Shown here piece by piece: positions 1-64,000 of a stretch of 64,000 nt of DNA; position 1 is the stretch's first letter; every line of letters begins with the position of its first letter. Both the position numbers and the translations under genes were made by a program. The notes beneath the pieces were generated by a model. That model was not told the DNA's origin, did no database searches, and saw nothing but the letters and a program-made list of their open reading frames with translations. Origin of the DNA: Ostrea edulis (taxonomy: Eukaryota); the NCBI RefSeq assembly GCF_947568905.1, contig NC_079173.1, positions 31,310,001 through 31,374,000 on the forward strand. Reading direction: 5' to 3'.

Positions 1-2830
1 GGGGAAATCTTCCTAATTCATAATACACTAAGCTATTGCACGTACTTTTTTTTTTTTACCCCTAAAACGTTTTTACAGAATAATGCATGTAATTTTTCAA
101 CATATTTGCCTTTATGAAAACCCCAAACTTCACATCCGTAATCTAAAACACTGTTTACATATGTATCAAAAACAGAACACTTAGTTTTAATGTTAAATTG
201 GTATTTCCTTAGTTTACTGTTAATTGCAAAAAACGCTTTCCTCCCTTGATCTGCTACATGTTTTTGTGTAATGTTAAACTTTCCATTATAATTAAATAAC
301 ATTCCTAGATAATTAAATTTATCAACCGTCTCAAGCTCCCTCCCATTGTAGAAAAATGTTTCATTACCTCTTATTTTACCTCCGTTTCTGAAGATCATTA
401 TTTTAGTTTTATCGACATTTAAAGTTAATTTCCATTCATTGTTATAAACGTGTAAAGTGTCGAGCATACGTTGTAGGGACTCAGGACTCTCAGCAAACAG
501 AACCATATCGTCAGCGTACATTAATAAAAACAAGTTTAACATATTCAATGGAACAAATGAACAGTGCTCTCTAATAAAATGCATTTCACAATCATTCACA
601 TATAAACTGTACAATATAGGTGACAATACCTCACCCTGGAAAAGCCCTATCCTATTTTCAAAGTATTCCGATAGCAAACCATTGTGCTTTACACAGGATT
701 TTACATTTGTATATAAAGACTGTATAATTTTCAACAATTTTCCATCAATACCTTGTCTTATCAGCTTTCAACATAGTATAAATCTATCTATTAAATCAAA
801 AGCTTTACGATAATCTATGAAACAACAATATAGTCTTCCTCCACGTTTTTTCAAAGTTTTATTTATTAGTGTTTGAAGAGCAAAAATAGCATCGATTGTT
901 GAGTTCCCTGCCCTGAAACCAAATTGTGCATCTGTTATAATATTGTACTTTTTATCCCAATTCAGAAGTCGTTTATTTAAAACTGACGTAAAAAGTTTCC
1001 CAAGACAACTTACTATAGTAATTCCCCTGTAATTATTTGTGTCATCTTGGTCCCCTTTTTTATAAACTGGAACTATAAAACCTTTAGACCAAGATTCAGG
1101 AAAGTAACCCGACATAAAAATAGAATTAAACAATTGTAGTAGAAATGGTATAATAACGTCTTTACAATCCTTTAAAAAATCATTTAATAAACAATCTTCA
1201 CCACAGCTTGTATTTCGTTTCAAATTTCCTATGGCTTTAATTATTTCGTTCTCCGTTATAGCAATATCCAATTCTTCATCGGACGTATACCCATCTGTAT
1301 CTATAATAACATTTGTGACATTGTCATCATTAGCTTTACCCAATTCTTTAAAATGATCAACAAACTGGTTCAGTGAAATGCTATTGGTTGTTTGAGTTTT
1401 ACGTTTACTAAAGTATTTGTGAAATTGTTTGGGATTTTGTTTTCTTAATAAGTCAATCATGTCACCCTCATGCCGTTTGTATTGTCTCATAAGTCGAAGT
1501 TCTATTTTTTAATACTCTTTCTTCTTCCTGATTAAGACTGAATGGTTATCTACTGTTTTATTTATGTTAAATTCATGTAATGCACTTTTATATTCTCTAT
1601 ATGTAATTTTACAAGTTTCACTGAACCAAGGTTTTTCTTCATTTTCCATAACTTTGTTTTTATGCTTACTTTTTAATTCATCACGTTTGGATTTAAAACT
1701 ATGTACATGAACATCACAATATGGCAAAACAATATCATTTAAAACATCACAAAATAAATTAACACATGAATCAGCCTCCTCTTGACTAGAAATATTCGAA
1801 GGAACAATATTGTCAAGCTTATCTCTATTTTGCGTGATTTTCTTAACAACACTCTCAACACTCTCTGTACTCCATATCACTGATTTAGCTGCTCATCTCT
1901 CACTTTCCGGAATAGGGTTTTAAACATTATCATAAACGAACGCAATATCAAAAGAAATAGGTGCATGGTCTGAGAAAGTATGAAAATTGCCTGAATTAAA
2001 TCTTATAAGATCATGAAAATATTTTCCTTCTATTAAAACATAATCTATCAAACTAGTTCCTTGAGAACCATAAAAAGTATAATTTCCATCTAAGTCATGT
2101 GTGTGTCTGCCATTTACTATTCTAAAACCTGTGGCTTTACACAGTGATAATAATTTTCTACCAAAAGTATTAATTTGCGTATCCATATTTTTTCGTTCAT
2201 CCTGGTTAAAAGTAGGTTCACAACTTCATCACTTAACTCGTCATGCTCTATATAATCGGCTCTAGTGCCAGTTCGGGCATTTAAATCACCCGTAATAATG
2301 ACCTTCCATTAGATTTAAAATCAACAATAGAGTCTCCTAAGCTTTGAAACAAATCGATCTCGTCACTACCTCTATCATAAAAAACACTATTTTCAGGTGG
2401 CAGGTAACAAAATGCAAAGAATGTATCCTTATTAACTAATTTTTCGTGAAATCTAAACCAAATAATACATTCTTCCATATTCCTAACTAAACAGATATCA
2501 TCTTTAACATTATTGCGAACTAAAATTGCGATACCCCCACCTCTACATGTCTTACGTGCAAAATGAACTTTTGATAATTTTGTAGGTCGATATCCTCATG
2601 TTCAGATATCCAACATTCTGTTAAACAAATGATATCATACTTTGTAATAATTGCTAAAAATTCATCATCTTGTAGCTTTTGACATAACCCCTTATCAATG
2701 TTCCATGTAAGGATCGAAAGTTCAGACTTACACGTATCGTCACTCTCTACGCACCCCTAACGCCTGATCTGCTGATCCGCCACTGATGTCACAGGCTGAA
2801 CCACGGTATCACACATCGTATTGACCTCAA
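1..2830 (-). mobile_element. Non-LTR retrotransposon (APE + RT, RTE-X/CR1-like), frameshifted, 5'-truncated; its 3' end lies outside the window
   Basis: The APE N-terminus (ILTWNI...YDIICLTECW, ~2730-2590) is followed by ORF pieces with GDLNAR, LVNGR..SLIDY/SDHAP, NYRGI, QFGFR, FIDYRKAFD, QGEVLSP and YADD. A TAG-GGG junction at ~2758 resembles an ORF1 stop. Confidence 0.92.
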
Positions 2831-2839
2831 AAAGAGCAA

Positions 2840-3125
2840 TAATTGTATAATGCTTACCTTGACGTAAAATTTATGGAAAATGCACGAGGTTGTCGAAGGG
2901 GGTGAAATATGATGGGGGAGATATTATGTTTGAGGTAGATATGCAATTGCAAGTAATCGGCTATCGCAAATAGTCTTCTTACCGGTTACCGAAAAGGATG
3001 AAGCGCGTGACCCGATTGGGAGATATGAAGTTTCATCCTCCCTTGCACGTGACTTTCTAAATCAACCAGATTACGCGTTGCATAGAATTTTCATACCGAG
3101 GTATAATGATTTGTTTAGAATCACG
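2840..3125. repeat. Terminal fragment of the non-autonomous element family also present at ~10320-10490
   Basis: Shares long blocks with 10327-10487 (CTTGACGTA..GGAAA.TGCACGAGG, AAATATGATGGGG, CCAGATTACGCGTTGCATAGAATT.TCATAC.GAGGTATAAT). Confidence 0.7.
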
Positions 3126-3319
3126 ATCTGAAAGTTTGATTCAAAATTATCTTTCCATAATCTTTGCGAGTGACTACAAATCTGCCAGTTTAATTCTACA
3201 TAGTTACTAAGTATGTCAGCTTTTGGATTGGACCCTGCCAGACACTAGGCTAGCATGAATTTCAGCATACATTTTCTATTTTGGGATATCGCTGTATCTG
3301 CTATCACTATCCAACTACA

Positions 3320-3321
3320 GT

Positions 3322-3351
<30 letters not shown>
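3320..3351. repeat. (GT)n microsatellite
   Basis: Direct reading. Confidence 0.95.
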
Positions 3352-3352
<1 letters not shown>

Positions 3353-3365
3353 GAATAGTTTTTAA

Positions 3366-3718
3366 AGGGGCATTTAATAGCTGTAAAAGTGATGGCAATC
3401 AATTTCTCTCAAAATCTCTCAATGGCATGGGACTATATATTAATAACTAATAAAAACATTTATTTTGTACAAAAACAAGAGAAACCTAATAAAACTACGT
3501 TAGGTAACCGCTTTTAGTGTAAAGAAATAGTGTTGTCGTAAAGCAAGACAATCTTTTTGATTATTCAATATCACCAAAATCACATATTCATGTGCTCGTT
3601 TTGAGGTTAAAAGGTGTTTGAAATAATTAAATACTGGTGTTATTACTCAAATGTATATAATATAGAGTAATTTTCATTTAATTCAAATTTGGATGACAAT
3701 ATGACAGCTAATGCCCCT
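3366..3718. mobile_element. Kolobok-type MITE (353 bp)
   Basis: TTAA|AGGGGCATT..AGCTGT on the left and ACAGCTAATGCCCCT|TTAA on the right. TTAA flanks are at 3362-3365 and 3719-3722. Confidence 0.8.
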
Positions 3719-3751
3719 TTAAACGCCTTATAAAGAATTTAAGAGTATTAA

Positions 3752-3882
3752 TTCTGAAATACGAAATGTTGTGGTAACCACTTATGAAATATCTGGTGTT
3801 ATGTTAACCACTTCTGAAATACGAACTGTTGTGGTAAGTACTTCTGAAATACGTGCTGTGGTAACTACTTTCGAAATCCGAT
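3752..3882. repeat. ~30-bp degenerate tandem repeat, ~4.5 copies
   Basis: Unit TTCTGAAATACGAAATGTTGTGGTAACCAC starts at 3752, 3782, 3812, 3842 and 3869. Confidence 0.8.
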
Positions 3883-5717
3883 ATTGGTTTGATATAACTT
3901 TGGTAAGCATTCCTGAACGAAGGAGAAAATCAATAATTGGGCCATCAATCTACCTGTATGAATATCTTAAGGCATTGTCTTCGTTAATCCTATCTTTAAC
4001 ACTTGGTTAATGACATGAATGGATTTCATGACAAATAATATACTTTCTTTTCATGAACAAGCATACAAATTTCACAAGGAATAAACTATTTTGCGAGAGA
4101 TAATATTTCCTTGCCACGTTTTAACTTAGGATGTACATGTAACATATTGTAACGACTATTTGATCTCGTGATTATTTTGTACAAGACACTGCTTTACCTA
4201 ATTAATTCAATACAAAGGGTAGTTCATTATTATCTGAAAACTTTTCAAATATAAGATACAGCTTATTTTCAGCTGACTTGTGGTAGAGGTATAGTGAACT
4301 GATTCTTTTTCCGGGTGTGTTTTTGACAATTTGACTTTAAAATGATATCTTTAGAAGCTTTAGATCAGCAACAAATCCCTTTCCCTTGTCGCTGAATTTC
4401 ATAATGTTCCAAATATTTCCGCAGATACAATTGAAATCTTGTACATTGTTTATTTCATCCTTGAAAGAGGGAAGTTAAAAACAATTTTTAAAAATGTTAT
4501 GAAAAGGTTCAAATTTCCTTTAGTTTTACATCATCAGTCAGCCGACGATACGATGACCTCCAGGCATTCTTTGAAGGTCAAGGATGCTTGATTTAGCTGC
4601 AGATTTCTCTGGGGAACAAGTCCTGACAGACCAGAGAGCCGCACACAGTTGAGGACTTATATCGCTGTACTGTTGTATCACTGTGTCAAAAATTTAATGT
4701 TAGATTTCCCCAATATACTTGTGTTTATATAAGGGGTGGATCTATAGCTCGTTGGTCTGTTCCAATATTTTCTCAGAAAGTTACATATCTGCAGCTATGC
4801 TTACTTCTACGACCTAAAAACAATGCCATTGATTGTAGGTCAAATCGCTCAAATGTCAAAATTGTATATACATTATATTTACTTTATTTCATACCTACAA
4901 TTATTAGTTTTCTGCGTTTCTTTCCTTGATGTGTGGGTCGTTATAACGGTCTTCCTTTGCAGTAAAAATGATAAAAATTTTGAGTGTACAGCGAGTAGCC
5001 GGGTAATTAAGGAACGCGCTTAGCAAGCAAGTCACGTGTTCAATTGTCTACCCCGGCGGCTGCAGCACGCAAGTCCCAGGTTCAATACGCAACTTCCGAG
5101 ATATCAGCTCTTCTGTGATGGAGGTACGTTCAGTGTCGTGTTGAACGCTTGAGTGGGTACAAGATGTATACATGTACATATACTATAGACTAGCTATGTA
5201 AATACAGATAAAAGAAATGAAAGTGTAAATTTTGTTTATATCAGCCGTTGGTATACATTAAACTGATCATATCAAGAACAATATTTGTTTAAATTAGGCC
5301 ATCAAATTAAATTTGAAATTATTTTTTATTTCCTCCTCTTCACTAGGAATATTTCAATCAAAGAAAAATGGTAATTATCGAGTTTTGTTTGAGCTATTTT
5401 ATTATCAAATACTAATAAACTTACTAATATTGTGTGTCCCTACAGTTTGGGTGGTTGCATACTGTCTAATAATCATCCTTTAGGCAATATATGAAGGCAG
5501 CGATAAGCATTTGTACCCACCGCGTGTGGACGATAGTATACTTTGCGTCTCACTGTGCGTAAGAGTTCCACAAAGGGAAAGAACTATTGGGCAACTCGGA
5601 AATGGCATATTGTCTACCCCGGCGACTGCAGCAAATCTAAACAAACGTTTATGATAGGTAGTGAGTGATTGGAGTTTTTTTTTTATCATGTGCCACATGC
5701 TACAGAAACGAAGGTTA

Positions 5718-5812
5718 CGGGTCTTTGGGGTATGACCTTAAAAAATGAGGTCTCGTGTCACGATAGGCGTTGGTACGATAAAGAACCCTCACTACTACGG
5801 CTGTAAGCGACA
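5718..5812 (+). mobile_element. tRNA-SINE internal fragment
   Basis: GTCTCGTGTCAC..GG.GTTGG.ACGATAAAGAACCCTCACT..GTAAGCG matches the SINE body seen at 41975-42220, 51685-51955 and 55765-55975. Confidence 0.65.
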
Positions 5813-5988
5813 TTGATCAAAATCCATGACACTTCTAGTACATCTGGTAACGTCCCTATTTGAACAAAAGATTTAAATTCTATTTCTATTTGTTTACAGC
5901 GAAGCTGAGAATCTGCGAACCTGGAGTGATGAGTGTATACGACGTCAGATCGATAGATATGGCTACTGGCGAGAGGGAAAAGTACAGA

Positions 5989-6360
5989 GTATCCTTCATA
6001 TGAAATCATTATATCAACATAAGCATCGTTTGCTTTACATGTTGGGGGGGGGGGGTGAGTTACGTTTCAACCTTGAAGACTGCATTTCAGTTCAAATCGA
6101 TAACATTGAGATCCAAACGACTTCGAGACGTAAATGTGTAAATAATAGAATCCTAGGGTAATTCATGCTTCAAATTGTTTTATATCCCTATGACACAACT
6201 ACCTTAACATTTATTTAATATTATATTCAATAGACACACTATTTTGTAAATCATAGTTTCAAAGATCGATTTATAGATAATTGCATTGCATTGTAACAGC
6301 ATAGGATGTGGATATGAATTTATCAACACCTCTAATTTGACATTTGTTATATATCTTCTG
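5989..6360 (+). other. U12-type (minor spliceosome) intron of the IP6K gene
   Basis: The donor GTATCCTT (5989-5996) matches the U12 consensus RTATCCTT. Homology places the 3' boundary at 6360, where the sequence reads TG rather than AG. Confidence 0.7.
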
Positions 6361-6682
6361 AACTCATAATGCTAGAGAACCTGGTTGCACCGTACCGCTA
6401 CCCTTCTGTCATGGATCTCAAAATGATGCCTCGGAGACGAAAAAGAGGATGCTGGAAGAAAGATGGATGTCTACAACTTCCGCTTCACTTGGCTTTCGAA
6501 TGTGTGGCATCCAGGTACACCCCTAATGTATACATTTCTTTTCTCTATTGAAAGAAGTTTCGTCACGATCTCTCTTCTCAAAACAAGACCGCCAGTTTCA
6601 GTCATATGTATTCAATTTGATCGCTTTAAAATCATTTTATCGTATTAATTCCTTATGATAATCAGTTTGTTTTTGTTTTAGT

Positions 6683-8325
6683 TTTTTATTTAGCTCACCT
6701 GAGTTGAAAGTTCAAGTGAGCTAATCTGATCACATTTTGTCTGTCGTCTGTCTGTCCGTCCGTAAACTTTTCACATTTCCACTTTCTTCTTCTTCAGAAA
6801 CACTGGGCCAATTTCAATCAAACTTGGTAGACATCATCCATGGATGAAGGGGATTCATGTTTGTTCAAATGAAGGACTGTAATCACGGTCACATGAGTAT
6901 CACAACCCATACAAGGAGTCACATATTTGCATTTTTAAAGTCTCAATATGGAGTCCTTTGTGCATATGTTTATGATCTTACAAAATACGCACTCAATTCC
7001 TATTCATTTACAGAAAAAGGAAAAATGGAGTTTTGAAACATAAATCATTTTGACACCCCCCCCCTTTAAAAAAATCCCGGACCCATGAATTTCACAAATT
7101 AAGAAAAGGACATTACGGAGATCATAACCATACATTTAATTTATCCCCCATGACTGTGAAAGTAGAAAAGAAAAAATTAATTTGTCCACATTTTTACCAA
7201 GGGCCTGGACCCCTGACCCAAAAGCCATGAATTTTACAATTTAGTAGAGAGCTTCATGAACATCATCATATTCATGCATTTAGTTTTTCTCATGTATAAG
7301 TATATGACAGTAGAGAAGACGATTTTCTATTATTTGATACAGTTTTACTTACTACATGTATATGGATATATTGGCCCTGCCTTAGGGCTTTAACCCTGAA
7401 CCAGGAACCATGAATTTCACAATGATTCATGGACATCATAATCATAATCAGACCCTGGGGCCAAGAATTTCACTATTTTGGTAGAGGCACCCTGACTCAT
7501 TATAACCATGTACTCAGTTTGTCTGCTAGGTTCTCAGGAGTAGAGACGAAGATTTTTAAAGATTGTATAATTTTTACAGCTTGTACCCAAAATTCATGGC
7601 CCTTAGCGGATTGGGATCATGAATTTCATAATGTAAACCCCCCTTCCCCTACAGATGCTACACACTAAATTTGGTCAAAGTTGGCCAAGTAGTTTAACAG
7701 AATAAGTTGAAAATGTTCAAATGTTAACGCACGACGACGGACGAAAACGGATAGCATTAGGTCATCTGAGTGACTCAGGTGACCTAGAAATGCAAAAATA
7801 GGGTGGGGTCATTTAAAATTCTTCTCAAGAACCACTGGACCAGAAAAGTTCAAATTTGCATGGCAGTTTCCTGACATAGTGCAGATTCACGTTTGTTAAA
7901 ATCATAGCCACCCCACCCACCCCCAGTTTTAAGGTGGGGACACAATGGGGAGGGGGTCAAAGTTTTACATGCAAAGATTTAAGGAAATCTCTAAAAATCT
8001 TCTCAAAAACCACTAGGCCAGGAAAGTTCAAATTTACATGGTAGCCTTCTGACTTGTATCTAAATTTCTTATGGCAAGACCTTTCATTTTATATCATGTT
8101 CTTCGACTCTGAACTCTGAGTTTGACCTGCTTTTAAGAAAATATAACCTATCAAGTATATCAGGAACTATTCTAAAAACTTACCTATTTTTAAATATCTT
8201 CTGAACTTTTCAATGTGGGGATTTCATATTGCTTATATAGATTATTTTTGACAAGACTTTTTTTTATATTTTGGTGTTGACCTTGAATAACGGTAGGGTC
8301 AAAGTGACTCAGGTGAGCGATGTTG
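6683..8325. mobile_element. Helentron-like non-autonomous element with a second related element nested at ~6890-7790, in the last IP6K intron
   Basis: The left end reads TTTTAGCTCACCTGAG..TCAAGTGAGCT followed by (CTGT/CCGT)n, and the right end GACTCAGGTGAGCGATG. The nested copy ends GGTCATCTGAGTGACTCAGGTGACCTA. Family assignment is from recalled bivalve Helentron structure. Confidence 0.65.
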
Positions 8326-9699
8326 TTCTTTTTGTTCTTTGTTTGAATTAGTTTTTCGTTTTGGTTCTTTCAATGAAATTTAAATTGTTGAATATATTAC
8401 CATCGTCTTATTAAAAAAAAAACCCACTTTTTTGCAGGTTTATAAAAACGACAACAAAAGTTACATATCACATGACAAATATTTTGGACGTGGACTGGAT
8501 AAAAATGGTGTCAGAGACGAAATGATGAATTTCTTCCACGATGGGTTTTCGTTAAGGAAGGACGCGATAACGTCCATTATAACCAAACTATGTCATATGC
8601 TAGTCGCGTTAGACATGCAACGTGCCTTCAAACTGTTTTCGTGTTCACTCTTGATACTCTATGAAGGCAATAGTACTCTTGCCAGGGATGTACACAACAA
8701 ACCTCTTCTAGACGTTCAAACGTGCATTAACGATGTTCGACAGATTGACTTCGCAAATGCGATGGAAACCTCCAACTGCTCAAATGAAGATATCGCATCC
8801 AAAGCCGGAATTCGCTTTGGCATAAAAAGTCTGATAAGTTTGTTGGAAGAGTTTTTGTAAAAGTATGAACTATTTGTTTCACCTCATTGCTGTTATAGGT
8901 GATATTTAGACTTAATTTGATAAGAATTCCATTATTTGGGCTTTTTACATATTTGTAACTATTTTGATACTTGCTGGTAATCAGGGTTTTTCAGTGCATG
9001 AATGATTAATAAATAATTGCTATGTACATGTATAATTCATTGACGTACGATTTTGATTTTATAATTATACACCACTTCGGGTTCCTTATCAACAAAAGAT
9101 TCAAACATTATTTTTTTGGGCAATATGTATAGTAGCTATACATTTCATACCCATATTTGTTTTATTTTTTGTGCAATATGTATGAAATTAAACAATGATA
9201 TTGAAGTATACAAGTTAGGCCTAATTTAATGTTTCAAGTCAAATTTCCAAGTTTCGTAATCTTTTTTTTCTTTCTGGAAAGTGTCTAAAATTCGCTCACA
9301 TGTGCTTTTTTCTAGTATGGCTAATTAGAAACCTACTCTTTTCATCATGAACACGGTGCTATGAATATTTTTAACACATATCGATTGAAAAAATTGTATA
9401 ATTTTGGTACATGTACTTCGTACAAAAAACATTTTATAAAGTGTTTCTAAGAGATTCACATATCTGATATTTATAAGAAATTGTCATTTCAAAAAATCTA
9501 TGTGCGGTGCAATGTATTGACATATGTACATTTCTATTTTTATTGGTGTCATTCAGTATGCAATTTACACATCTTTTTACAATTTAAACCAGATTTACGT
9601 ATTTTTTATAAAACCATTGTATTACAGTAAGAACCTTGAGATAACACACATGCTCAGAAAGTTTAAAACCGTATTTCTAATGAACCAATAATGATATAT

Positions 9700-10560
9700 A
9701 TTGCATGGAGTGCATTAGATATTGCATGGTGTGTAATAGATATTGGATGGTGTGTAATATATATTGCATAGTGTGTAATATATATTGCATGGTGTGCAAT
9801 ATAAATTGCATGGTGTGTAATAGATATTATATTGTGTGTAATATGTATTGAATAGTGTGTAATACACATTTATTGCATGATAGTGAGGGAGATATGAAGA
9901 TTTATTCACCCAAGAAAAGTTGCCCGAAGGGAATATGATTTTTCTTGGGTGAATAAATCTTCATACGTCCCTCACTATCATGCAATAAATTGTTTATTAT
10001 ACCGATACAAAGCAAGATTACAAAAGTGCATTTGAAATTGGAGTCCCCTCATCTATACATTGTATGTAGCTGGGATCGCCCTAACGGTAACACCGCGCCG
10101 TCAACGTATTACGGTAGAAGGTACAAACAACGAAATACGGTTGTATGATAACCAGTTTTTGTATTTCCATTCTCCATAAATGCTGATTTACTTGCTTGTT
10201 TTTGTATCAACCAAAACCTGGCGATATTTAAAGTGTGTATCAGAGACCCACATATTTTGTGCCTTTCGAAATTATGAAAGTACAATGACTCGAACTTATT
10301 GTGACGTCACAATAAACTTCGTCTACCTTGACGTACGGAAAGTGCACGAGGCTGCCCAAGGAGTAAATATGATGGGGAGATATGATGTTTGAGAGGGAGT
10401 TATGAAGTTTTATCATCCCTGACATGTGACTGTCTAGACCAATCAGATTACGCGTTGCATAGAATTCTCATACTGAGGTATAATAATAGATATTGTATAG
10501 CGTGTAATAGATAGTGCATAGTGTGTACATGTAATGGTTACTAGTATTGCATGGTGTGTA
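9700..10560. mobile_element. Non-autonomous element with 21-bp tandem repeats at both ends and a large internal palindrome (Crypton-like?)
   Basis: ATAGATATTGCATGGTGTGTA repeats occur at ~9700-9870 and ~10485-10560. 51-bp inverted arms lie at 9868-9918 and 9940-9990. Superfamily assignment is tentative. Confidence 0.5.
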
Positions 10561-11053
10561 TCAGACTTTCTTATCATCTACCATAATATTTTTCATTTAG
10601 AATAGGAATGAAATTAGCCAAGCATGGACATCCTTTCAAAAGAACACGATTTTCCCTGACCTCTATCTTTTACATGCAATGAATGATATCGTGTGTATAC
10701 TTCCAGGTTCATTTTGTTGTTGTTATATCTTCAAAATTCAGTTTTGCCCTCTTTATTTTAATAGTTGAAGTAGAGTTTATGAAGGTTACCTGTGCGTAAC
10801 GAATGTATTACAATATGTGTATATATCAATCTAAAATCTCCACCACAGACAACTTATTTTTCTTGCATATGAAGACAAAATCCGTTTTGATAACTTAAAG
10901 AGTCCGTGAAGTCAAAGTCAAAGTTTTGATTAATTGGTGTAGAATAACACGAAAGTCAATATCCCAAAATTTTACAGTCAATATAGCGGCGATAAGGAAA
11001 TTATTCCCGTTCAAAGTTGTCGATTTTCGCACCTGATTAAAACCAATCAAGGC

Positions 11054-11099
11054 AACTTCCGGTTGTACTATTATTAGCAAAATACTTGCGTGACGTCAC
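11054..11099 (+). promoter_or_regulatory. Putative KolX promoter motifs (ETS-like ACTTCCGG, CRE-like TGACGTCA)
   Basis: The motifs lie ~20-60 bp upstream of the KolX ATG. An ETS-like CACTTCCGG also precedes the transposase (~20174-20182). Motif match only. Confidence 0.35.
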
Positions 11100-11116
11100 T
11101 TTACATCAGCTTTGAA

Positions 11117-12591
11117 ATGGCAACTGTAAACGAGAACAGCGTAACCTCGGATTCTTCGTCGGATATTGACCTACACATGTCATTTGAGATATCATCCTTC
11201 GAAGAAGAACACGAGGAACATCAGCAGGACATAGTCCCATATCGGTTTGAACCTGAAGCGACTGATCTTAGCGAATCGGATGGTTCAAGCGAAGACGAAG
11301 TCGACGACCAGCACAGACTAGAAAATACAGATTGGTACAACTTTCCCTATCTTTTATTTGTTACCCATGTAATTAAATTGATAAAATATATCTATAAACT
11401 TTATAACTTCACAGCTTATGCGTGTAGAAAAAAAATAATTGTATCCACGCTATTGAAAACGTTTGGCCATTGATCAGGTCCAGCACAGTTTCTTCATTTA
11501 GCTCTCATTATAAACGTAATTATAATAGCTTGATTAAGCTAGATTAGATTGAATTTGTTAAGTGTAGTGGCGTAGCCAAGAAGTCGCATGACAATTTTTG
11601 AACGTGTTTTTACTTTGAAGTGACCACAACACTGTCCTGATTAGAGTTCATAACAAAAAGTCAATCATTTTAAGAATGTTAATGAAAAGAAAATTTCTTC
11701 TGTGTTGTTAACTGTCCACTACCCTGTGTGCGTTGAAACATACATGTAGATAACAGGGTTTTGACAAAATATGAGGAAATGGGTATATATTATAGTATAA
11801 TAGTACCCATTTGCTCATACTGTGTCAAAACCCCGTGGATAAGTATGATGACTTTACAATTTGGAATTTTAAACTTTTAAAATAATCCTCAACAATCAAA
11901 ATACTGAAGGATCAGTTTAAGAATTATTTTTTTGTTTACAATGTGTTGTATTGACATCAAGGAAATTGCTAAATAAAGAGAGTGCTGCACCTGGTAATCA
12001 TGTAATTAAGCTGCCATGTAATATTTTACCTGCTTTTCTATTTGTCTTCAGGAAATTAATTCATAGCAAATACTTCATTAACTAATGATTCAGTAATACA
12101 TGTTGATAATGCAATTACAATTTTAGGTGCAATTGTGGATCATGCACACCCATGCCCACAGCATTAGAAAGCAAATGCTGCTCTGAAATTCCACAGATTG
12201 TCGAGAAATTTGTCTTATAGTGATGATTTAACCTGCATTACAAGACATCCTGGATTCCAGACTGTTTGTCTAGACGTCTTTGTCCTGGAGACTGCATACT
12301 ACCAGTATCGTTCTCAGTATGGAGATATACAGAACAGCATGAATGAGTAAGAATGATGTTTTATTATCAATAATTATTAGGAATTCAACAAAAGTGGTGT
12401 ATTCAGTTGTGTAACAATTTATACATTTTTATCATAGGAGAAACAGATATACCGCATATCGTCAACTAGCTCGTTGGTGTTGGGGCTACTTAGGAAAGAG
12501 TGTTCGAGTTCCCCTCCCCTCCTGTGCAGTAACAAAGATCCGTGAGACATTCAGCTCAGAGGAATATCACGGATATCAAGACCCAGAATGA
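11117..12591 (+). CDS. KolX: KolX protein (P2X7 cytoplasmic ballast/ZCD-like), 3 exons, one +1 frameshift
   Basis: Exons 11117-11334, 12127-12346 and 12438-12591, with GT-AG introns in consistent phase 2. Translation: acidic N-terminus, VPYRFEP, WCNCGSC..ESKCCSE..CITRHPGF..CLD..RYTAYRQLARWCWGYLG..RVPLPSCAV..IR..F. An extra T at 12209-12211 shifts the frame. Confidence 0.88.
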
Positions 12592-13017
12592 GTAAGCATA
12601 ATTTGACTCAAAGTAAAACATTTTTTAAAAAGTTTAAAAAAAGCAATATTTCTCATGATGAAAAAAATATTTATAATATTATACAAAAGTTAAAAACATA
12701 AGCAAGAAAAAGAACACTAAAAATAAAAAAATATCTGTAAAGATATCTATTTTTTAATTAGAATAATTTAAATCAATGAAAGCATCAGCTACAAAATAAA
12801 TCCTGCACCCAGGAATGGGACGTGGGCCCTGCTTACATGTTTCCATGTCTTTAATGACTATACAAGGGGAATTATTTACACTATAGCTACATACTATGAC
12901 ACTAAAAATAAAGCAATCTAATACTAAGTTATTTACATATGCAATATACTACACAACTATATACCTGATGGACGTGATAAAGTTTTGTTCATCGCACATG
13001 TTCATCACACTTCTCTT

Positions 13018-16000
13018 CTATACTGGTGTCTCTTTCCTCCTAAAACGAGATCTGAAATGCTGCACTGCCTCACTTTTTTCAGGATGCACAAAGTTACTGG
13101 AAAGTGGTGGTGGCTGTATTTCTGGCAAGCAGGAGACAGGTGGTTGATGGGGTGATGTAGCATCAACTGAAGCTTCCATGGATGCGAATGTCTCAGTCAT
13201 CAATGAAGTTACATACCCTGAAATGAAGTCAATATGCAATAACTGTGTCATATGAGAATCTTAATTTCTACTCTTCTAGGTGCTCATTGTTTTCCATAAA
13301 TTCAAATTAAATTTTTTAAATTCTTTATACTGTTTCTATTTTATTGGTATATATATATATAGACTTTATTTAGGCATTCCCATTAGTCAAGAGAGGGAGA
13401 GAGAAAAAGAGGAGAGGAAAGGAGTATTGTTGTAGTACTATATGTTGAATCTACAGTTCTCTTTCGCACACTGTACTCTCCATGCTTAAACTTGGGAAAG
13501 CTGATCTTGAACTGCATGTTCCCTTCCTTTGTAGCAGCCTGCACTCTTGACGTATTTTCATTGAAATGAAGAGCAGCAACGATCAACCTTAAAACAATAT
13601 TGCTATAAAATTACTTATCTTAAACATGCTTTGGTCAATTCAACTTAATTAGTAGATTATCATACAGGAGCACAAAAAATATGGGGCAGATGGAAGGATT
13701 TAATTTTTTAATATATATTTCCCGAGAGAAAAAAAAATTAATGACAAAAGACATCACAGTGTTAATCAAGTTAAAATTCAAAGAATCCTTGGTAGAAGAT
13801 ACAAAACCAACATTCTGTGACTTTAATCATTCACTCATGTCACTGGGAAGCAAGTTTGTTTGAAATTGTAAATTTTGCGAAAATAAAAAAAAATCGAGGT
13901 GACTCCCTTTTTTTGAGGGGCGGGCGGGGTTGTTGATCTATCAATTGATTTTATTTGGCCTTGCATAAAATATACAAGCAGCATGGGTTATTGAACATTC
14001 ATGAAATTTCTGAAGCATAAACATACCTGCAGTACATGCCATAGTAAGAGAAGGCCACCATTTTGGGGGCAAAGTGGTTGACAGTACTATGGAATGCCTC
14101 TATCTGTGATGTCTGGTACAATGGGGATAGCTTGGGAATGTCCCTTTTCATCTGATTGGACAAGATGATGTCACTAATCTTCTCACTTGCTTTTGATCCT
14201 TTTTGAAAATGATATAAGAAAAAATTAGTAAAAATGAAATCAATAAACATTCACAGTTTTTAATAAGGCTCAACACTTTTATAAAAACCATAATATGCTA
14301 ACAAAAGAAAATGTTTAATTATCAACAGACCTATGCAAAGAACAAGAGGCCCACAGGCCTTAATGGGGCACCTAAGGATCATAGCCCATACGGGGTGCCT
14401 GAACCCATGAATTTCACAATACAGGTAGAAAGCTTTATGGACATCATAATCATGCCTTTAGTGTTTCTCAGTTCTGTATGGAAGTAGAAGAAGAAAAATT
14501 TCTAAGATTTAATACATTTTCACTGCGTGTCCATATTGACCCCACCAAAGGGCCAGGAGTCATAAACTTCACAAGTTAGAGATTTTCATAGACGTTAAAA
14601 TCATGCATTTAGTTTTTCGCCAATGTATATGGGAGTAGAAGATTTCCCAGGGTTCGAAATTAACTTTTTCAAGCACTAGTCCGTACGGACTAGTCACTGT
14701 TGATGTTCACTAGTACGCAAAACATTTCACTAGTCCGTCCAGTACATCATATTAAATGATCTTCATTTTATTCAACAGTATTTAATGAAACCAAACACAT
14801 CACAGTTGCAATCAATTTAATTTCTGACACATACAGAAGAAAGAGACCACCATATTTTATTTCGCATTCTAGATCTTCAGAAGCATACAATATTAACCTC
14901 CGAGTTAATCCTTTTATAAACATCCATAAGTGCGTTTGAGATCGACATTCCTGTTGTTTTGGTGCTCAGATCTTAGAGCCACAGGAGTTCGAAATTTTAT
15001 CAATAAAGTCAATAAAATTCACTCGATTGACCAAGTCATGAGCTATAGTGTTATGAACTACTGTGTTAGAGCATAGACATATAACCGTTATATGTCTATG
15101 GTTAGAGTCGCGAATGACGAGAACATGTGCGCACAAACGTGCATGTTCTCAGACCACACTACTTGCAATTCTTGCACATAGAATACGTTCTCGTGATGTA
15201 TACTCGGCGTTCGGAATCGGCAGGAATTTGACAATTTGTGCACGTTCGAAGAACGGCGGTCTCGAATGCACTCCATGTGTTTGGAAGCTCAGGATGTCAT
15301 AGTCACGCAAACACTTAACCATGCAGGTAATTAATCGACCATAAGTTCAAACATCTAAGAGACTCGGACAAATCTTGCTAAAAATCTACCATATTCAAGA
15401 TTGATTTCTAGAGAGTTCACTAGTCCGACACGTTTTTTACTAGTCTCGGACTTACGGACAAGAGTTAATTTCGAACCCTGTTTCCCAATATTTAATACAT
15501 TTTCACTATATGGCCCCACCTTAGGACCTGAACCCCTGACCTAGGGATCATCAAATTTACAACTTAATGGGCTACCCAATCATTCTAAATATCTGTTATT
15601 TGCAATTTAGTATCAATAGCATGAAAGAGGATGTCTTTTGAATGTTTAAAACTCTATACCAAATTTGGTCTTGTCCTGGAGTCAGAACCCCTACCCTAGG
15701 GATCATGAAAGTTACAATTTTGGTAGAGGCTTTCCTGTTCTACATTACTATGTATTTAGTTTTTCTCACATACATGTGGATATAAAGAAAATTTGTCAAA
15801 TTTGGGCAGTTTTTGTCCTGCCCCTTAGACTCCAGGAGTGCAGGAATCCTTAAATTTACAATTTATGTCCACCTTGTTCAAAAAATGCTACATACCAAAG
15901 TTGAAAAGAATTGGCATGGTAGACATCAAAAAGTAAAAAATGTTCAATTGTTAACACATGACGAAGGACGACGACCGCAGACCAATTGCAATAGGTCATT

Positions 16001-19000
16001 CGAGTAAACTTTAGTGATCTAAAATTTTAACAAGTGGTTCTACCTGGTTTTATCCACTTCTTCTTTCGTTCGTCGCCATAAAACATGCCATGGGCACACG
16101 ATGGGAATAGCTCATTGTGTCCCTCATGCTTGTTGTGAACATGGTTTTCAACGGATTCCCACTTTGCCCACATCAAGTCCCCATCCCCATTAGGTGTAGA
16201 GGCTGCTACCCAATATAGGTGATTTGTCAGGCTCCTGCTCCACTTCGATAGCTGTCCACATTCACTCTGTTTGGCGGCAGCCAGGACTTTTTTCTTTAAA
16301 CCTACATTGAATAAACAGGACAAACTCAGATAATTCTCAATGCATATTTTCTACAGTTCTCTCCAAACTTCAAATAATTAAGCATGCATAGCTATGTGTC
16401 TAGTAAATGTCTGCAAATGTTGCGAGCATAAATCAGAGTGAACAATTAAAAATATTACCTTTAGCAACATGCCACACATCATAGTAATGAGTGGTCTCGG
16501 GTAAATTTTCCCTGATCCACTTCTGGATTTGTAGATGGCGGTCAGTCACGATCGTCCCTATCTCCAGATCGTTATTTTTTACCCAGTCAACAGCACGCTC
16601 GAGACCTCTTTTCTCCATACCATTACTATTCTTTACTTCATTACTCTACAAAATTGTATAACAATATAAATAAGGAGAAAAAGTAAACCACATCTCACAC
16701 ACATCATCAAGAACTTGAAATCACAAATACAACTTTCAAAATAAACTTCTTAAAATAGATGTTTAAATATCATACATAAAGACTAGTTAATGTCAAATCT
16801 TTCCTTTCATTCATTTATGCAAATACCTGAACTAGCTGGATGTCAATCACAATTCCTTTTTCAAGGTCAATAGTGCTGTAGGAGCCAAACTTGGCACAGT
16901 GACCAGGGGAGTCAGCTCGCCCATCTCCACCAACAATCAGTGGCTCCCCTCGTTCCTCCGCTTGCCTGACATACATCTCCTGGTGTCTGTTCCACACACG
17001 ACCAATGACAGGAAACAGCACAGATGCCTGGTGGGAATAAAATGTTCTACTTGTTATGGTTGCAACTCCCATAAACTGCAGAACCCGCAGAACTTTAGCA
17101 GCAAGGGCTCCAGAGAACAGAATGCTGGCAGATAATCCGAGGTTTCCTACCGGAATGTTTCCAAGGGAGGGCTGGCTACTCCATTGCCAAGTAAATCCAC
17201 AGAATTCACACTCTGCACTAATCCTGGCCATCGTCCCTATCACCTGATGAACAGTGGCTGTGGCGTGTCTATGGCACCTCTTGCAGCTACTGAATAGCTC
17301 CAACAACTTTGATCTGGACACTATAAACTTTCCTTCATCCAGTGGGTTGTAGGGCTTTTCATTGCTAAAACATTTCAAATTAAACTGATTATATAGCTTA
17401 GGTTTTCCTTAGTACTTCAACTGATAGGATTTTTCAGACACTTTTTTCAACAATAGATATATAATGTTGTTTTGTTTTAATAGAAAATAGTTCAGAATTA
17501 CATAATCAATTTTTTAAAAAATTTCTACAACTTCAATCTGAATTTACTTAGAATGCTAATTCCCCCCCCCCCCCCCCTCAATTAAACACTTGAATTCTCA
17601 CAGAATGCAAAATAGAGCTTACTTATTATTATGGATATGAGAATCATCTGAACTGGCACAGCTACTAGATGGTTCATACAGTGAGGCAGCCTCACTCCCT
17701 ACTTCCTCTATTGACTCTCCCCCACTTGACAAATCCAGGACAGGAACTGCTGCTGGTGGTACTTGTGGAGTGGGCAAGTCATCCCTGCCATTAAATTGTA
17801 TACCAATGCTGCGAACACGTGGTTGGAGATTAACTTGCAGCCCTGGAGAGTAAAATGGCCATTAACAATCTGCCCAATTGTAAAAAGTGACTTTTTTGAG
17901 TAACAAAATACAAACAGGAGAGAATTGATTTGTATTAAAATTTCTATTTTATCTAAAACTTTTTATTGTGTTTCTGGGTTTTTTTAATTGTAACAAAAAC
18001 ATGAATAAACATTAACTGTACATAGAATCAATTCACTGATATAATATTATTGTCTGTAAACATTAAATTTGACCTTTCTCTTTATTCTTTGCAGCCACTT
18101 GGATCTTAACACTGCGTTTCCTAGGTTCTTCTGTCTGACAGGCCATTGATATGCTACTCTCTTCCTAAAATAGATATAAATATTGAGTATTCTGTAGAAT
18201 ATGCAAATGCAAACACTTTTTAAACAATTTTAACTAGTTTTACTGTTTCAGAAATGTTTGATTTATTAACCTACATTTGAAAACAGATTTCTGTTTTGAC
18301 AATTTTCAAACATGATCTATAACCATTTCCAATCAATTGTTATAGAAATATGTGGAAATTGTTATTTGTGAAATTCTCCTACAGAGTTTAAACTTTAAGA
18401 ATTATACCATTAGTCACGCGGGCTCCGGGATTTTGCTATTTCGGAACCCACCGAAGAATTTTGTAGCCCACCAACTCAAATAATGTAAAATAGTCTCACT
18501 ATCAATATTTATATATATATATGTTTATCAGTGTTCATTCCATATCAACATCAAGCAAAGCATCCCAACCTCACTTTCCTCGAACCATGGACAGGGCTCG
18601 GAATTAACATATATGCTCGTCAGTCTGTGATTGGTTAAACGTCTGGCGGACTGACATTCATCTGTTTTAATCAGTCCGATGGGACTGGTTAAATTCCTAA
18701 AGCATCATTTTGGAAAATGTATTTATGAATATGGATTATCACAATACCGAACCCGATATAAAATACTTTTTTGAAAAGAAACTGTACTGGCCATGTGGGT
18801 TACCAAGATTTCAATTGTACTCGCTCAACCCAAATTTCACTTGCATTTGGTGAGTGAACAGGTGTTAAGTTTAAACCCTGGTTTAAATTGATTTATGTAA
18901 ACAGGAATACCTGAATGGGTGCTTGCTGACTCTCAACATGCTCTTGTAGGTCTTCCTCTACTGGTATTTCTGTATTGTTGTCACACAGCAACTCTGTCAG

Positions 19001-20101
19001 TATCTATAATGAACCAATGCAACAATTGTTACAAGTGTAACCACATCCTTGAGGAAATGCAGTACTAAGTCTAGGAAATTCTGGGTGGGGATCTGGACCC
19101 CCCCCCCCCCCCCCACGCGAATCCTCAATCTGAGCATGAAAGCAACAATGAAGCGAGAAACGTAGAAAACATAAGCATGCATCCCATCTCAATTTTTTTT
19201 GCCTAATGAAAAAAAAAAATGTTTTACTGAGTACCATAGTCTAAATAAAGGAATAATGAATTGACAAGCAACTCATATAGATCCTTAGCTAAAAATTTAC
19301 CTACACTCAAATTTTTGCAAGTATAGTAAATTAGTAATTAATTACGAAGATGAGATTCAACAAATAATCAGATAGGTATGCTATTTGCTTATGAGACAGG
19401 TGCATTGTACCCACTGCACTTCTGTGTCACTGTCTCGCCTCACTGATGCGTGAAGTCCAGCAATTCATGAAGTCAAAATAAAGGACATCTTTGTATTTAA
19501 CATGTTACTGTACATTGATTTATATTGTTTCATATGGTAAATGGAAATGATTGCATTAGACATTGGCTACTTTCAGCTAGACATGTACATTGTTTATAAA
19601 GTTATTAAGTTGAAACCTGCATCGCTGTGGGAATAATACTTCTGAGTGTGTTTGATTAAAAAAAACAACAACAACGAAGAACAGAAAAGAAAATTACCAT
19701 GTTTTTTGCGCGCTTTGCATATGCTCTTCGTTCGGGGGGGGGGGGGGGGGGGGGGGGGTCGTGAGCTGAGGAGACTGAAGAAAGGCGTCGTTGAGTTCAT
19801 CCCTCTTCCGCTTAGGATATATCGATGGCACAGATCCCTTACGAAGACACTTATTCGCAGGAATGCCGAAGCCTTTCATCAGCGAAAAACAGGCCTCGTA
19901 GCAATCCTCGTTAAAATGTTCGCTACAAATCACTGTGTACTGCGATGGCCCAGGCCAGTCTGCCCTTGTTAGCTTTACAAAACGAACCCAGGCTGCTCGC
20001 TGACGCTGATCTTTTGGGAAAATATGCACCGAAACTCCATCTGCTTGTCTTTTGCTACAACCTGCCACAACGCACATCCGTCCTTTATTCTTACTAGCCA
20101 T
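13018..20101 (-). CDS. Kolobok transposase (THAP + C4 zinc finger + DDE), 10 exons, ~770 aa, one frameshift in a poly-G run
   Basis: Exons (-): 20101-19698, 19003-18911, 18164-18074, 17842-17623, 17364-16827, 16645-16459, 16301-16044, 14198-14027, 13587-13439, 13217-13018. All introns are GT-AG with matching phases. Motifs: THAP CVVAGC..CSEHF..SVPSI, GGDGRADSPGH, VTDRH, YDVWH, QTSQIEAFH, ALHFNEN. Confidence 0.9.
14341..16024 (+). mobile_element. Helentron-like non-autonomous element in transposase intron 7
   Basis: Starts AACAAGAGGCCCACAGGCCTT and ends GACGACCGCAGACCAATTGCAATAGGTCATTCGAG..GTGATCTAAAA. The interior resembles 7080-7790. Confidence 0.7.
14648..15480. mobile_element. TIR MITE (CAGGG termini, hAT-like) nested in the Helentron-like element
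   Basis: Perfect 18-bp TIR CAGGGTTCGAAATTAACT / AGTTAATTTCGAACCCTG, subterminal ACTAGTCCG repeats, and flanking direct repeat TTTCC. Confidence 0.85.
18382..18880. mobile_element. TIR MITE (hAT-like ends) in transposase intron 2
   Basis: CAGAGTTTAAACTT / AAGTTTAAACCCTG (13/14 match). No clear TSD. Confidence 0.65.
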
Positions 20102-20196
20102 TTCGATGTTATAATCACTACCGAGCTCTACCAATTTTGCATTGAGAATGGCGCCAATGATGTTAGTTGGCGTCACTTCCGGTAGAGCCCGTTTTC

Positions 20197-22608
20197 GGGG
20201 TCGGTGTAATGACCTGATAAGTGTAATGACCTGATTGACCTGATGGGGTATAATTCAATCTCCGCTGAAGTATATATCAAAAAGATGATATTTTAAGATT
20301 TGTTCTGATTAAATATACACCTTTCTTTCATATAATAATGATTTAAAAAAATTATATGCGTCTTAATGCATTATAATTCATAATTTTCAAACCCGAGGGG
20401 TGTAATGACCTGATATTTAGTGTAATGTCCTGATGGGACATTTCTACAAAAATGATATATTTCTACGATGTTTTATGCACCCAAATCATTTATGTATATG
20501 AGTTGGTATATATCTTATGATATTCAATTATTGTTTTTAATAATACCCGGTTATTTTTTATTATTTTAGATTTCAACTAAACCTAGGGTGTAATGTCCTG
20601 ATATCCGAATGACCTGATGACACGATAGAGGGTTATAGAGTAATGTCCTGATGTGCTGTTTTTATAGTAGACAAAGCTTCTTTCGGCGTTATTTGTTTTT
20701 ATATTGAATATTTTCACAAACATTAATTTTTTGAAATGATATTTTTAAAGAAAATCGAAGATTTATAAATTAACAATCATAGTTATTTTGTTATTTTAAA
20801 TTTGCAGAAGTGTAATGACCTGATATTGGAATGACCTGATGAAAACTGTTACGAGTATTATTGATAAATTCAAATTAAAGGATAGATTTGTTTAATGTTA
20901 ATAATGATATGTTGATTGCATAATTTAGATAGTGATAGTACTGAGCGAAATGAAACATTGGACAAAACATTTGTTTCCTGAATTATATCAAATAAATATG
21001 TACATTCATATGTTCATGTAGCTGGAAAAAACATTGACCAAAAACATGTAAGAGGTCAAAAAACTTTTTAAAAAATAATGTTTCAATTTCTGCTGGTGTG
21101 TAGAATGAAATTAAACAAAAACTATTTTATTATGCATGGATTTCCAAATTGGAACAATACAGAATTGGCATTCAATGAGTTTGCATACTTATAATTTGGA
21201 GAAGTTGATAAAGGAAAATAAAGTATCCAATCGCGATAGTCCAAGTGACGCAAGCTAAATAATTTGGTAATTGTGAGTAACTACCGTATACCTGGCTTAT
21301 TTCGACTTCAAGGCTGAAATACCGCGATGTAAAAACAAATTAATTTCAATTTAGCAATTAATTTTCAGAATATCAAAGGCACATCTCTAATCGCTGAAGT
21401 TAAAGGATGAATGGTAGTAAAGAATTCGTTAACATCAAAAATAATTTAAACTATCACGTCAAATACAGATAACAAATTGCAGTTAATATTGCAGTTTTAT
21501 ACATATCTTGATTTATATTCGATAATCTTGTTATTTATATTTGAAAAATTGAACAAGATTGTCAAATATAAATCAAAATTTCCGCATATAAATATCAAGA
21601 TTATCGAATTCAAATATCAAGATTATCGAATATGAAGCAAGATTTGTATAATATTACAACGTTTTACTTGGTAATTTTTCATTAATATTTTCAAAAGAAG
21701 AACTTGAATAATAAAAAACACTGTTCATACGATAAAAACATGTATAACTCTGGTATAATTCGTAAATTATATATATTTTATATTGTCATGCATCGTACAT
21801 GTGTATGTCATAACATATATTGTTTGTGATTGTGTACTTATCTTGATTTTTTTCTTCTTGAATTTTGTATGCCCAACATAGCCCAGAATTGGATGAATGA
21901 ATAAATAATTAAGATAAACGTTAGAAATAATAAATGAAAAGTATGACCTAAAACATTGCATGCGACACACAAACAAATAATTTCAATATACCAATTTTTC
22001 GAATAGCAAATATACTCCTTTCAAAATGCCGAAATTAAAATAATCTTTATGAAAACTTTAGAAATAATCAATATATAAATACTACTTCTTTCATATAACT
22101 TTCAAATCAACTTGTTAAAGTAATAAAGCTATACGACACGTCTTATCAGGTCAATCTTCATCAGGACATTACACCGCAGAAAATCTCATCAGGTCATTCT
22201 TCATCAGGACATTACACCACCGCGGAAGAAAACTCGTTATAATACTCGTTTAAACAACATTTAATAATTATGTTTTACAACATATTAAATATAACTATTC
22301 ATACAAAATAATGACTACAAAAAATAAATATATACACTTAACATTACAGTTCAGATTGGTAAAATACTTCATCAGGACATTACACTAATTATCAGGACAT
22401 TACACCCTTTGCTTTTGCTAAATGCAATAAAAAGGGTATTAAAATAAATTCTTGTAATTTCTTCTTTTCTAATATCATAAAGAATGATAAAACAAGATAT
22501 AAGAAACAAAAATTATTTCAATACAACGTTTATTTCCTTAATAATATTACTTTATACCCCATCAGGTCAATCAGGTCATTACACTTATCAGGACATTACA
22601 CCCACCCC
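20197..22608. mobile_element. 2.4-kb non-autonomous TIR element (MULE/P-like TSD length) between the transposase gene and the Kolobok right end
   Basis: ~57-bp TIRs (GGGGT.GGTGTAATG.CCTGATAAGTGTAATGACCTGATTGACCTGATGGGGTATAA), many subterminal TAATG(A/T)CCTGAT motifs in mirrored orientation, and flanking direct repeat (CC)CGTTTTC of 7-9 bp. Confidence 0.85.
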
Positions 22609-22920
22609 CGTTTTCGTTATCGTAAAGGTGTGGATTAGCAATATTTTGATATTTCGTGCAATAACTCGCATATTAAAAAGCACTGAGTGATCAGACTTGT
22701 TTTTTTCTGTTCTTTATTATATAAACAATATTTAAAGAAGCACTTTGAAAACGGCTTCACGGACACTTTAATTTATATTATTGATAATGTATTATAATGT
22801 ATTGAACGAATTATTGTTCACTTTCATTTTAATATCCTAACATTACTTTCGAATTATCTTTTAGTCGTGTTCAGTGCATTCAATTATTCCAGTGGATACT
22901 GAATACTGGACCCCCCCCCA

Positions 22921-22924
<4 letters not shown>

Positions 22925-22966
<42 letters not shown>
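22925..22966. repeat. (CT)n microsatellite
   Basis: Direct reading. Confidence 0.95.
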
Positions 22967-22969
<3 letters not shown>

Positions 22970-23020
22970 TGGATAACGACAATTGTTATCACCAAACTTC
23001 ATTCCTCTACGTGTTTCCTT

Positions 23021-23240
23021 ATGAAATATTTACCATCCGTTTAAAGTGTGACGACTTAATGAAATATTTACCATCCGTTTAAAGTGTGACGACTTAATGA
23101 AATATTTACCATCCGTTTAAAGTGTGACGACTTAATGAAATATTTACCATCCGTTTAAAGTGTGACGACTTTTAAATGAAATACCGGTATTTACCGTCCG
23201 TTTAAAGTGTGACGACTTGATGAAATATTTACCATCCTGA
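23021..23240. repeat. 38-bp minisatellite, ~5.5 copies
   Basis: ATGAAATATTTACCATCCGTTTAAAGTGTGACGACTTA starts at 23021, 23059, 23097 and onward, with no spacers. Confidence 0.92.
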
Positions 23241-23640
23241 TAAAGTATGACGACTTTGTAACATTCCTTGGCCATTATTTTATGGACTTGTTCTACCCCA
23301 CCTCTCAAATATCTATATTCTCTCCCCGTAACTATTTTGACGCACAATAAATTATCTAGTATTCAATAAAGTCACGAGTTCCGAGAACAATCTGGACGAC
23401 ATATCACAATATTGCATACATGTACTTATGTCACCCGTTAGATCGTCATGTTCACGTGTTTCTTCAACATTGCAAAAGAGCAGTGGACTCTTACTGGTAA
23501 CCCACAGAATTTTGATTAAGGAAGTGTTCATTAAAAAAGAGGACTATTTTTTTCTGAAACCTTTTATATATTGTACATGTATGTATTTGTTGATAATAAA
23601 TGCTATATACCGTTGAAAGTTATATCATCATCATTCATCA

Positions 23641-23673
<33 letters not shown>

Positions 23674-23711
23674 CGTCTCTAAGATAAACAACTTTGTATT
23701 CATTATTTGTA

Positions 23712-23753
23712 TTCACCTGATGATGGATGTTAAAATCCAGAAAGCGCTAGTGG
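23712..23753 (+). ncRNA. Minimal type I hammerhead ribozyme motif (Penelope-like LTR remnant)
   Basis: Stem I TCAC/GTGG, core CTGATGA (23717-23723), stem II TGGAT/ATCCA, GAAA (23740-23743), palindromic stem III AGCGCT and a UA cleavage site (after 23749). Confidence 0.65.
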
Positions 23754-23837
23754 TTTAAATATTTTTTGGAACTGTATATTTTCCTACTTTTTTTAATGAA
23801 TTATTTTGACTGTGTGATATCAACTCTTTCTATTTGG

Positions 23838-23885
<48 letters not shown>

Positions 23886-23921
23886 CACTGAAAAGGCCAC
23901 GACACTGTTGGTTATTTAAAA

Positions 23922-23960
23922 CTCAAATTTTCGACGCAACCCGCGTCTTTATCAAGAGAC
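23922..23960 (-). ncRNA. Second hammerhead-like motif (U3-A8 variant, degenerate stem III)
   Basis: The minus strand reads GTCTC-TTGATAA-A-GACGC GGGTT GCGTC-GAAA-ATTT-GAG. Confidence 0.45.
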
Positions 23961-24152
23961 ATAAATTACATAAACAAATAACACACAAAAACGACAAGTA
24001 TCGATAAACTACATTGGTGAGAAGAGTGATACACTATTGTACTGAGTGATAAAAATGGTGGTGGTTACGTTGTAAAGCGTGTTTACTGACTATGGTTTAG
24101 AGAGTTTGTACCATGGTCGGGTAGGGATGAAAATAAAATTATTCTTGAAAAA

Positions 24153-24237
<85 letters not shown>

Positions 24238-24279
24238 GCCAGTATTCTTTAAAAAAAATTCAGTGTGATTTACAGGGGG

Positions 24280-25875
24280 TGAGTATTGGAGGGTGGGTTT
24301 GAATTGGAGGGTGGGGTGTGAATTGGAGGGTGGGTGTAAATTGAAGGATGGGGGTGTAAATTGAAGGATGGGGGTGTAAATTGGAGGATGGAGTGTGAAT
24401 TGGAAGGTGGGGATGTAAATTGGAGAGTGGGGGTGTGAATTGGACGGTGGAGGTGTGAATTGGAGGGTGAGGTGTGAATTGGAGAGTGGGGTGTGAATTG
24501 AAGGATGGGGTGTGAATTTGAAGGTGGGGATGTGAATTGGAGGGTGGGGATGTGAATTGGAGGGTGGGGTGTGAATTGAAGGGATGGGGGTGTGAATTGG
24601 AGGGGGTGTAAATTGAAGGGTGAGGTGTGAATTGAAGGGTGAGGTGTGAATTGGAGGGTGGGATGTGAATTGGAGGGTGGGGTGTGAATTGGAATGATGG
24701 GGGTGTGAATTGAAGGGTGGGGTGTGAATTGGAGGGTAGGGATGTGAATTGGAGGGTGGGGTGTGAATTGGAGGGATTGGGGTGTGAATTGGAGGGTGGG
24801 GATGTGAATTGGAGGGTGGGGTGTGAATTGGAGGGTGGGGTGTGAATTGGAATGATGGGGGTGTGAATTGAAGGGTGGGGTGTGAATTGGAGGGTAGGGA
24901 TGTGAATTGGAGGGTGGGGTGTGAATTGGAGGGATTGGGGTGTGAATTGGAGGGTGGGGATGTGAATTGGAGGGTGGGGTGTGAATTGGAGGGATTGGGG
25001 TGTGAATTGGAGGGTGGGGGTGTGAATTGGAGGGATGGGGGTGTGAATTGAAGGGTGGGGTGTGAATTGGAGGGTGGGGGTGTGAATTGAAGGGTGGGTG
25101 TGAATTGGAGGGTGGGGGTGTGAATTGGAGTGATGGGGGTGTGAATTGAAGGGTGGGATGTGAATTGAAGGGTTGGGTGTGAATTGGAGGGATGGGGGTG
25201 TGAATTGAAGGGTGGGATGTGAATTGGAGGGATGGGGTGTGAATTTGGAGGGATGGGGTGTGAATTGGAGGGAAGGGGGTGTGAATTTAAGGGTTTGAAG
25301 TGAATTGGAGGGTGTTGTGTGGATTGAAGTTTGGGGTGTGAATTGGAGGGTGGGGTGTGAATTGAAGGGTGGGGATGTGAATTGGAGGGATGGGGGTGTG
25401 GATTGAAGGGATGGGGGTGTGAACTGAAGGGTGGGGTGTGAATTGGAGGTTGGGGTGTGAATTGAAGGGTGGGGTGTGAATTAGAGGATGGGGTTGTGAA
25501 TTGAAGGGTGGGTGTGAATTGGAGGGTGGAGATGTGAATTAGAGGGTGGGGTGTGAATTGGAGGGTGGGGTGTGAATTGGAAGGCGGGGATGTGAATTGA
25601 AGGGTGGGGTGTGAATTAGAGGGTGGGTGTATGAATTGAAGAGTGGGGTGTGAATTGGAGGGTGGGGTGTGAATTGAAGGGTGGGGTGTGAATTGGAGGG
25701 TGGGTGTGTGAATTGAAGGGTGGGGTGTGAATTGGAGGGCGGGGATGTGAATTGAAGGATGGGATGTGAATTAGAGGGTGGGTGTGTGAATTGAAGGGTG
25801 GGGTGTGAATTGGAGGGTGGGGTGTGAATTGAAGGGTGGGGTGTGAATTGAAGGGTGGGGTGTGAATTGAAGGTT
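24280..25875. repeat. G-rich minisatellite, 18-20 bp unit, ~80 copies
   Basis: Unit GTGTGAATTG(G/A)AGGGTGGG(G) with variants; strongly strand-asymmetric. Confidence 0.97.
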
Positions 25876-26184
25876 AACACTGGTAAGACGCTTAAACCAC
25901 TGTAACCTATCCGCTTTGTGGATGTTGTGGGAGGTAAGCAGTGAAATATGTCTGTCGATATATGCGAGCACATTCCTTCCTACCTCCATTTTTTCAGAGG
26001 TGTTCTGTATTTCGATTAGGAGATATGCGTAGGGCGGGGCATTGACGTTGTCTTTCCTGTTTTACCCCCCCCCCCAAAAAAAAAATCGGAGCCACACTAG
26101 ATGTATCAAGAATGGTTCAGGAGTGCATCAACGCTATGAAAAAGGTTTTCACAGTAAAAAAAAAACAACTAAAATAAGACATAT

Positions 26185-26975
26185 ATAATGAGACAATTAA
26201 AACATGACCTTCATAATGAAACAACTAAAGCATGACCTCTATAATGAGACAACTAAAGCATGACCTTCATAATGAGACAACTAAAACATGACCTTTATAA
26301 TGAAACAGCTAAAATATGACCTCTATAATGAGACAACTAAAACGTGACCTCTGTAATGAGACAACTAAAACATGACCTTTATAACTAGACAACTAAAGCA
26401 AGACCTCTATAATGAAACAGCTAAATATTGACCTATGTAATGAGACAACTAAAGCATGACCTCTATAATAAGACAACTAAAGCGTGACCTCTATAATGAG
26501 ACAACTAAACCATGACCTCTATAATAAGACAACTAAACCGTGACCTCTATAATGAGATAACTAAAACATAACCTTTATAATGAGACAACTAAAGCATGAC
26601 CTATATAATGAGACAACTAGAGCGTGACCTATATAATGAGACAACTAGAGCATGACCTATATAATGAGACAACTAAACCATGACCTTTATAACGAGACAA
26701 CTAGAGCATGACCTATATAATGAGACAACTAAAATAAGATCTATATAATGAAACAGCTAAATTTTGACCTATATAATGAGACAACTAGAGCATGACCTAT
26801 ATAATGAGACAACTAAAATATGACCTATATAATCAGACAACTAAAGCGTGACCTATGTAATGAGACAACTAAAATATGACCTATATAATCAGACAGCTAA
26901 AATATAACCGATATGATGAGACAGCTAAAATATGACCTATATATTGAGACATCTAAAGCACGACCTTTATAACGG
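26185..26975. repeat. 28-bp minisatellite, ~28 copies
   Basis: Unit ATAATGAGACAACTAAAGCATGACCTCT with variants. Confidence 0.95.
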
Positions 26976-27807
26976 ACCGTTCATTCTTTGTCAATTGATT
27001 CACAAGGACGTCAAAACCAGATGATACCTCGTCCACTGCGGTGATTGATGTTTGACCTCAAACGATGGGATAAAATCAATTTTTATAGTGGTACTTGTCC
27101 ATTTCCTCGTAAGTGCTTTATCACCATGGGTACTGTTACAGTCGATAATTTGTAGGGTTGATTTTGAATACAACCTTGATATTTTTAGTAAGTGTGATTA
27201 AATTTAAGGTAAGTTTCAACACGACATATTACTAAATATTAACGCGCCTCATGAAGTACGTCGGCTTGAAGCGTGGGTTGCAGTTCAGATCCTTTTCTTA
27301 GTCGACTCGCGTAGTGAGTTACTCTTTGGCATCGCGTCCGTTCTGAGGATTCACCGCTTCCCTACCACCTTAGCTCATACACAATTGAATATAGTTTGAC
27401 TGGCAGTGTATGTTTTGTTAAATAAAATCATTGACGTGTCCATGAAATTCTTAAGGTAGCGACGGATAGCAACCACGTGATCAGTAAAAATTGTGTATTT
27501 TCACGTGAATTCATTTTCCGGGATTCCTTACTCCGTCATAGAATAGTCGAAAAACAAAAAGGGGTTCCGAAAGTGTTTTGTTGCTGTGATTGACTCGTCT
27601 AAGAGAAAATATGCACATACCACATAAGTATACGTCAATATCTGTAATAATGGCAGATCGAATGTTTCATCTGTGTGAAACTTTTTGCTAATCGAAATGT
27701 TAAACCAACCACCAATCCATGTACATAGATGCGTAAACGAAGTTGTTGGTTGATACATCGTAATGTCCGAGTGTAGCATGCTGCGAGATTAAATTCTGTT
27801 TATACAG

Positions 27808-28860
27808 TCATTGAGAGGCTAAACAAAGTTTCTTGCAAGAAGAGGAAGTTGGTGGATGCATTCAACTTGGACAACTTGGACAACGAAATCATAGTTTCGT
27901 TTGGTGAGTGAAAAAAATGCTATAAATTTGTATTCAAAAGTTCAACTCACATTTCCTCTGCTATTTCACATCGCGATTTATAATAACATCTGTAAGTTTA
28001 AACACACGACATACAGTAGATGTATTATTTTTTATGTATATATGTATTCCATGTGTGCTTAAAATATAACTCCCACCTGTGCATGTGATTGTAAACGAAC
28101 GGATGTCATGTAAATGTATACCACATTTGTAAACATGGGCTCTCACAACTCTTTTATTAAGAAAATATCGGTATTAAAATAACCGTTACGAAAATAACAT
28201 ACCTTGAACTACATGTATAAAAGTAATGAAAAACAAATATCTGTATAGACCTACTATCTAGGGATATGAGGGAACCGGATAGAAAGTGGAGGGGGGGGGA
28301 GCATGTGTTAAATTATAATTCCCTAGACTATAGTATACATATACTATTACTTTGAAATTTCAGTGACCTAAGAAATATATCAAACCTGAGGTTTCATGTT
28401 TCACACAAACATGTAGGTTGGCAAAACCTTTTTAAAAATAATGTAAATTAATCACAAGTCTGCATATGCCCTCTCATAGGCAAATGTATGCACTGTATGT
28501 ATAAGTAAGATATGTATACTACACGTATGCCCTTCTCTTGACCCACATTTTGTAAATAAAACAGATATGATGAGTCAATGGCAGTTTATGAAAACATATA
28601 TACATGTCATTTCATATTGCAATTTATAATTTTGAAACATCAGTATTTAAATTTTCACTGAATATGTGTTGAGACACAATTTTAAAATTCACATTGTCTC
28701 ACGCAGTCTAATTACTCAATGGTATGATATAGACCTAACTGTGCAGATATCAATTATGATGATCTTTTTTCTAGGCATCAGCCTGAAGACCAAGGGAGGT
28801 TAGATAGGACCAGTGCAGGTTGAAGTGGATTTCGAGTCAACAAGTATAACAGCAAGAGAG
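27808..28860 (+). pseudogene. Two phase-compatible exons of an unidentified, probably decayed gene
   Basis: 27808-27903 (tatacag|...|gtgagt; 96 nt, open: IERLNKVSCKKRKLVDAFNLDNLDNEIIVSF) and 28775-28860 (ttctag|...|gtacta; GISLKTKGG*IGPVQVEVDFESTSITARE, with an in-frame TAG). No family recognised. Confidence 0.4.
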
Positions 28861-31422
28861 GTACTATATTTTCTTTTGATAAACATTTGTAAAGACAATT
28901 CTGAGTATATCAGATATTCATCTTTTTTGCTATATCTAAATATATTTATCTATATTTTGAACAGGTACTCCATTTACAGTGATGATGACATATCCCCTGG
29001 ACCCCACAACTCCACAAATTTAAAAATGTTTGATCCAGTTCAAAGATTAAAGAACTACTGCAAAATTTGGGACTTGGATGAAAAACATTAATTCACTTAT
29101 ATGAGCTCAGAGCAGTGGATGTTGTACAACATACTTTAAACTAAATTGTGAATTTAAGGGAAAACAAGTACATGTACTCGTGTATTACATGTACGTGTCT
29201 TTTGAAAGACAATAATATTGCATAGATGTAAAGGAAATTTCAATGTTGATTATTCTTTCTTAGATATATTAGTAAAAAATGTGCACATGATAGAATATCA
29301 ATTTTATAACTTCAATCAATGTGTTTGAATTTTCATTGTAATTCAAAATTTAGTGGAAACATACATCATTGATACATTAATGTATATCAAATTTTTAGAA
29401 ATGTTTCATAATGGAACTAATTCACCACCCCTCCCCCTTATACATACAGTGAACATAGACCTTCACCTGGGGAAAACTACAGTTAGTTAATGCAATATAC
29501 ATGTACATGCATTCTCAATTATCCAATAGTGAGTTTTTGGTTCTTTGTGAAAGTACAATTATAAATCTTAAACTTATGAAAGACACACCTATCTGTGAGG
29601 GCAAGATGACTCAGATGGACTTAAATGTAGTGATCCATGGGCAGTCCATGGGTCTCTTTCCATTGATATTAATTATTTGTTGAAATATGAAATGGTTATT
29701 TAAACATATTTGGTGTATTATACTGTATAGTGATATAAATTTCTATAAAAAGTGTGTATAGGTAATAGATTTGGCCCAGTTATTACAAGAAATTGTATGA
29801 AAAATAACTAAATATTTAGGCAATCATTATGAGTGCGAAAAGGTCAACTGCAATAGCACACAATATATATCATTCTTAAATGGCTCATAGAAACTTCTAG
29901 TATTGCGAGTTTGAATGCTCAATGTGGTAATTTGGGAATGCTTAATCATTTAAGGTCAATAGTTTATCTCTGCTGACTGTATCTTTTAAAATTCATTTTT
30001 AGAAGGGAGGGGGTAGGGTTGCAAAATCTGACATAGTTTCAGATTAAACCTCATTTGGTATATTTTTTTCTATTCAATATTTTAGATACTACTTGACTTA
30101 TTGTAAAAATGAAATAAAATCAGAAATTTTATGAGCAGAATTTTGTTGTTGTCAGAAAATGTATGCCTGATAGTATTTGAGAAACGCCATATTTAGGGTA
30201 AATTTGGCCAATTGCCAAGTCGAATCATCCCAATGTTTTCCTTAGATGCATTTTGAATTTCTAATCAATGTTGACCTTTTATCTGTTTGTGTTTAATATA
30301 CACAACTATATATGACAAACAATATTTCTGGTGTCAATAAAATTTTTATTGGCTTCTGTGTTAATTTGCTCAATTTTGACATTTTTTGCCTTTTGGGGCT
30401 GTAAAAGAGGGAATTTCAATCTCGCTTTCCTCGAAAATTAACCTGATTACTTTTGTTGATTTTTTGATATGTTGTAGAATAAAGTCAAAATGTTATAATA
30501 AATAAAATTGAAAAAAATTCAATGAGCGGTTTTTTTGGGGCTAGCTATCAATAGCTACCTTAATAATGTCAATGGAACACATGTTGTTGGTGAAAGAATG
30601 TGAACATATAGATTTTAGAATTGGGCATCGACCTAGCAGGTCTGCAACTGAATACAGATGAGAGAAGATGAGACTCTGCGGATATGAAAGCAGATACTGC
30701 ATGTCTTTCATTGAATTTAGCATTTGTTAACATGGTTAATAAAGTTATGTATGATATATTAAAATTTTAGCCAAACAATAATGGTGAAAGACTTAGGAAG
30801 TCGAGATAATGATATTTTTAATCGCGCATGAATATGAGGGATAGGATTAGAACTCGGGCTAGATGAATAATTGCATTTAACTTTCCGTGAAAATAAATGA
30901 CATGGTGATTCTTGAACTAATATTCTAAGAGAATTCTGACGAAAATTTATCTGAAATGAATTAACGACTCCTATATTTGCTTTATTTAAATAAATCAACA
31001 ACGAACGAGTTAACATCATTCACATACACACGTGGTACATTTTTACGGCAATACTTCATCTAAAGAGAAAGAAGGAAGAGGCGATCAAGAGACTTCAAGA
31101 GAATAATTTGTATCGATACCTGCTACAAATTGTTTCCGGCTGTTACTGTTTTGTCTATTGCGGTAGGCTTTTAATATTTGACATACAAGTACCAATAAGT
31201 GATCGTCTCATGCAGATGTGCTGAGTACCATGGATAGTGACCTTTGATCTTGAACGGTTTATGTTCACACAACTTTTGAAGCTTTTGTGGATAAATTCCT
31301 CAAGCCAATGTGTCGTATTCCTAGTTTGTGACGTTGAAATTCAATACTTATCTAGTTAAGCATAATGTACTTAAACATGTACATTTTGTTTTACCATACG
31401 TTAAAGATTCAGAATAAGCTTA

Positions 31423-34400
31423 TAAGTAAGTAAGTAATTTTATTTATTATAGTGGCATGTGTACATATATTCATACATCCAATTTCATCACAATATACAA
31501 ATCAATAAACACCCGGCCCGTCGGGCCTAAATGCCACTTTAAACGTTGATATAATAATATATAATGCAAATAATTGCGCATAATAACATTTTCTATAATT
31601 ATATATACATACATGTGTATACATGTATAATTAGTATATAATGTATAAATAGCTCAGTTGTTGATTTTTCCAAATGTAATAGATTGTCTAAAAGAAAAGG
31701 AGGAGTACAAGTATTTTGCTAATTGTCTTGGGTAGTTTGTAATTAACATTCGAAGAACCTCTACATCTGACATTGAATTTGATCAAATCCCGTGTTTTCA
31801 AACAAAGTTGTTCTGAGTTTAGAATACAATGGACAATAGAGTAAAAAAATGAATTTCGTCTTCCACACAATTTAATGAACACAATGAGCATATTCTTTCA
31901 ACAGCAGGTTCCCCATAATATCTTCCCGTCTCTATTCTTAAAGGTAAAATACTACATCTAAACTGCGACATAATTGACCTAAAGTATTTTGGCATATCCA
32001 ATGTTACATAATTTTCTCGACCAAAGGTTGATTTTATAGACACATAAGTTCGTAATTTAGGTACTTTAAATACTTCATTTTTCCAGATATTGGAGTAATA
32101 GTAATGCATTTTTGTTTGAAGAGCTTTCATGTCTATTAACAATTTTGAGTCAAAATAACTTTCCAGTTCCAAATTTTGCAAAAAAAATTTCCGAGCACTA
32201 CACCAGTTGTTTCTACATATATCATAATCCATTTCAAACACTTTTCTAGTAATTCGTTCACTGTCAAATAACAATACTCTATTCCAAAATCTTATCATAT
32301 TAATCCATCGACGATATTGACTGGGTATCCACCCCGTATCTCCATAGATTGCCAATAAAGGCGCAAAACGATGTACTCCCAAAAAATATCTAATGGCTCG
32401 ATTTTGAACATTATCTATTGACTGGAATTTTTTGAACCCCCAAACACTGGACGAATAGTCTAATATAGGTAAAACGCAAGAGTAAAATAATTTTTCGTAA
32501 GCAGTGAATCCAAATTCTTTGTATTGTAGAGATACTTTTTCCAAGTGCCCGTCCTCCAGCTTTAGCAAGGTTTTCTGCATTTTTTTGTAAAATTTCCAGT
32601 GTAAGTAAATATGATTCCAAGATATTTATAGCTATCTACTATTTCTAATGTATTTGTTCCAATAGTGAATTCAAACTCTGTTCCTTTTGTTCTAGTTTTA
32701 CGAAAATGCATACATTTGGATTTTTCAGTATTTATAAGGACTCTCCAACGCCTGCACCAGTTGTGCAGTTTTTGTAACATACATTGTAGTTCTTCCGGTG
32801 TCTTAGCTATTAAGGCTATATCGTCTGCATATAATAAAACGGACAGCTTTTCATCTGCGATATTTACACCCAAATCCAAAGAGTTTATTTCATGAACAAG
32901 GTCATTTGCAAAAATCGAAAATAGAGTTGGAGATAAGTTATCCCCCTGTTTAACACCAGTTTTACAGCTAAACCAGTTTGTAAGTTTTCCATTTACTCGA
33001 ACGCATGACTCTGAACTTTGGTAAATATTCGTGATCGAGTTATATATTTTACCATTTATATCATTCAACAGAAGTTTATACAACATCATGTCTCTATCTG
33101 CAAAATCAAAACACTTCTTTAGATCAATAAATGCAACATACAGATTTTTGTTATTCTGAATTAGACTGTTCAAAGTAAATACGTGATCTTCGCAGGATCT
33201 CCCTCTTCTAAAACCATTTTGTTCATCTGCCAAAATATCATTATTCTCCAAGTAAGTAACAAGCCTTTTATTAATAAATGCACTATAAAGTTTACTGATA
33301 CAGGATAGGAGACTGATACCACGGTAATTCATTGGCAGGCGTTTGTCCGAGGAGGAATCCTTAAGAATAGGACATATGATAGCTTTCCTCCAGATGGAAG
33401 GGATGATACTTGAATCAAATATAAGTTGAAAGAGATTACGTAATGTTTTAAGGTATTCCATGTATAATGAAAGGATAATGAACAATTTTGAAGGATTTAG
33501 ATCAACATAAAAGTTTATTGTTAAATAATGATGAAAGTGAAGCAGATGAAATTCACATGACTGGTAAATGATTAGAAGCTGACCTTTTCGCACTTAAGAC
33601 TTTTTGGAAGAGTTGTCTGCCCTTTGTAAAAATAAGAAAAATCTAATTTTTTAAAAATGTGTATGGTCAATGATTAATTTTATTTCATATTTTCAGAAAA
33701 AGAAAGTATACGTAACTTTCTACCAAGAGATAATTATGAAAATATAATTTGTTTTTCAAATATTGTAATAAAACATGCTTTTCCCATATACTTCAATGTT
33801 AAATTCTAGGTGAAATAAATCAGGCAGTAAACAAAATTTCGAAAATTCCTATGGTGGATTATTTTTATTTGATGGACCCTTCAAAATGATACCATGATTA
33901 CAAATATTCCACCATCCATTTATTAGATATGAAATATGGTCATTATACATTGAATATATTGAATATCATTGGGAATTTTAGAACACTATATGGAATTTCA
34001 TCATACCCACTAGCAGATTTAGATTTGGAGTGCAGTACAATATCAGAAATTTCTTCCAGTGATATTTCATAATTTAATTCTTCATTGCAGATGAATGATT
34101 GAAGTTTCATATTATTTTCCAACCTTGTTTTTTCTAGCCTTGAACTATCGTAGTGATCTTGAAAAAAATCAGTATTCACACTACCGTTATACAAATTTTG
34201 GAAATGAATTTGCCATCTATTTAAAACTTCTCGTTCATTAGTAATGATATTTCCATCTGTATCTATAACCTCCATTGGCATGTATATTGTATTTCTTGGT
34301 CCAAGCTTTTTGATTTTATTCCAAAATTCAAGTTTATATTCGGTAAAAAGCTCTATAGAGCTTATGTTATTTGTGTTTTATACATGCCGAATTGAAATAA

Positions 34401-35691
34401 AGTTTTCTTATCTTATCTTATCTTATAAAATCTCGTGGGATCCTATTCAGATTAAATCGTGGCTTAGTGCTTTCGACCTTTTCAGATACATGTATTAAAC
34501 CATATTCAGTAACACTAAAATCACAGGTAATAGCCGAGTGATCCGGGAGTTTTGATTTCATACCTAAAAAATCATGTATCTTGAAATCATCTACAATAGA
34601 CTGTACTGTAAACACATTAAAATTTGCAACATATCTAAATATATCTACAGGTATACATATATAGTCAACTACAGATTTACCTTTTCGTGAAATACACGTA
34701 AAATTGTCATCTGGAAATCTGCCATTCAGAACACAAAAGTTTGTTTCATTGAGAAACTCAATAAATTCATGATAAAGTGATACGGAATTGTTCTCCATTC
34801 GGTATTTGAGTTAGTAGTGTTTTCGCGTTAAGTTCTATGAGCCTCTCGGTGTGGGATTTAGAGGACCTTAAGAAAACAGATTTGTACGCTTGACTGCCCT
34901 TCAAGTCACGTTTCTTCCGAAGTATTTCTACTTTCTCCTCGACAGTTGCGAAACTGATTTTCACTAACCCTGGTTTCCCCTGAATCCGACTCCCGAGCCT
35001 AGCAGCCGCGACTACACTAATCGAATCACTCAGACAGTCAACAAGATCCTGTGCAACTTGTAGAATGTCCTCTTCGTCTGACTGAGGTATATTACTAGCT
35101 ATTATGGTTACCTCTGAATCCTTGACGGTGCTCGAATGGTGAACAGCTGATCCAGGTTGAGTTGCGTAACTGTGTCCTACTTTCTCTACCTCTTTCACTC
35201 GATGAATAAGAGACTCAACTGACCGTGACAAACTGTCGATCTGGCTTTGCTGTTTACCAAGTTCAAGGTCAAAATCTGACCGCATTGCTTTGAATTTACT
35301 ATCAATACTAGCCATGAACTCATTCTTGAATTTATCAAACTTACTGTCGAAAGATGAACGTAGTTCTTTCTGACCCTTCTGGAGCTGACTCACAGCGTCC
35401 GCTATTACAGTCATCTGGTCAATGATTTTGGTTCCAACGTCATCACTGTCACCACTGTCCCCTTCCGCCATTTTCAACATTTTGGATGATGGTTTCGGAG
35501 TTTGGCCGTCTGACGACCATCTATGTGTCTGTTTGTCTCCGTTCTCTGTCATTCTTAATCACTCACAAATGGTGCAGCTGACGTGACCTTTTATGCACAC
35601 ACCTCTATCGTGAAACCATTTTCTCTTCAGTTCATCATGAGCTGAAAAAACTTCCAACTTGCCATTTCAACGCATGCGCAAAATCCTATAT
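31423..35691 (-). mobile_element. Near full-length LINE (ORF1 + APE-RT ORF2, RTE-X/CR1-like), internally deleted and frameshifted
   Basis: ORF1 34767-35552 (coiled-coil plus RRM-like). ORF2 pieces carry VLNGRF..SVVDY..PDHSA, NYRGISL, QNGFR, FIDLKKCFD, KQGDNLSP, YADD and LRIETGRY..C..C..EDEIHF. The 3' end has AATAAA plus a (TTAC)n tail. CTTATAAG flanks both ends. Confidence 0.92.
33454..33956. mobile_element. ~500-bp TIR MITE interrupting LINE ORF2
   Basis: TATTCCATGTATAATGA / TCATTATACATTGAATA (16/17 match). Removing it restores approximately KFPMI-LKTLRNLFQL. Confidence 0.75.
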
Positions 35692-36057
35692 CTTATAAGA
35701 CGGTGCTGTACGTATACACCCCACCACCACCATCCTTTGTTGGAAATCGTGGACGAGCCGACTCTGGGGCCCTTGAGAGCTTTGATTTCTGTATTACTTT
35801 GAGCCAACTGACTCATCAGAGTAACAAGTACAATAATAATTTCAATTAATTTACAGAGAGGGGGATGTACAAAATAATCAAGTAAAAATTAAACTTTTTC
35901 TTTATAGTGTACAAGCACTCAAAAAATTTCCAATTTCATAAGATCGTTGACATAACTGAATTAATTTAAAAACATATGGTCTAGAATAATAAAAAAATTC
36001 AAAAATTCCCCTCAAATCGTTACACATTGGGCATTTCAATAAAAAATGAAATTCGTT

Positions 36058-36637
36058 CTCAATAGCATGAAGTTACAATATGTACATGTACATAATCTAT
36101 AAATAGCATGAAGGTTACATGTACATAGTCTATCAATAGCATGAAGGTTACATGTACATAGTCTATCAATAGCATGAAGGTTACATGTACATAGTCTATC
36201 AATAGCATGAAGGTTGCATGTACATAGTCTATCAATAGCATCAAGGTTACATGTACATAGTCTATCAATAGCATCAAGGTTACATGTATATAGTATATTA
36301 ATAGCATGAAGGTTACATGTACATAGTCTATCAATAGCATGAAGGTTACATGTACATAGTCTATCAATAGCATCAAGGTTACATGTACATAGTCTATCAA
36401 TAGCATCAAGGTTACATGTACATAGTATATCAATAGCATCAAGGTTACATGTACATAGTCTATCAATAACATCAAGGTTACATGTACATAGTATATCAAT
36501 AGCATGAAGGTTACATGTACATAGTCTATCAATAGCATGAAGGTTACATGTACATAGTCTATCAATAGCATGAAGGTTACATGTACATAGTCTATCAATA
36601 GCATGAAGGTTACATGTACATAGTCTATCAATAGCAT
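36058..36637. repeat. 33-bp minisatellite, ~17.5 copies
   Basis: Unit ATAGCATGAAGGTTACATGTACATAGTCTATCA. Confidence 0.97.
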
Positions 36638-37539
36638 GGATATTCTATTAGATATGGCTACATTATGGTGTCTTCTTCAATATTCAAAAGATGGTTAGAC
36701 AATCTAAACTGAATTAACCCTATATATTTAATGGAAAGATTTTGTTTAATATGCTTGTAGGCAGAACCTATCAATAAGGTGTGTTTTGAAGATTCTAACA
36801 AGGTTTGTTTATATACATCTATAAGTCTTTGTTTTACCCTTGAATAATTCCAATGTTATTTATTACAAGTGTTTTGATTGGACAAAAATAAAGCTGAACA
36901 AGAGTTTACACATCAATAAATCCGAAAACGCGATGTATTCATACACGCCTGAAAACAAACAACACAGTGCGGGGAAACTATTCAAATTTTTGCAATTGTT
37001 AATGAAATGAATGAATTGGAATTATAAGAATCAAACATTCTTTTTGAAGAATTTATCGATGTGTAAACTCCGGTCATTTTACTCACAAACTTAACATAAA
37101 AGTGCTTTGCACTTTTATTCAGTTTGTGAGTAAAATGTCCGGAGTTTACACATCGATAAATTCTTCAAAAAGAATGTTTAATCCTATAGTATTTTCTGAT
37201 TTCTTTTTCTTAATGATACATGTAATGTACATCCGTCGTTATACCGGTACCGTTTACACTTTGAAAGACTGCGAAACAATTATGCTTATGATATGAATAT
37301 TTTGAAAATATACTGCAAGAACAACAATTATTCAATAATTCAAAATCACCAGCCAGATATGTAAGGTAAAATGGGCAATTATCACTAGTGCATTATCTTT
37401 AAATTATGGAATACCAGGGTTGCAATTCGCTTAAATGCGTTTTCACACGAAGAATTCACCGACATTGCATGTAAACACTTTGAGAAATTATTTTTGGCAA
37501 ACCCATAATTATCATAGAGAAATGGATTTGAACTCCAAC

Positions 37540-37690
37540 TGACCCATCTACAAATGATAATCCTTACCTTCGCTTTATTCATTATTGTAATGAAAAGTGA
37601 ATATAACGAGCAGTGATCAATCTCGTAAATACAATAATGGATACACAATTAATAGTAGAGCAAACATGGACCCTGGACACAGAAGAGGTG
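37540..37690 (-). repeat. Fragment of an abundant short interspersed repeat (possibly Penelope-derived)
   Basis: AACGA.CAGTGATCAATCTC...AAACATGGACCCTGGAC, the same family as at 38340-38600, 41925-41970, 43210-43345, 53620-53730 and 56130-56400. Confidence 0.6.
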
Positions 37691-37895
37691 TTTATATGGT
37701 GTTCGGCTTTATTATTTTTCAAAAATTTAATATTTGTGGCGTGGGTTAGGTGGCCTAGCTAAGGTGACCTTAATATAGTACAGATATTGCAACTCCCTGA
37801 ATGAGCAATCGTTAATGGCGATTCATTTTGTAGTGATAATTCAGTGATGGTGAAGTTCAGGCGCGTAGCTGCCTATACGCAAGTACATATCATTT

Positions 37896-37935
<40 letters not shown>

Positions 37936-38339
37936 ATTCAATCAAATTTAGTCCATTTTGAATTTCAAATTATCAAGTATGCACTCAAACAAATGAAGTA
38001 GATTAGAAAAAGTTATTTTATTCGTAAAACCCAGGAGCATCCAATACCGCAAGTACTTTGCGTACATTTCATTTTCTTTCTGGCTACGCGCTTGGAGTTC
38101 ATAGATAGTTTATATTAAATCCAAAAGAAGAAACATAATCAGATTGTTTAAAAATGCTGTTTCCAAAATTGAATTAAGATCATGCTTTGTAAATAAGCAA
38201 TTTGTTTTTTACATGACGGAATTAGAAGAACATGACACTCTTTACCGCTTGAGCTTAGAGGAATATATCCCAGTGCATTGAACGCGATCACCTTGTAAAA
38301 TGGAGAATGGTACATGTATATCATACAACCTGTCAACGG

Positions 38340-38600
38340 GTCAAATGCTGCCTGACGTATTTCATACCAATTGTTATTTCTTTACACGCTGACTTTTGAC
38401 TACGGATTACTCCGTTTACATTATCAAGATATCGGGCTCACGGCGGGTGTGATCGGTCAACAAGGGATTCTTTCTCCTTCTGGGCACCTGATCCCACCAC
38501 TGGTATCGTCAAGGATCCGTGTTTGCCCAACTCTGAATGTGTATTGCTTATAGGAATCATGAGATTGATCACTGTTCGTTACATTCACCTTTTCATTAAA
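38340..38600 (+). repeat. Same interspersed repeat family, longest copy
   Basis: GGGCTCACGGCGGGTGTGA.CGGTC.ACA.GGGAT..GGCACCTGATCCCACC..GAGATTGATCACTGTTCGTTA..TTCACCTTT. Confidence 0.65.
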
Positions 38601-39199
38601 GTCTGTGACATATTCTTTCAACTTAATCACTCCAGACCATTACTCGGTGTTGTTCTGTTTGTTTTTTACTCTTTTTTTTTGCTGCTTACTACTTGTCACA
38701 TCAAGTCTATGATTTTTAAAATCATTTATCCATTATTATTTATGATATCCTTACTTAGTTCCCCCATTTTTTTTCACGTTATTACACCATATTATATTGA
38801 TTTATCATTTTATTCAATCTTTTTCATATTATTTTAGCTTTATTTTTGGTTATTTTTTCTTTTACAACATACTGTCACAATCGGTGAGAGAAAATGCCAA
38901 AGACGGGAAGAGGGGGTGACACCCACAGGCTCGTGCTTAATATTTTTTCATAAGTTATGATGATGATAAAATAGATATATTTGTTTGATGTATATGAAAC
39001 TGTGAATTCTGAGCATGTCTTCCCGTTCTGTCTGTAATATGCTACTCTTGTTCATAAGCCTATTGCTTTTACAAAATGCTCACCTCCTCCTAATATTATT
39101 GCAGAAAATATATTCCGTTTTCCCCGTTTTAGCAACAGCCCAAATATATAGAGTTATTTCTATTTCTAGACTTACTGCATATCAATAATAATTTCCAAT

Positions 39200-39217
39200 A
39201 ATTATATTATATATATA

Positions 39218-39282
<65 letters not shown>
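39200..39282. repeat. (TA)n microsatellite
   Basis: Direct reading. Another tract lies at ~39572-39598. Confidence 0.95.
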
Positions 39283-39285
<3 letters not shown>

Positions 39286-39440
39286 TCTTTGTGCTTTATT
39301 TTAAATATTCTATACAATTGCATCGAGAGATCCACTCTTAATCTTAATATCTTAAACACTGAATGACACAGCGACTGTGTGAGATTGCATCAGTGTGTAT
39401 AAGTAGCGCTTTAGGAGCATAACAAAGCTTCCTTTCTTAG

Positions 39441-39545
39441 GGAAGTCGTTGTGGCCGAGTGGACTTACGCACTGGTTTGACAGTCTTGCTAGAAGGTGGG
39501 TGCCGTAGGTCGCTGGTTCGACCCCGGGCTGGGGCCAACATTTTC
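39441..39545 (+). other. tRNA-derived sequence (pseudo-tRNA or SINE head) with Pol III A and B boxes
   Basis: A box TGGCCGAGTGG (39452-39462), B box GGTTCGACCCC (39515-39525) and a downstream TTTT. No convincing acceptor stem. Confidence 0.55.
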
Positions 39546-39571
39546 AGTACCTAGTTGTGATTATTTAGTGC

Positions 39572-39602
<31 letters not shown>

Positions 39603-40512
39603 TTCATTGCATTTGACTATCTCGTTGTAAGATCCCTAATTATACATACAATGTATGGTGTATAATTAGATTATAGCTCATTGTATATTTTGATTTCATT
39701 GTACATCTAAATCTCGAATGCATTTAAGCTATATTCTACATTCAAATTACATGTAAATCTATGATTTGCATTATATATTTGAATTCTATTACGCATTTAG
39801 ATTATATTGAATCAAGTATACCGCAAACGGTACATCATACGTCCGTAGGACAGTGATATTCAACCTTTAAGCACAATATGCACTCTGAATGAGTATAGGT
39901 ATATGAATAGAAAAGCATTAAGGAAGGTCATGGTGCAGCAATTCAGCTGTGAACTAATCATGTATTTCTCTGAGAGGGAGATTGTAACAGAATGTCAGGG
40001 CAATACCTGTATTCATAACGAAATAAGTGTGGAAACCTGTTTTACCTACTGTTGGCCCTCAAGTGGTTATGGTGCACCGATCTATTTGATATATAAACTC
40101 ACGTTTACGCTTCTTGAGCGTGATATTTTGACTAAATGTCAATGCTGTACATATGTACGTAACGGGAAAAAGTCCGAAAAACATGACCTCGGACGGACGC
40201 ACGGACAACGCCAGAACATAGTATACCCCGTCTGAGGACAGGTGTATAACAAGAAGCATATATGTACTGCACGCTATATACCAACAATATGAATTATATC
40301 ATTTTCTTTAACAATTCAGAAGCTTGTGTTTATATCTATTTTTCCATAACTTTCCGATTCGTTCATTATATAAGTATCTGTCCTATTCTTGCGGTGTATA
40401 GAATAGATATTATTTACTCCTCACTCGTTCATTAAGGCACCTGTCCTTTTTTATGAATGAACGAGTTAATTGAGTAAAAAAATCATTGAACAATCGTCGA
40501 TGAAGTTAGATA

Positions 40513-41690
40513 TCACCGCAATTTTCTAAGCAATACTTCTACTACATCGTGACGCTTATTTTGACGCGCAATACCAAGAGGACTGGTTCCATCATTCTGA
40601 CATAAATTGATATCGGCGCCATCGTTCAGTAGAAGTTGTACCGTGCTGTCATGTCCTTCTTCACAAGCTATAAATAGAGGACTGGCTCCATTATTATTAC
40701 ATAAGTTGATATCGGCGCCATTGTTCAATAACAGTTGTACCGTGCTGTCATGTCCATTTTCACAAGCTATATATAGAGGACTACAGGATCCCTCATTCTG
40801 ACATAGATTAATGTCGGCGCCATTGTTCAGTAACAACTGTACCGTGCTGTCATGTCCTTCTTGACAAGCTATAATTAGAGGACTGACTCCATTATTGTCA
40901 CATAAATTGATATCGGCGCCATTGTTCAGTAACAGTTGTACCTTGTTGTCACGTCCTTTTTCACAAGCTATAAATAGAGGACAGGCTCCTGTATTTCTAC
41001 ATAAATTAATGTCGGCGCCATTGTTCAGTAACAGTTGTACCGTGCTGTCATGTCCATTTTGACAAGCTATAAATAGAGGACTGCCTCCTTCATTCTGACA
41101 TAGATTAATGTCGGTGCCATTTTTCAGTAACAGTTGTACCGTGCTGTCATGTCCATTTTGACAAGCTATATATAGAGGACTGGCTCCCTCATTCTGACAT
41201 AGATTAATGTCGGTGCCATTTTTCAGTAACAGTTGTACCGTGCTGTCATGTCCTTCTTGACAAGCTATATATAGAGGACTGGCTCCTGTATTTCTACATA
41301 AATTGATGTCGGCGCCATTGTTCAGTAACAGTTGTATCGTGCTGTCATGTCCATTTTGACAAGCTATAAATAGAGGACTGGTTCCCTCATTCTGACATAG
41401 ATTAATGTCGGCGCCATTGTTCAGTAACAGTTGTATCGTACTGTCATGTCCTTTATAACAAGCTATATATAGAGGACTGGCTCCCTCATTCTGACATAGA
41501 TTAATGTCGGCGCCATTGTTCAGTAACAGCTGTACCGTGCTGTCATGTCCTTTTCCACAGGCTATGTGAAGAGGATTGAATCCTTTATTGTCATATACAT
41601 TCATGTCGGCGCCATTTTGCAGTAGTTGTTGTACGGTGGTATCATCGCCAACTTGACAAGCTTCATGAAGTGGAGTGTAGCCATTCGTTC
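40513..41690 (-). CDS. Terminal exon of an ankyrin-repeat protein (12 repeats)
   Basis: Acceptor aattag| at 41691-41692 (phase 1). The exon is open from TNGYTPLHEAC through near-identical 33-aa repeats (GASPLYIACQNGHDSTVQLLLNNGADINL) to the stop at 40513. Upstream exons not established. Confidence 0.9.
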
Positions 41691-41971
41691 CTAATTAATT
41701 CATTAAAAATACAATCAAAGAATAACAGCGATATTTCACAGAATTCTATTAAATATTCCACACGCAGACAGGATTACCTGCCATTCATACAAACATATAG
41801 TGCATTTGAATAATTCTTAAAAATTTAGATAACCACTAACCATTTTTCAATCGTTTTCTCATTTTCTCAATTTTTCTCGTTTAAAGTCAGCATTTTGCAA
41901 ATTCGTTGGTCGTTATAACGATGAAAAGGGGAAGATAACGAACAGTGATCAAATCCATAATTCTTATAGGA

Positions 41972-42680
41972 TTGACTGATTGTATCATGCTTATCGTCTC
42001 TCACAATAATTTTTCACTCATACGGAGACGTCACCAAGACCGGTGAAGGGCTTCAAATTTAGGCCATTGAGTAATGAGGGTTCTTTAGCATGCCACACCT
42101 ACTGTGACACGGGACATCCGTTTTTGATGTGACATTCATACCTGATGCCGAGCGTTTAGCGATGGAACTGTCACTACCTGTTTTAACGATTTCGGTCGGT
42201 CGCGGCCGGGATTCGAAACCCGGGCTTTTCCAGGTACGGATCCAGGAATTGCGGTTACGGGGGGCGCTAATTTATGAGGCAGGGGTCTGGGGGCCGCCTT
42301 GAGGCGCCTGGAGTTTACAAATTTTATAGGGCTTGAAATATGTTTCCTATTCAGTCATTTATACTATTTTCTATCATTTTTGATAAGGTGAAATTTGTAA
42401 AATGACGGGAATTTTAAGGGGTTTTTTTGGAAAAAAAGTTCTCCCAATAAGGTAATTCAAGAAATCAAAAGATTTTGTCATTTATTTCTCCTGGAGTGGA
42501 AGGAATTATTGTCATTTCCTTATTTTATCGTTTAGTACATTTTTCTAAACAAGATACCACGATTTACCTTGAATTTGAAAATTTATGGGGGGGGGGGGGG
42601 GGCGGGTGCGCCCCCCTTAAATACGTCACTGCTTTCACATGCGAGGCAAACGCTCTAACCTCTAGGCCACCGCGACGGTG
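41972..42680 (-). mobile_element. tRNA-SINE interrupted between its A and B boxes by a 401-bp MITE
   Basis: Head GCGGTGGCCTAGAGGTTAGAGCG (~42675-42650), B-box-like GGTTTCGAATCCC (~42222-42208), body and (CAAT)-like tail at ~41972. Confidence 0.8.
42231..42631. mobile_element. MITE with degenerate CAG..CTG TIRs and subterminal G/C runs
   Basis: CAGGTACGGATCCAGG...GGGGGGCGC on the left and GCGCCCCCC..TACGTCACTG on the right. Flanks are CTTTTC / CTTTC. Confidence 0.65.
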
Positions 42681-44589
42681 AATTCCTATAGGGGAAAACA
42701 ACCACCCCCCCCAAAAAAAAACCAACAAAAAAACCTAACGATCTAATTTGCCAATACAACCTGTCTAACGTATTTCAAACCAACTCTCAGATCATTCTTT
42801 ACACAGGTCCTCCTTGTATTTTTGAATGTTTAAGTACTTGAATATTTCAGGTGCAGTTTTGATGAAATGTGTCCAGAGTGTTTTTAATTCCATGAAAGAC
42901 ACAAATCTCGCAGAGAAACCATTTTAGAAAATGTCATACCATCGATCATAATACAGTATAGGTCAAAAACTTGGGCCCCCGTGGACCAAAATTCCACGTT
43001 TTAGTATGGGCCTAGAAAAAGTCGGTGCTTTTGAAGTTACAGCCCCCCTCTGCATCACGGTGTGTTCACCGAGTAGGAAGGCGTTACACGGAGTACTGGT
43101 GTCTTGTGGATATAATGTATGTAGTACAATTGTCTTGCATAATATTATTAAGATATTGAGTATATAAACTATAAAGATCAATATTTCACGAGGAATTGAA
43201 AATTAATTGAATGAAAGGTGAAGATAACGAACAGTGACCAATCTCATAACTCCTATAAGCAATACAAAATAGATAGTTGAACAAACATGGACCCCTGGAC
43301 ACACCAGAGGTGGGATCTGGTGCCTAGGAGGAGGAAGCATCCCAAGTCGATGAAGTGATATCGTGTTTCCAACTATTGATTTTGTTAATTTTCCAATCAT
43401 TCATAATATGTGTAGTAAGTTGTATTGACATTACTGCCGTTTAGCCCTTGTAATGATTTGTTCGTGTATTTATTTATTTGTTTAATTGAGAGTATCAATA
43501 ATGAAGTTTCAAAAAAACCGCATCAGCTTCAAGTCAAACATGTTGTATACATATAACTACTATCCATTCATCCGTGAATTTTGGTGTATTTGATACTTTA
43601 CACATGCGTAATTTTACATATTTCAGTTACCCTTTGCTAAGTAAAATGTTTAAATGATTGTATTGCCTTTTCACAGAATTCCATTATAACATGGTAAAAT
43701 AACCTTTCACAATGCCTGGTGAATTAAACTTCAGTTAGACATATAAATAAGATTTTACGGCGTTCATTGTGTAGAGTTATCACACTCATATTCTATAGGC
43801 ACTTATCAGTCGATTCACTTAGTCTTAGAACTTCATTATTTGTACACAATATTCTAGTCAAAATTACTCAATAAAAGAGAAGGGGATTACAACAGATGGG
43901 TTTCTAGATATTCTGGTCATGATGCTGTTAGACATGTTAAAGTTTTATATCATTCGCTAAAAGTTTAGATTTACTACAAAGTAATAAATTTAACACATAC
44001 CAGTACCTACACAAAACTGATAGAATACCGTTAATCATAAAGAAGCAAGAACGAAGGCCAAGTAAAGATGTTGAATCTGGCCAAAGCCGTCGTAATTTCA
44101 TTATAATTGACCAAGCCGGTTGTGGAAAGGTTTACACATTTTAGATATAATTCGCCATTTACAGAACACGGACAACTCACGGACGCACGGAAATCGAAAA
44201 AAAAAAATAGTACGAAACACGGATTCATTTTGCCCGGATGATAAAAGTTTCCGTGCATTTTATTTTTGTAAAATCTATTGATGTGTGACTTCGAATATAC
44301 TTTGAATTTTTTGAGTACACCCTGGGGAAGATGGTGGTAGAATCTATCAATCACGGAAAATGTCCGTGCATTGTGACATCACTGTAATTGTTTCATTACA
44401 AAAATCCGTCCGTGATTTGTATGCAATATTGCCTTCATCACATTGCGATATTTACAGACGGAAGGCTATGTTTCTTTCATAATACAAGTATTTTATCGTT
44501 ATTTTATAGAAATTCTTCAATTACCGAATTTCAGTAAACGTTTGGTATCTGTGAATCCGTGACTGAAAAAAATATCTCCGTGATTTGTA

Positions 44590-46885
44590 GGGTGTTGCTA
44601 AAACGCGGAACGGAAGACGGAACGGAAACCGGAATAAAATTTTAAAGAATTAGAATGATTGATGTAGCTAAGATAACACCAAAAATCGGATGAAAATACT
44701 TTATGATTAAATTCAAAATTTTGGGAATTTGTTTGCAAGCGGTAAAACAATTTTATCTTAAAATTCTGTATCATAAATTGATTAGGCGAAGGTTTGTATA
44801 AGAATTTACCAAGAATTTTGAAATGTCGGCATTAACAGATGTGTTCGAGAGCAGTGACACCTATGGCTAGGGAATGGAAAGAACACACGAACTTTTTAAC
44901 CAGGGGTGGATCCAAGAATTCTGGTTAAAGGGGGGGGGGGCGTGGAATTTTTTCCAGAGACAGGGGGTCTGAGGCAAAGCCCTGGTGGGGAAGCCCAGGA
45001 ATTTTAGTGATTTTTAGAGTAAAATTTAACCATACAATTGGCCTTCATAGGTGAAGTTACATCCCCTCTTACAATCAGAAACACACCTTTATCAACACTA
45101 CTCAAATGAGGCAAAATTTATCATAAGTAAAGTTCTTTCTAGTCAAACTTATTAGCTCGCCATTGAGCTGTGATTTGAGTCAATCTATATGAATTTCTTG
45201 GATTTGAAAATAAGCATGTTGTTGCGACGCAGGAATCGATGTGATAGCACATGAAAGGGAAAATGCTTACTGATTTCACATAAAAAATGATAGATATAAT
45301 ATATTTCATATTAATTTATTGTTATTTAATCGATGTGATAACACATGAAAGGGAAAGTGCTAACTGATTTCACATAAAAAATGATAAATATAATATATTT
45401 CATATTAATTTATTGTTATTTGTTTTTGACATATTCTTGAATTGGCTTTTTATAACTTATCGGCATTTCATTGTAGATTTTCAGCTTGGAAAAACATGAC
45501 GTCACAATCACATTCGTTTACAAACTACGCAGGGTTTCCCGAAAGTAACGGAGTTAGGGACTTTATGTATTTTGACATTCACCTTTTCGAATCAATTATC
45601 ATAATTATGATTTGATTTGACCTCTTTTTATAGTACGCAATGATTTGTAACCTGAACTTTGAAAATTTTAGGGGGGGTTCACCCCCCCCCCCCCTATGCC
45701 CCTCTAAATCCGCCAGTGGAACCACCGTGGGAAACGTTATTAACACACATTTACATGTAAATTTACACATAATACCGTGTATGTGTATACTTATCACAGG
45801 GAGTGTGGTATGTATATATATAACAATGACAATATATGCTCTTACATGTATTAGATCAGCAAGTTAAACATCTTGTGTTTGATATATTATTTTTAGCTCA
45901 CCTGAGCTTAAAGCTCAAATGAGCTTTTCTGATCGCCTGCTGTCCGTCTGTCTGTACACTTTTTACAGTTTTGACTTCTTCTCTAGAACCAATGAGCCAA
46001 TAATAACCAAACTTGGCCAAAAGCATCCTTGGGTAACGGGCTTTGAAATTTATTCAAATGAAGGACCATGCCCTCTTCAATAGGGATATAATCACAAAAA
46101 TGCAAAAGTAGGATGGGGTCATTTAGAAATCTTCTCAAGAACCACTAGACCAGAAGAGCGAGAAATTTACATGACAGCTTCCTTATATAGTGCAGATTCA
46201 AGTTTGTTAAAATCATGGCCCCTGGGGATCGGATGGGGCCACAATAATATATAGGAAAAATCTTTAAAAATCTTCTTCTCAAGAACTCCTAAGCCAGAAG
46301 AGCAGGATGTTGGTAAATGTACGAACATCCACATAAATTCATTCCAAATGAGGCAAACCTTTTATACACACCGGACTCGTTCGCTTTCGAATTTGATATG
46401 ATGTATAAATACATATTATTCATGTATTATACCAGGTGTAGAACTAAATTATGAATAAAAGCAAGTTCGATAATTAAGAAGGCTGTGTTTGGGGTAATTG
46501 TTGAAAAAAATATTTCATCTTTCACAATGTTGGTTGGGGGGGGGGGGGGGGGCTTTTATTCATTGGATGTAAAATTTGAAAATTCAAATTTATTTCAGTA
46601 TGTTTTATTTTTTTGAATTCTTATTTTTAATTTGTTGATATTTTCCATGGTAAGTTAATCATTTTAAAATTCATATGCATTAGTATGAAGTATTTGAAAC
46701 AGTGGATTATGTGAATGACTTCCCGCTCTCTCTGTAATTTCTGCTTTCCCTTGTTCATGATAAACCTTTTATTTTGTAAAATACTGACCTCTTCATAACA
46801 CTATTGCATACAATATTTTCCGTTTTCCGTTCCGTTCCATCTTCCGATTCGTTTTCTGTTCCGCCTCTTAGCCAATAGGAACACT
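44590..46885. mobile_element. Nested TIR element with (GGAAC)n / (GTTCC)n subterminal repeats
   Basis: GGGTGTTGCTAAAACGCGGAACGGAA.. on the left and ..TTCCGTTCCG..GTTCCGCCTCTTAGC on the right (degenerate). Confidence 0.5.
45890..46310 (+). mobile_element. Helentron-like 5' fragment
   Basis: TTTTTAGCTCACCTGAGCTTAAAGCTCAAATGAGCTT, with the same interior as 6683-6890 and 7790-8040. Confidence 0.65.
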
Positions 46886-46989
46886 CGTGATTTGTATGTA
46901 ATTTCTATGATGCACGGAAATAAATAAATGATACAAATCACGGATTCATTTTGCATGGATGATAAAAATGTCAGTGAATTTAAAATCTT

Positions 46990-48080
46990 AGAAGGTGTAT
47001 ATATGTGTAATGACTTGTTATACCCATTATTTGCCCTTAAATCAACTATAAAACAATTGTATTTAAATCATTGTACCTTATTCTCCCTTTTCGATACCTA
47101 TGTCTGTAGTATTTTGAATTACGGATGTGAAGTGTGGGGATTACATAAAGGACCTGACATTGAAAAGGTTCATCTGGATTTTTTAAAATTTGCACTTGGT
47201 GTTCGTAAAAACACTAATACAACCATGGTATATTTTGAAACAGGGCGTTTACCATTGTATTATGTTCGTATTTTGAGAATGTTCAAGTTTTGGTTTAAAC
47301 TATTGCAGTCTGAAAATTGTTTACTTAATGCTGCATATGAATGTTTATACAATATCTGTGAAAATACAAAGCACACAAATCGTAACTGGGCTACTTTTAT
47401 CAAGGAACAACTTGATTGTTTGGGACTTAGTTATATGTTGTAATACAACAAAGATTGAAGGATCATTTTATTCAAAATTTACATAGGAACATGCAGTATG
47501 AATCAAAATGCACTATTTACAAACATTTGGTTGATAACTTTTGCTTGCAATATTACCTAGAAAAATCTATTCCTAAATTGTACAAAAAGGGTATCTCCAA
47601 AATAAGGCTATCATCACATAATTTATCCATAGAAACTGGCAGACATAAAAATGTACCACGTGAAAAAAGGTTTTGTAAAACATGTATCACTGAAATTGAG
47701 GATGAATACCACTTTTTGTTATTCTGTCCTGTATATTGCCAGATTAGAGCTAAATTAGTGAAGAAGTATTACTGGAGTAAACCCTCCATGTTCAAATTTA
47801 TACAACTACTAAGTGTGAACAATGTTAAAGAACTCTGTAACTTGGGGAAATTTATCTGTAGAGCTCTTGAACTAAGAACAGTCCATAATATGTAATTTGT
47901 ATCGTCATTCTCCTTTTTTACTATCACTATACTAGTGTATTTACTATATAATATTGTATGCTAGATGTCTTTGAAAGAATTGGCCGTTTATTTTCAGTTT
48001 TGTAATTATTATCCATGTTCAATTTTGTTATAATGCTATAAGATGTATGTCTTTCGCAATAAAGTTATTATTATTGTTAT
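46990..48080 (+). mobile_element. 5'-truncated LINE 3' fragment (RT thumb + C-terminal Zn finger)
   Basis: FDTYVCSILNYGCEVWG (similar to the LINE at the window start), IETGRH..RFCKTC..EDEYHF, then AATAAA and a (TTA)n tail at ~48058-48078. Confidence 0.9.
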
Positions 48081-49210
48081 ACCCGGAATAATAACACAAA
48101 ATGCACGTAAAAAACTTCAAGAAATTTAATAACATAATATCATTTACCACTCTTACAATCCATACTTTTCATTCTTTTTTACTTCTAAGTATTGAATTTT
48201 AACATTGTGGATGTTCAACCACTGGCGACACTTTAATTAAATAAGGCATTCCACAAGTACAAAACACTTGCACGGACATCAACGCGCATATTTTCTTTAT
48301 CCACAGACATATCTTGTCTTTTTAGTCCCGGATTCACGGATACCAAAGTTACGAAAATTCTGTAAATTGCCTTTATTGAAGAATTTATGTGAAATAACAA
48401 TTAAAATAAAATATCGTCATACTTGTATTATGAAAGAAACATAAATTTCGCATGTTTATGTAGTGAAGGCAACAAAGAATCTCAGACATTGCATACAAAT
48501 CACGTACAAATTCTTTTAAACTCACGGACATTTTTTTTTATTCACGGATATCAAAGTTACGGAAATTCTGTAAATTGTATTTACTTAAGAATTTATTTGA
48601 AATACGGATTAAATTAAAATGCTACGATACTTGTATTAGGCGACACCAATAATATTTCTTGTTCGTCGGATCTGAGAGCTCGTATTTAAAAAGAGCGTAA
48701 GAAATAATATTAATTAAAATACCCGCTTCCGTGCGTCCGTGACTGTCCATTTTTCTCAAACTCAGATATAATTGAAAACCTCAGAGCGTTTAGTAGGTAG
48801 TATGTCATGGAAAAACGAATGAATCATGAAAGCACAAACATGACAGTGCTCGATTTTACAATTCGATAATATACAGTGACCCCCGGTTAGATTGCCAATA
48901 TTAGTAATGCGGCAAGTTTGGTATTATAGCGAGGTTGGCATCATAGCGGGGTTGGCATTATATCGGGAGGGGGTATGTGTACAGTCGTTACTATTAATCA
49001 AACAGATTTTAGCTACTGCAAAAATAATTTAATTAATGCTTTTATAATTGATAAATACATAGAGGTATATTTCATCTCCCATTTGATTGTAATCGAATTC
49101 AATGTCTTCTAAACATGCCAATTGTCAACTATTTTATCAGTCATTCGCAGTAGAAAATCCATTTTAGATTCAGTTGTTAATTCTATCGTATACGACATTC
49201 AATGCCCTGA

Positions 49211-49603
49211 CTGGGTTCTACATGGGTAGGAACTGGCGGAGCTTTGTCTTTGCTATTGTTATATAACTTTTCTGCATTCTCACTTTAAGTCGCCACCTTT
49301 AACGATATTTGATCGTCAGTAAGTGATTCGAAAAACTAGGCAATATTTTATCGAAATTCCAAAAATATCGGATGGTCACCATCACGTCTGGATACGAAAG
49401 CCGATAGGCTATAAAATTTTATTCTTTTAACATTTAGGCGGCCGCCACTTATTTAGCATGCAGAATCTGACTATTTGAATTCTTGACATTAAGGATTTAT
49501 CTTGTATATAATCTAAATGCTTCCAACTATGACAACTCTTATTATTTAATTCAGTACTTCCAACTATGACAGCCTTATGTTTACTCTCTAACCATGACAA
49601 CCT

Positions 49604-49649
<46 letters not shown>

Positions 49650-50294
49650 ATGAAACGGGTACAATCCCTATAATCTCCCTCTCCAATACTTAGTAATATG
49701 GATGCGTTATACAACCGAGAGCATTATTGTTTGTCGATTGTGCTGTTAATTTACAAAATGTTATTATAGATGTTCATGATATCAACTTTCGACAGATTCG
49801 TGCACGAGAAAAACATCTTAATGTATACTTAATATACCAACGTCTCAGGCATGTAAAATCAGCGGCCTGCCCGTTCACTTTTTGACAAAGTTCGTTCTCC
49901 GTTATTTTCATATAATGCAAAATAAAAGAATTAATGAATCAATTTAGGATCATGAAGTTTGGACAAAAGAGAAATTTTTTAGGTTCTTTTTCTGCTTAAC
50001 AACAGTTTTAGACGACTTTTTTTTCCTCCGACTATCCCTAAACTTTGAAAAACAATGCTACGTGTCTGCGTACTATTCTAAATCTTACAAATATAATCAA
50101 TCTGACAGCAGTACGAAGTAAATTCTTTTTTGAAATTGGCAGCCGCCATGTATCAATTTATTTTCTCACCAGACGGCGCGTATAGTACGAGTAGCGCACG
50201 GAGTTCTGGGTGGAGAAAAGTATAAATGAAGTTGCGGCCGCAATTTAAATTAAGTGGCGGCCGCCAGTTCAATGAATATCAATTCTATACCCTG
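49211..50294. mobile_element. Degenerate hAT-like MITE with GGCGGCCGCC subterminal motifs
   Basis: CTGGGTTCTACA..AACTGGCGG on the left versus reverse-complemented CAGGGTATAGAA..AACTGGCGGCCGCC on the right. No TSD. Confidence 0.35.
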
Positions 50295-50436
50295 GCACCT
50301 ATCGACTTCCGTATCTGAATCCAAAGCAAGTGAGTCTTGAACTTGAGAAAATTTCTTGCTTTGTCGGGTGAAACACTTTCCGAGGCTAGTTTTAAAAAAA
50401 CTGGGGCGACGATTTGGGGTGAAACAGTGGACTAAC

Positions 50437-51680
50437 CCCTGACCTTTGACAATGTAACCTCCAAATCAATAGTGTTCATCTACTTACAATATATCAGTGT
50501 GTCAAGTTTGATGCCTGTAAAGCAAAAAGGTTCTCAATATATTGAGAGGACAGTATATTCCTATGTCCAGTTTGACCCTTGACTTTTGACCATGCGACCT
50601 CAAAAGCAATAGCTATGTCAGTGTACGAAGTGTGGTGTCTGTCAAGCAAAGGGTTCTCAAAATATTGAGCAAACAGTATCTTCCCATGTCCAGTTTGACC
50701 CTTGATCTATGCCTTTGTGACACCAAAATCAATAGGAGTCATCTACTTCTTACGATGTACCAGTGTGCCAATTTTGATGGCTGCCAAACAAAGAGTTATC
50801 AAATATTGAGCGAACAGTATATTCCTATATCCAGTTTGACCCTTGACCTTTGAGCATGTGATAACGAAATCAATAAAAGTATTTTTCTACTTATGATGTA
50901 CCAGTGTACCAAATTTGATGTCTGTCAAGCAAAGGGTTCTCAAGTTATCGAGCGGACAGTATATTTCTATGTCCAGTTTCACCCTTCACCTTTAACCATA
51001 CGACCTAAAACAATAAGGGTCATCTACTCCTTACAATGAAGCAGTGTACCAAGTTAGATGTCTGTAAAACAAGGGGTCCTCCAGACATTGAGGAGGCAAG
51101 ACATTCATATGTCCAGTTTCAGTATGTGACCTCAACATCTATAAAAGGTATCTACACCTTAATATGTACAAGTATGCCAAGTTTGATGTCTTTTAAGCAA
51201 AGGTTTCTTAAAATATTTAGCAGACTGTATCTTCCCATGTCAAGTTTGATCCTTGACCTTTGATCATGTGACATAAAAACAATTGAGGTCATCTACTCTT
51301 TACGGTGTGCCATTTTACCAAATGTGATGTCTATCAAGCAAAGTGTTTTAAAGATATTTAGCGGATATGATCTTCCCATATCCAGTTTGACCCTTGGCCT
51401 TTGACCACGTGACCCCGAAATCAATAGAAATTATCTACTTCTTACGATGTAGCGGTGTACCAATTTTGATGGCTGTCAAGCATAGAGTTCTCAACATCTT
51501 GAAAGGACAGTATATTCCTATGTCCAGTTTTACTCTTGACCTTTGACCACGTGACCTAAAACAATAGAGGTAATCTATTCCTTACGATGTACCAGTGTAC
51601 CGAGTTTGACGTCTGTCTAGGAAAGGGTTCTGAAGATATTGAGCAGACAGTATTCACTTGTATCCAGTTTACCATTGAGC
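50437..51680. repeat. ~141-bp tandem (satellite-like) array, ~9 diverged copies
   Basis: The anchor TCCAGTTT recurs at 50566, 50689, 50830, 50972, 51112, 51240, 51381, 51523 and 51663. Confidence 0.9.
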
Positions 51681-51684
51681 TTCG

Positions 51685-51955
51685 ATTGATTGATTGAATC
51701 TTGCTTAATGTTTCTCTCCAGAATTTCTCACTCATATGGAGAAGTCACTAAGACCGGTGACGGGCGTCAAATTTAGGCCTTTGCTCGGCGCTTACGGCCA
51801 TCGAGCAGAGAGGGATCTTTAGCGTGCCACACCTACTGTGACACGGGACATCCGTTTTTAATGTCATCTATGAGGACCCTTGACATTCACACCTGATGCC
51901 GAGCGTTTGGCGATGGAATTGTCCCTACCTGTTTTAACGACTTATGTCTGTCTTG
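51685..51955 (-). mobile_element. tRNA-SINE, 5'-truncated
   Basis: The body is nearly identical to 41975-42200, with an (ATCA)n tail at ~51685-51700. Confidence 0.8.
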
Positions 51956-54159
51956 GTCCATTTTGGGACCTCTTTAAACACAGACTGTGGTGTACGTTAT
52001 CGGCGCCCAACTCCAGGCCATGGTGATTGCAAAGTTGTTGTTTCACTGCAGTGTCTTGGTGTGCCGCTATTTTGTCGGGGTCTTTCAATATAGTTAATGT
52101 TTTTGCAATTTGAATGGTTTAGTAATTTTTTTAGATAGATAGAATCCATTATTTAGACATTTTGTAATCACAATTTGGTAGCTTTGTAAATTTTTGTGTG
52201 TACAAATGTGATGGATTTGTCTATGGATTAGGTGTTCTCTGTGTTTGCTTGTGCCCCTCCCCGGATACTCCAGCACTCGAGCGGCATAACACCGCGTCCC
52301 CGAATTTACACATGAGTGAGTTGGTAGGCAATGTAGATGTGGGAGTTCCCTCGGCGGCATGAAAGGTCGTAAGTTAGATTTGTTTTCTCAGGGAACATCA
52401 TGGGTGGTGATTATTTCACTCCGTCCTTGCCTTCTTACTTAAGGGAGGAGTTCGAAGGTTAATGGATGCCAATGTTTGGGATGAGGTTTACTAGTCCCCA
52501 GTTCATTTCTCGAGAGGTTGACAGTTGTTAGATGGGGATCTCCGTATTGTTGGTACGACTTCCCGGAGCACTTTCTTAGTTTCGTTTGACCCAAGAAAAG
52601 TTCCAGCCATAATACCAGAAGGTGTAGGGATTTAGATTGGTTGGCTGACGACTACTCGTCCACCATGGGGGAGGGAGTCAGTTTTGCCCGATATCCCAGT
52701 GAGGCCTACTACGACTATATAGTTGAGGGTTACATATCCAGTTCTGAGAATCTCCCAGAATATCTAATCCCCGTCACTGCATCCCCTCACTCCAGTGTCG
52801 GGAAGATCAGCCCAACCCCCTCGACAATAACGTGATGAGGAGGCCCCAGGTCAGTTCAGTCAGGATTTTTATCAGGGGTTCTATTCAGCGCTAGCACATA
52901 CATCAGAATCGCATTCTCTAAATGCTCTATAGTTGGGGCCGGGAGTTACCACCGGAACTCATCAGCTCCCATAGTCCCTTCATTGTCCCGATCTCCTCAC
53001 AGGACCCTCTGGCCATTTACCATACACTACAGCTTCGCAAAAGCTACTCATTCCATTTCCTTGACCCTATGTCTGGGGGAGTTCCCAGTACGCCTACTCC
53101 TTGGTATCCCCCATGGTTGGTGGTTATACGAGCACATATATGCACCACATTGTTGTCATGACCGTCCCCTATCAGCAGGTGTCTTCTGCTCACTTTCAGG
53201 CACAGTCTGGTACCACTGTTTGTAGGGGAGAGGGGGATGAATAACCAACGTTAAGTCCCAGTTAGGTAAACCATGATCACATACGTTATTCTCTCAACGT
53301 TCCACCTATGAGCTAACCCCAGTACCCCATACACTCTTCCCAGTCCCCAAATACTCTTGTACTGGTAAACACGCGATTCGCAAGAGCTTATTCTGCGTAA
53401 GATCAGGTTTGAAATCGAGGCAGGATACTGAAAAACACGTTGATGTCGCGTTTAAAGTCAGTATTTCGCAAATCAGATGATCATTATGATGATATACTTT
53501 GCCCATACAACCTATCATTGGGTCAAGTGCTGTCTGAAGTGTTTCATACTGATTGTTAGGCATACAGTTCTTGGCATATTGATGTTCACGACGGATAACT
53601 CCTTTTTCTTTATATAGGGCTCACAGCGGGTGTGACCGGTCGTCAGGGGATGCATGTTTGCCCAACTCTTTATTTTATATTCATTATACATGCAATGAAA
53701 TTGATCACTGTTCGTCATCTTTGCTTTTCACAAGTATGAAGCAAATACGGAATGCTCTCTGTTGGATGTGTTTTTGCGTTCGCTGAGATCACTGAATAAG
53801 TTTGTTTTGTAAATTTCTGATATGGAAATTGATGTAATATATTTTTAGAAGCGACAAATATAATTGGTCTGTGAACATACTTTTGGTAAATATTTTAGGT
53901 AAAATTCATTCTTTACCGAGTCACTTCTATGATCTCCCAACATTATAAATGTCATAAAATGTACATTAACCTTACAATGAGTTTGAACGATTTGACTGCG
54001 TGTACATAGGATCCACAAGAATTACATTGTTTTTCTTTAGTTTTAATCAAAGTTCAATAGTTCTTTCTGCAATATATATATGTATCATTTGATTTGGAAG
54101 CAGACGTTCAAGTTCGTTTAGATATTTCAGAGGCATCCGAATTGGATGATTTCGTTTAC

Positions 54160-54441
54160 CTGATTGTAGCTCAAATGTCCTTCTCCCAACTGTTTTTTTG
54201 GTTGCGACTATAAGTTGGTAATGTCCTTCATCATCCCTTGAAAACCGTTTCATGTGAAACGAATCCTTTCTCATTTGGCCAAATATTGACTTTCTAGTTT
54301 GTCTTAAAATTTCGAATCTGTTTCTAGGATGGTTTTTCTTTAGCCAGATGAACAGAGATGCATCAACATCAACGCTCGCCTTCAATTTTACGTCATTGCC
54401 GAACTTCAATTTTGGAACACTTAAATCTATCTGAGGTATAT
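54160..54441 (-). CDS. Putative immunoglobulin-like domain exon (282 nt, phase 1-1)
   Basis: Acceptor ttcatgtag| (54442-54443) and candidate donor G|GTAAAC. Open frame DIPQIDLSVPKLKFGNDVKLKASV..LFIWLK..DDEGHYQLIVAT, with the Ig-like Trp and DxGxY motif but no canonical Cys. Confidence 0.5.
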
Positions 54442-55764
54442 CTACATGAAAATAAAAGAAACGATTTTGTAAACAAAATTACATAAGCCTTGTTCTCGAA
54501 AAGTTATTGACTGCATTTCGCAAGAACTATCGGAACTCTTTGCTGTATATCAATTAAACTTAAATTGATAACAATCTATAGTTTTCTGAGATTTTGAGAA
54601 GATATAATGCTGAGACGGTTAACCGTGCTTTTTGTAGTTTAGTTGGTTAGCTCGACTCAGTATGCCGGGAATTAAACTCATGTAATAAAACACAAAATGA
54701 ATGAATAAATTTTAAACACTACATATATAGTAAATATAACACGAGTTATGGAGACATAATTTGACATATTGTGGTTAAAATTAGTTTTGTTCTGGGTTAG
54801 GAAGGGGCGATATATAACCCAGAACTAACTAACAACGTAAATATAAGATATATTCGTCGGTGATACAGAAATCATAATATAGTAGAATTTTCCATCCATG
54901 AAGCCGTCAATGCAATTTACCTTGGTTGACATTGTGATTATATTTTCATTGAATATAAAGCGCATTCTAAAATTCTTCTAAATTGTTGATTGAGAAATGA
55001 TGCCAAGTTTAAGTAGTTTCCGTTCTTATTCTGAAATATATATTCTGTGATCTAAAACTTCTTTGTTTGAAGTTTCCTTATATCTGATTTCTTTTCTATT
55101 TGAACGATGAATTTGCTTATCAAAAACTCAGATTACTTAGTTGTTCTTTCAGTTTTGATAATGTTTGAAAATCAACACGTACTTTGGATATCTTCAAGTT
55201 GAACATCTTCTACAGTGTCTGTCCATAAGAAAAAGAAATGTCGTCTCAAACTTCTATCCTCGTCATTAAACGTCATACATATCTGCAAAGATTATGTTAT
55301 GCAGGTAAATGTGGAAAGCGAAGTGTTTGATTTAAAGGGTTTTATTTGATTAACAATTATATCAGCAAGAATTTCAATTTTGGGTCATGATAATATGCTT
55401 TATATTCTCCCTCACTTTGTTCGTCCGAATATAAATTAATCATACTCTGAATGTGTATGTATAAATATGAAAAACATAAAACACCATGTTTGGAATGCTG
55501 CTCGTTAGAACGTTTTTATTAAACTCACAAACTTATCCCAACCGCCTGTAAATACACCAACAACACACATGTATTAAAATTAACTGGCTTCCATAATGCC
55601 TGTTATCCTTGACTCACGTTCTAACCGAGCTGTAGAGTGACCTATTCGAACATTCCTATTTATCTGACCATACCACGTGACACACATACACCAGAATGCT
55701 CACACAACACTTTGCATTGAAAATCAATATCCATAACGAAAATAATATTACATAAGCCCGTGGG

Positions 55765-55975
55765 GATCCGAGTTCGAATAGGTCCGTAATATCTCTTACT
55801 TGTCTTAAGGGATGATTAAATGGGGCGGTCCTCTTGATCAGACCGGGAAAAAAATCGAGGCCCTGTGTCACAGCTGGTGTTACATGATAAAATTCCCTCC
55901 CAAAGGCTGTAAGCGCCGAACTTAAACCTACATTTTTGCAACCCTTCACCGGCAATGATGGTGTCTCCTAATTGT
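55765..55975 (+). mobile_element. tRNA-SINE fragment
   Basis: GGCCCTGTGTCACAG.TGGTGT..GTAAGCGCCGAAC..AAATTT..CCCTTCACCGG..ATGGTG.CTCC. Confidence 0.7.
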
Positions 55976-57035
55976 CTATATCGTATAATTTGATCCGAAT
56001 CGCAAATATACAAAACTACACAATCGTCGATACATGCAAATGACCTCAAGTGCGCAATGATTCATTTAGCTGTGAAGCAGCCATCTAAGTTCTAGGTACA
56101 ACCGGAGCATGAAAAGAAATGCATACAAATAAAGGTGAAAATAACGAGCTGATCAATGTAATAAATTCCAAAGAAAGGTGAAGATAACAAACAGTTATCA
56201 ATCTCATAACTCCTATAAGCATTACATACACAATAAATAGTAGGGCAAACACGGCAAAGCTAAGACTACGGTATACACGGTATACACGGTCCCCTTGAAA
56301 TACCAGATATTGGATTAGGTGGCTAGTAGGAGGAAACATCCCCTGTAACTGGTCACACCTGTCGTGAGCTTTACATCCTGATATGAAACCCAGTCAAAAT
56401 CAGTATGCAAGAAACCGTCTGAATATTGGTATGAAGTAGATCAAATAACATTCAACCTAATGACAAATCATATTGGTGACGGAGATAAATAAAGATAAAA
56501 AGATGTTATTTGAGACTGTTGAAACCGTTGTAATATCAACTTATTTGTCGATAGCCTGCTTCGATTTAAAAATTTATCACACGCAGAACATACATACGAG
56601 ACATATAAACCCACATACGTTATATGCAAGTGATAATGGATAACTCCTAGATGAATAAGTGAAGTTGACGATGGAAAATCTAAGTTATCATGTTTATCAT
56701 ACTCACTTTTTTCAAAGTATGCGCAATTTCCTTGATGGATGCCATGCTTTGTTCCTTATTCCTTTTACTTGTATAGGAAGCATTGCTAAGATGTTTTAAC
56801 TGCACACCAATGTCAACAAAACTATCAAGACTCTTCATTTTGGTCTCTTGATCTATAGCTTGTTCTCCCGTTGTAGTGACAATTGAGTCACTTTTCTTCA
56901 GCAGAGAAGTGTAGAAAGTTCCAAATTCTTATGAAAACATAGACACATTTAAGAAAAATACGGCAATTTTTTTCCTGTGAAAAACATTTGTTTAGTTTTG
57001 ATATTTACATTCTAATTAATACATGAAACCAAGCA

Positions 57036-57166
57036 NNNNNNNNNNNNNNNNNNNNNNNNNNNNNNNNNNNNNNNNNNNNNNNNNNNNNNNNNNNNNNNNN
57101 NNNNNNNNNNNNNNNNNNNNNNNNNNNNNNNNNNNNNNNNNNNNNNNNNNNNNNNNNNNNNNNNNN
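57036..57166. other. Assembly gap (131 N)
   Basis: Direct reading. Confidence 1.
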
Positions 57167-57289
57167 GGCAGTATTTAAGTAATAGGGTTGTCATAGTTGG
57201 GAGCATTAAAATATATCCTTAATGTCTGCATTTCAAATGTCAATGTCTGCAAGTTTTGATGCAAGGGTTAGGGTACTTGATATAAAATA

Positions 57290-57870
57290 CTGTTAGTGTT
57301 TTATGTTCATAATATTGGTCCAAGTTTCTCATTTCTTTTTGAAATCTTAAAGTTCACAGTTTTTTGTAGCCATATATTACAAATTTGAATGTGTGTTTTG
57401 ATATCTATAAGTAATTCGTGAATATATAGTTTTTCATTCAAAGAACGCTTCTTATAAATGTATGATTTAAAAATCGGAAATATTAAGTATGTTTCACTGG
57501 TTTTAGAATCGAGGTTAAGTCCAAAGATAAAAGTTAATGGATTTCTTGGAATAATAATTCCCCTTCTCTGACAATACTCAAAACATGTATTGACTAAGTC
57601 TTGGTCAACATGCCACTCCCAAAGTATATGACAAATTGCCTCTTCATATGTATTACAAAAGTTGCATAATTTACTTTCTTTCAATCCTCTTTTAAACAAA
57701 AGGCTATTAGTTGTTAGAATATGATGGTTGATTCTATACTGTAGCCATTGTTGTTTGGAACTCTTAGTGTTAATGAACGGTAACCCCAAATAGTTTTCAA
57801 TCTAATTCTGATAAAGTAAGATACTATCCTCTTTTGGTTTATAAAATGATTTGACATTTTCATCCAAGTT
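57290..57870 (-). mobile_element. L1/Tx1-clade LINE 3' fragment (zf-RVT region)
   Basis: KQQWLQYRINHHILTTN..LFK..LCNFC..EEAICHILWE matches the L1/Tx1 C-terminal motif. Confidence 0.75.
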
Positions 57871-57894
57871 TAGGTTATAATACATAGTCCTACT

Positions 57895-58055
57895 ATTTGA
57901 TGTTGTTTGATGTTTTCCGCCACACTCAACAATTTTTTAGTTATCTGGTGGCGCCCAGTTTTTATTGGTGGAAGAGAGAACCCAGATACAATGTACATAA
58001 GTCCCTGGGAAGAGACCACCGACCTTCCGAAAGTAAACTGGGAAACTCTTTTTGG
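57895..58055 (-). mobile_element. 3' fragment of a second SINE family
   Basis: GGAAGGTCGGTGGT..CTTCCACCAATAAAACTGGGCGCCACCAGATAACT..GTGGCGGAAAACATCAAAC. Confidence 0.5.
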
Positions 58056-59306
58056 ATGAATAAAAGAGCTTGATATGAAAAGGTTCACTTCTTCCTTTAA
58101 AATTATCTGACTTTTCATGCTAGCTGTTATTGATTGATCACTGGTGTCCCGTAAAAGTAAATATTTCCTTAAACACTGGAGACCAAAAACGGGCGAGTGT
58201 AAACGCCGGAATGGGGCCGGAATGGGAGTAGTGACATGAATTAAAATCGCTATACTCTCGTGGTGATTCTACCGCGAGTGAGTCTCCATATTTTTTAAAG
58301 TCATAAATATGGAAATGCGGGTGCTTTATTTTGTATGCACAAAGTAGAACATTATTATGTTATTATAAACTAACAAGAATTAATAAAAACATGACACTTT
58401 TTTTTCACTTTCTCTCTCATTTTACGACATTCATGAAGTTACGATTGTGAACAAACGCTAGCTCAAATACATGGCCGTAGGAACCGGGGGGGGGGGGGGG
58501 GGGGGCGTGCCCCCCAATATTTTCCCCCCAAAAAATTCATTTAGTAAAATTCACATATAGTGTAATGTATAATTATTTTTAAGCAGAAAGTTCATTTAAT
58601 TCAATGAGACTCAGAGTCAGTCAGTGTGACTGTCCTTTAGCTTAAATTAAAAAAAATATTATGAAAAGCACTTAATGCCTTAACATTTCTTAGGGCATCA
58701 TCCAAAAGGTCGTAATCATGAGGTAATGGTTCGGTTCTCATTCCCAGCTCCGCATCTGGCGTCAAACCTATGATATGTAGTGACTGTTCCTTTGCCAAGT
58801 GCCCCGGCACTAGTGTCGTTTAAAGTCCTTTACCGGTATTTGTTGACGACTCATACCAGTGAAAAAATCTCGCAAGAGACGACTGATCAAAAGGTATCTA
58901 ATATGTGTGACCTTGACTAACTTTCAAGGTCTAATAATTCATTAGATAGCTTGTTCATAGAAACTTCGTCTTGATACAAAATTGTCTATGCCCAACTGCC
59001 CTAATACCAGTTCAACGTTTGTATATTTTCAAAATCTTTTTGTAAAGCTAATATGATGAATTGTTGACTTTTTTATCATCACAGTTTTTATGGTAAAGGT
59101 AAACCCGACAATGTGTGAAGTACTGTTTATCAGTGACGTAACACCCCCAATGTGACGTAGGATATGATGTGTAACAACTTTTTCAAAGCTTGTAAAGTCT
59201 CAGGCTGTCAAGACCTGTTTCATTCTCGGTCCAAGAGTAGACACTATCGTATCAGTGTAAGATCAACCTTCCGCACAGTTTTAACTTTGATAATATTTCA
59301 CAATGT

Positions 59307-60086
59307 ATGCCCAGACGGACGAAAGAAAGGCATTTTTTCGAAAAAGTGCACGAAGAAGCAAGGAATGCAGGAAAAAAGGGATGGGGAGCACTAAGTTTTC
59401 TTGTTAGACTCAAAGGGCAAATTTTTAAGAAATGTCCTCTTCTAACAAGCATGCCTAATATCCCAACTTCGAATATTCGAAAAGATGCTGTTTCCTCAGA
59501 GCTTTATCCAAATAATGCTCCTTCTGAACTTATCCCGATTCAGATATATGGTGATGGGAATTGTTTATTCAAAACCCTCTCTTTTTTTGTGTTTGGACAT
59601 GGGGACAATTTTAAAGAAATGAGGGTACGAATTGTGTTTGAACTTGTTTCAAACCTGAAGCGCAACACGAATGAAAACACTTTTGTGACCATGTCCACAA
59701 ACAAAAGTTCACTTCAATATGTCTTTGAAAGTTCCCTGTCAGAAGAGTGTTTAATTACTGGTGATTTGATTGCTTCGTTACAAAAGGAAACAATAAAAAC
59801 AACCCAGAACGGTTACTATTCAAGCCTTTTACATATGTTCGTAGCTTCTAACGTTTTGCAGAAACCAATCATGTCGATTTTCTCCGAGGTGCAAAACCCT
59901 GGTATAAACAGACAATATCATAATCAGCTTATTGTTCCTCTTGACCGTGCTGATGCTAAAGAATATCAGGATGTTATCCACATCATGTGGATTCACAAGC
60001 ATGAGGAACCTCTTTCAAAGCGTTCGAGGTTATCCTTTAAGGATTCTGAACCTCATCGCACATTTGAACCAACAATCACGAGATAG
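59307..60086 (+). pseudogene. Vertnin-like OTU cysteine-protease domain ORF inside the hAT element
   Basis: PIQIYGDGNCLFKTLSFFVFG..EMRVRIVFEL..SLLHMFVASNVLQKPIMSIF..IHIMW. A candidate NH motif (AATCAC, ~60069-60074) lies in a shifted frame. Confidence 0.65.
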
Positions 60087-60268
60087 TCCTTTCCCACTCT
60101 TGGAGTCTAACAGAAATGAGGAGTCTATTGCAACAGGTAAATTGGGGGAACTGCAAATAAAGAAACAGACAAACATGTTAAGGTTGCTTCCTTTATTGAT
60201 TCTTCTTCTTCTTCAGAAGATGATATCTCAGAAATACCAGTTCAAAAGGCCCAGGTTGTACATGAAAA

Positions 60269-61282
60269 ATGGCATATATTTTCTTTCCAGCAAAACAGTT
60301 TGGTAAAAAGATGAGATCTTTCAATGCCTCCTGGTTTGATCGGTGGTATTGGTTACATTATGTAGAAATCAAAGATGTTGTATTCTGTTTTCCTTGCATA
60401 CAATCATTTCAGAAGAAGACTCTCAGTTGTCACAAGAAAGAAAAAAGCTTTCAGATCAAGTGGTTTTAAAAACTGGAAAAAAGCAACCACAAAATTCGCC
60501 GCACACGAGAAAAGTGATTGCCATAAAGAGGCAATGGAAAGGGAGTTTATGATAAAGGAGGAGGTTAAAGATGTTGGAGAATGTCTTTCAAAGACGCACA
60601 AAGTCGAGAAGAAGTCTAACAGAGAGAATTTGCTTAAAATCACAAACATTTTGAAGTTTCTTGCTCGACAAGGAATTGCTCTTCGGGGTGACAAAGACGA
60701 AAAGAACTCAATTTTTAATCAACTTCTCATGCTAGAGGCTAAACGCGATCCCCAGCTTCAGGAATGGCTACAACGCAAGACAAATAAGTACGTTGCTCCA
60801 GATATACAAAATGAAATTTTGCAGGTGATGGGGTTGCAGGTTTTGCGACAAATTGTTGCTTTCATCAAATCGTCTGAATTCTTTTCAATAATGGCAGAAG
60901 AAACACGAGATATTTCCAACAAAGAGCAACTTGTTTTATGCATTCGATGGGTTGATCAAAATTTTACCGCTCATGAAGATTTATTAGGGATGTACTGTCT
61001 TTCTGACATTGGGGCTAATTCAATAACTCTAGCAATTAAAGATGCTCTTTTGAGGTTCGATCTGCCTATCAACAAAGTACGAGGCCAGTGTTATGACATG
61101 GCTGCTTCTACGGCTGGTTCAAAGACAGGTGTTGTAACACAAATTCATGCACTTGAACCCAGAGCCCTTTACATACACTATTATGGTCATGCTCTTAACC
61201 TAGCTTGCAGTGATTCTATTAAGGGGTGTAAGTTGCTTAGAGATACCCTGGACATTGCAAAGGATATAACAAAGTTGATTAA
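60269..61282 (+). pseudogene. hAT transposase (TTF-type Zn finger + DUF4371/ZMYM1-like catalytic N-half), frameshifted and truncated
   Basis: RSFNASWFDRW.WLHY..VFCFPC / GFKNWKKA..HEKSDCH / LARQGIALRG / FSIMAEETRDISNKEQL..CIRWVD / VRGQCYDMAA..G / YIHYYGHALNLA. The first catalytic D(E) region reads AEET. Confidence 0.88.
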
Positions 61283-61608
61283 AGGACTTGTCCCGTAATT
61301 TTAAAACTTGTATAATTTTATGAAAAATATTCTTTATACTATAGTTGAAAAGGATACTAAATACAATAAAAATTGTTGTGAGCATATTTACAGAGATATT
61401 GCGAGTTGAAATTCAAATACAGCAATATGCATATTTCGATCGGAGATTTACGCGCCATATTACTGTGACGTCATATGCGACAATTGGAATGAGAAAGCAC
61501 GTAGTAAGCCGGTGGTGATTTAGGTGATAATCCTATTATTTTATCTATAAAACCGCTTTAACAGCATTATCTGTGTATTTACCCATCAATTAATGGACTA
61601 TGGTGTAT

Positions 61609-61860
61609 TGTGCGGCATACGGTTGCACCAATATTCAGAAGAAAGGGTGCCGATTTAATCATTTTAGTTCCTCAAAGGATGCAGCTCGGAGGATGGCATG
61701 GATCACACACAAGTTTGATACTACAGATATTAGACGGTTGTGTTCAGAACACTTTTCAAAACTTCAGCTAGACCGAGATCCTGAGAACTAGAAGGCGACT
61801 GGCTTTGCAGGGGCAAAGATTCTACTTAAAGCATGCCAGGCCTAGATGTACATGTACCTC
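61609..61860 (+). pseudogene. Degenerate THAP domain
   Basis: MVYCAAYGCTN..KKGC..F..SKD..RR.AW..RLCSEHF..L, then an in-frame stop. A deletion is apparent between W and the C-x-x-H motif. Confidence 0.7.
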
Positions 61861-62848
61861 TTCGTTTGTTCAAAGTCCCTGAGTTACGGAATAATTGTGG
61901 TTTTCTATCGATACTATTTAAATGTGCTGGGATTTTTATTGTTATAGAGAAAAATATTTTTCAATGTTACAATGTTTGTTTTCAAATCGCTCGTGTCAAG
62001 TTCAAACTGCGTGTTGATGATTCTAAATAACAGGCGATTTTGTGAAAATGGCCGGCTTTCAATGCATGCCCGATGTTGTTTGTAATCTGAGCGATGAGAA
62101 AACACAAGAATCGGTAATTTTATCTATAATAATAGTTGTAATGGTCTATTCCATACCACACATAATAAAAACACAGGAAACGGTAATTTTGTTTGTGATA
62201 ATGATTTACCTGGAATTTACCTGGCCTACAGATCGGCTGTTATGTATATTTTTATGATATACACTGCACAGGAAACTTCTCAGGTTATCAAAAATTATGC
62301 TTAGTGTCTCGATTTGTGCAAAAAAAAAAAAAGTTCTACCTACATGCATACCGCATTTCTATTTCCCGAAACCTTCAAACTTGGTCATATTTATGTATTG
62401 CAGCTAACAGGTTTAGCCCATTTCAAAAACCTGTGCTTTTTAAAACTTCTAATTAAACTGTTATCTATCGTATATAAATAATTTCCTAAAATATAATATT
62501 ACCCGGTGTTTCCGGGCACTTCCTGGTGTCCTGGGAGTTCGTGGGTGTAGTACATGTAGGTAAAATATCCATGCTTCGAGAGAATGAATAAATCTAAGTA
62601 GAATTGTGTACATGTACAACATGATCAAGATACCCCTCAATATGGGCCGTCTGTAGGGTTTCTGTGGACGTAGTGTTTGTGTAATGATGGTATCCCAAAC
62701 AGTAGCTGACATATAGATAGTCTAACCCCCCCCCCTTTCTCTCTCTCCCTTACTCTCAATCATTGACTAAATGAGTAATTATTGTCATAAGATGCAACAC
62801 TATTGTCATATTATTTCATCTATCTTTATTATTGCTACAGTTTTACAC

Positions 62849-62851
<3 letters not shown>

Positions 62852-62896
<45 letters not shown>
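62852..62896. repeat. (CT)n microsatellite
   Basis: Direct reading. Similar tracts occur at 37898-37932 (AG) and 49607-49646 (CT). Confidence 0.95.
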
Positions 62897-64000
62897 ATAA
62901 ATATAAAACCGTGATAAATTATAAATAGCTCAATAACTATCTCTCTCTCTCTCTCTTTATAAATATAAAGCCATGATAAATTAAAAAAAGAAATATCTCA
63001 ATAACTCGCTCCCTTTATAAATATAAAGCTGTGATAAATTATAAATACAAATATCTCTTCTTCCCTTTTTATTTTACTATTGTAACAGTTCTCAATAACT
63101 TATTTGTGCTTTTTTGCTATTGTTTGATTTCTGATTGTGTAATTTATAATCCATGTGGTATCCGAAGTCAATGCTATCAAAACTCAGGTATACAGGGGCT
63201 TTCCTCGAGATCTAAAGACTGCCGGTCATCATTAGCCGTGATTGTTATCAAAACATCTTTCTCAGGTAGCTGTAGACCACGGTTTTGATAACAATAACAG
63301 CCAGTACCTACAGGTATTCTTTAGATTTTGAGGAAGCCCTGTGTTCGAGAGTTTTGATAGCATTGACCTGTCCACAACTGCTATTTTCTCGTAATTCAAT
63401 TTTTTAAAAAAGACCCCCGGCTACGTTCATGATTTAATATATATATATATATCATATATTTGATAAGACATGTAAAAAGCCCTACCTAATTTACGGATTA
63501 TTTTTAACAATTGTGTTTTATTTTGATTTCGCCATGTTTACATCGTTCGATAGCTACGCGTGGATTTTAAGTAAAATATTCACATCAAGGCATATTTTTT
63601 TTAAAAATATATAAATGAAGAACATTAGTAATCAATTGAATGACTGTAAATTATAAATAATGCAAATAAACAAAATGTTAACGTAATGTAGATGCGTGTA
63701 CATGCATGTCAGTATGCACGGTATGCAGTAGGCTATATCAATAAATTCCATTCGTCGTTTTCTTGTTGAACAGTTTTAATGTAAAGGAATAATATCTAAT
63801 AAAACAAATTCGTCATTGATGTAAAAAAAATATCTACCCGTACCACACTGGTATCAAACGAAGTTAAATAATAACAGGTTTCTTCACAAAAAGCTGATCT
63901 GCGAGAGATGCGATTGTCGCATATGACGTCACGGTATCACGTGACCCGCTATCTCATTAGTAGAGATTTCGAAATCAGGAAGTCGATTTGAGTCGATTGA

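What the first reader, a model, noticed from the sequence alone, without database searches (positions are those of the whole stretch)
10899..22767. Complete two-gene Kolobok transposon, close to autonomous
Seen: both TTAA duplications, matching 13-15 bp TIRs, a 10-exon THAP-DDE transposase and a convergent second gene, each transcribed inward from an end. Known: Kolobok elements target TTAA and carry an accessory KolX gene, but the superfamily is poorly characterised experimentally. Inference: minus ~4.6 kb of nested insertions the core is ~7.3 kb, and this may be a young family with active siblings.
Basis: partly seen in the sequence, partly recalled or inferred. Interest (0 to 1): 0.72.

Follow-up and report, generated by a model that had tools for sequence, protein, structure and literature searches.

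The report
Defective copy of young Kolobok transposon
This is a genuine two-gene "Kolobok" jumping gene of an already described type. This copy is broken in both genes and carries two later insertions, but it belongs to a small, very young family in which some sister copies still look fully functional.

Summary
A THAP-DDE transposase lies on the minus strand and a convergent KolX gene on the plus strand.

It belongs to the Kol0 lineage of Kolobok. That lineage's two-gene layout, and the P2X7-"ballast" nature of KolX, were published by Kojima & Bao in 2022.

- The canonical element is about 8.7 kb, not 7.3 kb.
- Nested DNA totals about 3.2 kb, not 4.6 kb. It consists of an 831-bp MITE in a transposase intron and a 2.4-kb non-autonomous element in the transposase 5' leader.
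- I find 9 coding exons, not 10.
- The copy is not close to autonomous. KolX has a 2-bp frameshift, and the transposase is out of frame at a 25-nt poly-C tract in exon 1.

The "young family" inference is supported:
- The genome has 30 TTAA+end matches (about 15 loci) against 0 in the control.
- Eight independent copies differ from one another by 0.3-2%.
- Two of those eight have both genes fully open.
- A roughly 96%-identical relative is spliced exactly as modelled in contigs of one run from a differently labelled organism.
- A paralogous site with contiguous flanks lacks the element.

The look-alike copy 144 kb away is part of a duplication of at least 61 kb, not a separate insertion.

This is a new member of a known kind. 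Interest is modest.

The parts
10895..10898 (.). Left TTAA target-site duplication
   Evidence: The same TTAA flanks both ends of 8 independent copies.
10899..10911 (+). Left terminal inverted repeat AGAGTCCGTGAAG (5'-RR terminus)
   Evidence: (I7)
11117..11334 (+). KolX exon 1 (ATG; acidic N-terminus ending ...RLENTD/W). The GT donor follows it.
   Evidence: Open in all copies.
11869..11871 (.). Site in KolX intron 1 where this copy and its twin lack about 73-76 bp that the siblings have
12127..12346 (+). KolX exon 2 (WCNCGSC...CC...CITRHPGF...CL cysteine cluster). It is broken here by a 2-bp deletion at about 12211/12212, which gives a premature TAG at 12218-12220.
   Evidence: The intact sibling exon matches P2RX7_C profile positions 82-127 only weakly (E 0.21).
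12438..12591 (+). KolX exon 3 (YRQLARWCWGYLG...PSCAV..IR), with stop TGA at 12589-12591
   Evidence: Pfam P2RX7_C 2.7e-6, 27.9 bits against a cut-off of 23.5, profile positions 144-190 of 192
13383..13587 (-). Transposase exon 9 (last exon, includes the stop)
   Evidence: The intron upstream is confirmed by the spliced joint 3273>3705 in L001.
14027..14198 (-). Transposase exon 8, carrying the catalytic E (QTSQIEAFHS)
   Evidence: Collinear with the ...LENFHS block of Kolobok-1_XT in the PMC9587614 supplement.
14650..15480 (.). Nested insertion A: an 831-bp MITE (TIR CAGGGTTCGAAATTAAC, 5-bp TSD TTTCC) inside transposase intron 7. It does not interrupt coding sequence.
   Evidence: (I17). Dozens of full-length copies and more than 1000 first-look candidates elsewhere.
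16044..16301 (-). Transposase exon 7: zinc finger HVHNKH...CAH between DxxH and E
16459..16645 (-). Transposase exon 6: second catalytic D (TDRH) and the DVWH (C/DxxH) signature
   Evidence: Pfam MULE 1.5e-5 at the profile end
16827..17364 (-). Transposase exon 5: first catalytic D (GGDGRADSPGHCAKF)
   Evidence: The nearest Atlas cluster is mostly molluscan.
17623..17842 (-). Transposase exon 4
18074..18164 (-). Transposase exon 3
18911..19003 (-). Transposase exon 2
   Evidence: The donor is confirmed by joint 7004>7753. The acceptor is inferred from AG plus reading frame.
19698..20101 (-). Transposase exon 1: ATG at 20101, THAP domain, then a poly-C (poly-Pro) tract at 19734-19758. The tract is 25 nt here, which puts the rest of the exon out of frame (+2).
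   Evidence: THAP Pfam 8.5e-15. The donor position equals the end of an X1 contig at L001:8551.
20198..22606 (.). Nested insertion B: a 2409-bp non-autonomous element (57-bp TIRs, subterminal GTGTAATGACCTGAT repeats, 7-8-bp TSD CGTTTTC). It sits about 97 bp upstream of the transposase ATG, in the 5' leader.
   Evidence: (I1). At least 10 full-length copies at 95-99% identity elsewhere.
22755..22767 (-). Right terminal inverted repeat (CTTCACGGACACT; YY-3' terminus)
22768..22771 (.). Right TTAA target-site duplication

Best explanation
window:10899-22767 is a non-autonomous (mutated) copy of a young, low-copy family of Kol0-lineage Kolobok cut-and-paste DNA transposons.

Canonical element. It is about 8.7 kb long. 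It inserts at TTAA and duplicates that site. It ends in 13-bp inverted repeats (AG...CT). It carries two convergent genes, each starting about 220-250 bp inside one end:
- KolX: 3 exons, about 197 aa, a free-standing homologue of the Zn-cluster 'ballast' domain of P2X7.
- Transposase: 9 coding exons, about 717 aa. The order is THAP DNA-binding domain, poly-Pro/basic linker, then an RNase-H-like DDE core carrying the DxxH signature and a zinc finger before the E.

Inferred mechanism. The THAP domain binds the (sub)terminal sequences, and the DDE core excises the element and reintegrates it at TTAA. The role of KolX is unknown. My best guess is that it is an accessory or regulatory cofactor.

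History of this copy, all of it shown directly by the sequence:
- It inserted at a TTAA.
- It then took up an 831-bp MITE in intron 7 and a 2.4-kb element in the transposase 5' leader.
- It suffered a 2-bp deletion in KolX and a length change of the exon-1 poly-C tract that breaks the transposase frame.
- It was then copied, together with at least 61 kb of surrounding DNA, to a site 144 kb away.

Its ends are intact. By inference it could at best be moved in trans by sibling copies. Two of the eight siblings sampled have both genes open.
For: Ends and copies:
- TSD and TIR at the stated coordinates.
- Eight copies with unrelated flanks, all TTAA...TTAA with identical ends.
- 30 TTAA+TIR matches in the genome against 0 in the control.
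- Copies are 8618-8759 bp long and 0.31-2.0% divergent from one another.

Nested insertions:
- Pairwise alignment to a sibling delimits the two nested insertions.
- Each is a repeat family with its own full-length copies elsewhere.

Protein domains:
- THAP, Pfam 8.5e-15.
- The MULE profile end matches the TDRH...DVWH exon at 1.5e-5, below Pfam's cut-off.
- The core blocks GDGRADSPGH / TDRH..DVWH / TNHL.W / H.H..H..C.H / IEAFHS are collinear, by eye, with Kolobok-1_XT and Kolobok-1_BF in the supplement of PMC9587614.
- KolX exon 3 matches Pfam P2RX7_C above the cut-off. Its motifs match the KolX rows of the same supplement.

Gene model:
- Seven transposase introns appear as CT..AC (GT-AG on the minus strand) joints in contigs of run X1, with consistent phases.
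- The eighth intron fits a contig boundary and the reading frame of 4 copies.
- All splice sites in the window copy are canonical.

Defects and context:
- Per-copy defects are tabulated.
- A paralogous site about 32 kb upstream has contiguous flanks (about 90% identity) and no element.
- The twin copy lies in a duplication of at least 61 kb.

Literature: the definitions of Kolobok, Kol0 and KolX come from PMC9587614 and PMC6004289.
Against: - The poly-C length (25 nt here, 12 in the twin, 11-18 in siblings) is a homopolymer that assemblers often misjudge. The transposase frameshift may therefore be an assembly error. The KolX 2-bp deletion is shared with the twin and so is more trustworthy.
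- The spliced contigs come from a run labelled as a different organism. They are about 96% identical, and the run's RNA status is only a guess. Transcription in this genome's own species is not shown.
- No insertion polymorphism or excision footprint was seen, so current activity is inferred only from low divergence and open frames.
- Homology to named Kolobok transposases rests on a by-eye motif comparison with supplement text, not on a scored alignment.
- The paralogous empty site reads TTCA, not TTAA.
Confidence: 0.9

Rival explanations
1. The window copy is itself autonomous or one step from it. On this reading the apparent transposase frameshift is only a homopolymer assembly error, and the nested insertions are tolerated.
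For: - Exons 2-9 of the transposase are open with canonical splice sites in this copy.
- Insert A is intronic.
- The poly-C length differs between the two near-identical twins, 25 against 12 nt, which suggests measurement noise.
Against: - KolX has a 2-bp deletion and a premature stop. Both twins share it, and all 8 siblings lack it.
- Neither twin's poly-C length restores the frame.
- A 2.4-kb element separates the ATG from the terminal roughly 160 bp, through which sibling-type transcripts run.
- Whether KolX is needed for transposition is unknown.
Confidence: 0.07
2. It is a piggyBac-type element (the other TTAA-specific superfamily), or a P or ISL2EU element (the other THAP-carrying transposases), rather than Kolobok.
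For: TTAA duplication is shared with piggyBac. THAP is shared with P and ISL2EU. The scan found an ISL2EU element elsewhere in this genome.
Against: - The termini are AG...CT, not the CC...GG of piggyBac (PMC9587614).
- The TSD is 4-bp TTAA. P elements make 7-8 bp (my own knowledge), and ISL2EU makes a 2-bp AT (noted).
- The core motifs and the zinc finger are collinear with Kolobok-1_XT and Kolobok-1_BF.
- There is a KolX partner gene, which defines Kol0.
Confidence: 0.02
3. The family is extinct. The open frames in siblings merely reflect a recent burst that has ended, and none of the copies moves today.
For: - No polymorphic insertion or footprint was observed.
- Only about 15 loci exist, and there is no MITE swarm using these ends.
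- 6 of 8 sampled copies have transposase defects.
- No RNA run of the same organism holds the element.
Against: - Pairs of copies differ by only 0.31%.
- Two copies have both genes open with canonical splice sites.
- A 96%-identical relative appears to be transcribed and spliced in another organism's run.
Confidence: 0.3

Closest known systems
Kolobok superfamily, Kol0 lineage (type element Kolobok-1_XT; also Kolobok-1_BF, -1_CTe, -1_Aqu). Kapitonov & Jurka 2007; Kojima & Bao 2022 (PMC9587614).
   Same: TTAA target-site duplication. 5'-RR/YY-3' termini with short TIRs. A two-gene layout with a DDE transposase plus KolX. [quoted passage not shown] A KolX cysteine cluster that matches the P2X7 ballast domain.
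   Different: This is a distinct family in a different, probably molluscan, host. It has a variable poly-C/poly-Pro tract between THAP and the core. The window copy is mutated and carries two nested elements. Nothing departs from the lineage's definition.
Xenopus XKol full-length Kolobok elements and T2-MITEs (Hikosaka et al. 2018, PMC6004289)
   Same: AG termini, TTAA TSDs, lengths of 7-14 kb, a THAP + DDE + H2CH transposase, and evidence of recent amplification.
   Different: Xenopus has hundreds of thousands of derived MITEs and many domesticated transposases. Here only about 15 loci carry these ends, and no MITE derivatives were found with the exact end pattern.
P2X7 receptor cytoplasmic ballast domain (Pfam PF20478) and zebrafish Nanor
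   Same: KolX exon 3 matches PF20478 above the cut-off. The cysteine pattern WCxCGxC...CC...CIT...CL...C is shared.
   Different: KolX is free-standing (about 197 aa), is encoded in a transposon and has no channel domain. Zn or GDP binding has not been tested.
piggyBac superfamily
   Same: TTAA-specific integration.
   Different: piggyBac ends are CC...GG, its DDD core is unrelated, and it has no THAP domain. The feature was tested here and not met (AG...CT ends, Kolobok motifs).

Membership tests
Kolobok superfamily | [quoted passage not shown] | tested here: met
   TTAA on both sides of the window copy and of 8 independent copies. 30 TTAA+end matches against 0 in the control.
Kolobok superfamily | Termini 5'-RR ... 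YY-3' (unlike piggyBac) | tested here: met
   AGAG... / ...CACT in all copies. The definition comes from PMC9587614 and PMC6004289.
Kolobok superfamily | [quoted passage not shown] | tested here: met
   GDGRADSPGH (D1), TDRH (D2), DVWH, IEAFHS (E) in exons 5, 6 and 8. These are collinear with the Kolobok-1_XT and -1_BF rows in the supplement. The comparison is by eye, not scored.
Kolobok superfamily | Zinc finger between C/DxxH and the catalytic E (the 'H2CH' of Hikosaka 2018) | tested here: met
   HVHNKHEGHNELFPSCAHG in exon 7. The feature is described.
Kolobok superfamily | N-terminal THAP DNA-binding domain (usual, not universal) | tested here: met
   Pfam PF05485 at 8.5e-15 over profile positions 1-86 of 87. 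CxxxxC...CSEH and the SVPSIY box are present.
Kolobok superfamily | Transposase groups with named Kolobok transposases in a scored alignment or tree | not tested
   No reference sequences are available by reference in the tools, and Pfam has no Kolobok model. Only weak MULE/Mutator hits were found, which is expected for this clan.
Kol0 lineage | Second gene KolX with the P2X7 ballast fold and conserved cysteines | tested here: met
   PF20478 at 2.7e-6 and 2.1e-6 on exon 3, above the cut-off. Exon 2 is collinear at E 0.21. The motifs match the KolX rows in the supplement. The fold itself was not predicted, because that would need the spliced model to be joined.
Autonomous element (this copy) | Both genes open and connected to their ends | tested here: not met
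   KolX 2-bp deletion. Exon-1 poly-C out of frame by +2. A 2.4-kb insert in the 5' leader.
piggyBac | CC...GG termini and a DDD piggyBac core | tested here: not met
   AG...CT termini. No piggyBac Pfam hit.

The most novel reading that the evidence does not exclude
This Kolobok family may regulate itself in two ways not described for the superfamily.

1. An in-frame exon-skipping isoform joins exon 3 to exon 7 and removes both catalytic D residues while keeping THAP. It appears in run X1 at about half the depth of the canonical junction. It would give a DNA-binding, catalytically dead protein, analogous to P-element repressor isoforms.

2. A hypervariable poly-C tract between THAP and the core (11-25 nt; in frame in only 4 of 10 copies) could act as a slippage-prone on/off switch.

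Separately, the two naturally open copies could provide the first experimentally tractable Kolobok + KolX system.
Probability: 0.12. Interest if true: 0.6.

Novelty: new member of a known kind. Interest (0 to 1): 0.3.

Why it matters
I found no report of an experimentally reconstituted Kolobok transposition system. Only one paper in the searchable library mentions KolX, and it infers the protein's nature from sequence alone. That protein is proposed to be the ancestor of the P2X7 receptor's ballast domain.

This family has about 15 copies, under 1% divergence, some copies with both genes open, and a gene model partly backed by spliced contigs. That makes it a practical starting point for asking what KolX does and how Kolobok cuts and pastes at TTAA.

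The window copy itself is an ordinary decayed member. It is useful mainly as a dated record: insertion, then two nested insertions, then a large duplication.

Tried and rejected
- Pfam scans of single exons gave no Kolobok-specific family. They gave only THAP, sub-threshold MULE/Mutator/ISL3 hits and P2RX7_C.
- The look-up of sequencing runs found no run on record as RNA from the organism that holds the element best. Runs X3, X4 and X7 gave contiguous, unspliced coverage and say nothing about expression.
- An empty-site test by reads was not possible.
Apart from the MITE at 14650-15480, they are present in all siblings as intron sequence.
- The copy at C10:31464849-31476711 is rejected as independent evidence. 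It has the same flanks and the same nested inserts, and it lies in a duplication of at least 61 kb.
Full report

Yes. TTAA lies at 10895-10898 and again at 22768-22771.

The element starts with AGAGTCCGTGAAG. The reverse complement of its right end reads AGTGTCCGTGAAG, so 12 of 13 positions match. The repeat finder picks this pair up as I7.

This is not a chance match. Searching the window's own 895-Mb genome with the left 602 bp, the right 159 bp and an internal 1.4 kb found 11 or more near-identical copies. I fetched eight copies with unrelated flanks. All begin and end at exactly the same bases and all have TTAA on both sides. The pattern TTAA+AGWGTCCGTGAAG occurs 30 times in the genome (15 left-type and 15 right-type ends) and 0 times in the reversed control.

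**2. Size and nested DNA**

Independent full-length copies are 8618-8759 bp long, and one copy is internally deleted to 5623 bp. The window copy is 11,869 bp. Alignment to a sibling shows exactly two extra blocks.

- Insert A, 14650-15480, is 831 bp. Its TIR is CAGGGTTCGAAATTAAC and its TSD is the 5-bp TTTCC.
- Insert B, 20198-22606, is 2409 bp. It has 57-bp TIRs, subterminal GTGTAATGACCTGAT repeats and a 7-8-bp TSD (CGTTTTC).
- About 73-76 bp are missing at about 11869.

Both inserts are repeat families in their own right, with full-length copies elsewhere. A has more than 1000 first-look candidates, mostly at 89-90% identity. B has at least 10 full-length copies at 95-99%.

Nested DNA is therefore about 3.2 kb and the canonical element about 8.7 kb, not 4.6 kb and 7.3 kb.

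**3. The transposase gene (minus strand)**

ORF pieces carry a THAP domain (Pfam 8.5e-15) and a match to the end of the MULE profile on the TDRH...DVWH piece (1.5e-5, below Pfam's cut-off).

I laid the contigs of four public runs on a sibling copy (L001:3040-9036). Run X1 gave eight joints whose skipped parts begin CT and end AC, which is GT-AG on the minus strand. X1 is labelled as a different organism and its kind is guessed to be RNA. Seven of the joints define consecutive introns. The exon phases deduced from the open frames are mutually consistent.

The eighth intron (exon 1 to exon 2) is inferred. An X1 contig stops matching at L001:8551, which maps to window 19698, exactly before a GTAATT donor. 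The exon-2 acceptor at 19004-19005 gives phase 0. Four copies have an exon 1 that is in frame with this model.

The model has 9 coding exons in the window:

| Exon | Window coordinates |
|---|---|
| E1 | 19698-20101 |
| E2 | 18911-19003 |
| E3 | 18074-18164 |
| E4 | 17623-17842 |
| E5 | 16827-17364 |
| E6 | 16459-16645 |
| E7 | 16044-16301 |
| E8 | 14027-14198 |
| E9 | 13383-13587 |

All splice sites are canonical. In in-frame siblings the product is about 717 aa.

The X1 contigs are about 96% identical to this family. They show that a close relative is spliced this way in another organism's run. They do not show that this genome's copies are expressed. Runs X3, X4 and X7 give unspliced, DNA-like coverage.

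**4. The second gene (plus strand)**

It has three exons: 11117-11334, 12127-12346 and 12438-12591, with GT/AG sites and consistent phases.

Exon 3 matches Pfam P2RX7_C (PF20478) at 2.7e-6, with 27.9 bits against a cut-off of 23.5. The intact exon 2 of a sibling matches the preceding part of the same profile only weakly (E 0.21).

The motifs WCNCGSC, PMP, CC, CITRHPGF..VCL and YRQLARWCWGYLG line up with the KolX rows (Kolobok-1_Aqu, -1_CTe, -1_XT) printed in the supplement of Kojima & Bao 2022.

**5. What it is**

Kojima & Bao (PMC9587614) define Kolobok by three features: TTAA duplications, 5'-RR/YY-3' termini, and a DDE core with a C/DxxH signature and, in most lineages, a zinc finger before the E. 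They state that the original Kol0 lineage encodes two proteins, the transposase and KolX. They also state that KolX has the P2X7 cytoplasmic ballast fold. Hikosaka et al. (PMC6004289) list DDE + THAP + H2CH as the usual transposase motifs, with AG termini.

Every one of these features is present here. The core blocks are:
- GDGRADSPGHCAKF
- TDRH...DVWH
- TNHLYW
- HVHNKH...CAH
- IEAFHS

By eye, they are collinear with Kolobok-1_XT and Kolobok-1_BF in the supplement.

The alternatives fail on tested features:
- piggyBac fails on the AG...CT termini and on the core motifs.
- P fails on TSD length.
- ISL2EU fails on TSD length.

The host is probably a mollusc. The nearest ESM-Atlas cluster is mostly molluscan, and Kolobok elements are reported as common in bivalves (PMC10294476).

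**6. State of this copy**

It is not close to autonomous.

- KolX exon 2 reads GAGAAATTT--GTC where all eight siblings read GAGAAAATTGAGTC. This is a 2-bp deletion that leads to TAG at 12218-12220.
- Transposase exon 1 contains a poly-C (poly-Pro) tract of 25 nt at 19734-19758, which makes the exon 404 nt long (frame +2). After splicing the junction reads as a stop.
- Insert B sits about 97 bp upstream of the ATG. An X1 contig runs through the equivalent point in the sibling and about 89 nt further toward the end. By inference, B therefore lies in the 5' leader, between the terminal promoter region and the ORF.
- Insert A is intronic and harmless to coding. Exons 2-9 are open.

One caveat applies. 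Homopolymer length is error-prone in assemblies. The near-identical twin copy has 12 C, which is also out of frame.

**7. The family**

Pairwise divergence among independent copies is 0.31-1.07%. One older copy stands at about 1.9%.

Of the eight sampled siblings:
- KolX is open in all eight.
- Two copies have both genes fully open, with canonical splice sites.
- In the other six, the transposase defects are as follows:
  - a poly-C frameshift only (2 copies);
  - a stop in exon 7 (1 copy);
  - a poly-C frameshift plus a stop and a 17-bp deletion (1 copy);
  - a 22-bp deletion plus a stop (1 copy);
  - an internal deletion that removes exons 3-7 (1 copy).

No insertion polymorphism or excision footprint was observed, so current activity remains an inference.

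**8. Empty site and duplication**

One exists, about 32 kb upstream at C10:31,288,2xx-31,288,6xx. This older paralogue of the flanks (about 90% identity) runs straight through the insertion point. The window flanks predict GATAAC-TTAA-TTTATATTATTG. The paralogue reads GATAACTTCATGTATATTATTG. It is therefore a single 4-bp site with one substitution (TTCA). It is a paralogous site, not an orthologous one.

The copy at C10:31,464,849-31,476,711 has the same flanks, both nested inserts and the KolX deletion, and differs by 0.23%. Sequence sampled at the same offset matches the window from position 1 to about 61,200 at 98-99.5% identity. It is therefore part of a duplication of at least 61 kb, either a recent segmental duplication or an uncollapsed haplotype, and not a separate transposition.

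**9. Mechanism**

Shown by sequence: the architecture, TTAA duplication at every insertion, intact ends, and the catalytic and DNA-binding motifs.

Inferred from the families involved: THAP binds the (sub)terminal DNA, and the RNase-H-like DDE core carries out cut-and-paste with integration at TTAA.

KolX function is unknown. From the ballast domain's Zn-cluster and guanine-nucleotide binding in P2X7 (cited in PMC9587614), I guess it is an accessory or regulatory cofactor. Its retention as an open frame in all eight siblings, including the transposase-deleted one, fits that guess. At under 1% divergence this is not statistically meaningful.

Two side observations could bear on regulation:
- An in-frame exon 3 to exon 7 joint in X1 (joint 5143>6913, depth 42.8 against 76.4 for the canonical one) would delete both catalytic Ds while keeping THAP.
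- The poly-C tract is hypervariable among copies.

**10. Verdict**

This is a real, correctly classified Kol0 Kolobok element. It is a defective copy of a young family of about 15 loci, and a new member of a known kind.

The scan had already noted the KolX/ballast reading on this same window (s1-274757). It had also noted a transposase-less KolX-bearing Kolobok elsewhere in this genome (s1-274734).

Noticed in passing
window:19734-19758 (minus-strand C-run), and the same site in L001-L010: The poly-C/poly-Pro tract between THAP and the transposase core varies from 11 to 25 nt among copies. It is in frame in only 4 of 10 copies. The two near-identical twin copies differ (25 against 12 nt). This is either real slippage or homopolymer assembly error.
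   Followed up: partly
L001:5146-6914 (equivalent to window exon 3 joined to exon 7): Run X1 contains an in-frame exon-skipping joint that removes exons 4-6 (both catalytic D residues) and keeps THAP. Its depth is 42.8, against 76.4 for the canonical junction.
   Followed up: partly
window:1-61247 against G000:C10:31453951-31517950: The whole neighbourhood (at least 61 kb) is duplicated about 144 kb downstream at 98-99.5% identity, with some indels. This is either a recent tandem segmental duplication or an uncollapsed haplotype in the assembly.
   Followed up: partly
G000:C10:31286605-31289300 (L012 covers the junction): An older paralogue (about 90% identity) of the DNA flanking the element lies about 32 kb upstream of the window copy. 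It lacks the Kolobok insertion. The region has therefore been duplicated at least twice.
   Followed up: partly
window:24276-25873: A G-rich 19-bp minisatellite (GGGGTGTGAATTGGAGGGT, about 82 copies) gives a GC skew of +0.89. Tandem arrays also lie at 23021-23256 (38-bp unit) and 26165-26972 (28-bp unit).
   Followed up: no
L001:4440-4839, 3240-3639 and 7440-7639 (introns of the canonical element): Short stretches inside the transposase introns have contig depths 100-1000 times the rest in all runs. These are very abundant short repeats (SINE/MITE-like) that the family's founder already carried.
   Followed up: no
window:9860-10488 and 23671-23883: Both flanks of the element contain high-copy repeats: about 630 bp with more than 1400 candidates, and about 215 bp with more than 2300 candidates.
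   Followed up: no
G000:C9:32892607-32913608: Two left ends lie 12,360 bp apart with internal parts repeated. This may be a tandem or rearranged pair of family members. It was not examined.
   Followed up: no
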